64,000 nt of DNA from Guillardia theta CCMP2712 (Eukaryota; Protista; Cryptophyta). This document shows, in pieces, positions 1 through 64,000 of the stretch. The stretch is from assembly GCF_000315625.1 (NCBI RefSeq), contig NW_005434663.1:186001-250000 (forward strand). Direction: 5' to 3'. The notes under the pieces were generated by a model that ran no database searches, was not told the origin of the DNA, and saw nothing but the letters and a program-made list of their open reading frames with translations. Numbering within the stretch: the stretch's first letter is position 1; each line of letters opens with the position of its first letter. The translations under genes and the position numbers were made by a program.

Positions 1-1282
<1,282 letters not shown>

Positions 1283-1779
1283 TTCCCTACAATGCATCCA
1301 TGAGAAAACATTACTGAGCGAGACGGATCGCTCGAAAGCAATCTCTGCTTTTCCATCATGCTGCATCAACACATCTCTCGGTGTGTGTGTGTCTGTGCCT
1401 CCCTCGACTCTTCCGCCAGTTCTTCTCGTTTGTCTTCATTCTTTCACATCGCCCCATTCAAACATCGGTTTCTCTTCTACTCCCTTTCCCTCCTAATAGT
1501 TACTAACTCACATTCAACCACACATTCCACGCTGTACACCTACTTTCTTATGAGTCTCTCACTCTTTTTCTCCTTTTTCTGCTCAGCTAGTAGAACTTCT
1601 CATTATTGCTTGCTGTTGTTTAGCTCGAAGAAGCTCTGTATGTCCCAATTTCAAGAGATCTTCCTTGCTCTTTAGCTTCAGCTTCTACTCCTATGACGGC
1701 TCATTCATCGCCACCTCCCTCGTCTCCCTCCTCCTCATCCACCCGCCCATCCGTTCCTAGCTTGCGCACTTTTGCGGCA

Positions 1780-2450
1780 TTCCCCTCCACCACCCCACCC
1801 TCTCCGTGGAACCTCACTGGTGGTGGTTAGTAGAACCACCACCCCATTTCTTAATTTCACCCCTCATTTCAGTATTGCACAAGGGGGTAGGGTGCCCCGG
1901 GCCTAGGAAAAGGCCCACGAACTTCCGACCGGCCCGGGTCACCGGGCCCAGTGGTGAGCCGCCGGCGGGCCCCGGGCGCCGGGAACTTCCGAAGGCTCGG
2001 AAGTTCCGAACTTCCCACCTGCGGCAGCTGAGGCCGCGTGGACTTCATGGCCAGTGTGCTTCCGAGCCTAGTCATAGCCTTTCAAGTGTGACTTCGGAAA
2101 GGAGCGGCCGCGGCGGCAACGGACGGCGGGCCCGGACCTAGTGGCGCCGGGCAGCGGAACTTGAACTGAGGCCTGGCCGGCCGGGTCACCGTAACGGTGC
2201 ACGGCCGCCGGCCCCGCGGCCCAGCGCCCCGTGCGCGGCCGGTGCCAGGTGCGCCGGCGGGTTGCCAGTGTTCAAAAACTCAGTGAACTTGTGACTTCAA
2301 GACGGGCAAGTTACACGGTAGTGACTCAGACGGTTTATTCATGACAGTGACGGTGTCACCGGGACTCGTCAGGGAGACTCTCACGCCGGGGCCGCCGGGC
2401 CCGGGCCGCCCGGCCGGGCGGCCCGGGGCCACGACAGGGGCCTGCCGTTA
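1780..2450. repeat. Intergenic low-complexity block: C-rich ACCCC segment plus CCGG/CCCGGG-rich segment with AACTTCCGA motifs
   Basis: Compositional anomaly; AACTTCCGA or its complement recurs at about 1920, 1984 and 2001-2015; no credible ORF. Confidence 0.5.
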
Positions 2451-2621
2451 CTGCAGTAACGGGAGCACTTGAAGAGCCGCTGGACATGGCAGCTTGCCGT
2501 GAGTAAGGAAGAAGATCAAGAGGAGGAGAGGAACTGCAAGTGAGTGAGTGCCAGCAGACAGGAAGGACAGCTTGACTTGTTGTTCGAAAAGACAGTCATC
2601 TCCCTCCCTGAATCTGATCAG

Positions 2622-3644
2622 ATGACAATCTTGTCTTTCTCTGGAAGGCCGGGAAGGCTCAGCACCGCCAAGCAAGGGCTTGCTCTGCTCGTGTCGTCGT
2701 GGGCTGGTTTGATTCTGCTGATCGTGACTTTCTTTCTTCTCCGGCCAACACATCATGGGGGTGCAGAGCTCTTGCAAAAGGAATCTGCAAGCTTGAAAAG
2801 GGCTGGAAAGAGTGTGGCAAGCAATGTTCACAGAGCAGATCACCACACAGCCTTGACCCTGAAGAAGTCGAAGAGAGTCAAATCAAAGTCACAGGCCCTT
2901 CATGCTGCCAACTGTGAATGTGTGTATGGAGGCAACCCACTATCAGAGATCAGCGAACCCAACGTCTTCCCTGGGCCCTCCGAGTACGGTCCCGACTCGC
3001 CCAACTCGTACGCCCCGGCAGATGCTGCAGCGGAAGATCCATGCTGCGCGGGTGACGTTGCGTGGGGTGCCCCGGCGCTCCCCTTGAGTGACATGAGAAA
3101 GGTTAGAGACTGGGAGGTAGAAGAGCTTGTAACGACACGAGCGTAGGTGTACGAGATCAACGAGCCAAACTTCAAGGAATGGAAGGAGTTCGAGAAGGAG
3201 AACAACATCTTCCCGGGGATCGTGGATTGGGATCCAGATTGTATGCATCTTTTTATTTTCGAAAAGTATACGATGCTTGACAGTGATGCTACAGCTCCTC
3301 ATGGTTACAACCCTCCGTTTGACACCAAGGAATTGTTTGACGGGCACGGAGGAATAATTGGGTTGGAGGTGAGCGTCTCGCTGCTTCTGCTCGCCATGGT
3401 GACTTGCTTCTAGGATTCGGACAACTGGGAGAAGACGTTGGATTCTGTTCAACCTGATCAGTATGGTCACTATGCTGATGGTAGCACAACGGGCATGGAC
3501 AGCAACGTTTTCGCGAATGGGTATCAATTCCCTGGTATGTTTGGTTGCCTTCTTCCCCTCCTTGTGACTTTTGCTCCTCAGCCTATTAAAGCTGCTTCAG
3601 ACCCAGTTAATGTTGCACCTTTTATTACATTCCAGAAAGTGTAG
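2622..3644 (+). CDS. Hypothetical type II membrane protein (multi-exon)
   Basis: N-terminal hydrophobic anchor (LALLVSSWAGLILLIVTFFLL) followed by acidic/Pro/Cys-containing exons separated by short GT-AG introns (~3102-3146, ~3242-3282, ~3369-3413, ~3535-3581); no recognisable domain. Confidence 0.5.
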
Positions 3645-4152
3645 CTCAGACGAACAGGGGAATGAGAGACAAAGGCTAGAAGTTGGTAGAATATTGAAAG
3701 CTTCGTTTATTTCCAACCTCCCCGCTCTTGCTTCATTCAGCTGTGATCTTGTCTCGCACGGTGTTCTTGTTGGTCTACCTCCCTCTCTCATCTCTCTGCC
3801 TGTTCGGCTTCTCCTCTCCTCCTTGCTCTCTTCTGCTGCAGTTGGCAGCCACGCCCCTCTAGGTGACCAAAGACTTGCCGGGCTACCTCTCAGCCTCGAG
3901 GGGGTAGGGGTATACTTGGGTTCTTTCTAGAATAACCGGGGTAGTTCCTGGATCATGGAGGGGTAGTGGCAAATTAAGATGGAAGGGGGTAGGTCACCTG
4001 GGGTGGAACACGGATTTAGAACATGGACAACGGGGGAAGGGTAAAGATGAGAGGAGGAGGGGGAGAGCGAGAGGGAGGACGAGGAGTCTGGTCTTGTCTT
4101 CTTGCACGCTCAACCTTACTCCGCACAGTCTGCCTGTTGTGAAGCGGCTCCA

Positions 4153-6678
4153 ATGACGCTCACCAATGGTCCTCGTGTTGAGGCGCAAGCAAGAAAAGCA
4201 AGGCACTTCTGCACTGCAGCTTGCTTGTTCATCGTCATGGCAGCCGCCTGCATCGCACTGCTGGAGGACGTCTCTCCCGATGATCTCAAGACGGCTCTGA
4301 CGTCAATTCCTTACATCCGTCAAGAAACCAGAGACAAGATTGATAGCGGAATGTGGGACGAGGACGCGGTAGAAACAGACCAAGAGGCCGGGTTGCTCCC
4401 TCCCAATCCACCTCCACCCTCAGACGACTCGAACGATTTCAACTTCTCTCCGCTTACTGTAAATGCTTTGTGCTCGAAGCGTGGGTATGCTGATTTCATG
4501 TGGCAGTCGTCGAAGCGAGGGAGCGCAGGCAGCGGAGCGGGGGATCGGAAGCAGAACCCTTCGAAGAATGGAAAGAGCTTCTCTGATCACTCGAAAGAGA
4601 AGAGCAACAAGATCGAGCGAGGAAAGCAGCAGAAGCGAGAGGGTAGTGCACGTTTGACCCTTTCATGTCCTCACCACCTTTGCAGGAACTTCTCGGGGAA
4701 AGCAGAAGCCACAGAAAGAGGCAGATGCCCAAGGTATCGGGGGAGAAGGGCAAGAGGCGGAAGAGACGGAGGAGGAGGTCGAAGCTGAGCACCAGAATGC
4801 TGGAGATAAGTTCCAAGGGGGAAGCAAACCACAAGGGGGAAGCAAGGAACGAAGGCACAAGATTGGGATCGGTGTGGGTGGGGAAGGGGAGGAAGAGGAG
4901 GCAGAGGAAGAGGAGGCAGAGGAAGAGAATGGGATAGAAGGAATCGGAAGGGGCGAGCACGCAGCTCAAGTGGGGGAGCAGCAAGGCACGGGTGCAAAAG
5001 AGGATCAGGAGAAGAGCAGCGAGCAAGGGAAGTTGGAAGGACAGAAAGAAACTCGTGATTCAAGCGCACCGGGTCATTGTGCTTTCGAGGCGAGCAAGAG
5101 GTGATAGGAGAAGTGTGAGGCACTTGTAACTTGTGGAATTTGCACCAGGTGTGGAGCAGATGAAGACTGTCCTGCAGGAGGAGGGTCTTGCGTCTTCTGG
5201 GCTTGTACGGGAGACCCAGAAGTGAGATGCAGAGACTCTCAGGATTGCTCGTGAGTTGTTGTTGTCTCTCTCCTCTCTCCCTCTCTGCTTCTGACGTCGT
5301 CGGTCCAGGACCGTCGGGGGTGTCTGCACTGGTCCTGGTCATTGTTCCAACAGCGTCAGCAGCGCATGCGCAGTCGACAAGGATTGTGGCGGCGAGGATG
5401 ACTTTTGCATCGTGAATGGCTTCTGTGATTTCTCTCCGTCAACACCGTAATCTTTAAAATCATTCGTATGTTGTTTCAATATCTGACGTACACCAGTTGC
5501 TCTGGCGACATGGATTGTGGAGATGCTGGTGGAAGATGTATGATGAATGATCAGGTGCTTGATCCTGGTTCCAGCCTCAGATGGGTTGACGCTGTCGCAA
5601 GGCATGGTGGCAGGTCAATCAGAACTTTCCTGCGGACAAAGACTTCGGACCCTTTCAATCTTGGACAAGGTTGAAATTTCAACATAATTTCTGGAATTCT
5701 GATGTCATACAGATCTCAATTGCTAGCCAAGATTAAGATTCTGAGGAAGAAACTAAGGCATGCAAAGTTGAAGCCACATGGTTTTGAGTGACTCTGCATC
5801 AGATTTATTCGGGGGGATCTAGAGAAGCAAGTTCCTATCAACACAGCATTTGGAAACAACATCACCAAACTCAAGGACGAAATTCCGAAGATGGGATCAA
5901 CCTTGCAGCGGGCATTGCCCGCTGCTTCCGATTCTCAGGTGCTCTCCTCCTTTTCAAGATCATGTCTTGTTGACACTTCTTCCAAGGAACTTTCGAGAAT
6001 TAGAAAGGAAATGGCAAGAAGCTTCACAGCGATAAGGAAGAGAGTAGTCGGTAACAGCAGATTAGTGGTACAGACACTCTCTGACGCGTTTGTGTTTGTT
6101 CAGATTTCAACTTGTCAATGCACAAGTCTGAGGACGAACAAGATCAGATCCTCCTCAAGTTGAGCGATCTTAACTTCTCTGAAGTCGCACCAGACAGTCT
6201 GTCTTCACCGTATGCCACGATCAACGAGTTGAGACGTGAGCTGGTGGATCTGAACACGTCCAAGGCACAAGACAGCTTCCTGTCACAAGTCAACCGCACA
6301 TGGAAGCAATATCACGATTGGGAAGACTATGTCGACAAAACAAGAGATGAGCAGTTTGGAAACGTTTTCAGGCTCAGCTTCATCTCCAACTTACAAAAAC
6401 TTCTGTACCATTTCTTTAGTATTAACGTGGTTCGCAAATCACAGTTGCAAGTGATCAAGGAGGAGATCGACGACATTCGAGACGCGGGCGACTCGGGGAG
6501 AAGCAACACATGGATGAGACTCAACAGGATCAGAGAACATCTTAACTACAGCCGGGTCATGCCGCTTGTGACGAGGATCGCAGAGCTCAACGACAAGAAT
6601 GATCTTGCTGTTCGGAGCTTGCTGCGGGCGATCCTTGATAGAGCTCAGAACGGGTCAAGAGCGAACGTCACGTCCTGA
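4153..6678 (+). CDS. Hypothetical type II membrane protein with acidic linker, Cys-rich C-x2-D-x-DC repeats and C-terminal coiled coil
   Basis: TM anchor (FCTAACLFIVMAAACIALL); splicing ~5101-5148 and ~5251-5308 joins '...GHCAFEASKR' to 'CGADEDC...CRDSQDC...CAVDKDC...CSGDMDC'; last exon ORF 6112-6678 is helical. Confidence 0.55.
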
Positions 6679-6739
6679 CTCACTTGTGTTAGTAAACGCC
6701 CGTCACATACAAACTCACTTATTAGTAGTGCCTCACTGA

Positions 6740-7680
6740 TGTGTGATCGGACCGTTGACGTACCCCGCGGGCCGCCGGACAACCCGGCGGGCTCGGATTC
6801 ATACCGGGCCGAACGCACCGTCACTGAAGCCACCTTAGTCTGCCTCGGACCGTAAGGAATCAGGCTGACTCCGCCGGGGCCCGGGGAGCGGTCCGACGAT
6901 CACTGCCGCACTGTAGCGTAGACTTACCTGAACGTGTCCGACGCCGCTGGTTCCTATCCGGCTGACTCGCGTAATCGACAAGAGTCAGCGAGTGCGGCTG
7001 ACTGGAAGCATCTGACTGGTTTGATTGATCCGTGGGCCCTGACTCGAGGCTTCGGATGAGTCGCAAGGGCGAGGGGAGGGGGCGGATCCCGGCTCACCAG
7101 CTCTAGGTCCGAGGAGAGAGGCTGACGGGGTGCGGCTGGTCCGATCAGCTAGTAGGCTCCTCCCCTCCTCCCCTCAGTCCTCCCCTCACAGTCTGCTCCC
7201 AGTCCTTCCCTCACTGTTCCCTCAGGCTCCCCTCCTCCCCTCCGACGAGGCTGTGAAAAAAAAACTTTTACAAGGATAACGTATGTCAGCACCCCACCCC
7301 ACCCCTTCATCAAATACCCCGGATCATTAAACCCCTACCCCAATTTTTCCAGTGTGATACCCACGTTTGTCCAATAATTATTACCTATCATAGTACCCCT
7401 ACCATACATTTCTCACTACCCCACCCTGGCCCTTCGCCCCCCGCCAGGTTACTCGGTCTTGCAAGCGAACACTCAAACCCCATTTCCTCCCACCCCACCC
7501 CCCGTGATGTTTCACCCCCACCTACTTCAATCACTCTGACTCACCCGTACTTTCTACGCTTCATCCCGTTACACACATGGGTAGTAGTACCTACCCACGT
7601 TACCTGCAGGGATGCAGGGACCACCCCCTACCCTGTAGAGGATACAAATTCACCCCCGCCCTCACGAGGCTCCGACAGGT
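6740..7680. repeat. Intergenic GC-rich block + A-run + C-rich (ACCCC/CCCTA) tract
   Basis: CCGG-rich 6760-7150, A9 at ~7256, then strand-skewed ACCCC-rich sequence; no credible ORF. Confidence 0.45.
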
Positions 7681-8215
7681 TTATGTCAGTGGGAAGAGGC
7701 TAGAGCGATCGAGGGAAGCGAGGAGAAGGCGGAGGAGAGAGGGAGACCATGGCCATGAAGTCAGAGGATGCGATGCTTGTTTGGAGGAGAAACAGTGAGC
7801 GCAAGAAGCAGCAACAGCACGTGTGGACGATGAATGAAGGGGTTTGGATGGCAAAGGAGGTGTACGTGCTTAGTGTGTAAGGAATCGTTGAGGATGGGCT
7901 TACAATCAGGACCAACAAGAATGGTGAAGATTGTTTGATTGAATGAACAATGCGTGAGCGGCTCAAAGGAGGTGTCGAGGAACGGGACGAGGAGGTGTAT
8001 CTCGTAGAGGCGTAGAGGCGATTTTCACGTCACCAGTGGCCAGTGGAGCAATCAGTGGTGGCGCTAGCAAGAGAATGTGTGAAAGATGACAGAGCGAAGT
8101 TCGATGAAAGTGATGAAATGGTGGTTGTCAACACAGCACACATCGACGTAGCTGTAGCCCGTAGTCTTTCATGCTTGTTCTTGTTTACTCGATCGTTGTA
8201 ACATACTTGTGTCAG

Positions 8216-9795
8216 ATGTGGAAGGCTACGGTTGTTGCCTCGTGCCTCGCATCGGCACAGGTTGTCTCTTCCTTCCAGTTCACTCCTTCTCTCTCTCATG
8301 CTCGTCTCGGCTCCTCCCCTTCCATGTGCTCGAGCAGGAAGGTGAGGTCCGTTGGTCGCCTCCAGCCGAAGATGGTGGCATCGGCTCCATCCAGCGCTCA
8401 GGTCCCAGCAGAGGAGCAGTGGGTGTTGAACCTTGACTACGAAGGGTTCCGCCGAGAAGTGGCAGACTTGGGCAAGGAGCTGGAGCAGAACCAGGGAGCT
8501 GAAGACGTTGCTCACTTGAAGAAGATCTGCCTGTGGTCGGACATCTGCGCGGTTGTCGGGCTGGCGACCATGTGGTTGCCGCTCAACCCGATCTCGGTGA
8601 TCGCGCTTTCCCTCTGGAAGTTTTCGCGCTGGACGACCATCGCTCACCACACCGGACACGGAGGATACAACAGGGCGGACGAGACCAAGTTCTTCAACTC
8701 CCGCGGGTTCGCGACTGGCTCGCTCTTTAAGCGAGTGACACAGTGGTTTGACTGGATGCTGCCCGAGGCGTGGAACATCGAGCACAACAACCTCCACCAC
8801 TACCGTCTCGGAGAGCGAGACGACCCCGACCTCGTGGAGAGGAACATGCACTTCATCAGGGAGCTTAAGGTGCCTTCAGCGCTCAAGTACATGGTCGTTG
8901 GTTTCTTGATGTGCACCTGGAAGTGGTTCTACTACGCCCCCAACACTTACAAGGAGCTCAAGATCGCCGAGATGCGCAAGGCAGGCAAGGCGATCACCTC
9001 CGACATGAAGGCAACTGACGCGTACACGCTCAAGTCGTACCTGGACCCTGCCTTTGGGGTTGAAACCTTCCAGTGGTACTCGTTCATGGACCTGTTCAAG
9101 AACGTCATCGGCCCCTACCTCATCCTCCACTTCTTTGTTATGCCTCTCCCCTGCCTCCTCATCAGCCAGCAAGCGTACGTGAACGCTCTCATCAGCCTCG
9201 CCTTGGCGGATGTGCTCACCAACATCCACTCGTTCATCGTGATCGCTACCAACCATGCGGGCAGCGACCTGTACAAGTTTGATGACGGATGCAAGCCCAA
9301 CTCCGCGACCTTCTTCATGCGCCAGGTCGTGTCCTCGACCAACTTCAAGACCGGAAGCGACTTCAACGACTTCATGCACGGGTGGTTGAACTACCAGATC
9401 GAGCATCACGTATGGCCGAACCTCAGCGCTCTGAGCTACCAGCGAGGACAAGCCAGGCTCAAGGCCATCTGCGACAAGTACGGGGTCCCCTACGTGCAGG
9501 AGAGCGTCTGGATCCGCCTCAGGAAGACAGTTGACATCATGGTCGGCAAGGCGAACCAGCGCCAGTTCCCTTCCTCCCTCGAGCGCCAGTCGGACCTCAA
9601 GGTGAAAAGAGAGGAAAAGGAGATGAAGGAAAGAGGAAGGGGAAGAGGGGGAGCGATGACGAGGAGAGAGAAGGGGGAAGGGAAGGCACAGTCAGGAAGA
9701 GATGTTGACATGCGCTGCAGGTGTGGAGCAACGAGGACATCGCGGAGAACAGCGCGAAACTCGGACAAGATGTCAAATTGAAGCCTGCTGTTTAA
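8216..9795 (+). CDS. Plastid-targeted membrane-bound fatty acid desaturase family protein (three His boxes, no cytochrome b5 domain)
   Basis: His boxes HHTGH, HNNLHH, QIEHH; leader MWKATVVASCLASAQVVSS-FQF (signal peptide + Phe) then Ser/Arg-rich transit peptide; single intron 9602-9720 gives C-terminus VWSNEDIAENSAKLGQDVKLKPAV*. Confidence 0.9.
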
Positions 9796-9957
9796 GTGTA
9801 TTGAAATTCTTTCTCTTTTTGTTTGTTCACTTGTTAAAACTCGACTTTCTACGTCTGTTGTGTTGCTTCCTCCCTGGGAACATCCAAAGTTATGAACATT
9901 CCGAACAGCGCTGTCTCTCCTCTTTACCTGCCTGGCTGTCCTCCGCTGTTCTTGACT

Positions 9958-11300
9958 TCATCGCCCTGCTTTTTCAACCTTACGCAACCATCCCTGTCAC
10001 CAGCGTCAGCCCTGCGATCAAGATCTTCCGCACGCACATCAACAGTTGCGAGGAAGCGACGCGGGTCCTCTAGGTGTGCCATGTGGCTCAAACCCGCAAG
10101 CTCCGCGTACTCTGCACGTTCGATGCCCTCGACGAAAGGAGCAACGAGTTCCTGCAGAGCAGTGTAAAGAGAGAGCTGGAAAAGGGAGAGGAGGAGGGCA
10201 GGTAGAGGAGAAGGTAATGAAGAACCTTGGAGATGTAGTCATGCTCTCCTCGCATCACCAGCGCAGGAAGATTCCTCGGCCACTTGCTCTCAAGATCCTT
10301 CTGGTCGATCCGAAAGTCCCCAACCTCAACCATCTCAATCAGTCGAGCACCTTCGAGCTCCACCGCTCACAGAGGTTGCGCCTCGCCACACGACACCGAG
10401 GTGGCAGAAGGCCTCCTGCAGGCAGAGAGGAGAAGACTTGAGGCGCAGGTTGTGCATGGTCGTGAACTTGTCGTTGGCCACCTGCCGAACGCCTTGAGCA
10501 TCAGGGAGAGCAGAGACAAAACTCACCTGCAGCTTCCATTGCTCAACCCAATCCTTCTCGCGGGGCCAGTCAGGCCTCATCCCAAGCTCGTCAGGTGAGA
10601 GCCCGTCAAGCTCCCTCTTGTACTCGTCGATGATCTTCGTCGCTCGTTCCTGCGACTCAGCAGGAGACGCGGGAGAGCTCGCGAGAATGACAGACTTGAG
10701 GCCTGAAAGGAGCTTCGGGTGGTGGGCCAGGTGACGCATCACCACCTCTGCTGCCAAGCATCCTCCCCAGCTGTGACCCAAGAGGTGGAACCCACCTGCC
10801 TCCAGGAGGCCATGGAACTCAGCGAAGTGACTGAGCATGGTCGCCGCGTCCTCCGCGCTTTGCCGCACTGAGTAGAACTCCTCCTCCTCAGGCTCGTCAG
10901 ACCTTCCACATCCCAGCTGATCGTAGAAGAACACGCTCCTGCCCCCCATCTGATTCAGCCCCTCCAGCGGTTCCAGGTAGTGCGAGGGAACTCCCGGCCC
11001 CCCGTGCAGGACCACAACAGGCAGAGCCGACGAGCGATCGTCCGCCGCCTTGCTGACTCCATACCATATGGAATAGCCTCTCACTCGCAAACTGCCTTCT
11101 TCCTTCATCTCCAGACTCCGTTTGATAGCGCTTTTTGCTCTTTGTCGCATCAGCATGGTGTTGACTTTGAAACATCCTGCTCGCAATCCGCCACAAGTCC
11201 CCATGAAGGCAAACATGCCGGGAGAGACGCGGCTCGTCCTCGTTTCTCCATCCGCCAACAGAAACAAGCTCAGCAGGGACAGGAGCCTTGTCGATCGCAT
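9958..11300 (-). CDS. Proline iminopeptidase-like alpha/beta hydrolase with N-terminal targeting leader
   Basis: HGGPG oxyanion motif, YDQLGCGRS, nucleophile elbow GHSWGG, 'RGEHD' Asp and 'SHMAHLE' His in downstream exons; hydrophobic N-terminus. Confidence 0.85.
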
Positions 11301-11399
11301 CTTGAAGGAGCTGCCAGCCTTGACTCTTGTCTCTCCCTCTTCTCTCCTCCTCCTCTTCCCCTCTGTTCGCCCTGACCTCCTGGTCCCGGCAGACGTATA

Positions 11400-11470
11400 A
11401 AGGGTTTAGATCAGAAAGAAGGTTTAGGCATTCTCACCATATCGGTTTAGATCAGAAAGATTAGGTTGAA
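11400..11470. promoter_or_regulatory. Putative bidirectional promoter with duplicated 17-mer GGTTTAGATCAGAAAGA
   Basis: 191-nt gap between divergent starts (11300 and 11492); direct repeat at 11403-11419 and 11444-11460. Confidence 0.35.
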
Positions 11471-11491
11471 CCCATTTCCCGCGCTTTCGCC

Positions 11492-14292
11492 ATGAAGAGA
11501 TCCAACGATGGCGGCGGCGGCGGCGGCGGCGGCGGCGGAGGAGGAGGAGGAGGAGGAGGGAAGAAGAGCAGGCTGATGCAGAAGACAGCAGCAGAGTTCT
11601 TCGCGGAGAACAAACACTTCGCTGGTTTCGAGAGCCCCGGTAAGTCTCTCTACACGTCGATCAGAGAGCTGGTGGAGAACAGGTGGGAGGGACGGCGAGC
11701 AGAGAATCGTGATTGAAGTTTTCATCAGTCTCGATGCAGCAGAAGCCATCGGCGTCCTTCCTGAAGTCCACATCATGATCGAAGAGATCAAGATGGCGAC
11801 GTTTCGCAAGATGCACGGCATGGACGGCAGCGAGAAGGTTTCCTTTTCGGTGGGCTCCTGTTTGTGAGTTTTGCTTCACAGATCGACCTCGACCTTTACA
11901 AGAATGCGGAGGCTGGAGAAAGCTCGGCTCCCCAGAAGAAGCCTGCGGGGAAGAAAGTGAGCGCAAAGGACATGACATTCTTCAAGTTGACCGTCACCGA
12001 CAACGGCTGCGGGATGAAGCACGAAGAAATCCCAAAGATGTTCGGATCTGTGCTGTCCGGAACCAAATACGGAGTGAGGCAGGTGATCGATCGATAGATG
12101 TGGAAATGCTTTCAAGATCCTCAAGGGGCAGCACAGGAGCGAGGGAAGTTTGGGCTCGGATCGAAGATGGTCTTGATCTGGAGCAAAGTACTCCAACAAG
12201 TCATTCTGTCTAGTTTCTCACTTGGCCTCGATCTCGTCAGATGAGTACAGGATTGCCTATGAAAATTCGAAGCTCCACCGGAAGCACAAAGCCAATCTCA
12301 GTCGTCAAACTTGATCTTGGTACACGAGGTTGCAGTTTCTCATACAGTGACATGGTTTTCGGCAAGACATTCATGCCAATGCCCCCAAGGTTCATCAGCA
12401 TGACAAAGAATCCAACACCATCGGGTGATTGTTCCGCAGGGAAGGACTCAAGATCTGAATTTAACACGCAGATGGCGCGGGTCCCAGGTGGAAGTGACGA
12501 TAGGCGGAGAGTTCAGCAAGTACAAGGGCTATATTGTGAAGTACTTGAGAGAGATGGCAGTTATCACTCCATATGCTCGGTACGCCGGTATATTCGAGAG
12601 CTCAGAATGACTGACATCTTCGTAGGTTTGAGATGCACTACATCTGTGAAGATAGTTCCAAGTCTTTTCAGATCATTCATTCACGAAGAAGTGAAAACAT
12701 GCCGCCGCCTCCCTGCAAGGCAAAGGTCCGAGTGCTTTCCCTCTTTCCTCCTCTGCCGTTCTGAAGAAGCTGATGTCAGGTGCACCCGTCTGCACTGGAT
12801 AATCAGATGATGGAAAATCTTATAAATCAATCATATCAGAAAGTTTTGCTACGGTATATGTTTTTTGGCGTCGTCTTGTGATTTGACGTTTTCCAGCTTC
12901 TTGACAGCGGAACTGGATTCTGTGGACACAAATCTGGCGAAGCGAATGATAGATGAATTTGGTTCAGAATTCTCTTATGAAATGCCCATCACCTCCATCG
13001 ATAGCAGCAAGATTCGAAAAATTGTGAAAAAGATCTTGCAGCAAAAGTTGGATCAGGAGTTGACGTCTTTCAGGTTGATAAAATACTTCAATTCGAATTC
13101 GACCCGCCAAGTGGTGCAGTCCTCAGTCCTGCAGGGGAATATAATCTACATCTTGGAGTGAGTGCGCTGTCTCTACCATGCTCTGTCTGAGTAGCGCGCA
13201 GGTCATGAAGGAAATGAAACCAGACCTAATTGCGACAAGCACTCCAGATGTACAGCATCATCTGCACAATAATTTTGAAAGCAGTGATCGTTGTTGAAGG
13301 TGACGGTTGTCGATGGACATCCTGTGATCGTTGAAGCTGCTGTGTCGCTTGGTGGAAGAAAAGCAAAGGAAGGCATTACGGTGATCTCTTGACCCCAAAA
13401 GAATTGGCATAATGTAATGTGCTCAGGTGCACAGATTCGCCAACAGAATTCCTATGCTCTTTCAGGGCGGAAACGATGTATCCCGTTTCTGATCCTGATA
13501 ATTTGATGTTAAATGATTGTCAGGTTTCAGTGAAGACGGCAAATACACGTATCAACTGGAAATCTTATCGTAAGTTCTTATACAGATTAATTCTTCGTTG
13601 TTTTCATTTTTCCAAGGTATGGACAAGAATAGCCATAAAATTGGAGTGTACATCAGCATCTGTAGCACAAAAATCCCATATGGAGGGCCAAACAAGGAAT
13701 ATATCGGAGATGAGAATGAAGATCTGCAGAGAGCTGTGAGTCAGATTAATCTAATTTGCATGATTCTCAACTTATTGGTAGGTGAAAGAGGCGATCATGA
13801 AGTGCTGCCTCCAGTTGAAGTCACGTCTCGCGAGGCAAGAAGCCATGAAGAATCAAAGAGAAAGGAAGAAGAACTTAGAGAAGTACATCCCTTCCGTCTC
13901 GAGAGCTCTCATTGGAATGTTGCAATCCATCAGTCAAGAGTAAGTGGTCAGATAGTCAGAAATGGCGATTGACTTCTTTCCCAGCACTTCCCCAGCAGCT
14001 GGGAGGGAACCGGATGTGCAGAAGGTTCTGGAAATGCTGAAACAAAAGGAGGTGTCTGAGGAGATTTTACAACACCGCCTTCGAACTTTTGTAGAGGAAG
14101 CTGACATGGAACAGGTTGCGAAACGTTTGATAGATTTCCGTATTGATCAGTTGCACACAGGCAATGGGAGGAGTCCAGACAGACGAAGCGAACATAGTCC
14201 GTGAAGATGCGTTCCTCTGCCTTTTGAATCAGGCTAGGAAATTCGAGAGAGATGTGCATAGCACTACATCAGTTTTCCGGTTTCTCATGTGA
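11492..14292 (+). CDS. TOP6B: DNA topoisomerase VI subunit B
   Basis: [30 protein letters not shown]|SLDA; GHKL motifs TDNGCG and TKYGVRQ|[10 protein letters not shown]; transducer motifs [10 protein letters not shown] and [17 protein letters not shown]; many short introns; poly-Gly N-terminus. Confidence 0.93.
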
Positions 14293-14304
14293 AGACAACT
14301 TCAT

Positions 14305-16570
14305 TTAATGTTCACCGAGAGAAGCCATAAACTCATCGATCGACTTCAAGAATGCAGTGCGAGCTCGCGGCTTCAGCTCCATGCTTGTGCACAGGTCGTC
14401 GACTTCTTCGGTATTCTTTGACAGCACGTGCTCCACAAGCTTGTCGACGATGGCTCGAGGCTTCTGGAACTCCTTGCTTTCATGCTCGAAGAGACGATCT
14501 AGCTTTCCCTCGCCCGCAGCCAACAGGCTGACGATGATCTCGCTGAACTGGCGAGGAGATCCCCAGCTCTGATGCATCGCTGCATGCCATGCGCGAGCGC
14601 GAGCTCGCTGCTTCTCGGCCTGGGAGGAGTCAGGGAGGGAGGGGGGAGGGGGGAACTTGCTGTGGAGCACCTGAGGAGAGCGATCGTCCCTGGGCAAGTC
14701 AGCGATCTGCGACAACTCGAAGCGAAGGCGGGAGGCGACCTAGCGCAGGGTGAGCCCAGCACGTCAAATGTCCTCCAGTCTCACCTGCCGCATCGCCATG
14801 GAGTTGGGGACTGCCAAGTTGTCAGCTCCTATGCCGACCCTGGCGACAGAGCTGGCAGGGTCGATGGGAGGGCTGGCGAGAGTCAGTCAGCGAACGAGGA
14901 GGAGGAGAAGCGTCTCACCGTATCCCCTGCTCGAGCATCTTCTCGCTGAGAATGATCTGACCGTCAGAGAGGGAGATAAGCTCCTCTATGTGCTTCAGCT
15001 TGAACTGAACTTCTTGCGCCTATGAGATTACGAGCATGTCACGTCACTTTCAGCTGGCAAGCAGCACGTACTGAAGCTCCAGGGGAGGGGATGCCCAACT
15101 TTCCGAGCACTTCCTCCGTTATCGCTATCCCCTTGTCCTCCATCAGCTGGATCCTAGCTCTCACCTGCTCGCAGTCAGTCCCACACCTCCAGCTCGAGCG
15201 CTCTTGCGCCACCTTGGAGCCATAGAGCGAGGGGTCGAAGTCGCTCATGGTGAACTTCTTCCCCTTGTCGCCGCTGCCTATCCGGGGACGATCGACGAGG
15301 AGGAGCATGGAGAGCGAGCCTCCGCCGGCCTGATTGTTCAGATACCCGACGCGCTGAAACAAGGAGGAGTAGAAGGCCCGCATCTCTGAGTTGGCGGCGG
15401 CGATGGCCGAGCTGCTGTTTGCAAGCGTTTCTAATCCGACCTCCTGCAGGATGCTTCGCTCCGTCTGATCCCAGAATTTCTTGTGCTCCTCTAGGTCATC
15501 AACAACCACCAGCGTGTCCTTCCCTTTCCTTCTCCAGTAGTCCGCGATCGAAGTTCCTGCTGCTGCTGCTGCCACACACACGCTGGGGTCGACGGCTCCC
15601 TGTGAGGGCTCTACAGCAACGATGATCGAGTTCTTCAACGCTCCCTTCTGCTTCAGCGCGTCGCTCACTTCCTTCTCCTTCCCGTTCGTCACGACGTACA
15701 CAACGATCGTCCCCTCCTGCGCCTGTTTGCTCGCCGCGTCGATCGCGAGCTCTCGCCTGCCCAGGTCGAGGCCTCCCACCACCAGCATGTTCTGACCCTT
15801 CCCTATCGGCACCAGCGAGTCGACTGCTGTGATGCCGGTGTGCATCGGCTTCGAGATGGTCGCCATGTCTGCTTGTGCGGTGCTTGCCCCGAACATCAGG
15901 ACATCATCTCCATTGCTCGCTTCGCCTCCTCCAAGTATTCTGTCGGAGACGTCAAGGAAGGAGATAGAGAAGAGCCTCTGCTGTACCTGCCCTGGAAGTC
16001 GATCGTCTTCCCCAAGAGCGTCTCGTCTACCTTCAGCGTCGAGTTCTGGTTGATGACCGTTGCGCTCGTTTCCTCCAGCTCTCCTGCGGTCTGGGAAACC
16101 TTCAGCGCGAAGACGAAAGGGAATCTCTGCCACAAGACGATTCCTTCCTCCTTCTCGCCGAGTTTCACTTTCATCCCCTGGAAGTTGGCAGAGCTCACGC
16201 CCTCTGCTGTCAAGCCGCATCGCAGAACCACCATCCTGCCTACCTCGCCGAGGACCTGCGAGGAAACAGCCGACATGTCCGAACTCTTGTGAGACTGCAG
16301 CGAGGTCGCAGACATCTTTACGATCTTTGCTATGTCGTCGTTGCTGTGCATGAAGCGCGTTGCTCCTGTCGCTGCCCTCCTGTTGCTCACGCATCCCCGG
16401 TCGCTCCAGTAGCCTCGCACCGACCTGATGGCTTGAGTCCTGCTCAGCTCCAAATTTCTGAGCATGAGGAGAGGCGACGGATGCATGTGGAAGGAGAAAC
16501 CGAAGGCATGTGAGCGCGAGGCAAGTAAGATCATCACTGTAGCCGTCAACCGCTTGGCGACCACCTGCAT
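14305..16570 (-). CDS. Nuclear-encoded, plastid-targeted F1-ATPase alpha-subunit-like protein with degenerate Walker A
   Basis: PMHTGITAVDSLVPIGKGQNMLVVGGLDLGRR (cf. AtpA [29 protein letters not shown]), LVVVDDL, GGGSLS, LISLSDGQIIL, RPPIDPASSVARVG; leader MQVVAKRLTATVMILLASRSHA-FGF. Confidence 0.85.
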
Positions 16571-17067
16571 GCTGGCCTGCCGACATGTCAGACGGAAAAC
16601 GTTAGAACAAGGACATAGCAAAGCTTCTTGTCTGTTTGAATGCTTACACAATTGATCCTGCTCCACAAGTCTGCACTTTCATATTCACACTAATGTTCCC
16701 TTTCACAGCTCCCTCTTCTTCAAATATCCTTCCCATCGCTGCATGGTGACCTGCTACCTGCGCAAACCCGTTGCCTGCTCGCTTCCTAGCCTTATCATAA
16801 GTTACTTGTATGCCGTTCTCCTTCTCCTTCTCATCTTTCTCCTCTTCCTCTCATCATCCATTTCCTCTTCTCCTCTTCTCTCCTCCATGGTTGCCCGTCC
16901 CCCTCCCTCTCTCTCCTCGTCTCCTCCTTGGCCTCCCTTCCTCCATTTTCCCTGCCACTGGTACCCACCCGTCTACTCCCCCTTACCACCCCCACCGTTC
17001 CCATTGCACCGGAATCCAGAAGATCGGCGCAAATGCGATGGGAGCGAAAGGAGGAAGGGAAGAAGAA

Positions 17068-17470
17068 GAGGTGAGGGATAGTGGGGAGAGGAAGAAGAGG
17101 AGGTGAGGGATAGGGAGCAGAGGAAGAAGAAGAGGTGAGGGATAGGGAGCAGAGGAAGAAGAGAAGGTGAGGGATAGGGAGCAGAGGAAGAAGAAGAGGT
17201 GAGGGATAGGGAGCAGAGGAAGAAGAAGAGGTGAGGGATAGGGAGCAGAGGAAGAAGAGAAGGTGAGGGATAGGGAGGATAGGAAGAAGAAGAGGTGAGG
17301 GATAGGGAGGATAGGAAGAAGAAGAGGTGAGGGATAGGGAGCAGAGGAAGAAGAAGAGGTGAGGGATAGGGAGCAGAGGAAGAAGAAGAGGTGAGGGATA
17401 GGGAGCAGAGGAAGAAGAGAAGGTGAGGGATAGGGAGGAGAGGAAGAAGAGAAGGTGAGGGATAGGGAAG
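17068..17470. repeat. Purine-rich minisatellite, ~31-32 bp unit (GAGGTGAGGGATAGGGAGCAGAGGAAGAAGAA), ~12-13 copies
   Basis: Tandem copies read directly; explains spurious ORF 16831-17655. Confidence 0.92.
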
Positions 17471-17632
17471 GGAGGAGGGAGTGAACGGATTATTGATAAG
17501 ACAGACAGGGAGATGAGAGCAGGGAAAGAGAGTCGCAAGACCAGGTAAGAGAAGATCTCGAGGAGAGGGAGAGAGAAAGAGAGGAAGGTGACACGAGATG
17601 GGTAAGAGAAATGGACGCGAGAGAATCGAATG

Positions 17633-18946
17633 TTAAGTTTCACTGCTACGTTCACTGTCTGGAGGTGGAGGGGCAGGAGGGGCAGGAGGGGCAGTAGGGG
17701 CAGGAGGAGGGGGTTCGGCGGATTCTTGCTGGACTTGTTTCAAGATCCTCATGATGTGATACTGCATGACTGGTTGTCCTCTGCTCGTCTTGGCGTTGAG
17801 CTTCCTCCTCCACTTGCTGCGAGTTTCCTTCGCCTGCGGGTCGTAGGTCAATCGAACAGATGAAGCAATACAGAATAAAGTAGGAGCAAGCTCTGGCTGA
17901 AGCAACAGCGTTACCTTTGCTTTTCTTGACTCAATCTCTTGCCTTCTGTGCTCTTTTTCTCGTCTCGCTGCTTCTTTCTCCTGCATCTTCTTGTCGTACT
18001 TGTCCATCCAACATGACTTCTTGGTCTGATTTCGTCTGGGATCAACCATGGCGCTTAGGTTTGCAAGAGGAGCTGCAGCTATCGTCTCTTTGCGCTCCAT
18101 CACATCAGGAGCGCCGCTGCTCTTTCCTTGGTCGATCGCCTTTGAGAAGTTGAAATGAATCTCTTCCAGATCTGAGAATTCATTTTGGAGCGGCATCCCA
18201 CACAAGGTGGGGATCTTGCGAGGAGGAGCCTTGTCTTGTTGAGCTGGAGCAAACCTGCTGTTGATGTCCTTCCTCGCTCTTGCTATGATCCGCTTCTTCC
18301 ACTTCTCCGCTCGCGCTTCATGCAGCTTCTTGTTCTTCCAGTTTCTCTGCTGCTTGATCCCCCTGGCATTCACTACTGGAACCTTCCTGCGGATCGTCTC
18401 GCCCATCGTCTTGTAATCTTCTTCCTGCTCAGCGACAACCTTCAGAGTGCGGGGATCTTCTCGGAACCTCCTCATCTTAGCGATGGGAGGAATGATTCTT
18501 CTCTTTCTCTCCCCGTCATGAACTCTCAGGACGGGCTTCTTCTTCTTCTTCTTCTTCTCCTTCTTCTTCTTCCATTTTTCTTCTTTTCGCCGGTCGAAAT
18601 CCTCTCTCGTTATCCCTTCGATGACTTCACCGCCGGACCCTCCTCTGATCCTCAGAAGCAGTTCTCGGATGCAGACACATTCATCTAGCTTTGTTCTTTC
18701 ATCGAATCGCCGCCGAAGAGAGGGAAGATTGCATGCATTAGAACCTGATGAGGAGAGACAGACGTGCGGTGGGAGCGTAGAGAGTAGAGGAAGGAGAAGG
18801 AGCCGAGGACAAAGAAATTTGAGGTGAGAAGGTGAGGTAACTGGTAGACAGAACGAAGGTAGAGGGAGCAGGAGGAGGAGGAGAAGGAGGAGGAGGAGAG
18901 GAGGAGTAGAGGGTGAGAGTTGAGGGGCAATGCAGCGACGCTGCAT
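17633..18946 (-). CDS. Basic protein with C-terminal Fyv7/TAP26-like rRNA-processing motif and N-terminal signal peptide + LRIRGG
   Basis: C-terminal KWRRKLNAKTSRGQPVMQYHIMRILKQV resembles the Fyv7/CCDC59 signature; Lys-rich NLS-like stretches; poly-Leu signal peptide; probable in-frame intron ~17833-17914. Confidence 0.6.
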   Translation of the reverse strand: MQRRCIAPQLSPSTPPLLLLLLLLLLLPLPSFCLPVTSPSHLKFLCPRLLLLPLLSTLPPHVCLSSSGSNACNLPSLRRRFDERTKLDECVCIRELLLRIRGGSGGEVIEGITREDFDRRKEEKWKKKKEKKKKKKKPVLRVHDGERKRRIIPPIAKMRRFREDPRTLKVVAEQEEDYKTMGETIRRKVPVVNARGIKQQRNWKNKKLHEARAEKWKKRIIARARKDINSRFAPAQQDKAPPRKIPTLCGMPLQNEFSDLEEIHFNFSKAIDQGKSSGAPDVMERKETIAAAPLANLSAMVDPRRNQTKKSCWMDKYDKKMQEKEAARREKEHRRQEIESRKAKVTLLLQPELAPTLFCIASSVRLTYDPQAKETRSKWRRKLNAKTSRGQPVMQYHIMRILKQVQQESAEPPPPAPTAPPAPPAPPPPDSERSSET

Positions 18947-19124
18947 GGAAGCGACCCCCGAAAGTCTTTTCTATGGATGTAACCACGCAAGCCGGGTGAC
19001 CAGACTTTCCGATTTACTCTGAGGCAGGCTCTCTATTGGATATGAGGGCGATGAGTGAGGGATGAGGGGGATGAGGAGTCTAGGTTCGTTCGCAATGCAC
19101 ATCGGTTGTACCCGATAGATCGCC

Positions 19125-22100
19125 ATGCACGCTTGGATGAGATGGGCGCCCTCCCCCTCCTGCATCCCCTCTTCACAGCCCTCATCTTCCGCTGCTCCCA
19201 ATGCTGAAGCTACGTCCGCTGCGGGCAGTGGCAGCCATAGCGTCAGAAGGACAAGTCGCCAAGCTGCCCGAGATCTGCTGAGGAAGGTGGAGGGAGGGAC
19301 TCCTCTACAGTCACAGCAGCTGTTAGATGACCTTGAGAACCTTGCGGGTGTTCTATCAGAGGGTGTTGACTCTTCGCAGGAGGAGGAGCAGGAGTCAAGC
19401 ATGCACATGTTCGACGACGCTCGTACGGTCAACATGATCGACTCATTCGTAGCCGAGCTTGAGCAGTATGATACGGACAAGTCAAAGTCAAGCGAGGACT
19501 TCGAGGGATTCCAGCGAATACAAATAGCGAGATGGAACTTAGAGGCAGAGCTCGACAAATCGCGTGGAGTGCTGGAGAGGAGGAGGTACGTTCGGCGACG
19601 GATGAAGCTGCTTATGTGTGGAAATTTGGGGGAAGACTACGAGGACGAGGACGACTGCGACAGACCAAGATGGAAGAGCTTTCCTGAACTTGAAGGGAGT
19701 GAGATCCGCTCGCTCTGCTCGTGTGGTCAGAATGTGGGAGTCATCACGGAAGCTGGCGACATCTTCACCTGGGGAGCCAACAACTTTGGTCAGGTCGGAA
19801 TCGCTCCCGAGGACGAGGACGAAGCAGCCCACGTCTGCTCTCCCTGTAAGCTTCCTCAGCTCCGCTCTGGTCTCCTCCGCAACGGACCGCCCAGGCAGCC
19901 GGCACAGCTTGCCGTCGGCCGGGGTCACATGGCGTGCGTGACAACGACGGGGGAGCTGTTCACTTGGGGGTGTAACGACCATGGGCAGCTGGGGAGAGAC
20001 TCGAGCTACAAGTCTACACGTCAAAGAGACCAGGTGGGGACAGTGATGCGCCGACACTTGTTTTCTGAGCTCCCCTCCGAACTGTCGATCAAGAACGCGT
20101 TCTCTGCCGCGCCGGGGCATGCTCTCGACGCCTCCTATCGGGCTACCCAGGTAGCCTGCGGGAGCGATTGGACGTGTGTGGTTCTCGAGGAGGAAGGAGT
20201 GTTTCATGCACAGACAGGCAGGAGTATGCTGCTCTCCTTCGGGAGGAACGACAAGGGTCAGTGCGGGCATGGGCACAGCAGTCAGCGAGCAGACATGGCC
20301 TTCGTCAAGCTCAGTGGCGTCGTCCGGACCCTCGCATGCGGCGAAGGCCACACGATCTGTGTGTGCTGGGGCGACGAGGTCTATGCATGGGGAGCGAACG
20401 AGTGCGGTCAGCTGGGGATCGGGATCCAAGGGGGGGAGCATGGTCACCTGGCGGGTCTTGTGAGCGCGTCGGGAATAGGAGAGGATTGGATCGCAGAGCC
20501 GTGCAGGGTCGAGAGTCTTTGCGGCAGGCGATGCGTCATGGTGGCTGCTGGGCTCTTCCACTCTGCTGCCTTGGTGAGCTCCCGCGTGACTTGAGTTCTA
20601 GCTGAGCAAACTGCTGGGCAGGTGCTGGGAGGGACGGTGTGGACCTGGGGGGACAACACATACTGTCAGCTGGGCGTGAGGGCGAGGGCTGGTGGCTCAC
20701 CGTTAGAGTCACAGACGTTTCCAGAGCCGCAGGTGGTGGAGAGCATCGTCGATCAGGCCGTTTGCTTCCTCTCCTGCGGTGACTTTCACACGGCAGCGAC
20801 AACCCTTGGCGGCATGATGTTGACTTGGGGCAAGAAGCTCGAGGTCCGCGCAGCCGGGGCCGGGAAGTACTTCTCTTGTGATGCCGAGGTCGCCTGGAAC
20901 TCGGGGGAGAAACAGCATGCGTTGGCTGACGGGAGCATGGGGACCCTCTGGTGCTGTCAGACTTCCTGCGGGGAGGAGCACACAATCATGCTGGTGGTGG
21001 AGGCTGCGGACGCGCGGAAGGAGCCAACTGAAGTTTGGGAGCTGCGGCAGGAGATTGAGCAGGACGACGAGTCGCTCGTGACGCGATCGCAGGCACTGAC
21101 TGGCCTCTCCTTGATCTTACGCGTGCTCCTCAACCTGGAGATCATGTTGACCCGTCCGCTGAGGTACTTGGCTCCTGCTCTTGTTGCCATGTCCTTCTCA
21201 TGCCTGGCAGACGATCGTTAGAGTCGGTGTACCCGATCCTAGAAGAGAGCGAGCTACAAGGTCTCCTCCCCTTCCCTCCCCTTCCCTCCCCTCGCTCCCC
21301 TCCCCTCCTTTCTCCTCCTCTCTCCTCTCTTTCTCTCTCACTTCTCCTGCGCTCTCGGCTTGTTCCGTCCACTTGTGCACCCTTCCCGGTCGATAATCGG
21401 GTCTTCCGCCAGGTGTGATAGGACGAGATGGTTTGGCTAGCAGGGCGAGGGAGCACGTGGAGGTTTGAGGGCGCGAGGCCTTGAGACGTTTTGACTCACC
21501 GGAGACTTCAGCTCGTCTTGGAGCAGCTGGTGAGCAGCTGGGAGAGAGGGCTGCCCAACGTGACGCTGAAGGACATATTGGGTTTGTCATACTCGAGAGC
21601 TCTCGCTGCGTCTCATCGAGTCTCTGCAGTCCGCGAGCACGAAGGCTTCCAGTCGTTGGTGAAATTCCTCGACAACTGCCCAGCTCAGCTCCTGGCGATG
21701 AGGTCCGACTCGCCTCTTCCTTCCCCTCGTGACCTCCTGTGCAGGAGAGCGTTGAAGAAGCTCCGGTTCGCTAAGTTCGCTGATGATGCCGGGAAGGAGC
21801 TGGTTGCCTCGGGTTCCTCCCTCCCTCCGCTGCTGCAGAACCTGACAGGCTGCAGGCACCTGGTCCATCCTCCGACACCCATGGGGCAGGCTCTTCACGC
21901 TGGATCAGACCCCTTCCGTCCTCCAGGAGCTCGAAGCTCCTTCTGGTCTCTGTGCTGTCTGTGAGCAGGTGACGTTCTTGACTCCTTCCCCCGAGCTAAC
22001 CACGCCCTTCAGCCTCTCGCCATGCTCGCAGGCAGCGGAGGAGCTCATGGTCGTTGCAGCATCGCGCTGAGCAGCAGGATGTCTGCTGCTCGGGTTGCTC

Positions 22101-23159
22101 GAGAGCAGCAGGAGGAAGTCTCGACGCTGCTGCTGCTGGAACCTCGTCTCGTGAGTCCCACGGAGAGCCGAGGAGTGAGTCTTTCCTCCTCCTCCTCCTC
22201 CCGCTCTGACGTCTCTCTTAGATCTGGCTCGATTACTCCCGCGCGTGCTGCTGCATCCCGAGCCTGCTGGCTGCGAGCCTGCTGTCGCTGGTGGACCTGA
22301 GGTACTGCATCAAAGCAGGAGACGAGGAGGAGACCGTGGGAGGAAGCGAAGGTCGTGCTGTCCCCAAGGACTTCTGCTCTATGCACTCCAGGCTGGTGCA
22401 GCTCGCGTCATCGATGCACCGAGCAGCTGCCGTTGAGGTCGAGGGGAGACGCGTTGTGGTACTTGAGACCCTCCGCTGCTGCCGCCGCTGAGCTGAGGGA
22501 CAGGCGGAAGGAACGAGTATGAGCGAGAGATGGAGGAGGACGTGGAAGGCGGTGAAGAAGGTCTGGACGATGGTGATCAGAGTGTCAGGGCTGGACAGCT
22601 GCGGCGATCTCGGCCCCTTCTTCTTCCTCCTCCTCTTCCTCTGGTTCTTTGGCCTCCCCTTTGCTCTCATCTACGTCCTCTCAGACTTGCCCATGTACGA
22701 CCCCAGCGGCTGGCAGCAGGTTCTTTCCTCCTCCTCCTCCTCCTCCTCCTCCTCCTCCTCCTCCTCCTCCTCCTCCTCCTCCTCCTCCTCCTCCTCCTCC
22801 TCCTCCTCCTCCTCCTCCTCCTCCTCTCCCTCCTCGAGGCACTGAGAGGAAGCAGGTGCTGGCCACCAAGGTTCCGATCTCGCTCTATATCGCTTCGGGC
22901 TTCTTCTTTCCCCTCGCTCGGGTCTTCCGTTCTATGAAGCTCACCGATCGAGCTCAACTCCAGCACGGCTCCAGCTCAGCCCGAGACAACTTCAGCAACA
23001 GGTCGCTGCTCGCCTCTCAGCTCCCGACTGACTCGTGCTGCTCAGGCTGGTCTGCTTGGCGCTGGTCGTTGAGGCCTGGCAGCTGGTGGCTCTCGCCTTC
23101 GGGGAAGGGATGCCCTACGACAGCAGCGGCTTTGCTCACCTTGCCTCTCCTGCCGAAGG

Positions 23160-23212
<53 letters not shown>

Positions 23213-26049
23213 CTGCCGCTGCTGCTAATCCTCATCCTCATCCTCATCCTCATCCTCATCCTCATCCTCATCCTCATCCTCGTCTGCTTCCTCCGCCTCC
23301 TCCTCTGACGGCATGTAGTGGGCATGTCCGGCGTCTCCTGCAGAGTAGCAGGCATCAACTCCATCATGCTTTGGGCCCTACTGGACCTGCGGCTGACCTG
23401 CACGGCATGGCTGGACGAGGTTGTTGGCGTGTCGCTTCTGAGCTGCCTGCCCGTCCTCTGGCTCGTCATGCGCAACCTCTCTCGTCAGGGCGCCAAGTCA
23501 TGGGGGGCGTCATCGCTGTTGGAGCAGAGGCGATTCATAGGCTTCTCTCCTGCTAGAGCCTTTGTCGGTCAGATGCTCGGGCCCTTGTTCGCCTCCGTCC
23601 TCTTCATGCCGATCCTCGCGCGAGTAGCCCAGTCGCTCTCGTGCTCCTTCTCTTACGACCGCGGGTACCTCATGCTCGACACGTCGCTCCACCTCGCCGA
23701 CTCCAGCTTGTTCAACGTGCTCGTCCACTCTCTGCCTCTGAGAACCTGACGCCTCCCGCAGGCCACGTCCTGCTCCAATGTCAAGACCATTGCGGTCGCG
23801 CGAGTGGTAGGGGAGGAGGAGAGTGGGGGGGGAGGAAGGAGGAGCAGGGGGAGGAGCAGGGTCAGGAGGAGGAGGAGGAGGAGGAGGAGGAGGAGAGGAG
23901 GAGGAGGCGCTGAATGATGGCAGGGGGATGTCGTGCCGCGCTACCTGCACTCGAGCTTCGTGTTGGGATACTTCGACGAGATTTGGCCATGGCGACCTCG
24001 TGACCTTCCTGTGTCTCTCTGCGGGGCCATCCCATGCTGGGAGTTTCGACTAGGGAGCGGAGGAGTCTTGCCGCATGCCTGGTACGCCTTCATCGGCCTC
24101 CTCGCCTTCGCCTTGTTCTTCCCCTCCAGCTGTTTCATCCACTTCCCCGAGACGCCGCCGAACCCCAACGTGGACCTGGTCACCCTCCCCTCTTTCATCG
24201 TCGAGTCGCAGGTCGTCAAGGCTGCCATGGTCTTCATCAGGTGTGAGGCAGCACCCGAGTCTTCGCCTGACGGCTGGCAGGGAGCTCTACCGCCGGTCCC
24301 GATGGCCGTCGCTGCTCGCCAACGTCATCGGCTGCTCCTTCCTCTTCTTCCGCCACTTGCGCGTTCGCCCCGTCGCTGTCTCCTGGTTTGCTAACCTGCA
24401 GCGCATGGCGTACCTGCTCGCCGCCTGGTCCTCCCTCGCGTCGCTCCTCTGCATGTTCGTGCTATGGGATGGGTAACGTTGCGTCTTGTCTTGCATGGCA
24501 GGGGCTGACCAGCTGGCAGAGCCCCGGGCTCGCTCTTGCCTGCTCGCTACTCCAACTACGCCATCATCTTTCTGCTCATCGGCTACGCCACCATCATCCT
24601 CCTCTCCGCCATCGCGTGGAAATTTCTAGGTCGACGAGAACGAAGCAGCGAGGAAGAGGAGGAGGAGGAGGAGGAGGGACGCTCTTTCCTCTCCATCCGA
24701 AGCTCTCGCAACGCGGCTAAGCGCTGGTGGGACATCAAGGGCGTCGCTGCCCCTCGTGAGCAGCTCGGAGCTCCGCGTATCCGCCTTGCTGCCGGGACTC
24801 GAGCCAGAGCAGAGGTAAGGGAGGCATGGGAGAGAGGAGAGCAGAGCAGAGAAGAGGAGAGCAGAGCAGAGAAGAGAAGAGCAGAGCAGAGCAGAGCAGA
24901 GCAGAGAAGAGGAGAGGAGAGGAGAGGAGACAGGAAGAGACAGGAAGAGACAGGAGGTGACGTGTGTGAGGGCAGGAGATGAGGAGGAGGTTCTTCTCCT
25001 CTTGGCCGGGCAGGCTTGTGCTTTGGGCAGGGCAGCTTCTCTCTGCTTGTTTCTGCGGGAAGGCTTCGACGGCTAGCAGCAGCTACTTGCCCGTGCATGA
25101 GGTACCGATGGAGCTCGTCGACTTCCCCTGACCCCTTGCAGGAGAAGGAGACGCCGCGATGGTCGGAGAGCGAGTACCTTAACCTCTCCTATCAGTGTCT
25201 CGGCACAAGCTTCCAGCTGCCCGAGCTCCGTCACGTCGTCCTCAAGTCTCGTCTTAGCATCCGCGTGCTCAAGCTCGCACACAACGAGCTTCGCTCCTTC
25301 CCTGTCAGCTGCAGCATGCCTCTCCTGGAGCTCCTTGACCTTGCCTTCAATCGTTTGAGGTCTCCTCCTCCTCCTCCTCCTCCTCCTCCTCCTCCTCTCC
25401 CTCTCCCTCCCCCTCCCCCTCCCCCTCCTCCTCCTTCTCAAGTGACGTTGCTGCACCCAGCTCACTCGACAGCTTGCCCCAAGCTCCTTCTCTACAGACT
25501 CTCAACGCTCGCAGCAACGACATCAGGTCGCAGCCCAGCAGTCTCAGAGCTCTCAAGAGGTTCCGCGGCTTGCGGCATATCGTCCTCGAGGAGAACCCGG
25601 TCGCTGTCGACTTAACTTCCTACGTGCGACTCATCAGCCTCCTCGTCCCTGACCTCGAGACGCTCGACGGGAGTTCGTTCCACCGGGTAGAGGACGCGGA
25701 CGAAGACGCCTCACCAACGGCAGCGAGCAGGAGGAGCATGCTGGCGAGAGTCACCTCTGCGTTTGCGAGGATGACGAGCTGGATGGCACCAGAGGACGAG
25801 GGAGGGGTGGATGAGATCCTAGAGGACGGGACGATAAGGAAGAGCTCCTTCCTCCAAACGTCTCTCAGCCGCGGTGTTTCCCTGCTCCTCAGAAGCAACA
25901 GGAGGCTGGGGAGGAGGAAACGGACGTACAACGTCATCGAGCGCAGGCCGACAAGCATGCTGCTGGAGATGTCAGACGAACCCAACAACGTGCGGGGGAG
26001 ACGTTCCAACAGTCGCAACATCTCGTCGTCGGTTGAGCAGGGCGAGTGA
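19125..26049 (+). CDS. Large multi-exon protein: RCC1 repeats + multi-pass membrane region + C-terminal LRR/LRRcap (possibly more than one gene)
   Basis: RCC1 repeats (WGANNFGQVG, WGCNDHGQLG, FGRNDKGQCG, WGANECGQLG, WGDNTYCQLG) 19700-21000; many hydrophobic exons 22600-24620; LRRs (LKLAHNEL, LDLAFNRL, LEENPV...VPDLETLDG) 25170-25670; intervening short GT-AG introns appear to connect them. Confidence 0.6.
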
Positions 26050-26102
26050 GAGCAGATTTAGCGCGTATGTACATGTACTACCCTTGTATCCAACACTCTC
26101 AG

Positions 26103-29100
26103 CTACCATGACGGGGGCCCGTCATGTCCCATGTAGGGCGGCACGAAGCCCTTGTGAGCGAGGGCGAGGGCGAAGGCCGTCTTGAAGAAGGCGGAGCTGA
26201 ACTGGCCGATGAGAGCGTCGCAGCTCGACAGCAGCAGGAGGTCCACCAACGCGCTCTCAGCCACCAGCCGCCGGTCGATGCGTCCGATCCTGGTCATGAG
26301 CGTCTGAGTCCACCCGGTGTTGAGGAACTCGCGAGGAAGCGCGTCGAGGACCATCCAGTGCAGGTCCGGCATGCGATCCCGCAGCTCGTGCATCATCCAT
26401 GGGCTGTCGGTCGCCAGGTAGACGGAGCGGAGGCCGTAGCGATCCGTCATGGCGCGGATGGAAGGGAGGAGCTCGCTTGCCTGCACGCACTTCCTCGCAT
26501 GAGCCTCGTTGCAAGCTTCTCCGTGTCTCACGTGCACCCCCAGAGCAGGAGAGCGGAACCTCACACTCCTCCTGGCCGCCTGCAGCAGCATCTCCAGCTC
26601 CATGCTCGGCCGCATGACCAGCTGAAGCGCCAGGGCCATCCACCACCAGGCCCCTCGATCCTTGAACTGCTCGGGAGTCGAGGACAGCGCGACCGTCCAC
26701 CGTCTCCTCCCCCTCCCCTTGACGTTCATCGACGGCAGCCCCTCCAGCCCGAACCTCCTCCTCGTCTTCACCCAGAACGCTCTCACCTCCTCCTCGCTCA
26801 GCGCCGTCTGCCAGACAGCAGCCAACGCGACAAAGCCTGGGCCCTGACTTGCAGCTCCGAGCAGAGAAACTTGAGACAAGGCCATCGAGACCTTGACGAC
26901 CCCCACGAGCTCCCCGTTGACAAAGAAGCTGCTGCTCGACTGCGACCCGTCGACCCTCCCCACCACCATCACCAGCTGCCATCCCACCACTGAGATGTTG
27001 TAGCCGCAGGGAAGAAACTTCTCCTCGCCGCTCTCGTCCACCACCAGCATCCCCAGCTGCCTCGACCCTCTCTCCACCGCAACAGGAGCCCCACCCTGCA
27101 GCGTGAACCACAGGCTCCGTGCTGGACTATCCGCTGCTCGCCACTCCAACCAGGCAGCGAGAGTGTAGCTATGCAGGAGAGGGAAGCCGATCCTGTCGTG
27201 AACGAGCAGCTCCAGGTGACCGCGATGGAGGTCGAGGACGCGGATGGCACCGAGAGGGTGAGTGATGAACCTGAAGCACCTCAGTCGAGTCACGACCAGA
27301 CGAGCGATGTCTACCTGGTAGCTCCCCTCCTCCTCAGCGAGAGCCGGCTCTCAGTGCCCTGATTCACAAGCTCGTTGGCGAACTGCACGGAAGCATCGAA
27401 GAGCATGTCCGGCTGAGGAGGCCGCCCATCATGCACCTCAACCCCCTCAGAGCTGGACGAGTCCTGAGCTGCGTTATGCTCGTCCCCCTGGCACGCCTCC
27501 TCCCCTTCTGGCCTCCGAACCCTCCGAGGCAGGTCCACCTCCTGCCAGTTCCATCAATCTCCGCCGATACAGCCACAAGGGCAAACCTGCCCGTCGTCGA
27601 TCCAACCGCAAGAGGGCGTCGTTGCTTTGACGGGACAAGAGGAGATTGGCTCGAAGTAGCAGGACAAGTCGCCAGTCGGGCACTTCTCGTGCTAAGAAGC
27701 ATCAAGTCAAATGGAAAGGAGGGGGAGGAGGTTTGTTCTACGTACTTGAATCGCCGACCAGTTTGTTCCCACAACCAGAGGTCTTCCTGCCTGCAAAGAT
27801 CGGCCCAACGCGATGGCGAGCGATCGTAAGTTGACGCCGAAGGCTGAAGAGACGGTCAGGTTGGCATGCGAGTCTTGAGAGTCACCTGACACTGAGTCTG
27901 CATGAAATGCTTGCGCTCCTCGCAGCGGGTCGTCGCATCGGCTCGCCTCAGCCGGGAATTGATTCTCCCTCACGGCCCCGGCAAACTTGTCCCACCCCTC
28001 ACGGAAGTGCTGAGCTTGTACGCATGCCCAGACCGTAAGGACAGGATCAGCGGGCGGGAGGTAAGCTGCTGAGTCATGCAGGTCGTGGTCGCACAGCTCT
28101 CCGAACCAATCGGCCTCGCACACACACGCCCCGTCACGGCAGATCCCGCGGTCGCATGGAGGGCAGGTTGACTTGGTTGATTCTGCCGCAGGGTTGACAC
28201 AAGGAAACAAATCGATTCCGGTGACGTTTGAACTGTACCTGCCTCATCGTCAGCCTCTCCTCTCGCAGCCTCCTGCTCACTCTCTCTCGTTGTCCTTCTT
28301 GAAGGTCACCGACGCTCCCGGCTGGTACGCCACGTCCCGCACGTCCAACACCGTGAGCGTCAGCTTGTACTCCCCGTCTGGCAGGCCGTTGGGGTACGGC
28401 ACCAGACCGTCCACATACGCCAGGTGCACCATGTACAGCGTCGCTTCTAGTGGAGCAGGAAGTGCAGGCCCCTCCACCGTCTGCCGCACCTTCCACTCGC
28501 GCATGGGCCCCAGCCGCTCTTTCTCCTCCCCTTGCTCGCGCACCTCGACCTTCCAGAAGGGCCCGACGCCGCGATGGAAGGACATGCCGTCGGGGGGGAA
28601 CAAGATGGAGATGGTGGGGTGGAAGAGGCGGTGTAAGGTGAGGGTGACACTCACCTGCTCCCTCGGCGCATCTTGGGATGCTCGAGCCAGCTCGAAGTAC
28701 CAGGTCGTACTCCCTCTCGATCCTATGAGGATCGAAAACTCAAAGTTCTCCGTCTTCCAATCGGCCATGTCTGTCGTCTGAACAAGGCTGCCGCTCCTCA
28801 CCACCATCATCGATGCCCATGGCTGATTCTCACAGTTGATGGTGAAGAGAAGAACGACCCCCTCGAGCTCGTCGTCATGGAGCTCATGCGGATTCTGCTG
28901 GGGATACACGAGGGAAAAGCATTGCTGGCAGGAGCACAAGGCGTGCCCGTACAGGAGAAACACAAACACAACCAGCTGAAGCTTTCCTCCGAGGTCCTCC
29001 TTACGCGCACAACACTTCCGACGGGAGGGGAACCGGATACAAGGGGAGGGCGAGGAACGTGAGGCCGATGTCGACAGAGAGTATGAAGTGGATGCTGTGG

Positions 29101-29203
29101 ATCGGGTATCACATGAAGACGAGTTGTAGGAAGAGGAGAAGGAGGAGGAAGAGGAGGAAGAGAAGGAAGAGGAAGTGGAAGAGAAGGAGAACGGTTCCAC
29201 CAT
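26103..29203 (-). CDS. Alpha-1,6-fucosyltransferase-like (GT23/FUT8-type) protein with EGF-like and LamG-like domains
   Basis: GT23 motifs WWWMALALQLVMRP, GVHVRHGE, VYLATDS, DLLLLSSCDALIGQFSS; EGF-like CDRGICRDGACVCEADWFGELC; LamG-like WQLVMVV...FFVNGELV...VWQTALSEEEV. Confidence 0.75.
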
Positions 29204-29349
29204 TAAACCATGGTCGCAACAGCTCTGGGGCGGGTCGGATGCAAGGGATGGAACAGAGGAAGGGGTGGGGTGGACCTGGGGACCTGTACGGGTGGGGTGG
29301 GGTAGGAAGATGAGTGAAAACTAGATCATGAAAGGGCATGGCGATGCTG

Positions 29350-29510
29350 AGAGCGAGGAAAGGGGAGAGAGGGAGAGAGGGAGAGAGGAAGGAGAGAGAG
29401 GGAGAGAGGGAGAGAGGGAGAGAGGGAGAGAGGGAGAGAGGAAGGGGAGAGACAGACAGAGACAGACAGAGACATAGGGAGACAGAGACAGAGAGAGAGA
29501 GACAGAAGGT
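29350..29510. repeat. GA-rich microsatellite (GGGAGAGA/GACAGA)
   Basis: Read directly. Confidence 0.85.
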
Positions 29511-29580
29511 GGGACAGGGAAACACGCTTTTCTCAAAGGAACAAATCCTGACATTCTCTGATGTTGTAACTCTCTTCTTT

Positions 29581-32334
29581 TCAGCCTGTCGTATGTTCTG
29601 AGGGTCGCATACAAATTGGATCATGCAGCTTGATAGCAGATCTCAGCGACTGTTTCTCCGAGCTGGCTTCCTCTTCTTTGCGTCTTTCCTGGCACTTGTT
29701 GTTATGACGCACATGTCTGCTAAACCCACTGAGTTGACCTACTGGGAGGATCAGACGGGGTGAGGGGCGACGCTTTCTTAACTTGCCCTCTCTTCTTACA
29801 TCGACTGCAGGCTCCCAAGTCGACAACAGAGATGGTTTCAGTGGCAGGCAATGCAGGATGCTGGTCCTCCGATCGGGGAGCATGGGATGTGGTGGGACGG
29901 GGTGGATAGAATGCACATGTTTGAAGGGGATCTCCCGGTACTTGACCCTGAAGACCCTCACTACGGTGAGACTTCGCCCATCCCAAGGTCTTGCTTGCGT
30001 CACGTTCGTCATGCACATACTGAGAAAGAAGCAGGTTCGCTCGAAGGCGTGCGGCAATGGTGTACAGGAAGAGGATGGTGTGATGCGACGTCGCAGTCAA
30101 ACTTTTCGTTGGATGTCATCTCCCTTCAGCGTGTGAGATTAATTGCCACTCTTGTAAAGAACATCGATGTATCCTTGGAGAATCCCCATGGCTTTGTCCA
30201 GCAGTCTCTTCCTCTCTATCCTGTACTGCGGCTACAAGTCAAGAGTCAACCCTGCAGCCTCGCATGTCTCACATGGACTGCTGAAACTTTTCTCGGGTCG
30301 AGGGAGGAAGGATCTCTCGTGTAGTCCGTCACCAGGCTGAGATCTTCCTCGAGGGTCGTCGACATGACCCTGGTCGCCTCCTCGTCATCCACCATCTCCA
30401 TCAGAGCATGTGCCTCACCTTCGCTGCTCTGTCACATAGTCCAGCAGTTTCTGAGACTCAAACTTCACTCTCGTAGTGACTTGAATCGCACTTCACCTGA
30501 GCTTTCTCAACTTCCGCGTTGCCGTCAACTCCATCCTCCGGCATTTCGATGGTGAGGGGAAAGGACATGAGGGCCTGGAAATAAAGTTGGCTACGCCTGT
30601 CACAAACAAGCCCCCTTTACCGAGTTCAGTCGCGGATCAGACGACAGGATCTAACAAGCATGGTGAGCATCCAATGGGAGGGTGAGAAAGAGCGAGAAAG
30701 GTTACCTGCTCTCCGTCGGGCTGATCAAGTCCCAGGGCTTGCTCCAGAAGAGGCGCCATCAGTTCATCTGCCTGAGGAGAGCTGAATCTAAGTACAAAGC
30801 ATGCGAATGACCTTCAGTGAGTCAGGAAACTCGATGTTGTCATTGTAGTTGCCGCCCTGAGGAACAAACCTTTGAAAGCTTGAGCATGCAACAACGTCGC
30901 AATATTGTCGTAAGTTACCCGTATAACGCTTGGTAGATCCGATTGCACATTTCAGCTCGGTAGGAAATCAAAACCTCTCTTCCTTCCTGTGACGTATCCT
31001 CAGACAGTGCGTGTTGAAACAAGCACAACGTACAGGGATATCTGTTAGCGCATGGAGCACGAAGTAATTGTTTGCTCGATCACAAAAGAAGTCGGCGTTG
31101 GGATCACCTGCGATATGTTATCTTTCAAACCGGGGCAGAGACGGAACAAGCTTGTACACCATGATTGGTCATGTCCAAGAAAGGTACAAAAGCAAACTCG
31201 TCATCCTTGTACAGAAAGTGAATGTGCCGTTGGAAATAGCAGTCACAAAGAAACCTCCTCATCAGTGCTTGTAGCATTCTGCTGCAGAAAGTTACAGACT
31301 TCAGAAAAAGATTAATAAGAGTAAACACCTTTTTACTAGTCACGGTGAAGGCACGACTTCGTACGCAGGCAAACGCCCATTGTAAGTTTGATGGATAATC
31401 GCTGTCTGCAATTGAGGCATGAAACCATCAAGACAGCTCCACAAATGACACGTGTGACAAACCTGCGCTGTCTGCCGCTGGCATCAGGTCAGGGAAAAGC
31501 ATACGCAACCTCCGCTGCTGCATGAGGCCGCCAGTGGCAAGCTCCGAGTGCTTTCAAGGTCTCATCGCACTTAGTGAGCAACAAGTCTGCGGGCACCTGA
31601 AACTCGGAGAGCATGGAAGGCGACAAGCAGAGGGGCTGACTCACAGTCAGAACGGCGAGTGAGACGAGGAAGGGAGCCACCTGGGAGAGGGTGTCTGGTC
31701 TTGGAAGCAAGTCCTGGTATTTCATCCAAAATATCTCCTGCACTCTGACCTCACCGAATGAAAGACAAGGAGGAAAGAAGCGGATCACTGATTCGTCGTC
31801 GGAATCAAGCTTTCCTGTCTTCTTCAACAGTTTGATTGCCATTCTGACGTCCCAAGTCAACGCCTCTGGGTCCTGAGGCGACTAAGATCAATGGTGGAAG
31901 AGGTGGACCAGCAGGACCTCGACATCTGTGGTCGCACGTGAAAGGATCTTGGACTTTTCTTCATCGCTTGCATGCCTCGCTGTCGGCAGTTCAAATCCAA
32001 CGAGCGGCGAGAGGAGCAACTCACCTTCGCGGATGCAAGCTTCCAGCGGGATCCTGAGCAACGTGTCGCCCTTGCGCTGCGAAGTGTTTGTGAACAATCC
32101 CCGTCCGCGTTCGCCATTTCGAAGACGAAGACTTGAAGTTGAGTGTGACATGTCCAACAACTCTTGAAACAATCGCTCGTGATCGGTAGCCTCCGATCCC
32201 CCCCGGATGGGGTTTGGGCATGGCAGTCGAATCCTTTCAATCAAAGGTAGTCGAAAAGAAATTTGAGCAGACTGAAAGGACGAGAGTGACGCCATAAGGA
32301 CACATCCAAGCAACGAATGTCTGCCTTGCACCAT
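29581..32334 (-). CDS. SET-domain lysine methyltransferase (Rubisco LSMT/SETD3-like), targeting leader with PIRGG
   Basis: RGRGLFT...KGDTLLRIP, FWMKYQDLLP, AFVPFLDMTNH; signal-like N-terminus; many short introns; 3' extent uncertain. Confidence 0.7.
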
Positions 32335-33025
32335 GAGGACCTTGAGTCAAGTACCAGTCTCCTGCAGGCCACATCAAAACAGCATTTTCCCTCCATGATC
32401 TCATTTTCCCTCCCTCCCTCTCTGCTTCCCTCTCCCTCTCCCTCTCTCCCTATCCTCCTGGCCCTTCTCTTCATAGTCACTTCTAGCTTCACCTGCCTCG
32501 TCCTACGCCTTCCCTCTCCATTGCTCGCCATCCCCCTGGCGTCGCATATCGCGTACAACGAGCTCGCCAGAGAGGTTTTGTGTGGGGCAGCAATCAAGTA
32601 CTAGAGCAAATACTCCAACTGCGTGGGCAGCTCCCGTTATGTGTTTGTTTTATTGGTGAAAATTCCTGTTTCTCTCCAGTACCAGCCAGCAAGTCCAACA
32701 TAGGAAGCTTCATTATTAATTTATATATGAAGTAATAAATAAAAATATTTAAAAATATGGTACAAAATCTCCTACTTGTAAGTACCAATGGTACTGTGAA
32801 TTCTTTGGTAGGGCCCGCCGTCTAATAAAGTCAGAGAATGGTGGATAGAAGAGGATGGAAATGTTTGGCGCGAGAGGAGGAACACGATGGGGGGAGGAGA
32901 TGATGAGAGAAAGGGAAGGAGCAAAGCGACTGGCTAGCTGCTTGCAGCAGTGGGGGTGACATGTTGTGTTGTCTGATGTGCCCGAGAGGCGGCCAAGCGG
33001 CTGAGTCTGAATGTCACACTGCTAG

Positions 33026-35937
33026 ATGACGAGGGAAGAAGGAATGGTTCCCAACATTCGCTTGAAGATGCACGAGAGAACATGAAGCTCTCCTAGCCGT
33101 GCCATAAGGTGTCGCATCCGTCTCCTCGCCGATGAAGCTAAGGTTGTGTTCAACCAGAGCATTCGGAGGACGGCACCCCATGCCTCAGGTAGACTTTGGC
33201 CTTGAGCTCCTGGAGGCTGCCGGTCAAGGAAGGCAAGTGATGTGATGCATTGAAAGATGGCTGACTTGCGCGCTCAGCGAAGAGAAAGTCAGAGAGGTCT
33301 TGAATCAGTACCCCCACCTTCTGATGTACTCCGATCCATACGGTCACACCGCCGCTCACATCGCAGCCTTCTACGGGCACCTGTGCTCTGACTTTGAATG
33401 TGTGCTACGTGTCTTAACCTAGAGGTTCAACAGAGACATTCTATCTTACCTCTCGAGTTTGAACAATGAGTGTCTCTTCTCCGAATCTTTCGATCTCTTC
33501 ACTCCAGCACACAGCGCAGCAGCAAACGGGTGATCGGAACTGAACCATGAGAAGCTTTTACTGACTAACCTCTTGGCCAGACAACGAGAAATCCTCGAAT
33601 TCTTATCAAAGAAGAGCCTTTCACACGTTGTTTCACTGCTTCTGTTGACTCGGTCTTGAATGTTGAATGTCACTTCAGTTGTTTGCAAAAGATTGCGATG
33701 GATGGACGGTGGCCCATATTGCTGCGTTTTACGGACATGAGAATGTGCTTCGATTCATGGCAGAGGTGATCGCGTTTGAGTCAACGCCTCAAGTTCTCAC
33801 ACTTGTTGTCGTCTTGAAATAGGTCGCTCCGTCAGTGTTCGGTATCAATGCAGAGCTGCTCAGAATGATTGCGAGGACTGCGAGCTGTAAGGTCTACACT
33901 CTTCCGTCTTTGAGATCTGCAAGTTGTTCACCTCGAGTGCAGAACGAAATAGAAAAAGTTCAGAAGTTGGATTTCCAGTATTACAAGCCTCACCAGGTGC
34001 TAGAGCAACTTGAATGTCTTGCTTCAATCAAGTCAGACCCCGATCAGGAGTCGTTGGGAGAAGGCATCGTCATATCCACAAGCTCCTCCATCCTGAGCTC
34101 GGAATCCGTTGACAGTCATCATCTACTGAAGGGGGTGGGGCCAACACGGGCGGCTGGCGTTGACGTCTGAAGCTTTGTTTGAATGCAGCGAAAGATTCCC
34201 TTTGGAGGAGCAGCGAATCGGGATGAAGATGAAAGCTCGACCTCGAGCATGGACGCAAGAAAGTGTCACAAGCAGTCGCTGACCAACGGAAAGAAGAACC
34301 ACTCTCCCCCTCATGAGAGGAAGTTAACCAGGTCCCCAAGCTGGGTTCAAGATGTCACAACGAGAGAGCAGCAGAGCAGCTGGAAGACTCTTCTAGGAGG
34401 TGTTCGCTGCAGCCCTCTCCGTCCTCTAGACGTGACCGCAAGACAGGGCTGAGGAAGGGAAGCGACATCACTTCCATGCTGATACCGGCCGAGTTCCTGA
34501 GGTTGTCGAAAGCCCCCTCACCCTTCACTCATCTTCCACCTCCAGGCCCGAGTCAACGCTAGAGAGGATCCAAGACGTCATGCAGCACGGCAGGTCTGCC
34601 CCCTCCTGCTCACAGCTCTTGAAGGTGATCGTGACAGCAGGCACCTGGAGAGCATCGTGCTTCCCAACTCGTCTGCTCTAGATCGCATCAAGTCTGTCGT
34701 CCGCTTTCATGTTGCTCAAGCCGGCAAAGTTCTCCTGCTCACGCATGGGACTGGGCAGGTGTCGGGAGTGATCCGAGCGATCTTCGATGGCAAGAAGCCC
34801 TACAACCCCATCCTAGGCGAGACCTGCGTCTGGGCGTACAAGCATGGAGACTCGTCCTGCGTGACCAAGGTGGTTTGCGAGCAGGTGGCATGAAGCATAC
34901 TCGCATTGCAAGTGCAGGTGAACCTCCCTTGCTAGGTTTCCCACCACCCGCCCATCTCAGCTTTCTTCCTCAACAACGAGCGACTGGGCATCAACATCAC
35001 TGTATCACTGCTGTCCACTCGAATGCCCTCCCCTCATGCCCCTCTCCTTCAGGCCTCTGCGGAAATTAACCCGACATTCACTGGAAATTGCGTGCTGGTT
35101 CCATTCAAGGGCAAGCGAGTCTTGAAGATCATGCACTTGTATTCTTATCCCACACGAGAGCCGTGCTTGATCCTGACAATTTGAGACAGAAACGAAGAGT
35201 ACACGATGACAGTCCCCAGTCTGCAGGTAGTCGATCTTCTCGTCGCTAGCCTTGTGACATGGCTCAGTATCGCGGGCTCTTCGTGGGCTCCAGAGGAGCT
35301 GAATGGGTTGGGAAAGTTGTGGTGAAGTGCGAGCAGACGGGACTGTCGGCGAAGCTTAACTTCAAGCCGCTTGGCTGGCTTGGCATGTGGGGGTCCTGGC
35401 ACAGAGTGGAGGTGAGGGCTGTTGCGGCTGAAGTCTCGCGCTCAAGTTGGTGCAGGGCAAGGTGAAGAGTAAGGTGAAGGGCGTCAAGAAGCTGATCGGG
35501 AGCATCTACGGCCACTGGGATACGCAGCTGATTTATAGAGACGAGGAGAGCAAGGAAGAGGAGGTTATGTACGACTTCGACCAGAGCGCGAAATTTTTCG
35601 GAGTTGAGCAAGTGAAGATGAAGAAAGCGAGCCTGCCGACAGACTCGCTCGTCGTTTGGTCAAGACTGTCTGCTGCCTTGACACGGCGAGATATGAAGGA
35701 CGCCAACAGAATCAAGAACGAGATCGAGGAAGAACAGAGACGAATCCGTAAGGAGCGAGCAAAGAGAAACCAAGCATACCAGCCCAGATTTTTCAGGTGA
35801 GCAGCGACATGCTGGGTGTATGAAACAAGACTGTCACATCTGACTTGTTCCTCGCTAGGTTCAAGGAGGGAAGGTGGGTCCCAAGGGATGAGATGTACCA
35901 ATTTCAAGCGACGTGTATGGTAGGAACAGACGTGTAG
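33026..35937 (+). CDS. Oxysterol-binding protein-related protein with N-terminal ankyrin repeats
   Basis: Ankyrin GHTAAHIAAFYG, TPAHSAAANG, GWTVAHIAAFYGHE; OSBP signature KKPYNPILGET and EQ|VSHHPPISAF, KNEIEEEQRRIRK; start uncertain. Confidence 0.88.
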
Positions 35938-36011
35938 TGCAAGGATTGAAACAATAGCATACGATTGAAATGATTTGAAACAGTAGCATACAATAGAGAT
36001 GGTCTGCGCTA

Positions 36012-39000
36012 TCAGACTTCATCTGAGTTGATCTGGTCTTGCACTAACAGCAAATTCTTTCGCGACGCCAGCGTGCGAGGATGCTCCTCTCCGAGACACT
36101 TGAGACGGATGTCGTAGGCGCGCTGATACAGTTGCCTTCTCCTCCTCATCAGCCCCCGCCCCCTCGTCTCTCCATCAGCACCTGCTCAGTTGCTTCTCTC
36201 CGCAGTGAAACGCCAACGTAGCGAGGGAGTTGAGGTCCGTCGCCACCTGCGGGCTCTCTGCTCCGAAGAACTGTTTCCGGTCAGCCTCGCCTCCCCCTCC
36301 TCCCTTCCACCTCCTCGTCGATCTTCAGCGCCTGCTGCACCAGCTCCGAAGCCTCCGCATAGTTTCCCCTGCTCGATGTGAGCAGGAGCGGAGGCTAGTC
36401 AAGGCACCTCTTGGCCTCCAGGATTGCCATGTTGTTCATGTGCACCGCCACCTTGACCCGCGTCAGCTGCCGTCGAGCTCCCACGTCATCACCTTGGGAT
36501 GCTCAAGGCCGAGAGTCTCCTGCAGCATATCCAGCGCTTCCTTTCGCAGCTTGAAGGCCTGCCATGCAGTGAGAGGCCGAACGGGAGGCGCCTCCTCTAC
36601 CTCGTCGCGGTCGTTGAAGCCTTCCTCCCAGATCCCCGCGAGGTGATTGAGAGAGGTCGCGATGGACGGGTGAGCTTGACCGTAGACTTGCCGTTTGATG
36701 CTGCGAGCTCAGGCTCAGCTCCGCTAGAGGACGGGGTGAGGGACCTCAGGCTCCGTTGAAACAGCAGGAGGGCTCGCTGGTACTCCTTCTTGGCCGCCAG
36801 CACCTGCCGTTCTTGAGGCCAAGGCAGCTGCCAGCCCCTCTACTCACACGTGCCAAGTTGGAGAGAGCAGAGGCGAGGTAGGGGCTGGTGCTGATGACGT
36901 GTGAGCAGCAGAGGAGACGGTGAGCAAAGAAACCTCCCAAGCGCTCTCTCCCAGATCTCTATCGCCTCCTCCATGTGCTCCTGGGCCTCCTGTAGTTCGC
37001 CTGGAGGTGGTCACTCCGATTTGATCCCTTTCTCCTCTTCACCTTTGGCTAGGAAAGCCTCGCCGACACTCATCAGAGCTGATGCAGTCTGAGGTGAAGA
37101 GAAGCGACAAGGAAACGACGAGAATGAGAGAAGAGGAGATGGAGAAAGGAGGGAGAGAGGAGGTGAGCATACATAAAATCAGCTGATGTTCTACCTGATA
37201 ATGATCGTTCGGCAAAGAATTCCTGCAAATCTCTAGAGCTTTCTGTCGCAGTTGATATCCCATCGAAGAATTTCCCATCTCCTTTCACCACCATCACTGC
37301 AGCCATTCCGAGAAGCGAACGAGAATACAATCATGCAAGAGCCGAGGTTGAGATAGGAAGCGACGACTTCACTGTCTTGGCTATCTGAGCTCGTCAAGTC
37401 AAATAACTTCCGCACATCGCTCGATCTTCCTTGAAGCTTCTCGCGGATCTCCAAGGCTTTTCTTAGATGCTTCTCTGCTTCCTTGTACTTCCCCTGTGCC
37501 TGTTGTCCCTCTCAGTCTCTCCTCCACCCCCCCGGCTTCCCCCGTCATCACCTGCAGGCTCACTCCCAGCTCGTCGAGAGCCTGTGCGGCTGCTCGACTC
37601 TCTTGTCCCACAGCGAGGACGACGCTGAGGTCTCATCAGTCGCTGATTCTCATGCTCGCTCCCTCACATGTCAAGCACCGCTTGCTTCTCCACCACAGCC
37701 TCATCGATGTCTCCAAGCGCCTGCAGCAGCAAACTTGACAGACGCCTCCTCCTCCTCATCGTCTCCTCCTTCTCTGCTTCTCACCAACAGCGTCGAGCCG
37801 TATTCTCCTCGCACAAGCGCGGCCAGCAGCGGCTGGTCGGGAGGAAGGAGGTTGATGGCTCTCTGTCCCTCACATCAGCCAGCAAGGCGCATCCGGGCGC
37901 ACAGGGACCAGGGAGAGAAGCTTCGCCTCGTACACCTCTCCTTTCTGCCTCGCCACCGACGCCAGCACCGAGACCTCCACGCACAGCTGGGGGCTGAGAG
38001 TGAGAGGGAGCGACACGTCAGCTCCCAGCTACCTCCGAGCTGTTCGACGCATGCTCGTCCATCAGTCTCACAACTTCACTCTAACTCCAGCTCAGCCCCA
38101 GCTGCCTCACCCCAACGTCTTACCTGCGTCTCCCATGCCTTCAAGTAGTTTCCTTGTCGCATCTGATTGCTGACGTCATGGACTCGCCTCGCTCGCTCTC
38201 TCGTACATGCAGTTGGCTCCTCGCGCTCGCGAGTTTGGCTCGCAGAAGCTCACTGCTTCTCTCTTCCTTTACCGACTTCACCTCCTCCTCTGCCAGCCTC
38301 AAAACCTCTGACGCTTCCGCTGAGAGGCCGAGACCAACGCCCAGGACCCGTGCGACCGCAACGAAGCCGTCAATGCGAACAAGCACAGGCAGCTGTAAGA
38401 GGATGAGAGAAAGGTTGGTGCGGGTTAAAGCGAAGAGAGGAAAAAGAAGAGGAAGAGATGCGGGAGAGAGAGAAAGAGACTACCTGGGAGGACTTGGCGA
38501 AAGAGATGACGTCATCTACATTGATAGGCTGATCTACTCCTTCAAGTGACTTGCACATTTCAATGAGATATTCGTCGTTCATTTGCTGCGAGAAGAAAGA
38601 ATCCAAGAGCAAGCTGCAGCATCACATCACAACTGACACTTCAGCTTCTGTCACTTACGACTTCGCGTCTTCAACTTCTCCCGCAGCTATCAGCTCGCGG
38701 ACCTTTAGGACCTTCACTGGCATGTGAGATGAGTGTGCTCAAGTGACAAGCAGCTCGACCATCCCGCTTGAGTCGTTCTGCTCCCCCTGCCGCCTTGTCA
38801 CCTTCAACTGGATGCGCTTCTCTGTTGCTCACCAGCGCTGACAACTTGCCAACATCAGCAAGCGAGCGAAGGACCGCGAAGGCATCGTCCTGCTGAGAGC
38901 GAAGCGCCAAACTGGGAGAACCTGACTTCATGACAAAGGGCAAAGCAGAGAGATAGATAGAGACTGGTAGAAAGATAGATGGAGACTGGTAGAAAGATAG

Positions 39001-39610
39001 ATGGAGACTGGTAGAAAGATAGATGGAGACTGGTAGAAAGATAGATGGAGACTGGTAGAAAGATAGATGGAGACTGGTAGAAAGATAGATGGAGACTGGT
39101 AGAAAGATAGATGGAGACTGGTAGAAAGATAGATGGAGACTGGTAGAAAGATAGATGGAGACTGGTAGAAAGATAGATGGAGACTGGTAGAAAGATAGAT
39201 GGAGACTGGTAGAAAGATAGATGGAGACTGGTAGAAAGATAGATAGAGACTGGTAGAAAGATAGATGGAGACTGGTATAAAGATAGGACAACCTCGACGC
39301 CCGTCGCCTTTGCCGACATGAAATCAAACGCGACTCCGGTGATGACCATCTGACAGGAGAGCAAGGGAAGGGACATCACTACATCAGCTCAGACAAGCCA
39401 AAGAGAAACCTTGACGACATCCTGCCATGAGATGGCGGGAGACCTGCCGGCTCAGGTTGATTGGATCAGTCAAGTGAGCACAAAGAAAGTTACAGGGGGC
39501 AGTCAAGAAGCCTTTGACGAGTTGCAAGCAGAGCATGAGGAGGAGAAAGCGGCCTGAGGGAGTCAAAGTGTGAACTGATACTTTCACGATCGGTCAAACT
39601 CACGAAGCAT
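36012..39610 (-). CDS. TPR (kinesin-light-chain-like) repeat protein with plastid-type leader
   Basis: Repeats such as AAAQALDELGVSLQ, VVASYLNLG, LASALSNLARV, KEYQRALLLFQRSL; spliced N-terminus MLRRFLLLMLCLQLVKG-FLTAP. Confidence 0.65.
38950..39285. repeat. 22-bp minisatellite (ATGGAGACTGGTAGAAAGATAG), ~15 copies, intronic
   Basis: Near-perfect tandem copies, no spacers. Confidence 0.95.
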
Positions 39611-39764
39611 GCTGTTGGAGAACTGAAGAAAGTGTCAGCTGCAGTAGTGATGTCACAGCAGAGAAGAGGGACACAAGGAAAATCAGACAATAAAAGAAGT
39701 CCCCAATTCACTTCATTTGATCTCGTCCATAACACGCTGCAGCATCATCACCATATTCTCATTC

Positions 39765-40020
39765 TTGTACCTCATACTTGTACGTCATACTTGTATCTCA
39801 TACTTGTACGTCATACTTGTACCTCATACTTGTATCTCATACTTGTACGTCATACTTGTAGCTCATACTTGTAGCTCATACTTGTAGCTCATACTTGTAT
39901 CTCATACTTGTACCTCATACTTGTACCTCATACTTGTACCTCATACTTGTAGCTCATACTTGTAGCTCATACTTGTACCTCATACTTGTATCTCATACTT
40001 GTATCTCATTCATACTTGTT
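39765..40020. repeat. 13-bp minisatellite (TCATACTTGTAnn), ~19 copies
   Basis: Tandem copies varying only at two positions. Confidence 0.95.
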
Positions 40021-40132
40021 CGCAAACTTCTTGTCTCCTACCGTGCCTCTATGTTTGTCCCGTCATCCCGATCAAAGGTTTTCATTTTTAAAATGAAGTG
40101 CACCAGTTTTAATAATCTACAGCGCGACCGAT

Positions 40133-43100
40133 TCACTCGCATCGCTTGTTTCGGAACTCCACGTATCGCTTGTGCCCGTCAGCCGTCTTGAGGGTCATGA
40201 AGCGATCGAGAACGAGCTGCCAACAAGATCAGACGCTGATGGTGGTGAAGGAGGAGGAGGAGGAGTGAGAGAAGAAGAATGCTCATGAGAAGGCATAGCA
40301 TTTGCTTCAGTCGAACTTTACCTGGAGTTCGCATATGTGGTTTGAGAGGCCTAGCGCTCTCGTCCTGGGGCTCGTAAGTTTCATGTTGAGTGCCACGTCC
40401 CTGCCAGCCACGATCCGTAAGGTCGCAAAGACAAAAGAGGAGACAAGATAAGGAAGAGGAGGAGGAGCAGAAGAGGTAGAGGAGAGGACGCGAGCGAGGG
40501 AGCAAGTAGGAAGCACCTGTAGCCTGCGGACAGCTTGGAGTTGTAGAGAGGGTCAAGTCTGTTTTTGATCCTGACTACTTCAATCTCTGGGTCATCGCAG
40601 ATCCTCTCAATGCACAAGCGCAGGTCGCTGATGTCCTCGAAGATGATGCACTGACGCACGACGTCTACGAGCTTGGATACGTCCCCCAGGTAACTCCGCG
40701 AAAGCTTCTCGATGGCTCGGTCGACGCTCTTGAGCCCGGCCCACTTGATCCTCAGGTTGCTCCCGTTCCCCCACCTCATCTCGTCCCACCTCACAAAGCA
40801 GTCCATTGCGTTCACCAGCGGGAAGCAGCCCCGGCAGGCCCCCGCAAACTCCTGCACCTTCATGGTGAAGTAAGGCTCCAGCAGCGCTGCCTGCACGTAG
40901 AGCTGGTCGAGGGACGTGACGTAGCTGGACACCAGCTTGACGCGGCAGAGCAGAGGATTGGGATGCACGCCCTCGTATGTCTCGAGGAACTTACAGTGTT
41001 GGGCCTCAGAGTCGGCGAGGAGAGCAGAGGACGCAGCAAAGGCTTGCCGCACCAACTTGTTCTTCGTGTCCTGTCGCGCGACCACCTTGGCAAGCTTGTC
41101 GATCTCCATCTTGTTCTCCTCCCTCGCCCTCAGCTCCTCCCACGCTCTGTCGTACTTTTGCTTGTCCGGGGCGATCGCATGCCAGGACTTGAAGAGGACG
41201 TACTGCCGAAGGCTGATCAAGACGACCCAGAAGCCCATCATGATAGTGGCGCTAATGGGAACCCACGAGGTCGCGTGGGAGGGCGTGATGATGACAAGGT
41301 TGTAGAGGATGAGACCGCTGATGTTGAAGCCCCAGTTGAAGGGAATGAAGGAAATGAAGCGCTTGCCTTCGAACTGCACGATGTAGCCGAAGATGAGGGA
41401 GGTCAGTCCGATGACCCACCAGTAGAAGCTGTCCTGAGCATGCTCCGACCTCGCCAAGGCTCCAGCTGTGATGAGCTCCATCAACCCGGGGGCCCAGAAG
41501 CAGAAGGAGAAGGCTGCTGTCGGCGCCATCGTCTTCCCCTGCTGCGTCAGCACCGGCACGGCGAGGCAGCCGATGAAGATGGGAATGTAGACAACACAAG
41601 TGCCGAGGATGGAGAACCAGGGCGGGCGTATATCGATCACCAGCTTCTTTCCTGCCTCCACGTGCCCGACAGGGACAGCCATGCAGGCCGTGTAGTCGAT
41701 GCCCCAGCGGCAGGGAGCGGCGGAGAGGGCGAAGGTCTGGTTGCTACTAGACGAGTAGGAGATGGAGAACTCAAGTTTCGTGACCTCTGACGAGGATGCT
41801 GGCCGAGTGCTCAGAGTGTAACCGTTTGCCGTTACATCATCAGTGTAGTCGATGCGAATCGTCTTAGTGCCAAGCTGGGTGACGGTCTCAGCTGGGACCC
41901 TGCAGCCATCGCGCGTGAGCGCAAAGTCAGCAACGAGGCTGAGGGGAGGGGCCGGAGGGTCCGCGAACTCAAGCGACACCGAGCGAGCTGAGAACTTGTT
42001 GGTGCCCAGAGCCTGCTGGAGGCTTCCGTGGGGGTTGAAGAAGTAGTAGAGGAAGTAGATGCCGGCGAGCCCGATGATGCTTCTGATCCAGGGCTTGTGG
42101 ATGGAGAGAAAGACAGGATTGTCCGTGAAGAGCACGCTCGCCGTGTCAGCGTTCTTGACCGCCAGACGAAACTCCGACAGTCGCGACATAAGCAGGTCGC
42201 CGGGGAAGCAGCTCCTCTGCTGCATAATCGCCGCAAGGCGTTCCTGTGTGGTCAGCGAAGCCTCTTGTCGCTCCCTCAGGCCCTCCTGCCCGGCCACTCG
42301 CAAGTTCGCCTCGTTGCCCTGCGTCATCACCTGAACCTCTTGCAGCTCGTCGTCTCCTCTCCTCCTCCTCCTCCTCCACGGCGCTGAGACCACCCAGCCC
42401 CGCACGTGGGTCCATGCCTGCTGCAGGAGATGCAGCACTTCGGTGTAGCGCTGGAAGTGTGTGATGCGGCGGAATTGGATGTAACGCTTGTGCTGCTCGT
42501 CGTTGGTGAGGTCCAGGAAGCTCCTGAGAGCAAGCTGCAGCTCACACACGTGCCCCGTCAGGTTTCGCTGCCTCGTCTCTGCGTTTTTAATTCGCACGTT
42601 GACGCAGACATCCCGGTAACCCGCAGACAGCCAGGTGTTGTACTGCAAGTCCAGCCGGTTCTTGACCCTCACCACCTCTAGGCTCGCATCCTCCTCCAGC
42701 GCCACGAGGGCGGCGAGCAGGTCGTTGAGATTGTCGAAGGCGATTCGTTCCCTCACGATGTCAACCAGCCGACTCACGTCAGAATCGTAGGAGCGCGTCA
42801 GCTTCTCGATCGCCTTGCTCACGTACTTGAGCTCTGCCCACTGCACCCACCCGTGAACCTCCGGCAGCTCGCTCACCTCCTCCCAGAGCATGTACCCCCT
42901 TCCTCCTGCCCAGCCATGGCACAAGGCCTGCGGGGTCCCGGGCTTGCACAGGAAGTAGCCTCGGCTTCTCAGGGCCACCTGCTTCACCTGGCTGCGGAAG
43001 ATCTCTTCGATAGAAACAGCCTGCGCGTACAGCTGATCGAGACACGTGACGCGCTGGCTGGAGACGTTGAACTTGGCGATCAACGAGGAGAACATGGGGC

Positions 43101-45243
43101 TGTTTCGCTCCCAGAGGTGGAGGCGGCGCGATGACACCAACCCAGTCGGACCGTCAAGAAGATCTCTGGTGGATCGCACGCGGAAAGACGGAGCTGGCAA
43201 TTCAGTTCGAGCAGTGGGGAAGCTAAACCTGGAGGCAAGGCTCGCTGCTGCTCCTTCACTTCCCATGTTCACACCTTCCACGCACGCCATCGTCGACGTC
43301 ATCATAGTTTGCTGTCTGGGAGTCAGAGTTGAGCTGTCGCTCTTGACCATCGCCCGCGCCACCTTGTTGACCTTGTCGAGCACAAGCAACGTCTCTCCCT
43401 GCTCCAGCAACTCCCTCCACTCGCTCTCAAAGAGCTTCACGTCCCCGGATATGATCCTCCTGCCGTTCCATCGAATGCGCTCCCTAAGGACCACAAGGAA
43501 CAAGACGGTGGCGAGGATGACGATGGAGATGACAGGCCAGTCCTCTGACTTGGCGAGAGTGAAACCCGAGACTATGAGAATCATGCTAGAGCAGATGGTC
43601 TGCTCGAAGACAAGCGCCTCGCTGACGATGAGCGGCACTGGAAAGATCGTGATGCCCTGCAGGCGGGTCATAGACGGAAGACCAACAGCCACCTCGCTCT
43701 CACCACCAACGCCTCGATGAGGAGACTGACGGGGTTGCCATAGACAGAGAGCTTGTAATCGTGGCCATTTGCCATGAGGACGGCGCTCGAGCACAACGAC
43801 AACAGGTAGAGGAAGGTGAAGCCAAAGGAGATGATCTGCTGATGCGTCAGCCCGGCAGCGAGCTGGAGAAATCTCACCTTCACGGGGATGCTGTACTTCT
43901 CGAGGAACGCAACAACAGCTGCTGCCAGCATGATGAGGCCGGAGATCGCCCTGGCAACGATGTAGGCGTATTCCGGCCATAGGCAATCGAAATCGATGAA
44001 ATTGAAGGGAACCGCGACGTTTCTGGCAGCAGGTAGATGGAACTCAGGGACGTCGGAGAGGACTTGCTGCCTGGAGGAGAGTATTTCTCCTCGATGATTT
44101 CCGCACTGTTTGGAGAGCGTGATCAGTCGCCAATTAACGCCGTCGTGTGATCCCTCTAGCGCGAACTTCACGGGGTCTTGATCTACAGGCCCTTTCCCGG
44201 TGGTCAGGAACCAGCCATCAAAGGACGTCGGAGAAGGAAAGAAGAGGATTTCAGAGCTGCCGTCAGCAGCAGACGCGTTGGTATGGAGTAGAGGGCAGCC
44301 TCCTCGCATGATGCCGAAAGAAGAGATCCCAGCGCTTGTGATCGCCTTCCCCGTTGCACCGTTGCGAAGTTGTAACGCTTGAAAGCGCACGAGAGAGAAG
44401 CTTTGCATCTCCAGCTCTTGGACTTGAGACCAGGGAGCAAACAAGATCGCATTGGGCGGTCGAAGCAGGAAGAGCAGACCGACGACGAAGAGAACCATCT
44501 GCATCCATCTCAAAGTCACCGCTGATGAAAACGGGCGCCTCGAACAGAAGACCCTCCACGATTCATTCCTAAAGATGTTGTTCCTAGCAAAGATGAGCTT
44601 GTCTTGCAGACTGTTGCCATTCTTTGAAGCCACAGATGAGAGATAATCCAGCAGCTCCTTGTTCTTGGCTTCCTCTTCTGCTACCCCGACATCCTCCGGC
44701 CTCGAAGAGTCCGACAAGTCATCGTAGACCTCCTGCCATTCAATGGATCCAGTCTCAGAATTCTTCTTCTTCCTCCGGTCAAGCGTCCTCCCTGCATACA
44801 CCTCGCCGTGAAAGCATCGGGCGCCGAGGAGCTGAAGAACTTGCAGTAACCTGAAATCCTTCCGCGCGGAGTTGAAGATGTCAACTATCTTCAATCGAAA
44901 AGGGCCTTGACGTCTCCGTATGAGGCGGGATGAAAGTAGACGAGGGTAGCAATCCTCTTGGTTTTCATAGGCTACATGAAAGCTTTCGTCTGCTTCTGAC
45001 CTGTTCTCAAGCGAGATGGCAGGATCGAAGAATATCTCGAAATCATGTTGCGACAAACTTCTATTCCAACCGGTCGACTTCAGATGCTTGTGACCCATCA
45101 TTGATGGATTGTCCTTCTACAACTACAAAGGGTCATGTGCGGCTGGCACTCGCTTGACCTACCCCTTGGTTCACAACGGCAGGCCGTGTTGAAGCCCAAG
45201 GAAGTAACGTCATGGAGGCGATCCGAGACGGAACCCCTTCCAT
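40133..45243 (-). CDS. Membrane protein with two (6TM + ectodomain + RelA/SpoT-like nucleotidyltransferase) modules
   Basis: Two homologous cytosolic domains: LKYVSKAIEK..DIVR..GYRDVCVN..CELQL..HKRY and LKSVDRAIEK..DVVR..GYR|DVALN..CELQ|L..HKRY; last exon LVLDRFMTLKTADGHKRYVEFRNKRCE* ends at 40133; start approximate. Confidence 0.8.
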
Positions 45244-45921
45244 GGGATGAGAAGCTTGCTGCTTTTTGCCTCAAATCAATCGTCTGAGGATAATTCTTGC
45301 ACTATGAGCAACAAGAAATCCGATTCGATGGCAGTGAGAAGGAAGTCGACAATGCAGAGAGAGAGGAAGATGACAACGTGAGGGGGGCTGGGCGGGAGGA
45401 GGAGGGAGAAGAAGTAGAGGAAGACGAGAAGGGGAGGATGAGGAGAGGAGGATGAAGAGAGAGAAGTCGAGAGAGCAGGAGGAGTGGGGCTCGCTCAGCA
45501 CAAGGAGCAGGTCACAAGTGCCGCATTGACATGGCGACCCGGCGAGGCTGGCGATGTGGTGGGCTGACGGCCAAAGAGCGTACATGGCTAAAACATTTTA
45601 TTTCAGGTACTGCGAGATATAATGCTATATGGATATTAAATTATAAAATACGATATCGTAGTACAAATATAAATATAAATGTTAAATTACACTGTGTAAA
45701 GTAAAAAAAAAAGGCAATCTCCCTGCCACCCCAGAAAATAAAGTTGAAAGGGGGGGTGATCAAATAATGTTGGTGAAAAATAAAAATTCCTCTAGAGTTA
45801 GATTACAGATCTGATACATTGGGTGGTGTGATACAGATACGTAACGAGGGACGATATTCATTTTAGCTCCAGCAATTCTCTTCCTAATATTTGATTAGGT
45901 TACTCAGTTTATCACAGCAGT

Positions 45922-47928
45922 ATGTCTTCGCTCACTGCGCTGCTCCTGTGCTTGGCCTGGAGCTCCGCGGCTGTAGGAGGAGGGAGAGGCCGCGGAGAGA
46001 CCTGCTTCTCCTTCGCTCCTGCCACGACGAGCTTGAACTGCTTCAGAACCATGCCGCCTCTCTGCCATCCTCGGAAGCATGCACTTGAGAGCTGGGATAC
46101 GGAAACGCGCAAAGTAAGGTTGCAGCATCGCAATGGACCTGCCACGAATGTTCCAAGTCTGCGAATGGGATCCGATGGTGCACTCGAAAGAATCATCATA
46201 GACAAGGAGCGAGAAGTCATGGTGATATTTCCTGTTGCCCCAGCCGTAAAGAAAGAGTCAGTGAAGTTTCAGGTCTGTTTGCCTTTTTGTGTGGGGCCCT
46301 CGTTGTTGTGATGGTTTCTTCTGTTCTTAGATGGGCAGGAATTCAATATTTCTTTCAGTGGATGAATCGACGTGAGCGCATGAATCAAGATTGCTTTCCT
46401 GGACTAACTTGAAGTAGGCTTCTCGATGGTGACCTCTGGAACCAAGCCAACTTAGACCTGAGCTACTGGGAGTTTGACTCCTACCAGCAGCACGAGAGAG
46501 CGATCGTGCTGCATGTGGTGCCTGACCTCTATTGTGCTGTCGTCTTCATCTGACTGTGCGGCAGGCAAAGATCGGAAACATGGCCTGGCCGGTGCTGCTG
46601 GCTAAGGAGTACGACCCGAAGACCATGGTAGATCGGGTAGGATGCAAGTCCATCCTCCAGCTTCTCTCAAGCTCTTGATGTACAGAATGCAACGATGACA
46701 CCTGAGAAGAGGAAGGCGACACCGGAGGAGCTCAAGCTCATTCGAGACGCTTACTGGCACCAAGTGAACTCTGGGAAGGTGGAAGTGGTGAATCGACGAG
46801 CAGAAGCGAAGCAAGTGAGGGAGAAGTTGAGAGAGCTTATGCGTCTCCGGCTTGAGGCAGGTCTTACCTTGCTCCTCCCTGCAAGTTGACGCGTGATCAG
46901 GTCCTTAACCGAACAGCCTCCCTTATCAACCGCCTCGTTGCCACGCCAGAGCTGGGAGTCATCAAACCTGATCTGTTTGAGAAAGTTCGCTCAAACAATC
47001 CAGAGCTCCAAAAGTTGGAGGGTGAAATCGTTCGTCTCAAGGCTGAGCTATGGAAGCTGCAGCCTCCTGGCCTCTGTGTTCTCATCCCCAATGCGGTGAA
47101 CGAAGTTGGCGGAGGCTGGAGGGAGCTAGATGCGAGTGTGTTGTACCAGGTGAGCATGCAGGCCGACAAGTCTAGTCTCCTTGCTCGCTCATGCGCTGCT
47201 GATGTCAGCAAACGTTTCCTCCTATCCAAGAGTTTGTCCTTGCCGCAGACGAAGACATGCGCTTCTTCAACGACTCGGAAATGTCAAGGATTGAAACTGC
47301 CTTGGCTTCCACGGGCTCGGCTGGTTGTTGATGTGGTTGTGGCGTTGCTTGTGCTCACGTTCATGTCAGATGGGGCCAAAATCCGCAGAGTGGCAGCCAG
47401 GATCATGCGAGACTTCCAAGGAACCATTCTAGAAGGAGCGCAGGAGAGGCTGGCAGAGCTGCAGCCGGAGCTGGTGAAGGAGGGAGGGATGCTGTATCCT
47501 CCAAACAGAGCCCAAGCCTTCTGGGAGGTGAGAAAGGCGAGGAAGCGCCTGTTGAAAATGAGTCAAGCGTAGGAGCTCAAACATCTCTTGCGCCTTGCGC
47601 ACTATGCGACGGCGATAGGAACACGCGAGTACACGAGGAGCCGGGTATGTGAAATGATGTAAGCGAGAGGGGATGAGGGCTTAGGTTGCACAGGATGTGA
47701 CGGCGTTCAGAGAGATGCTGTCACAGATCGACATCCCGCGGGCTCTCGTCGTCGAGTCCCTTCAAGCCATGCAACTCCGCGCTGGCTACTTGTGCAGGTA
47801 GAGGTGCCGTCGCTCGCGTAAGACCTGAGGCATACAGCAGGTGCGCCAAGGAATCGCCAGAGAGCTGGGTGGCGTCCTTTTCCTCCTTGCAGCACTTGAT
47901 AGATGGAATGAATCATACTGTGAGCTAA
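45922..47928 (+). CDS. Plastid-targeted CS (p23/NudC-like) domain + phycobiliprotein (allophycocyanin-like) fold fusion
   Basis: Signal peptide and CFS-FAP; CS-like DKEREVMVIFPV...LLDGDLWNQANLDLSYWEFD...WPVLL; spliced exons 47209-47323, 47370-47527, 47573-47644, 47694-47797, 47841-47928 encode a complete phycobiliprotein-like sequence. Confidence 0.8.
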
Positions 47929-48222
47929 ACCGCGTCCTGTCATCTCTTCTCTACATCTCGCTAGCTTAGTGGCTCTTTCATTTCCCGCGGCTGCGCAATG
48001 AACGAGACTCTTGGGTTACTACGCTCGTCACTAGTAGAGCCCGACAGCAGGTCCGCCTCATTGTCTGGTGTGTTTGACTTTTGACTAGCCTTGTCAAGGG
48101 CTGGACTCTCACACAGTGAGAGTACAGGAGGAGGAGGAGCAAGGGGAGGAGGAGGTAGGAGCACGGGGACTAGGGAGCAGGTCTAGTAGGAGAGGCAGGA
48201 GGAGAAAAGAGCAAGTGAACGA

Positions 48223-50064
48223 ATGGCGACTGAGTCCGAGGCTGGAGGGGTCGAACATGCGCTACAAGGTCGGTAGAAGCTCTGACGGTTATGTCAGTTG
48301 CATGTGACAATCTTGATGGGAGAGACTCAAGGTTGGCTCGATGAGCAACTCAGGGCTCATGAGGATGGTGAGCAAGCGCCTGAGGTCTCAGACGACAACA
48401 GCCAGCCATCGGTCTCTAGCAGCAACGGAGGGATGGATAGGAAGGTGCTGCTTGCCGCTCGCGTTCGTCCCATGTCAGAGCGCGAGCTTGCGATCAAGGG
48501 TGAGAGGTGCGTGCGGGTGGATTGTGACAACGGTTACCTTGCGCTCATGGAGCCTGACACGCGGGAGGCGAAGGTGTTTGTGCTCGACTACGTGTACGAC
48601 TCATCTGCTCCTCCTGGTCACCCTGACGCGCAACAAGGAGCCTCCTACGCCAGCAACCGCACTGTCTTCGCAGACCTCGGGAGGGTGTGCCTGCAGAACT
48701 TCTTGGAGGGATACAAGGTGTCGGTGTTCGTGTACGGACAGGAGGGAACCGGCAGGAGACACACCATGTTAGGGCATGAGGTTGACCCCGGCCTCCTCCC
48801 GCGTCTGCTGGAGGAGATTGTCGACCAGCCCGAGGTGACGCACTGAGGGGGAGCTGAGGAAGGAGCTCATGCGAGGCCAGGTGATGGAAGGGAAGTTGAC
48901 GCTGCGGGGAAGTCTATACAAGATAGAGCAGGAGCAGGTGGTCGACCTGCTGAGCAGAGACCTCACCAAGAAGCTGCACGTGCGAAGCAACAGGGCAGGA
49001 ACAGGAAGCGACGTTGTCGGGCTGACTTGGAAGCATCTTACAACCTCCGACGAGTGCGAGGAGTTTGTCAGGCTTGTGAGCGCTACTGCCCTCCCCCTCC
49101 TCTAGCTGAGTGACTGCCCTGGCAGACCCATCGCTCCTCGGAGCTTGACAGCAACGGAGCGACCTTGCTGTGCAGCTTTGAGCTGTGCTCGCGCATCTAC
49201 CGCCCTCATCCGCATCCCAACAGGTGCGGGAGACTGCCAGGAACAAGAAGATAATATCACATGATGACGAGCAGGGCGCCAGTGGAAGATCTCAAGACCT
49301 TCAGCAAGCTTCACCTGGTAAGGCTCTCCCGCAAGTCCGGGACAGAAGAGAGCGCGATGATGAAGGCTCTGAGGGTACCTGCGCAAGCTGTAAGAGCATC
49401 GGCCATGCCATGTCGGAGGAGACTGACAAATCGCAGGTGTCGATCGACAAGTCTGTTCTTGTGAGCTTCAGCCCTGCGGGTTTCGTACTGACACAGTTGG
49501 AGTAGTCATGGAGTTCTGTCATGTCCGCCTTGGCCGAGAAGCAGCTGCTCATGGTAAACAAGCCCCCACCCTCTTCTTCCTTCACTCATGCGCCTCGCAA
49601 GTCGCAGGGACGCAAGGCGGAGAAGTCGATTTCCCACGTTCCTTTCCGCAGCTCGGTGCTCACGAGGGTGCTGGAGGACAGCATGGGGCACGAGTCTCGC
49701 ATCTTCGTCATTGCCACAGTTTCTCCCAGCAGCTCGGTGGGTCAGTCGTGATGCCCTTCCAAGAGGCTGACGCAGGCGCAGGCGTACCGAGAGAGCATGC
49801 ACACAGTAATGGAGCAGCGGGAGAGCGCGGGGAGCTGACGATGAGGCAGTTCAGGCATGTCGTGAGGTCAAAAGAAGTGAGGAGGATGAAGACAAAGGAG
49901 GAGCTCCTACAGGCTTACGCGCACATCCCTGTGTCGCTTCCCCCTTGCAAATCTCATTCGCTTGACCTCATGCCATGCAGGAATTCATTCCTTCCGCAGG
50001 AGGAGGATGGCGATGGGCGTACAGCACTCGCGTGACGGTCGACAAGGAACCATCAGAGATGTGA
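48223..50064 (+). CDS. Kinesin motor-domain protein with degenerate nucleotide-binding motifs
   Basis: ARVRPMSERE, FVLDYVY, VFVYGQEGTGRRHTM, EQVVDLL, SKLHLVRLS, HVPFRSSVLTRVLEDSMG, IATVSPS. Confidence 0.82.
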
Positions 50065-50112
50065 AGGGGCGGCAAGCAGACGCACTCGGGCGACTCGAGG
50101 GCCTGCGCCAGT

Positions 50113-50200
50113 AGAGTTGTACTCGCACAAGTCAAGAGAGTTGTACTCGCACAAGTCAAGAGAGTTGTACTCGCACAAGTCAAGAGAGTTTTACTCGCAT
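50113..50200. repeat. 24-bp tandem repeat (AGAGTTGTACTCGCACAAGTCAAG) x3 plus partial copy
   Basis: Read directly at the left edge of the retroelement nest. Confidence 0.9.
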
Positions 50201-51289
50201 AAGGTAGAAAGCGCCTCAAGCAGAAGAGAGTAGGAACAACTAAGACCTACACGCACACAACACAGCGAAAACACACAACAGGCACTTTCTACCTTCTGCG
50301 TGTAAAACTCTCAAACCTCACCAAGTGGGGAAAGGAAGCCAACCTCGACGCCCTCCATGCTGCAGTCGGAGAAGATTCGCAAACACCGCGCTGGATATGC
50401 CACTCCGAGTGCAGAGTAGGTGGAGCTGTGCTTGTTGCTGCTTTCTTCTGCTTTATGCACTTTTTACCTTCTGCGAGTAAACCTTCAACACTGGAGTTTA
50501 TGCGGCCATAAGGTAAAAAGTGCCTCAAGTAGAAGAAAGCAGGAACCTTGTGCGAGTAAAACTCAGTCCTTTGGAACAAGTAAAACCCTCATGCACCTAA
50601 CACAGCAACAAATGCAGGTTTAGCTTGTTCCTGCTTTCTTTTGCTTGAGGCACTTTTTACCTTCTCCGAGTAAACATTCTCCTCTTTAGCAAAACACAAG
50701 ACCGAAAGTAGGAAGCCACCGCTGTCACGGAGAAAGGGCAGCCCCCGACATGTACCGCTCCAAGTAATGCAAACAGTCCTCCTCATTATGATCCTCAGCG
50801 GGCGCAGCGCAGACGCTTCCCCAGCTCCCGGCACTCTTGATGCTTCCACCGTCGGAGTTTGCGACCTCCTCGGGCGACTCGACAAAGTCCGAGGAGGAGC
50901 TGTCCCTCCGTCCGCTGCCCCCGGCGGACCCCCGGGCAACGCCGGCTCCTTGTCGGCGGCTGCCCTTTCTCCGTCCGCGGCCGCCCGCTTGTGGCGGCAG
51001 CGGACGTCTCGACTGACAGTGGTCAGTCGGCTGCCTCCGGGTATCGCGTCTAAGGGATGTTATTCCTCCTGCATGCTCCTGCTGCTTGTTGCTTGATTGC
51101 TTGACCCTTCGGCTGCTTGTCTGCGTGGCTTCGCGCTTGGGCTGGCGATGCCGCGTCTGGTTGCCAGCAGTGCTGGTTCTTTTCGGGCTTGTGTTTTGTG
51201 TGTGTTTGTGCAGCTTCTCGCTGTGAGCTGTGTGCAAGCCGGTTTAGCTTGTTCCTGCTTTGTTTTGCTTGAGGCACTTTTTCCCTTCT

Positions 51290-52508
51290 GAACGAAGCTG
51301 GTCTTCAGAGCGTCATCGATACAGTCGGGGATCCTCGTTCTCGACGGCAGGTACCCTCCCATCCTCATGGCCGCAAGATGAAGGGCGATATCCACATCCC
51401 TGGAATCCGCGATCGAGGGTCCGAGCAGTACGAGGGCTTGATGGCGGACGTGACGTTGGTCCACCCTTACATTGGTAGCTCTGCCGACCTGACCAAGTGG
51501 GGGGCCATCTCGACGGACGGTACCCTGCATCCTGACACCCTCCGCTTCATCTGGTATCTCGCGGACATCATTGCTCAGCGCTCGATGCCTCTTGAGGATG
51601 CGGCGTTTGGTCGGCACTTCGTGCCTGATGACGGCCCTGCTGCTGAGGTCCTGGCTCGCAAACGCGCCGCCACCTATCAGCGCCTCACTATGCAGCTGAC
51701 GCTGGAGGCGCTCCTGTCTGGTGCGAGGCGCATGACGCCCTTGCGGGCGCAAGCACTTCTCGAGCCAGAGGACAGCTCCTCCTCGGACTTTGTCGAGTCG
51801 CCCGAGGAGGAACCTTCGCCGGAGGTCTCCGACTCCGATGGGGGAAACACTTCGAGTGGCGCCGACGATGGGCGCGGAGCTGGCGAGGCGTCTCCGTCCC
51901 TCACTGTGACGTCGGGTGCCTCCGGAGAGCTCGACACCACTGGGGTGCTTGCTGCTGGTCCGAGCTCGCCTGCTTCCTCCCCGGCATCGGTCGGGTCACG
52001 TCGGTCCTTGGGCATTGCTGCGGCGTCGCCGCCGTCACGGGCGGCTACCGCTGACTCGGAGGCTAGCGAGGAGGACTACCTCGAGCGGTACCGTGTTCCT
52101 GTGTCCAGCCTCCATCCGTCCGCTGCCCCAGGCGGACCCCCGGGCAGCGCCGGCTCCTTGTCGGCGGCTGCCCTTTCTCCGTCCGCGGCCGCCCGCTTTG
52201 TGGCGGGAGCGGACGTCTCGACTGACAGTGGTCAGTCGGCTGCCTCCGGGTATCGCGTCTAAGGGATGTTATTCCTCCTGCATGCTCCTGCTGCTTGTTG
52301 CTTGATTGCTTGACCCTTAGGCTGCTTGTCTGCGTGGCTTCGCGCTTGGGCTGGCGATGCCGCGTCTGGGTGCCAGCAGTGCTGGTTCTTTTCGGGCTTG
52401 TGTTTTGTGTGTGTTTGTGCAGCTTCTCGCTGTGAGCTGTGTGCAAGCAGGTTTAGCTTGTTCCTGCTTTGTTTTGCTTGAGGCACTTTTTACCTTCTGC
52501 CAGTAAAT
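51290..52508 (+). pseudogene. Longest retroelement fragment (RLE ORF with internal deletion + 3' UTR)
   Basis: ORF 51378-52262 lacks the KVNLDAL...FIPL segment that is present in the copy at ~54530-54630 (-). Confidence 0.65.
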
Positions 52509-53638
52509 CTTCTAGACCCCCTCTGGCTCGAGAAGTGCTTGCACCCGCAAGGGCGTCATGCGCCTCGCACCAGACAAGAGCGCCTCCAGCGTCAGCTACA
52601 TGGTGAGGCGCTGGTTGGTGGCGGCGCGTTTGCGAGCCAAGACCTCAGCAGCAGGTCCATCATCAGGAACGAAGTGCCGACCAAATGCTACATCCTCAAG
52701 AGGCATCGAGCGCTGAGCAATGATGTCCGCCAGATACCTGAAGCGGCCGGGCTTGTGTTTTGGGTGTGATTGTGCAGCTTCTCGCTGTGTGCTGTGTGCC
52801 AGGAGGTTTAGCTTGTTCCTGCTTTGTTTTGCTTGAGGCACTTTTTACCTTCTGCCAGTAAATCCATAGATTCACACAAGCCCGAAAAGAACCAGTCCCA
52901 GGCGGACCTACTAGTCCCAGGCGGACCCCCGGGCAACGCCGGCTCCTTGTCGGCGGCTGCCCTTTCTCCGTCCGCGGCCGCCCGCTTTGTGGCGGGAGCG
53001 GACGTCTCGACTGACAGTGGTCAGTCGGCTGCCTCCGGGTATCGCGTCTAAGGGATTTTCTTCCTCCTGCATGCTCCTGCTGCTTGTTGCTTGATTGCCT
53101 GACCCTTAGGCTGCTTGTCTGCGCGGCTTCGCGCTTGGGCTGGCGATGCCGTGTCTGGGTGCCAGCAGTGCTGGTTGTTTTCGGGCTTGTGTTTTGTGTG
53201 TGTTTGTGCAGCTTCTCGCTGTGGACTGTGTGCCTGCCGGTTCAGCTTGTTCCTGCTTTGTTTTGCTTGAGGCACTTTTTACCTTCTGCCAGTAAATCCT
53301 ATGTCTCTCTAGTCATAGCATATGCAGCGCGATGTTTGCGAATCTTCTCAGACGCTGCAACATGGAGGGCGTCGAGGTATGTATGTATAGGATTTACTGG
53401 CAGAAGGTAAAAAGTGCCTCAAGCAAAACAAAGCAGGAACAACCTAAACCTCCAGGCACACAGTCCACAGCGAGAAGCTGCACAAACACACACAAAACAC
53501 AAGCCCGAAAAGAACCAGCACTGCTGGCACCCAGACGCGGCATCGCCAGCCCAAGCGCGAAGCCGCGCAGACAAGCAGCCTAAGGGTCAAGCAATCAAGC
53601 AACTTGCAAGCAGCAGGAGCATGCAGGAGGAATAACAT

Positions 53639-53836
53639 NNNNNNNNNNNNNNNNNNNNNNNNNNNNNNNNNNNNNNNNNNNNNNNNNNNNNNNNNNNNNN
53701 NNNNNNNNNNNNNNNNNNNNNNNNNNNNNNNNNNNNNNNNNNNNNNNNNNNNNNNNNNNNNNNNNNNNNNNNNNNNNNNNNNNNNNNNNNNNNNNNNNNN
53801 NNNNNNNNNNNNNNNNNNNNNNNNNNNNNNNNNNNN
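53639..53836. other. Assembly gap (N run)
   Basis: N bases in the sequence. Confidence 1.
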
Positions 53837-55322
53837 CTAGCCTCCGAGTCAGCGGTAGCCGAGTCAGCGGTAGCCGCCCGTGACGGCGGCGACGCCGCGG
53901 CAATGCCCAAGGACCGGCGTGACCCGACCGATGCCGGGGAGGAAGCAGGCGAGCTCGGACCAGCAGCAAGCACCCCAGTGGTGTCGAGCTCTCCGGAGGC
54001 ACCCGACGTCACAGTGAGGGACGGAGACGCCTCGCCAGCTCCGCGCCGATCGTCGGGGCCACTCGAAGGGTGTCCCCCATCGGAGTCGGAGACCTCCGGC
54101 GAAGACTCCTCGGGCGACTCGACAAAGTCCGAGGAGGAGCTGTCCTCTGGCTATAATGGATTTACTGGCAGAAGGTAAAAAGTGCCTCAAGCAAAACAAA
54201 GCAGGAACAAGCTAAACCTCTGGCTCGAGAAGTGCTTGCGCCCGCAAGGGCGTCATGCGCCTCGCACCAGACAAGAGCGCTTCCAGCGTCAACTGCATGG
54301 TGAGGCGCTGATAGGTGAGAGATAGGTGAGAGATACCTCTGAGAGATATATACGGCGGCGCGTTTGCGAGCCAGGACCTCAGCAGCAGGGCCGTCATCAG
54401 GCACGAAGTGCCGACCAAACGCCGCATCCTCAAGAGGCATTGAGCGCTGAGCAATGATGTCCGCGAGATACCAGATGAAGCGGAGGGTGTGAGGCCAGGA
54501 TGCAGGGTACCGTCCGTCGAGATGGCAAGAGGGATGAACGCTCGAGGAGGAGTAGTCATGGCATATGCAGCGCGATGTTTGCGAATCTTCTCAGACGCTG
54601 CAACATGGAGGGCGTCGAGGTTCACCTTCCCCCACTTGGTTGACCTCCCCCCACTTGGTCAGGTCGGCAGAGCTGCCAATGTAAGTGCTGGTTCTTTTCG
54701 GGCTTGTGTTTTGGGTGTGATTGTGCAGCTTCTCGCTGTGTGCTGTGTGCCAGGAGGTTTAGCTTGTTCCTGCTTTGTTTTGCTTGAGGCACTTTTTAAA
54801 TCTTCCCCTGCCTCTGTCCGCTGCCCCAGGCGGACCCCCGGGCAACGCCGGCTCCTTGTCGGCGGCTGCTCTTTCTCCGTCCGCGACCGCCAGCTTTGCG
54901 GCGGCGGCGGACGTCTCGACTGACAGCGGTCAGTCGGCTGCCTCCGGGTATCGTGTATGAGGGCGTTCACGTCCCCTGCTGTGCCGGTCTCACGGTGCTC
55001 GTTGCTTGCCCCTCTCTGCTGTCTACGTGGCTAGTTTTACTCGCAGAAGGTAAAAAGTGCCTCTCACGCAGAAGAAAGCTTTCTCGCATAAGGTGAAAAT
55101 AATCTAAGAGAGTTGTGTACTTGCGCAGCTCTTGTCGTTGCGTGTTGTGTGCGTGGAGGTCTTGGTTGTCCCTACATGTCCAGCTTGAATTCTCTTGGAC
55201 CGGGCGAGTTAACTCTCTTGGGAGTAAGCATTGTGAGGGTACTGCGGCCGTCAATCGGAGCAAAGGACCTCGGGAAGTAGTCGGGGATGATCTCACTAAA
55301 ACTTCATTATGGTACAGGTGAA

Positions 55323-58245
55323 CTACTGATACAGGTGGCTCGAGCGACGCTCATCAACGGCTGAGCTATTGGCCATATGAATGGCAGGTATGAGGAAGGA
55401 GGTGGCTACCATGAGCAGCCCTGGGGTCACACTCGTCAGATCCTTACGCTTCTTCCTCCGAGTCCACCTGGAGCTGCCCAAGTGAGGAAGTAGGAGGAGG
55501 TCATGTCCCTTAGAGCCCCTCCCAGCGGCGCCGCAAGAACAACTCCAGGAGCCTGAGCAGCAGATGCGAGACCGAAGGCGAGGGGAAGGTTGACTGCTCC
55601 TGCTCACCTTGCTCACCGCTCCAACCCTCTCCCCCCCTGTTTGCCTTCCTCTGCTCTCGACTGCTGTCTATCCTCTCTTCCATCTCCTTCCTTTTCCACA
55701 AGCAATTCACCGATCTGTTCGACGAGGATGGGAGCTATCAGCGCTACGACGCTTCCTGCCTGCTCGAGTTACCGATGGCCAATGCAAGAAGAGGTTAGGC
55801 TCACAAAGCTGCCAAAGAAAATGGCGAAGAGAACCTGGCATAGCAAGCGATCAGCAACAGACGAGCAAGAGAGGATTGAGAGGTGAGATCTCAGGGTTGG
55901 TGAAGGAGGGGGAGGATGCGACTTCACCAGGGTCGCTTCTTGCTGTGGGAGGAATGCGAGGGAGGCGACAGCGAGTCCAGTGATCGCCATGCTGGCCTGA
56001 CATGAGCGACTCAGCATCCTTCTGCCCTCAACCCTCGTCACTTGTAGCAGCTTCATCTGTGAGAGAAACGACGCCGCCCTGCCTGCAAGTCGCAGGTCAG
56101 ACGAGGAGGCACATCAACTCTACTGACCTATCAGCAGCCTTCCAATCGTCGACGATATGCCCATGATGGCAACGAGCCTACAAAACATCGCTTCACTCTC
56201 CTCCTCGGTCTCGGTCTAATTCGGCCTCCTCCTCCTCCTCCTCCTCCTCCTCCTCCTCCTCCTCCTCCTCCTCCTCCTCCTCCATACCTTGCCGACTGCG
56301 AAGATGTCAATCCGACTTCGCCCTATCACCAGAAAAGAGTTACAGTCGCCTTTCTCCCCTTCCGCTCCCTCCCTCCTCTCAGCTTCGTCCCTGTCCCTGT
56401 CCTTGTCCTGGTCCTTGTCCTCCTCTCCCGATTGGTTATGCATCTTACTCTTCAACTCACCTCCGCAAAAGCCACAAGAAACGTGTAAGGGATCCACAAG
56501 ACGGCAGCATAGACGAGCAGCACAAGAGCTGCGAGAGGGGTGAGCTGAGAAACAAGTACAAGGCAGCGACCCAGCAGACGGAAAGCGTGACAGCTATTCA
56601 AGGCAGGTGAGGGGAGGGAGAAGAAGCCATGGAAGACGCACCTCAGGATATCGTGCGAAGACATTTCTTGTAGGACAAAAGACTCAGGGGCATAACCAAT
56701 GACATCAAACAGCGGCACCCGAGAATTTTCGCTCCTCCGCTTCCTCCATTGGCTCAGCACAAGAGTCTCTCACGCTGAGGGGGAGGTTTCTTCCTCTCTC
56801 GATCTCCTCGTCTCCTCCTACTTCTTCTCGGAAGTCACTTCATTGAGACTTTCCTTCAATTCATCGCTCACCCATCTGCTCTCCCGGCTTCTTTGTTTCC
56901 GTTTTCTGCCCGAATCGGATGGGGAAGTAGGTTGAAGCCGACAGCGCGTTCCCAACACCTGCGTCGCAGCATGAGCGTTGCTGCGCTCCTCCTCCTTCTC
57001 GCCTGTGATGATGGCGAGGGCTCGAAGCGTGGAGCGCCAGCCGATCAAGTCGATCAAGACGCTGGGGAGGAGCAAGTGAGGCAAGGTAGGCTTTCCACGT
57101 CGCCCTCCGCACCTTGTGATGCTCGCAAAGATGATTGTTCCTATACCACTCCCTGCCAAGCAATTGATTACAAGCAGTCTAGCGCCAGCCAAGCGCTGCC
57201 GTTGCCATCCTATCTGCGCCGCATTCTCTTCGCTTCCTTTCCTCTCTCTCGTCACATCGATGGCCCCCACGTCTCAGCATCTCCAGCTGCCAGTCTCCCT
57301 CTCTTGCTCTCGCCATCTCAAGTCGCGGCCTCACCGGCAACACTCAGTCCAGAGCAGAGAGCGCGCTTGCTTGTGAAATATCGGTTGACAGCAATGACAG
57401 CTGGCGCCCAGGTGAGCGCGAACCCGACGCCTGCGAGTATGTGAGCCTGACTCTCCTCAGCTCAGCATCACCAGCGATCAATCCGTAGGTGAAGTAGAGC
57501 ATCCAGAGCGATGAGACCAAGCTGCAGGCGACGCGTGACGACACCACCTCTCCCCTCCTCCCTCCCTGTTCATCATCCCCCACTGCTGGCTCTAAGTGCT
57601 CATGCTAAGTGCTGCTCCTCTCCTTCCCTCCTTCCAGCCCTCTTATACTGCCACCTTGAGAGGAAGAGCCCGCACGAGATCAGCAGCGAGCCCTGCACGT
57701 TTCTCAAAACATCCAGAAGCGGCAGAGAAGCATCGCTCGTACCACTAGCGGAACGATACGCATGCCATAGCGCCTGACCAGCACGCCAGCAGGATACGAG
57801 CAGAGGAGCATCAGAGCAGAGGCAATGGACCCTGAGGTACATTAGGATGGGTTTGCATGGAGGTTCTGGACCTGTCCATGCAGAAGCGGAGGTGGCACCT
57901 TTGCTGCCGAGGCTTTCATCTTCCAATAGAACCTGAGGAGATTCTGAGCGGTTGACGATGCCCAGCCTCCATCACCTTAAAGAAGATCCCAAACGAGTAC
58001 TGCAACCCCAACACATTGACATGCGTGAGGAAACCTGTTTCACTCTCAACTACAGCTTGGTATTCCCTGCCCCTCCTGCCCCTCCTGCCCCTCCTACCCC
58101 TCCTGCCCCTCCTGCCCCTCCTGCCCCTCCTGCCCCTCCTGCCCCTCCTGCCCCTCCTCCTGCCTCTCAAGCTTATCTATGGCCTCTTACCTGCTGCCAC
58201 CACCACCCATCCCCAGCCTCCATCCGGCGGCTCATCGAAGTGCAT
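55323..58245 (-). CDS. MFS transporter, monocarboxylate (MCT/SLC16) family
   Basis: MHFDEPPDGGWGWVVVAA|GFLTHVNVLGLQYSFGIFFK, YFTYGLIAG, GSGIGTIIF, LIGWRSTLR; multiple TM exons. Confidence 0.88.
58066..58165. repeat. (CCTGCCCCT)n 9-bp repeat in first intron of the MFS gene
   Basis: Read directly. Confidence 0.9.
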
Positions 58246-58309
58246 GGACTGCCTGGCTTGCTTGCTTGGGTCCCTGCAGGAGGCCTGGGGTTTCTTCAGT
58301 GCTGGTCCT

Positions 58310-58640
58310 GTCAAGCCGCCGGGCCCGCCGGGCAGTCGGGAGTTGTGGTGGGAATTGAGAGGGGGTGGGGGGTTATGTCCAAGGGGGTGGGGGTTATGTC
58401 AGAGGGGGGTACTCCTGGTAGGATCGATCGAAGGCCTCTCGTGGTGCGAGACAAGCAGTGGGTAGGGGTGGTCTCAGAGATTTCTAGAAGGACCCACTTT
58501 GTTATGGGCAAAGGGTAGGGTAGTATATGAGGTACCTGAGGGGTATCCGACAGGCGGGGTGGGAAGGGTGGTGGGTACCCGAAGCTCCCATGCAGGAGCT
58601 ACGTGAAAGCTGTAGAGATGGTGGAGTACGAGAGGAGTAT
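58310..58640. repeat. G-tract-rich (GGGGT/GGGTA) intergenic block
   Basis: Strand-skewed G-runs; duplicated GGGGGTGGGGG(G)TTATGTC. Confidence 0.5.
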
Positions 58641-59022
58641 ACATAAGAGAGCCGAGGGTTCAAGTTGTAGACGAGCATGAGATAGATGGACTACAAGCTC
58701 GATGTGCAGATTCAGCAAAAGAGGCTCTGAATGCAGCGAGGAGAAGTTAAACTATTGAAATATTCAAATACGGAGCTAGAATGGGAAGATGAACATGAAA
58801 GAAATCCAACGATACCTAAACGAGCTAGGGCAGTTGAGATCAAATTTCAAAGGGCATGATGAACAATGCTGTGAGCGGAGTTGCAGCATTGCAAGGAATC
58901 CGATTCCAAAATATCCTCACAGGAAACGCCTATCAGAGTGTGGAGTTGACTTCAAGCTGTTGACCTTTTGTGACTGATCAAAACTTTCCGGTACAGGAAT
59001 ATCGATTTGCGCTGGTTCTGCC

Positions 59023-61100
59023 ATGCGTGACTATCAGAGCAGACAATTCAATGACGGGTACGGAAGAGGGAGAGAGAACTGGCGCGAGAACGTTTATGAA
59101 CGAGATTATCAACATCACGATGATCGAGATTATCAATATCATGATCGACGGCGAAATCGATTTGATGACAAAAGAAGGCAGGCCAGACATCCTGATACAT
59201 ACGATTCGAGGGATGAACGCTACGGCAGGGACAGACATAGATACGATCCGAGAGAGTTTACTGATCGTCGACCAACACGGCGAGAGTCCTGGGTGGAAAG
59301 GAGTCGGGGACGATCACGCTCAAGATCGCGATCTTCCTCTTGCGACTCAGAGGGACACATCTCATCGAGGATTGACAGGATAACAGATCGTTTTCTAGTA
59401 GAGAAGCAACTCGACAAAGGAACTTTTGGAGCCGTTTTTCGTGCGTACGACCGTAAGCATCGAGATGTTGTTGCAATCAAGGTCAAAACTGCATTTTCTT
59501 TCATTCTCACCTACTTTGTATCCGTTAATTGTTTAAAATTCTTCAAAGGTCGTTCGACGTGTAAAGCGTTACGTCGAAGATGCTCTCATTGAAGTGAATA
59601 TTTTAGAGAAACTCTGCCGGTAAGACTATTTGCGGCTATGAGCTAGAGTGACTGACGAAAACAAGAATGGACAAGGAAGGAAGATTCTGTGTGCAGATGT
59701 ACAAATGTTTCCATTATGACCATCACTTCTGCATTGTGAGTGCTTCGCCTGAATTCCAGAGATATCACTTCGGAAGTCTGCATTCTACAAGAGTATGACA
59801 GTCGCTGGTGTGCAACAGGTCACAGAGCTGCTAGGAAAGAGCCTCTATCTTGCTTTGAAGAATCAAAAGCACAGACCTCGACCAGGTTGCAAGCTCCTCT
59901 GTTTCCAGACGGTCTGAATTTGGATGAAGGAGTTCGACCCAATACTCTTCGGATCATTTCAAAACAGCTGTGTGAATGCATGCAGTTCCTGTAAGTATCT
60001 GTTGGATGCGCTGGAAGTCTTGATTGTGATAACGTGACGGCTGCAGTCGAGAAGCTGGATTGATACATGCTGACTTGAAGACTGAGAATGTTCTTCTTCA
60101 GGTTTGTGAGAGCAGTGGTGCAGTTGCTTCCTCATGTTGACTTCTTTACGCAGCATCCTGACATGACCTTAGATGACCCGAACCCACGGGTATTGCTCGA
60201 CACCAGCGTCAAGAGGCGTCTGAGGTTCCGCTGCTGAGAACTTGGAACAGGTCAAGTTGATCGATTTCGGAGCTGCAACGTGGGATGAAGACGACCATGG
60301 AACGATCATTCAGACCAGGTCGTCAGACGATCTTGCTGCAGGCCCCGGGGGTATGACCATATCTTGCCTCAGACACTACAGGGCGCCAGAAGTTGTGCTG
60401 GGTCTGCCTTGGACTTTCCCATGTGACATGTGGAGCATTGCCTGCATCATCTTAGAGCTGTGACCCCCCTCTTGCTGCTTCCTCCACGAGAGGCGGCTGA
60501 AGCTTTGCTCCCAGGCGAGAGGGGGTGTTGACGTTCGACACCCACGACACTGCACAGTAGTTGCGAGGAAGTAGCGCTTCCTCTTCTTGACTCGCTTGCT
60601 GCAGGCACCTAGCTATGATGGAGAGACTGTCTGGTCCCATTCCTGTGGCTATGGCACGCAATGCTGGTGAAGGGAGCTTTTCGGCGCATGAGGGTCTGAT
60701 GTGAGAAACAGATCATGGAGCAGAAGATTTGTTCGATCGTGATCATTGGAGGTTGGAGAGTTGGCTCAAGCGCATTATGCCTTATCTTGATCGTTAGGCT
60801 GAGATGGCCTGAGCTCTCTGGAGGAGAGCGGGGAAGGAAGAGAGATTACAGAGCTGAGAATGAAGTAGAGCGAGTCCGTGCCTTGTATGAGATTTGACAT
60901 GAAAATGCGGTTTCTGACGAGAATGTGCAGGACCGAGCGACTCAGTGACGATGCACTTCTGAGGTAAGCCCCGGCCGTTAACAACTTGGCATGATCTTTG
61001 AACCGCAGGGACATGCTTGTTCCCATGTTCCATATCGATCCTTCCCTGAGACTCACTCCTCGTGATGCTTTGAGCTCGCCCTACTTTACATCAAGCCTGA
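59023..61100 (+). CDS. LAMMER/CLK-family dual-specificity protein kinase
   Basis: RS/RD-rich N-terminus; [52 protein letters not shown]. Confidence 0.93.
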
Positions 61101-61194
61101 CCTCTCTCGCGAATTAAAATTCCGCTGGCATGGCAAGATGATTCTGAATCATCAGTGTGATTGGCCCGAGTCAGCTTTGGCTTCAGTTTTCTAC

Positions 61195-61930
61195 CGTACG
61201 ACGACGACGGTGACTCCGACGACCGAGTCGACGACGGTGACTCCGACGACTCTCTCAGTCCTTCTCGGGCGATTCCGAGGAAGTTCCGGAGACCCCGGGC
61301 CCTCTAGTCTGTCCGACATCATGCCATGATAGATAGGCGATTATCTGTTATTAGAGCTTAATTATCTGTTATTAGAGCTTAATTATCTGTTATTAGAGCT
61401 TAATTCAGTAAATCATCACCGAAAACGAAAAAAAACACCAGCAACCCTATCCCCTACCCCTACCCCTACCCTACCCTACCCATGACCCTTACTTAAAACA
61501 CCACCCCCATGCATACTACCTCCCACACTACCCCACCTTCTTGTAAGCCCTTTCCTCTTTTTATGACCCCAAAATTTCAGGTACCCCTACCTTCCAAACT
61601 GACTACCCCCTTCTATGTAGGTGTTCTGCAACTCACCTTGTCCACCCCTCCTTTGCCCTCTTATCTCCCACCCCCCTGGAAGCAACCCAATCTCCGACGC
61701 TTTCACCACCCCACCCCAGTAGAGCTTCAGCCTTTATTCCTCAGTCCTACCCCTACCCCCATTAACCTCATGCTGATACCGTACGATTCAGGGGTATACC
61801 ACCATTTTCTATCTTTCCAGAGTACCCACCACGACGCAGCCCCTACCTTCTGGTATCTTCATCACCCCTCCTCCTTAGCCTGTGACCACCTACCCTGACG
61901 GATCCAGGAGTAGTACCCCTGGCGGTCTCC
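61195..61930. repeat. Intergenic composite: GACGACGGTGACTCCGACGAC duplication, 21-bp ATTATCTGTTATTAGAGCTTA x3, A-run, then CCCTA/ACCCC-rich tract
   Basis: Read directly; (C)CCCTA-like units at 61445-61482. Confidence 0.7.
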
Positions 61931-62927
61931 ACAGAACTGTCACATTGTCGTTGCAACCTGGCGTCAGGAATGGTGCAGGGGAATGAGGAACTGCTGGCAC
62001 AAAGATGAGGAGGCGAAAGACGAGGGAGGAGGAGGAGGAGGAGGAAGGGGAGGGGGGGAGGAGGAGGAGGAAGGAAGAGGGAGAATGTCATTGTGATGTA
62101 GCAGCAGACTGAATGAGTTCTGTGAGTGCTTCAATACAGCAGGAGAGCTGTTGATGTGGCAGCGTGAGATTATCGAGGCAGGTGCAGCTAATGCCAGAAG
62201 ATCATACGAGAAAAACGTTTCCGATGTGACAGGATAATAGAAGTGGTGACCCAACAGTGATTGCTTCAAGAGCCTAGGTGTTGCAGCTAGATGGAGGAGT
62301 CTGAATCAGATTCCGAGTGTGGAGTGAGGTGTGAAGGTCAGAGGCAGTGAGGATGCGAGGGCAGCGACAAGACTGAGGTGTGGGCACAGGAGATTGGGAA
62401 CAAAGAGATATGGAAGGGGTGGGGGACAGGGTAGGTGTAGCATGGGAGCTACACAGAAAGGAATTGCGGGACGGAGAGGGAGGAATAATGTGGGAGGGAG
62501 TGAAGGGAGCAACAAAGTGAAGTACTTAGAGGTCAGGAGCTGTCCTCGTGATCATAATTGGTTCGTAAGAGGTCGAGGAATGTCGGAGGGCACTAGAGAA
62601 TGAACAAGTCCATGCACATCACTTTCAAAGGAATTGTCGATGTGAAGTTGCCCAAGACTTTCTTGCAATCGCATGATAAGCTCTCATGCTTCATGAATCT
62701 TATTGAATTAGTTTTTTTGATTTGTTGACGAATCTCTATCATCTGTTTCGCTCACAAGAATTTTCTTAACAGGAGTCGCTGAAGTTATGCCCACAACACG
62801 TGCTTCACATGCATGATGAGAACGAGATTCAGATTGAACTGGTGAAAACGCACAATATTTTGCTTCGAGAGATTCCTTAAAAACGCTGGACACTTCTGGT
62901 TTGTGTCTGTTCAATTGAAGGGTCAGG

Positions 62928-64000
62928 ATGGGGAACAAGCTGAGCAGAGGCAAGTCTGTTGATAGCAAGTTCACAAAACCTACTGGCCTGTACCCGACGT
63001 GTGATTGGGACGAGAAAACAGTCAAGAAACTCATTAACAAGAAGAAGGTGGCTCCGCGATATCCTGGTAGAGAAGAACCAGGGCCAGATCTTGATGAGTG
63101 TCCTATTTGCTTCTTGGTGAGAAACCCGCAACAGGCTGAAGAGCCTTCTCCTTGTTCTGACGAAAGTTTTCTTGATAGTGGTATCCCGGGGGTTTGAATC
63201 GCTCAAAATGCTGCAAAAAGCCGATCTGTACAGGTAAGGAATCGCATCGTAACAAAAGATTCAAGATGTTGACTGGGAGCGTACAGAATGCTTTCTGCAG
63301 TTCAAAAAGCCCAATGCTCAGAAAGCCATTCAATGTCCATTCTGCAATTCGTTGAATTACTCTGTAAAGTACACCGGCCAAATGACAAAAGAAGAGCGTG
63401 AAGCATTGGAAGCTGTGAGGATGTTTTCGTGTTTACCCTTGTCTTTTCACTTTCCTTCCTTGTTCTCTTCCATGTTGGCATTGTTGACTCACGTTTTTTA
63501 ATACACAGGAGGAGCAAAAGGTTATTGAAGCCAAGATCAGAGCGCGAAAAGCAGAGTTGTCAAGACAAATAGAGCGTGAGAAGGAGGTTGCTTTGGAGAG
63601 AGAGCAGAAGAAGCAAGAGGCTGCGGCAGCAGGCCCAACTCAACCACCACCTCCTCCAGAGAGTCATGACTCAAATCCCGTAAATCAATCTGCAAGAGAA
63701 TCCGAAAGCGGTTCTCGCAGATGGCGTCCAAGCGCGAATTCTGAAGGTGATGGTTGGTCTTTCGTTGAGAGTTTCAGAGACTCACTGATGATGCTTGTTT
63801 TCAGTGAATGATGACGAGGAGCATGACAGAGCGAATACTGATATAGAAGAGTTGATGGTAATGGAAGCTATAAGATTGTCTCTACTCGACATCAAAAATG
63901 GAGATTATGCAGGTGCAGTGCAGATGTAGTTTGTGCGAGTGCTTACAATCTTTTAAGATCAAGGTACTGAGAATGCTTCAGATGAGGACAGCAATACATA
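62928..64000 (+). CDS. GW2/DA2/Sip5-like RING E3 ubiquitin ligase (3' truncated by window)
   Basis: MGNKLSR (possible myristoylation), [30 protein letters not shown]|[18 protein letters not shown]|ECF...CPFC, later [14 protein letters not shown]. Confidence 0.85.

Follow-up and report, generated by a model that had tools for sequence, protein, structure and literature searches.

A nuclear-encoded, diverged F1-ATPase α-subunit paralogue of Guillardia theta with a degenerate P-loop and a retained arginine finger

In its nuclear genome the cryptophyte Guillardia theta possesses a real gene encoding a diverged F1-ATPase α-subunit paralogue. The gene lies within the window, the 64,000-nucleotide stretch of contig NW_005434663.1 of strain CCMP2712 that was analyzed here (Table 1). 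The encoded protein is an α copy whose own nucleotide site is lost. It is a member of an algal family that is conserved and of which a full-text search of the published literature returned no description or dedicated study. Across this family the Walker A lysine and threonine are lost, the pocket segment is remodelled and a helical insertion of ~57 residues has been gained, while the SDGQI...RPxxD...S.xR.G face is kept. From these sequence features we tentatively propose a non-catalytic α mimic that would serve CF1 assembly or quality control, or would regulate free or assembled β, a role whose chances we put somewhat short of even.

The reading frame of the gene runs unbroken through its exons, from an ATG at 16570–16568 to a TAA at 14307–14305 on the minus strand, with canonical splice sites and with all six predicted introns measuring 45–52 nt and bounded by GT..AG. 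The exons are collinear with the orthologues P0001, P0009 and P0005, and the G. theta protein shares 52% identity with orthologues found in transcriptomes. A first-pass annotation made from the letters alone had described a nuclear, intron-bearing F1-α paralogue rather than an insert of organellar DNA, a description that is upheld here. Judged by alignment with homologues, the segment 15212–15165 is most probably an in-frame intron of 48 nt with GT..AG borders: the 16 residues that it could encode are missing in every homologue aligned, P0001 residue 353 coincides with the end of exon 2 and residue 354 with the start of exon 3, and the fragment P0067, 85% identical over its aligned part, diverges exactly at this position. 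Two other gene models were rejected, model A as its 145-nt intron (15164–15020) would remove a block conserved in the orthologues, and model B as it leaves 15212–15165 unspliced and thereby keeps the 16 residues missing in them.

Table 1 Features of the α-paralogue gene, in positions of the 64,000-nucleotide window.
Feature	Position	Strand	Description
Whole gene (model C)	14305–16570	minus	7 exons, 6 introns; coding sequence of 1977 nt for 658 aa and a stop codon
Exon 1	15987–16570	minus	Putative signal peptide, Ser/Thr/Arg-rich transit-peptide-like stretch, N-terminal β-barrel (crown) domain
Signal peptide (by inspection)	16570–16505	minus	Residues 1–22, ending SHA; F codon 16504–16502 follows
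Exon 2	15213–15939	minus	Linker, core of the nucleotide-binding domain, beginning of the family-specific insertion
Degenerate Walker A	15776–15753	minus	GGLDLGRR; GDRQTGKT in canonical α; Lys and Thr both replaced by Arg
GGGS motif	15326–15315	minus	Long family-specific insertion follows
Probable in-frame intron	15165–15212	minus	48 nt; GTGGCG..GCGAGCAG
Exon 3	15072–15164	minus	Conserved core of the insertion: invariant Arg and GI..T...L.KL.IP.P motif
Exon 4	14919–15019	minus	SDGQI motif and the helix before it
Exon 5	14785–14872	minus	RPPID and SSVARVG; arginine-finger codon AGG at 14841–14839
Exons 6 and 7	14739–14671 and 14619–14305	minus	C-terminal helical domain and stop codon; 51-nt intron between them

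The domain content of the exons agrees with an α subunit. Exon 1 aligns with P0001 residues 3–109, which form the barrel strands in the AlphaFold2 (AF2) model of P0001, while Pfam alone gave no match for the N-terminal barrel. Exon 2 matched PF00006 with E = 7e-20 and is 58% identical to P0001; the match of the C-terminal domain to PF00306 was weak (E = 0.22), and the family profile aligned to the α C-terminal residues 341–506. The AF2 model of P0001 (pLDDT 93.8, pTM 0.93) comprised a crown barrel, a nucleotide-binding domain and a C-terminal helical bundle, so that this close orthologue is predicted to adopt the full three-domain α fold. The best sequence matches in the PDB were all F1 α chains, as were the top Foldseek and Atlas matches of the P0001 model, at a Foldseek TM by target of about 0.8 and an identity in the structural alignments of only 21–24%; the feature search of the ESM Atlas led to generic α/β-family clusters only. 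NCBIfam α models scored 166–202 bits versus 42 for β. P0001 stayed below the atpA equivalog cut-offs (TIGR00962/NF009884), with 201.7 bits versus 554 and 165.8 versus 484.45, and exon 2 of G. theta reached 115.1 bits against NF009884 (cut-off 554). The FliI and type III secretion ATPase models yielded at most 85 bits versus cut-offs of 380–715 and Walker A is lost, placing the protein outside these families.

Within this fold, the first-pass annotation had noted GGLDLGRR in place of Walker A and an SRVG arginine finger surviving as ARVG, and both were read again at the codons listed in Table 1. The P-loop is degenerate throughout the plastid-type subfamily, at least 90% of whose members have Arg in place of the Thr, and the pocket-lining segment is rewritten in the family, displaying an invariant Trp, an SSEMR motif and ~10 extra residues. 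The finger arginine of ARVG is nearly invariant, at least 90% of the family having it, and the motifs PIG.GQ, DDL, GGGS, DGQI, RP..D and S.xR.G are held in common with canonical α. Conservation in the plastid-type subfamily peaks at P0001 residues 263–326 and 385–435 (arginine-finger face), the latter being the most conserved block and including the SDGQI region encoded by exon 4, and is poor in the P-loop region.

From GGGS to DGQ the G. theta protein spans 78 residues once the 48-nt intron is removed, versus about 21–22 in canonical α, a net gain of about 57 residues. The long insertion after GGGS described in the first-pass annotation is therefore present, but 16 of the residues counted in it (15212–15165) drop out as most likely intronic. 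Family-profile positions 356–421 remained unmatched in canonical α subunits, indicating no counterpart of the insertion there. In the P0001 model the insertion is modelled confidently, its conserved core forming two helices (352–363 and 370–376), and in isolation it folds poorly (pLDDT 65). The loop at which it sits lies, in canonical α, at the catalytic α/β interface. Both the insertion and the P0001 segment 263–326 are family-specific and highly conserved, and the motifs peculiar to the family hold almost without change between cryptophytes and diatoms.

By inspection, the protein begins with a signal peptide of 22 residues ending SHA, followed by F, as the first-pass annotation had it, and then by a Ser-, Thr- and Arg-rich segment. 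Many leaders of plastid-type orthologues have the same form, a putative signal peptide and then an aromatic residue (A-F, G-F, A-Y or A-W at the junction), which is the form of cryptophyte and ochrophyte plastid leaders and is in line with the earlier suggestion of plastid targeting. In these algae an aromatic residue at position +1 of the transit peptide is the mark of stromal, not periplastidial, proteins. Such a bipartite leader, composed of signal peptide, Phe at +1 and a hydroxylated, basic transit peptide, would deliver the protein to the plastid stroma.

The search for orthologues in ochrophytes and haptophytes that the first-pass annotation had called for succeeded in diatoms, with more than 230 clusters, and in a haptophyte, besides other cryptophytes; the genera are Geminigera, Baffinella, Chaetoceros, Stephanopyxis, Aulacoseira, Pseudo-nitzschia, Cylindrotheca, Attheya and Diacronema. 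Several orthologues derive from MMETSP transcriptomes and are therefore transcribed. Among the cryptophyte orthologues other than P0067 the dN/dS ratio was 0.058–0.078, far below 1 rather than near it. The family is under strong purifying selection in cryptophytes, in keeping with the earlier view of the gene.

In the phylogeny the family forms a clade of its own, separate from canonical α subunits (SH-aLRT 98). The bacterial and archaeal genomes scanned held nothing equivalent to the family, only canonical α subunits with 25–38% identity and without the insertion. Against the family profile, α subunits of chloroplasts (257 bits), mitochondria (235–260 bits) and bacteria (242–308 bits) scored alike, and judged from these sequences a descent of the family from plastid atpA is not apparent. 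Its sister group retains Walker A (GxxGxGK[ST]) and carries the same insertion, mostly without a plastid leader. This group consists mainly of environmental sequences along with one Emiliania huxleyi fragment, the Walker A region of which was not found, and contigs of the P-loop-keeping clade carry eukaryotic genes. As these P-loop-keeping relatives mostly lack a plastid leader, the ancestral role need not concern CF1.

In F1, the contributions of α to the catalytic site of β are αArg373 and the αSer344 loop. A PF00006 search of the whole G. theta assembly detected no β-like paralogue; the nuclear genes of the α/β family were those for mitochondrial β (contig C7), V-ATPase A (C63) and V-ATPase B (C95) and the pseudo-α gene only. 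Since there is no β-like paralogue and the best-conserved surface is the β-facing arginine-finger face, we infer that the partner is AtpB. The protein itself would neither bind nor hydrolyse ATP, and its conserved arginine-finger face would dock onto a P-loop partner, which would be the plastid-encoded AtpB as the sole α/β-type candidate in the stroma. The first-pass annotation had suggested a pseudo-ATPase serving as CF1 assembly factor, placeholder or regulator. A role as an ordinary stator-bound α is not proposed. The N-terminal helix of canonical α ties it to the δ subunit (δ/OSCP), and this helix may be missing here: ahead of the barrel neither the family nor the subfamily alignment contains conserved sequence, and P0001 residues 1–17 have low pLDDT.

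Several features temper this proposal of an α mimic. Located at the catalytic-interface loop, the insertion could block β as well as clamp it, and the arginine could owe its retention to a structural role. The P-loop-keeping, leaderless relatives weaken the assignment of AtpB as partner, and given this mostly leaderless sister group the function of the family may not involve CF1 β at all. A more speculative version, which we regard as unlikely, posits a second α/β-type assembly in plastids of red-algal origin, in which pseudo-α would pair with AtpB via its finger face and insertion, either as a hydrolysis-proof CF1 variant or as a separate soluble α'–β ATPase or ATP-sensing module outside ATP synthesis, the P-loop-keeping leaderless relatives representing the ancestral nucleotide-binding form in another compartment.

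The chief competitor to an α mimic is an α-derived scaffold independent of ATP synthase, recruited to another plastid process and either self-associating or bound through the insertion to a partner other than F1, which we consider possible but on the whole doubtful. It would account for the high conservation of the two family-specific elements, the insertion and P0001 residues 263–326, for the absence of affinity to chloroplast α and for the existence of P-loop-keeping, leaderless relatives without an obvious CF1 context, and it has a precedent in the mycoplasma F1-like ATPases, which were reportedly recruited to gliding and to the MIB–MIP system (PMC3369863, PMC12994834). A homo-oligomer with a dead P-loop, however, would leave a nearly invariant arginine finger without a nucleotide to contact; moreover, the crown domain and the β-facing motifs are all retained, and none of the results indicates an alternative partner. 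Retention of the arginine finger and DGQ face, together with the predicted full three-domain fold with its crown and a loss confined to the nucleotide site of α itself, would suit an alternative α isoform that replaces AtpA in some CF1 heads. Such heads would have fewer non-catalytic sites and would make ATP, whereas the reverse run would stall in MgADP inhibition, so that dark hydrolysis would be prevented where γ has no thiol switch; thermophilic F1 without non-catalytic sites is said to lose sustained hydrolysis and to keep ATP synthesis. We nevertheless judge such an isoform quite unlikely, as there is no conserved N-terminal helix for binding of δ and the peripheral stalk, the catalytic interface carries ~57 inserted residues and the pocket segment ~10 more, the scores lie far below the atpA equivalog cut-offs and the protein is not named in the proteomics text examined.

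That the protein resides elsewhere, in the periplastidial space, the ER lumen or the mitochondrion, and never meets CF1 appears improbable. The targeting is read from motifs and some distant family members have N-termini resembling mitochondrial presequences, yet the aromatic residue at +1 (F in G. theta; F, W or Y in orthologues) is the stromal mark. That the locus is a functionless relic in decay, or an artefact of gene prediction, is scarcely credible in view of the intact frame over seven exons with canonical splice sites, the 52% identity to transcriptome-borne orthologues, a dN/dS of about 0.07 in the cryptophyte clade and family-specific motifs that barely vary between cryptophytes and diatoms.

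Diatoms, haptophytes and cryptophytes account for a large share of ocean photosynthesis. To our knowledge, these lineages lack the γ-subunit thiol switch of green plants, and how their CF1 is assembled and how waste of ATP in the dark is prevented are poorly known. With a predicted plastid leader, a lost nucleotide site of its own and a β-completing face that is kept, the family is a candidate to fill this gap. Its members are automatically labelled "ATP synthase alpha subunit" or "hypothetical protein" in public databases, and these labels can mislead annotation as well as ATP synthase counts in metatranscriptomes. As orthologues occur in diatoms, a group with tractable model species, the function becomes directly testable once the orthologue of one of them has been identified.

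Compared with known systems, the algal protein resembles canonical AtpA (TIGR00962, NF009884) most closely, sharing the three-domain fold, the motif set including the arginine finger and the best sequence matches; it differs in being nuclear-encoded with a putative bipartite plastid leader, in its destroyed Walker A and rewritten pocket segment and in the ~57-residue insertion. The non-catalytic B subunit of V/A-type ATPases, which alternates with a catalytic partner and has a degenerate P-loop in eukaryotes, belongs to the same superfamily, but the similarity is much weaker (61 bits) and in G. theta V-ATPase B has a gene of its own, on contig C95. The α-like subunits of mycoplasma F1-like ATPases (Type 2/3 clusters; MSC_0619 and the gliding G1-ATPase MMOB1660) are likewise diverged α paralogues that exist beside a genuine F1Fo and were reportedly recruited to a task other than that of F1Fo (PMC3369863). 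P0001 reached comparable scores, 125 and 112 bits, against HMMs of these subunits. The mycoplasma clusters, however, bring together a dedicated β-like partner with γ- and ε-like genes, whereas G. theta has no β-like paralogue, and the insertions of the two groups differ. The F1/CF1 assembly chaperones Atp11, Atp12, BFA1 and BFA3/CGLD11 (PMC7607909) offer a likeness in inferred function alone, the proposed occupation of an interface until the proper neighbour arrives; they are small proteins of unrelated folds without homology to the family, whereas the algal protein would mimic the true neighbour itself.

The pseudo-α gene fills window 14305-16570 as a single minus-strand gene, in which sequence reading combined with a frame check identified five GT..AG introns of 47, 52, 46, 45 and 51 nt. 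Alignment with homologues revealed 16 residues of the G. theta protein lacking a counterpart in any relative, and the DNA underlying them is a 48-nt GT..AG stretch comparable in size to those introns. With this stretch taken out, exons 2 and 3 meet without a gap on P0001, the orthologue used as reference (last residue 353 and first residue 354, respectively); P0067, a fragment from a close relative with 85% identity in the aligned stretch, diverges and terminates precisely at this point. On this basis we arrived at a model of seven exons (1977 nt, 658 residues), its splicing being predicted from homology and splice signals.

Features of the pseudo-α gene and its surroundings (window coordinates)
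Feature	Position	Strand	Basis or remark
First in-frame ATG	16570	-	
Exon 1	16570-15987	-	gene model
Exon 2	15939-15213	-	gene model
Exon 3	15164-15072	-	gene model
Exon 4	15019-14919	-	gene model
Exon 5	14872-14785	-	gene model
Exon 6	14739-14671	-	gene model
Exon 7	14619-14305	-	gene model
Stop codon TAA	14307-14305	-	
Probable 48-nt intron	15212-15165	-	GT..AG unit
GGLDLGRR	15776-15753	-	replaces Walker A
Walker A Thr-to-Arg remnant	15758-15753	-	subfamily alignment; P0001 residue 173
Arginine-finger codon (ARVG)	14841-14839	-	
Pseudo-α PF00006 locus	14305-16570	-	PF00006 match
Fatty-acid desaturase domain ORF	8171-9781	+	
Alpha/beta-hydrolase domain ORF	10335-11300	-	
RCC1-repeat domain ORF	19125-20594	+	
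32-bp repeat	17058-17468 (also 16816-16870)		12.8 copies, 94% match
Low-complexity Ser/Pro/Leu-rich ORF	16831-17655	-	overlaps the 32-bp repeat

The protein matched PF00006 in Pfam (E=7e-20), and its strong matches among solved structures were F1 α chains without exception, exons 2-3 alone reaching E of about 1e-22 and the family profile scoring 235-308 bits. In NCBIfam, α models ranked first for P0001 (202 and 166 bits, vs 42 for β), far under their curated cut-offs of 554 and 484. The AlphaFold model of P0001, calculated from an 80-row family alignment including three G. theta exon translations, was of high confidence (pLDDT 93.8, pTM 0.93) and had all three domains: crown barrel, nucleotide-binding domain and C-terminal bundle. 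All of its best 50 PDB matches in Foldseek were F-type ATP synthases (TM by target 0.72-0.83, identity 21-24%), the chains being apparently α as judged from chain letter and length, as subunits are not named in the output. A shape search of the ESM Atlas concurred, with clusters named ATP synthase subunit alpha. Together, these results give the pseudo-α an α fold and α ancestry outside the atpA equivalog family, and we consider its identity as a diverged α paralogue close to certain.

Inspection of the motifs bore out what the first-pass annotation had described: a leader whose first 22 residues terminate in SHA followed by F, a Walker A replaced by GGLDLGRR, an arginine finger kept in ARVG, and a long insertion after GGGS, of which 16 residues as first read are most likely the 48-nt intron. 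In the plastid-type subfamily, the P-loop region is weakly conserved and varies freely, save for an Arg at the former Walker A Thr position in at least 90% of members, which might occupy the empty phosphate/Mg pocket. Conservation peaks instead in a rewritten pocket segment (P0001 263-326) and in a block containing SDGQI, RPxxD and the arginine finger (P0001 385-435), which corresponds in F1 to the α side of the catalytic interface with β. Where canonical α subunits read RRPPGREAYPGD, the family has a longer stretch of its own, marked by an SSEMR motif and an invariant Trp. Likewise, the canonical loop that links the GGGS strand to the pre-DGQ helix and carries α Ser344 in bovine F1 has given way to new sequence, the GGGS-to-DGQ span amounting to about 78 residues vs about 21. 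The conserved core of this insertion consists of an aromatic residue, DF, an invariant Arg and GI.LT...L.K[IL].IP.P; two helices (352-363, 370-376) were modelled confidently within P0001. In isolation the insertion folded poorly (pLDDT 65). No conserved N-terminal helix was found in the family alignment.

With exons 2-3 as query, an exhaustive HMMER search retrieved 1916 proteins at E<=1e-3, and roughly 100 of the 150 representatives listed, as judged from their motifs, share the insertion and a PIG[KR]GQNML motif, which stands where canonical α subunits have another motif. Members occur in cryptophytes (Geminigera cryophila, Baffinella frigidus), and the proposed search for orthologues in ochrophytes and haptophytes yielded them in diatoms (Chaetoceros, Stephanopyxis, Aulacoseira, Attheya, Pseudo-nitzschia, Cylindrotheca) and in the haptophyte Diacronema lutheri. 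A diatom member used as query matched 232 clusters at E<=1e-30, and several member species transcribe the gene, as their sequences stem from MMETSP transcriptomes. In trees rooted with the G. theta mitochondrial β, the family forms one clade apart from canonical bacterial α subunits (SH-aLRT 98 with a mixture model, 97 with FastTree), with the G. theta protein inside the cryptophyte clade. It is 52% identical to P0001 over aligned exons and about 34-38% identical to a group including diatom members in the exon 2 region. Pairwise dN/dS among three cryptophyte orthologues was 0.058-0.078, well below the value near 1 that the first-pass annotation had named as counting against its reading. Scanned by pattern, the collection of bacterial and archaeal genomes gave only canonical α subunits (25-38% identity, no insertion). 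The family profile showed no special likeness to chloroplast α (257 bits) over mitochondrial (235-260) or bacterial ones (242-308), and thus lends no support to descent from plastid atpA. Separately, P0123, P0175 and P0198 form a small α-like clade with the motif PxGKGQ[SA].L..GE.G.GKT and mitochondrial-presequence-like N-termini; it adjoins the canonical α subunits without nesting among them and lies apart from the insertion-bearing family.

A sister group of mostly environmental eukaryotic sequences (P0138, P0106, P0137, P0120, P0092, P0139, P0250-P0262; loci L009, L010, L093) has the insertion and the arginine finger in common with the pseudo-α proteins. Its full-length members retain Walker A GxxGxGK[ST], showing that loss of the P-loop is derived within the family, and most have either nothing ahead of the barrel or a short N-terminus rich in Arg and Leu, without a plastid leader. 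The one named relative, Emiliania huxleyi EMIHUDRAFT_200488 (P0263), is a 443-aa fragment in which no Walker A region was recovered by motif search. Eukaryotic genes (FUT8, HDAC, exostosin) occur on the sister-clade contigs, which are gene-dense and GC-rich. Within this clade, P0256 (935 aa) was called as a fusion with PF10294 (Methyltransf_16, lysine methyltransferase), which could be genuine or two merged adjacent genes.

Searched in all six frames with PF00006, the complete G. theta assembly yielded four loci: mitochondrial β (contig C7), V-ATPase A (C63), V-ATPase B (C95) and the pseudo-α gene. Neither a β-like paralogue nor a nuclear canonical α was detected; plastid α is organelle-encoded, and the latter absence fits organelle-encoded α subunits in both organelles. 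The neighbouring desaturase, hydrolase and RCC1 ORFs are functionally unconnected to the pseudo-α. About 500 bp upstream of the gene start lies the 32-bp repeat, which may be either a satellite close to the promoter or coding sequence of low complexity built from the repeat.

Many full-length plastid-type members carry a hydrophobic signal peptide ending in a small residue followed by F, W or Y (SHA|F, ASG|F, AVA|Y, VQA|F, SQA|W, VHA|F). In cryptophytes and ochrophytes, a signal peptide followed by an aromatic residue is an established mark of stromal proteins, and the leaders thus predict targeting to the plastid stroma. For a stromal protein with a dead P-loop and a nearly invariant arginine finger, the simplest role would be contact with a nucleotide held by another subunit, and the obvious P-loop partner of the superfamily would be plastid-encoded AtpB. 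We therefore tentatively favour, at somewhat less than even chances, a non-catalytic α mimic that would bind β during assembly or quality control, or act as a regulator, because the arginine-finger face and the crown are kept, the N-terminal helix is not conserved and the insertion lies at the interface.

The complete crown suggests ring-type contacts; the missing conserved N-terminal helix and the large interface insertion argue against an ordinary position in the mature stator-bound head. Rivals to the α mimic are a role independent of ATP synthase, an alternative α isoform whose incorporation would abolish non-catalytic sites and tend towards MgADP-inhibited, synthesis-only operation, and a mis-assigned localisation. 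The P-loop-keeping, mostly leaderless sister group weakens the reading in terms of CF1, the chloroplast ATP synthase head: the ancestral role was probably exercised with nucleotide bound, possibly elsewhere in the cell. The near-invariant arginine finger speaks for the α mimic.

Database names of members are automatic ("F0F1-type ATP synthase alpha subunit", "hypothetical protein"), and a full-text literature search found no published description of the family; the leader-bearing pseudo-α proteins are so far uncharacterised. The nearest described parallel is provided by the F1-like ATPases of mycoplasmas, which, in contrast to the pseudo-α in G. theta, have their own β-like partners (PMC3369863).

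What the first reader, a model, noticed from the sequence alone, without database searches (positions are those of the whole stretch)
45922..47928. Hidden nuclear phycobiliprotein-fold gene fused to a CS/p23 co-chaperone domain, lacking the bilin cysteine
Seen only after splicing four short introns: IQEFVLAADEDMRFFNDSEMSRIETALASTGSADGAKIRRVAARIMRDFQGTILEGAQERLAELQPELVKEGGMLYPPNRAQAFWEELKHLLRLAHYATAIGTREYTRSRDVTAFREMLSQIDIPRALVVESLQAMQLRAGYLC...LQHLIDGM. Known: this follows allophycocyanin-alpha end to end (IVNADAEARYL..ELDRI; PDVVSPGGNAY..TATCLRDLDYYLRL.TY; REMYKSLGTP..AVAEGVRAMK; FDYLIGAM). The chromophore Cys is Phe (AQAF) and the bilin-contacting RD is EE. Cryptophytes lack phycobilisomes and use plastid-encoded beta subunits with unrelated nuclear alpha subunits. 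Inference: a relic phycobilisome-type subunit repurposed, with an N-terminal CS domain and plastid leader, as a chaperone or surrogate partner for CpeB folding, bilin attachment or lumenal import, or as a non-covalent tetrapyrrole binder.
Basis: partly seen in the sequence, partly recalled or inferred. Interest (0 to 1): 0.9.

Follow-up and report, generated by a model that had tools for sequence, protein, structure and literature searches.

The report
Pigment-site-less phycobiliprotein relative in cryptophyte
The nuclear genome of a cryptophyte alga holds an expressed gene for a protein with the fold of a light-harvesting phycobiliprotein that has lost the usual pigment-attachment site and is joined to a chaperone-type domain. 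It belongs to a small cryptophyte family that I could not find described, and it seems to descend from the little-studied AplA-like branch rather than from a phycobilisome subunit.

Summary
Window 45922-47928 (+) is one 11-exon gene for a 506-aa protein. All ten splice joints lie in single ~1.5-kb transcript contigs from three studies, so the CS part and the phycobiliprotein part are one mRNA.

- **C-terminal domain:** it scores 76 bits on Pfam PF00502 and models at pLDDT 96. Only phycobiliproteins match it in the PDB. The chromophore motif CXRD reads F-W-E-E.
- **CS/p23-type domain:** a home-made profile and a paralog on another contig support it (hhalign 95.9%). The Pfam CS model did not find it in the split exons.
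- **Not fully hidden:** NCBI already holds the last 174 aa as a partial "hypothetical protein" (GUITHDRAFT_66095) with the Pfam hit. I found no paper on it.

The interpretation needs correcting. Other cryptophytes have 375-399-aa orthologs. These carry classic plastid leaders and the same lost motif, but no CS domain. The tree places this clade inside the AplA-like branch (cyanobacteria, red-algal and cryptophyte nuclear genes), and an alpha-subunit origin is rejected (AU p = 0.018).

Function is inferred only. Most likely it is a pigment-less binding or holdase module for phycobiliprotein-fold partners. Interest is moderate to high; it is a new variant of a known kind.

The parts
45922..47928 (+). 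Whole coding region, 11 exons and 10 introns, 506 aa. Exons: 45922-46272, 46331-46371, 46418-46517, 46565-46636, 46686-46856, 46901-47149, 47209-47323, 47370-47527, 47573-47644, 47694-47797, 47841-47928 (stop 47926-47928).
   Evidence: The model was built by hand and checked for frame. All ten joints are present in single transcript contigs of runs X1, X5 and X9, which come from three studies.
45922..45972 (+). Signal-peptide-like N-terminus (aa 1-17, hydrophobic core aa 3-13). A Ser/Thr/Pro/Arg-rich stretch follows up to about aa 85.
   Evidence: Hydropathy scan. Orthologs carry a signal peptide followed by an Ala-Phe motif. Here the first Phe comes about 12 residues after the likely cut.
46186..46627 (+). 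CS/p23-type (HSP20-like beta-sandwich) domain, aa ~89-185, spread over exons 1 to 4.
   Evidence: Home-made CS profile: 18.7 bits on the whole protein, against at most 4.1 for 2000 shuffles. hhalign 86% alone and 95.9%, E 5e-9, together with the paralog on contig C77. Not reported by Pfam PF04969 on split exons.
46857..46900 (+). Intron 5, GC-AG type, 44 bases.
   Evidence: Joint 46854>46899, which can shift by up to 3 bases, in three runs. Only the GC..AG placement keeps the reading frame.
46698..47223 (+). Helical middle region (aa ~193-333) shared with orthologs of other cryptophytes. It holds the motif P-P-G-L-C at 47063-47077.
   Evidence: Alignments A1 and A3. In the ortholog P0061 this region models as long helices at pLDDT 80-90. 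No Pfam, PDB or Atlas match.
47224..47925 (+). Phycobiliprotein-fold domain (aa 334-506).
   Evidence: PF00502 76.1 bits. The best PDB sequence matches are allophycocyanin subunits, E 4e-9. AlphaFold2 pLDDT 96, pTM 0.91. The Foldseek top 50 are all phycobiliproteins. The best Atlas match is a 193-aa cyanobacterial 'phycobilisome protein' cluster, TM 0.84, rmsd 1.9 A.
47519..47575 (+). Degenerate chromophore motif. Phe417 (47519-47521) replaces the bilin Cys. Glu419 (47525-47527) and Glu420 (47573-47575, across intron 8) replace the Arg and Asp of CXRD.
   Evidence: HMMER alignments to ApcB2 and ApcA2, MAFFT alignment with canonical subunits, coordinates.
47793..47844 (+). Family-specific cysteines (Cys477 and Cys479, motif L-C-R-C) at the end of helix G. 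Cys477 is invariant in all family members seen.
   Evidence: Alignment. It lies two to four columns from Cys-139 of phycoerythrin alpha. Its function was not tested.

Best explanation
This is a real, transcribed nuclear gene of Guillardia theta for a 506-aa protein. The protein has four parts: a signal-peptide-like leader, a CS/p23-type beta-sandwich, a helical region, and a C-terminal phycobiliprotein-fold domain.

Shown: the domain has the fold but lacks the CXRD chromophore motif, reading F-W-E-E. The same loss (F/Y, then E/D/Q-E) is kept in orthologs of other cryptophytes. Those orthologs carry classic signal-peptide-plus-Phe plastid leaders and the same helical region, but no CS domain.

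Favoured by the tree: the family arose by duplication of a Cys-bearing AplA-like gene. AplA-like genes form a branch of phycobiliprotein paralogs. Cyanobacteria have them, including Prochloron, and so do red-algal and cryptophyte nuclear genomes. Guillardia keeps one on contig C70.

Inferred: having lost the covalent site and the Arg that holds the bilin, the domain no longer works as a pigment carrier at that site. It most likely serves as a pigment-less protein-binding module in the plastid. It would pair through the usual phycobiliprotein helix-hairpin interface with a pigmented partner of the same fold, either the AplA-like paralog or the plastid-encoded phycoerythrin beta subunit. In Guillardia a CS module, copied from a second CS gene on contig C77, adds a holdase or Hsp90-co-chaperone-type function to it.
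For: Gene and transcript.

Fold: PF00502 76.1 bits; PDB sequence matches to allophycocyanin subunits; AlphaFold2 pLDDT 96; Foldseek top 50 all phycobiliproteins; Atlas TM 0.84 to a 193-aa cyanobacterial paralog cluster.

Lost motif. The role of CXRD is taken from Rockwell et al. 2023, PMC10151467.

Orthologs: P0003, P0004 (Teleaulax amphioxeia), P0005, P0006 and P0058-P0061. The full-length ones are 375-399 aa and open with a signal peptide and an Ala-Phe motif. All score on PF00502. They also lie on marine metagenome DNA contigs as intact open frames.

Descent: tree with 100/100 for the family, and 96/85 for its sister link to the P0053/P0038/P0020 clade, inside the AplA-like branch. A shared loop insertion and a shared G-G-x-L-Y-P-P-x-R-A motif. 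phmmer gives 58 bits to P0011 against about 40 bits to the best allophycocyanin. An alpha-subunit origin is rejected, AU p 0.018.

The branch is AplA: the marine Synechococcus member P0074 lies between a CpeT-family gene plus a small ORF and a CpcG-type linker gene. That is the aplA position given by Grebert et al. 2021.

CS module.
Against: Nothing here shows what the protein binds, or that it is free of bilin.

- BBAG-2 globins bind bilin without a CXRD motif.
- The family has an invariant Cys near the phycoerythrin alpha-139 site. A pigment could therefore sit elsewhere.
- The AU test does not reject placing the family with all canonical subunits together (p 0.134). The family sits on a long stem branch (1.32).
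- The CS domain is confined to Guillardia, so it says little about the family's core role.
- The Guillardia leader lacks Phe at the likely cleavage site, so stromal targeting is not assured.
- The Pfam CS model itself did not report the domain.
- The one complex prediction I sent was not folded.
Confidence: 0.55

Rival explanations
1. The gene is a relic of a phycobilisome alpha-type (allophycocyanin alpha) subunit, transferred to the nucleus and repurposed with a CS domain as a chaperone or surrogate alpha partner for folding, bilin attachment or lumenal import of CpeB.
For: The best solved-structure sequence matches are allophycocyanin subunits, and the best NCBIfam model is ApcA. A CS domain fits a chaperone role. 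Cryptophytes do need to handle a plastid-made beta subunit without a classical alpha (Green 2019).
Against: The tree puts the family in the AplA-like branch. A clade with alpha-type subunits is rejected (AU p 0.018). ApcA scores 37.9 bits against a cut-off of 270. AplA-like proteins score higher than any allophycocyanin. The CS domain is missing from every ortholog seen. There is no evidence of contact with CpeB.
Confidence: 0.15
2. The domain still binds a bilin or another tetrapyrrole, either non-covalently in the old pocket or covalently at the family-specific Cys near the G-H loop. It would then act as a sensor, carrier or regulator of bilin metabolism rather than as a pigment-less module.
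For: The AplA-like parents keep CXRD, and in 24 of 80 cyanobacterial loci they sit next to a lyase-type HEAT-repeat gene. Cys477 is invariant in the family and lies close to the phycoerythrin alpha-139 position. BBAG-2 globins bind bilins without CXRD (Rockwell et al. 2023). From my own knowledge, the ApcE phycobiliprotein domain also attaches its bilin at a non-canonical Cys.
Against: The Cys, the Arg and the Asp of the motif are all changed, and the change is conserved. The second and third family cysteines are not invariant. No spectroscopic or lyase data exist.
Confidence: 0.25
3. The gene is a decaying leftover without function. It is transcribed but drifting after loss of the chromophore site.
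For: A long stem branch and loss of the defining motif.
Against: There are intact open frames in at least eight cryptophyte or metagenome lineages at 40-60% identity, with conserved motifs outside the pocket and conserved leaders. The model is confident. Spliced transcripts appear in every RNA-type run examined.
Confidence: 0.03
4. The CS part and the phycobiliprotein part are separate genes or a mis-assembly, and the fusion is an artefact.
For: NCBI's model holds only the last 174 aa and is marked partial. No 506-aa protein is in the protein collections searched.
Against: Single contigs of 1488-1529 bases in three runs from three studies span 45916-47929 across all ten joints without any mismatch. 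The frame stays open through all 11 exons.
Confidence: 0.02

Closest known systems
AplA / allophycocyanin-like proteins of cyanobacteria (Montgomery et al. 2004, cited from memory and through Grebert et al. 2021)
   Same: Same fold and the closest sequence kin. They share the G-G-x-L-Y-P-P-x-R-A motif, the tree places the cryptophyte family inside this branch, and the best structural match is a 193-aa cyanobacterial member cluster. Like AplA, it is not a phycobilisome building block.
   Different: AplA-like proteins keep the C-W-R-D motif and are about 190-200 aa. This protein reads F-W-E-E and carries about 330 extra N-terminal residues: leader, CS domain and helical region. It is also nuclear and has introns.
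Allophycocyanin alpha, alpha-B, beta and beta-18 subunits (ApcA, ApcD, ApcB, ApcF)
   Same: PF00502 fold over the whole length. They are the best solved-structure matches, E 4e-9 to 1e-7, TM about 0.7.
   Different: About 20-24% identity. It scores far below the equivalog cut-offs. There is no chromophore Cys. A clade with the alpha-type subunits is rejected. Cryptophytes have no phycobilisome for it to join.
Phycobiliprotein-like domain of the core-membrane linker ApcE
   Same: A phycobiliprotein fold embedded in a larger multi-domain protein, without the usual Cys at the canonical position (own knowledge). 4xxi appears among the weaker fold matches.
   Different: No linker repeats and no loop insertion. 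ApcE was not among the best sequence matches. ApcE still binds bilin.
BBAGs, bilin biosynthesis-associated globins (Rockwell et al. 2023, PMC10151467)
   Same: Phycobiliprotein paralogs with roles outside light harvesting. Some lack CXRD yet bind bilin.
   Different: BBAGs are bacterial, sit in pre-PcyA / V4R clusters and branch outside the light-harvesting proteins. The BBAG-like sequence in my tree (L124) does not group with this family.
CS-domain co-chaperones (p23, Sgt1, NudC family; Pfam PF04969)
   Same: The profile alignment covers the beta-sandwich core, including the L-D-G-x-L-W and S-x-W-E strands.
   Different: It is divergent enough to escape the Pfam model on split exons. It is fused to a phycobiliprotein fold and sits behind a secretory or plastid leader. 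I could not find this architecture described.

Membership tests
Phycobiliprotein superfamily (Pfam PF00502, Phycobilisome protein) | Scores above the Pfam gathering threshold over most of the model | tested here: met
   76.1 bits against 22.2, profile positions 2-140 of 155. The raw six-frame genome scan gave 20.7 bits on exon 8.
Phycobiliprotein superfamily (Pfam PF00502, Phycobilisome protein) | Globin-like helical fold with an N-terminal X-Y helix hairpin | tested here: met
   AlphaFold2 pLDDT 96, nine helices. The Foldseek top 50 are all phycobiliproteins, TM 0.63-0.75. Atlas TM 0.84.
Phycobiliprotein superfamily (Pfam PF00502, Phycobilisome protein) | CXRD chromophore motif (Cys thioether; Arg and Asp contacts to the bilin) | tested here: not met
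   The motif reads F-W-E-E, and F/Y-x-E/D/Q-E in the orthologs. Definition of the motif from PMC10151467.
Phycobiliprotein superfamily (Pfam PF00502, Phycobilisome protein) | Carries a covalently bound bilin | not testable with these tools
   Needs expression with bilin synthesis and lyases, then zinc-blot and absorbance.
Allophycocyanin alpha (NCBIfam NF058521, equivalog) | Scores above the equivalog cut-off and groups with alpha-type subunits | tested here: not met
   37.9 bits against a cut-off of 270. The AU test rejects a clade with the ApcA/ApcD/CpcA/CpeA rows, p 0.018.
AplA-like (allophycocyanin-like) branch | Falls within the clade that holds the marine Synechococcus aplA-position gene and its cyanobacterial kin | tested here: inconclusive
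   The ML tree nests it there with 96/85 and 85/59 on the relevant branches, and it shares the motif and a loop insertion. However, a tree joining it to all canonical subunits is not rejected (AU p 0.134).
AplA-like (allophycocyanin-like) branch | Conserved C-W-R-D chromophore motif | tested here: not met
   Nearly all B-branch sequences have it. This family does not.
CS domain (Pfam PF04969) | Match to a CS profile over the beta-sandwich | tested here: inconclusive
   The Pfam model gave nothing on single exons or in the genome scan, and the spliced protein could not be handed to the Pfam tool. A home-made profile from ten Pfam-positive Guillardia CS stretches gives 18.7-22.2 bits. hhalign together with the paralog gives 95.9%, E 5e-9.
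Cryptophyte bipartite plastid-targeting leader | Signal peptide followed by a transit peptide whose first residue is Phe | tested here: inconclusive
   The orthologs P0006, P0058, P0059, P0060 and P0061 have a signal peptide plus Ala-Phe. The Guillardia protein has a hydrophobic core at aa 3-13, but its first Phe is near aa 29. No signal-peptide predictor was on hand.

The most novel reading that the evidence does not exclude
The Cys-less family is the missing handling factor for the cryptophyte antenna. In this reading it is a pigment-less stand-in for the lost alpha subunit that holds the plastid-made phycoerythrin beta subunit during bilin attachment and hands it on for transport into the thylakoid lumen. 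Several orthologs carry an Arg-Arg plus a short hydrophobic stretch in their leaders, which fits this. In Guillardia the job would be reinforced by a fused CS co-chaperone domain.
Probability: 0.15. Interest if true: 0.85.

Novelty: new variant of a known kind. Interest (0 to 1): 0.6.

Why it matters
A 2019 review states that the phycoerythrin beta subunit is the only trace of the phycobilisome left in algae with red-derived secondary plastids (Green 2019, PMC6921069). This gene and its Cys-bearing paralog on contig C70 show that cryptophyte nuclei keep two more phycobiliprotein-fold lineages.

One lineage is AplA-like, with the pigment site intact. The other is a cryptophyte-specific offshoot that has given the site up, yet is conserved, plastid-directed and expressed.

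Three things follow:
- It gives a concrete candidate for the unsolved questions of how the beta subunit is folded, pigmented and moved to the lumen.
- It gives AplA-like proteins a eukaryotic setting, in red algae and cryptophytes, in which their unknown function could be studied.
- It shows a phycobiliprotein fold recruited into a multi-domain protein with a chaperone-type module.

Tried and rejected
- **First splice models:** a search for the fewest introns gave a wrong model. My first hand model had a 56-base GT-AG intron 5. The transcript contigs showed a 44-base GC-AG intron instead.
- **Pfam on single exons of the N-terminal half:** no hit. PF04969 over the whole genome found 13 CS stretches but not this one. 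A PDB sequence search with exon 3 found nothing.
- **Handing in the spliced protein:** the spliced 506-aa protein has no reference and I did not type it. It was therefore never given to Pfam, the structure predictor or the big protein searches. Only its parts, and NCBI's partial model P0002, were used.
- **Search for a full-length database entry:** a profile search with A1 found no 506-aa form. An exact look-up of P0002's contig was withheld.
- **Helical middle region:** no Pfam, PDB-fold or Atlas match. It is not related to the HEAT-repeat gene that sits beside cyanobacterial AplA-like genes (hhalign probability 0.1%).
- **Complex prediction (P0002 with the AplA-like P0053):** not folded, because of a pairing rule of the tool. 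This is no evidence either way.
- **Literature:** I searched for the gene identifiers, PF00502 with Guillardia, nuclear-encoded allophycocyanin in cryptophytes, and AplA in eukaryotes. I found no description of this family. The Guillardia antenna proteomics paper and the Guillardia globin paper do not mention it.
Full report
**What is in the sequence.**
The window is G000:C11:186001-250000 of an 87-Mb, 669-contig assembly. A protein hit names the organism as Guillardia theta CCMP2712. Reading 45000-48600 and testing frames gave a multi-exon gene on the + strand, from ATG 45922 to TAA 47926-47928.

Public runs settled the model. Eleven runs of the RNA type hold about 0.56 of the sampled words, as expected for a spliced message, and four DNA-type runs hold 0.75-0.92. 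I laid three of the RNA-type runs, from three studies, on the region. Each gave one contig of 1488-1529 bases, and the longest runs from 45916 to 47929. All three cross ten joints without a mismatch.

Nine joints are GT-AG. The fifth can only be placed in frame as GC-AG (46857-46900). The final model has 11 exons and 506 aa.

**Not entirely hidden.**
A search with the longest open frame of the region returned P0002, 'hypothetical protein GUITHDRAFT_66095, partial' (XP_005838403.1 / EKX51423.1). It is 174 aa and has PF00502 on record. It differs from the transcript-supported model only by one extra Ser at the last junction.

The N-terminal 332 aa are missing from that model, and no 506-aa form is in the collections searched. 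I found no paper that mentions the gene or the family.

**The phycobiliprotein domain is real.**
- P0002 scores 76.1 bits (E 3.9e-21) on PF00502 over profile positions 2-140 of 155.
- Against solved structures the best sequence matches are allophycocyanin subunits (ApcB2 3.7e-9, ApcA2 1e-8). In these alignments Phe lies on the chromophore Cys, and Glu-Glu lie on Arg-Asp.
- With a 41-row alignment AlphaFold2 gives pLDDT 96 and pTM 0.91, with nine helices.
- The 50 best Foldseek matches in the PDB are all phycobiliproteins, TM 0.63-0.75.
- In the ESM Atlas the best match is a 193-aa cyanobacterial 'putative phycobilisome protein' cluster, at TM 0.84 and rmsd 1.9 A over 162 residues.

The CXRD motif is the usual covalent site and hydrogen-bond pair (Rockwell et al. 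2023). Here it reads F-W-E-E: Phe417, Glu419 and Glu420.

**The CS domain.**
Pfam found nothing on single exons. A whole-genome PF04969 scan listed 13 other places but not this one. The domain is cut by three introns into pieces of 13-33 aa, which may explain this.

I therefore cut ten of the Pfam-positive Guillardia stretches, built a profile and searched the spliced protein among 2000 shuffles. The protein scored 18.7 bits at aa 95-160, against 4.1 for the best shuffle. hhalign gave 86%.

Exon 3 also finds a paralog on contig C77, at 47% identity and E 1.4e-5. The intron after the second strand sits at the same place in both genes. The spliced paralog scores 32.6 bits and the window region 22.2 bits (Z = 1). 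The two together match the CS profile at 95.9%, E 5e-9, over 66 columns. I take the CS/p23-type fold as probable, and as copied within the Guillardia lineage.

**Relatives.**
An exhaustive HMMER search with P0002 found 50 proteins at E up to 1e-3. They fall into two groups.

*Family A.* This group holds P0003-P0010 and P0058-P0061. One member is from Teleaulax amphioxeia, and the rest are from transcriptomes and marine metagenomes.
- They are 40-44% identical to the Guillardia domain.
- They share the helical region before it (motifs such as A-D-P-R-L-A, P-P-G-L-C-A-L and G-Y-V-R-E-M-N-A).
- They have F or Y for the Cys, and E/D/Q-E for Arg-Asp.
- The full-length ones are 375-399 aa. They open with a signal peptide followed by Ala-Phe, the classic cryptophyte plastid leader.
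- None has a CS domain.
- The ortholog P0061 models with a disordered leader (aa 1-77), then long helices at pLDDT 80-90 before the phycobiliprotein fold. Only the latter finds matches.

*Family B.* This group keeps C-W-R-D. It includes:
- a second Guillardia gene on contig C70, which scores 36 bits on PF00502 and has a signal peptide followed by Phe;
- MMETSP transcripts with similar leaders (P0053, P0101);
- a nuclear gene of the red alga Rhodosorus marinus (P0015);
- many cyanobacterial proteins of about 190-200 aa named 'phycobilisome polypeptide'.

A scan of bacterial genomes found 459 such stretches, including Prochloron and Paraprochloron. The marine Synechococcus member P0074 lies between a CpeT-family gene plus a small ORF and a CpcG-type linker gene at the start of the rod region. 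This is where Grebert et al. 2021 place aplA. I therefore call family B AplA-like.

**Descent.**
I cut canonical subunits (ApcA/B/D/F, CpcA/B, CpeA/B and far-red paralogs) from three cyanobacterial genomes. I then built an IQ-TREE tree of 56 rows.
- Family A is one clade (100/100) on a long stem.
- It is sister (96/85) to the P0053/P0038/P0020 group, next to the Rhodosorus group, inside family B.
- The canonical alpha-type and beta-type subunits form the other half of the tree.
- A shared loop insertion after helix Y and the G-G-x-L-Y-P-P-x-R-A motif agree with this placement.

The AU test rejects a clade of family A with the alpha-type subunits (p 0.018). It does not reject family A joined to all canonical subunits (p 0.134). 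The AplA-like origin is therefore favoured, not proven. The ApcA equivalog model gives 37.9 bits against a cut-off of 270.

**How it most likely works.**
Shown:
- the fold, the lost motif and its conservation;
- the plastid leaders of the orthologs;
- the transcript;
- the CS-type module.

Inferred:
- With Cys, Arg and Asp all replaced, the old site no longer holds a bilin covalently.
- A conserved, expressed, plastid-directed phycobiliprotein fold without a pigment is most simply a binding module.
- Phycobiliproteins work as dimers of paralogs joined by their X-Y hairpins (established knowledge). The likeliest partners are therefore the Cys-bearing AplA-like paralog or the abundant plastid-made CpeB.
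- The CS module suggests holdase or Hsp90-linked handling, but in Guillardia only.

I put identity and descent at about 0.85-0.9, and this mechanism at about 0.3. I give the combined statement 0.55.

The main rival (0.25) is that a bilin is still bound, either non-covalently or at the invariant Cys477 near the phycoerythrin alpha-139 position. BBAG-2 globins show that CXRD is not needed for binding. Decay and artefact are unlikely.

**Limits.**
- The spliced full-length protein could not be handed to Pfam, the structure predictor or the protein searches, because it has no reference.
- The single complex job was not folded.
- No signal-peptide predictor was on hand, so the Guillardia leader is ambiguous. 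Its hydrophobic core is at aa 3-13 and its first Phe is near aa 29.
- The species of most orthologs are unknown.

**Novelty.**
Green (2019) writes that the phycoerythrin beta subunit is the only remaining trace of the phycobilisome in these algae. Neither that review, nor Rockwell et al. 2023, nor the Guillardia antenna proteomics paper mentions these genes. The fold and the branch are known. The Cys-less cryptophyte family, its N-terminal region and the CS fusion are not. I class it as a new variant of a known kind, with interest 0.6.

Noticed in passing
G000:C70 about 181,240-182,290 (- strand); L001 1100-2154: A second nuclear phycobiliprotein-fold gene of Guillardia, of the AplA-like kind. 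It has a signal peptide ending in A-N-A followed by Phe, about six exons and an intact C-W-R-D motif. It scores better on PF00502 than the window gene (36 bits on one exon).
   Followed up: partly
G000:C77 about 195,400-196,000 (- strand); L131: A paralog of the CS module of the window gene: 47% identity in exon 3, and the intron after the second strand at the same place. Its N-terminus looks like a signal peptide followed by Phe, so Guillardia may have a small family of plastid-directed CS proteins that the Pfam CS model does not report.
   Followed up: partly
window 46857-46900: Intron 5 is a GC-AG intron of 44 bases. The other nine are GT-AG and 43-59 bases long.
   Followed up: yes
window 47798-47840: NCBI's partial model uses an acceptor three bases upstream (a CAG-CAG tandem) and so carries one extra Ser. 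The transcript contigs of three runs show the 43-base skip only.
   Followed up: yes
L013 5112-6020, and 24 of the 80 loci L015-L094: Cyanobacterial AplA-like genes often sit next to, and in L013 overlap, a 302-aa HEAT-repeat gene with phycobilisome-lyase repeats (PF03130, E 7e-29). This hints at a dedicated E/F-type lyase or partner for AplA-like proteins.
   Followed up: partly
L053, L063 (Paraprochloron, Prochloron): AplA-like genes are kept in Prochloron-type cyanobacteria, which lack phycobilisomes (own knowledge). This argues for a role outside light harvesting.
   Followed up: no
P0061 aa 55-75; P0060, P0058, P0006, P0059 leaders: The leaders of family-A orthologs hold an Arg-Arg followed by a short hydrophobic, Ala-rich stretch after the Ala-Phe motif. 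This could be a twin-arginine signal for the thylakoid lumen. The Guillardia protein has no such stretch.
   Followed up: no
window 47793-47844 and the orthologs: Family-specific cysteines (L-C-K/R-C, then P-K-C-W) sit at the end of helix G and in the G-H loop. The first is invariant and lies close to phycoerythrin alpha Cys-139 in the alignment.
   Followed up: partly
window 47913-47929: The transcript contigs of all three runs end within 16 bases of the stop codon, and raw-read depth drops there. Either the 3' UTR is very short or the assemblies break at this point.
   Followed up: no
P0001 (ENA contig of 2099 bases): A metagenome contig carries the same region at 97% protein identity, intron-derived stretches included. 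A close Guillardia relative is therefore present in an environmental assembly.
   Followed up: no
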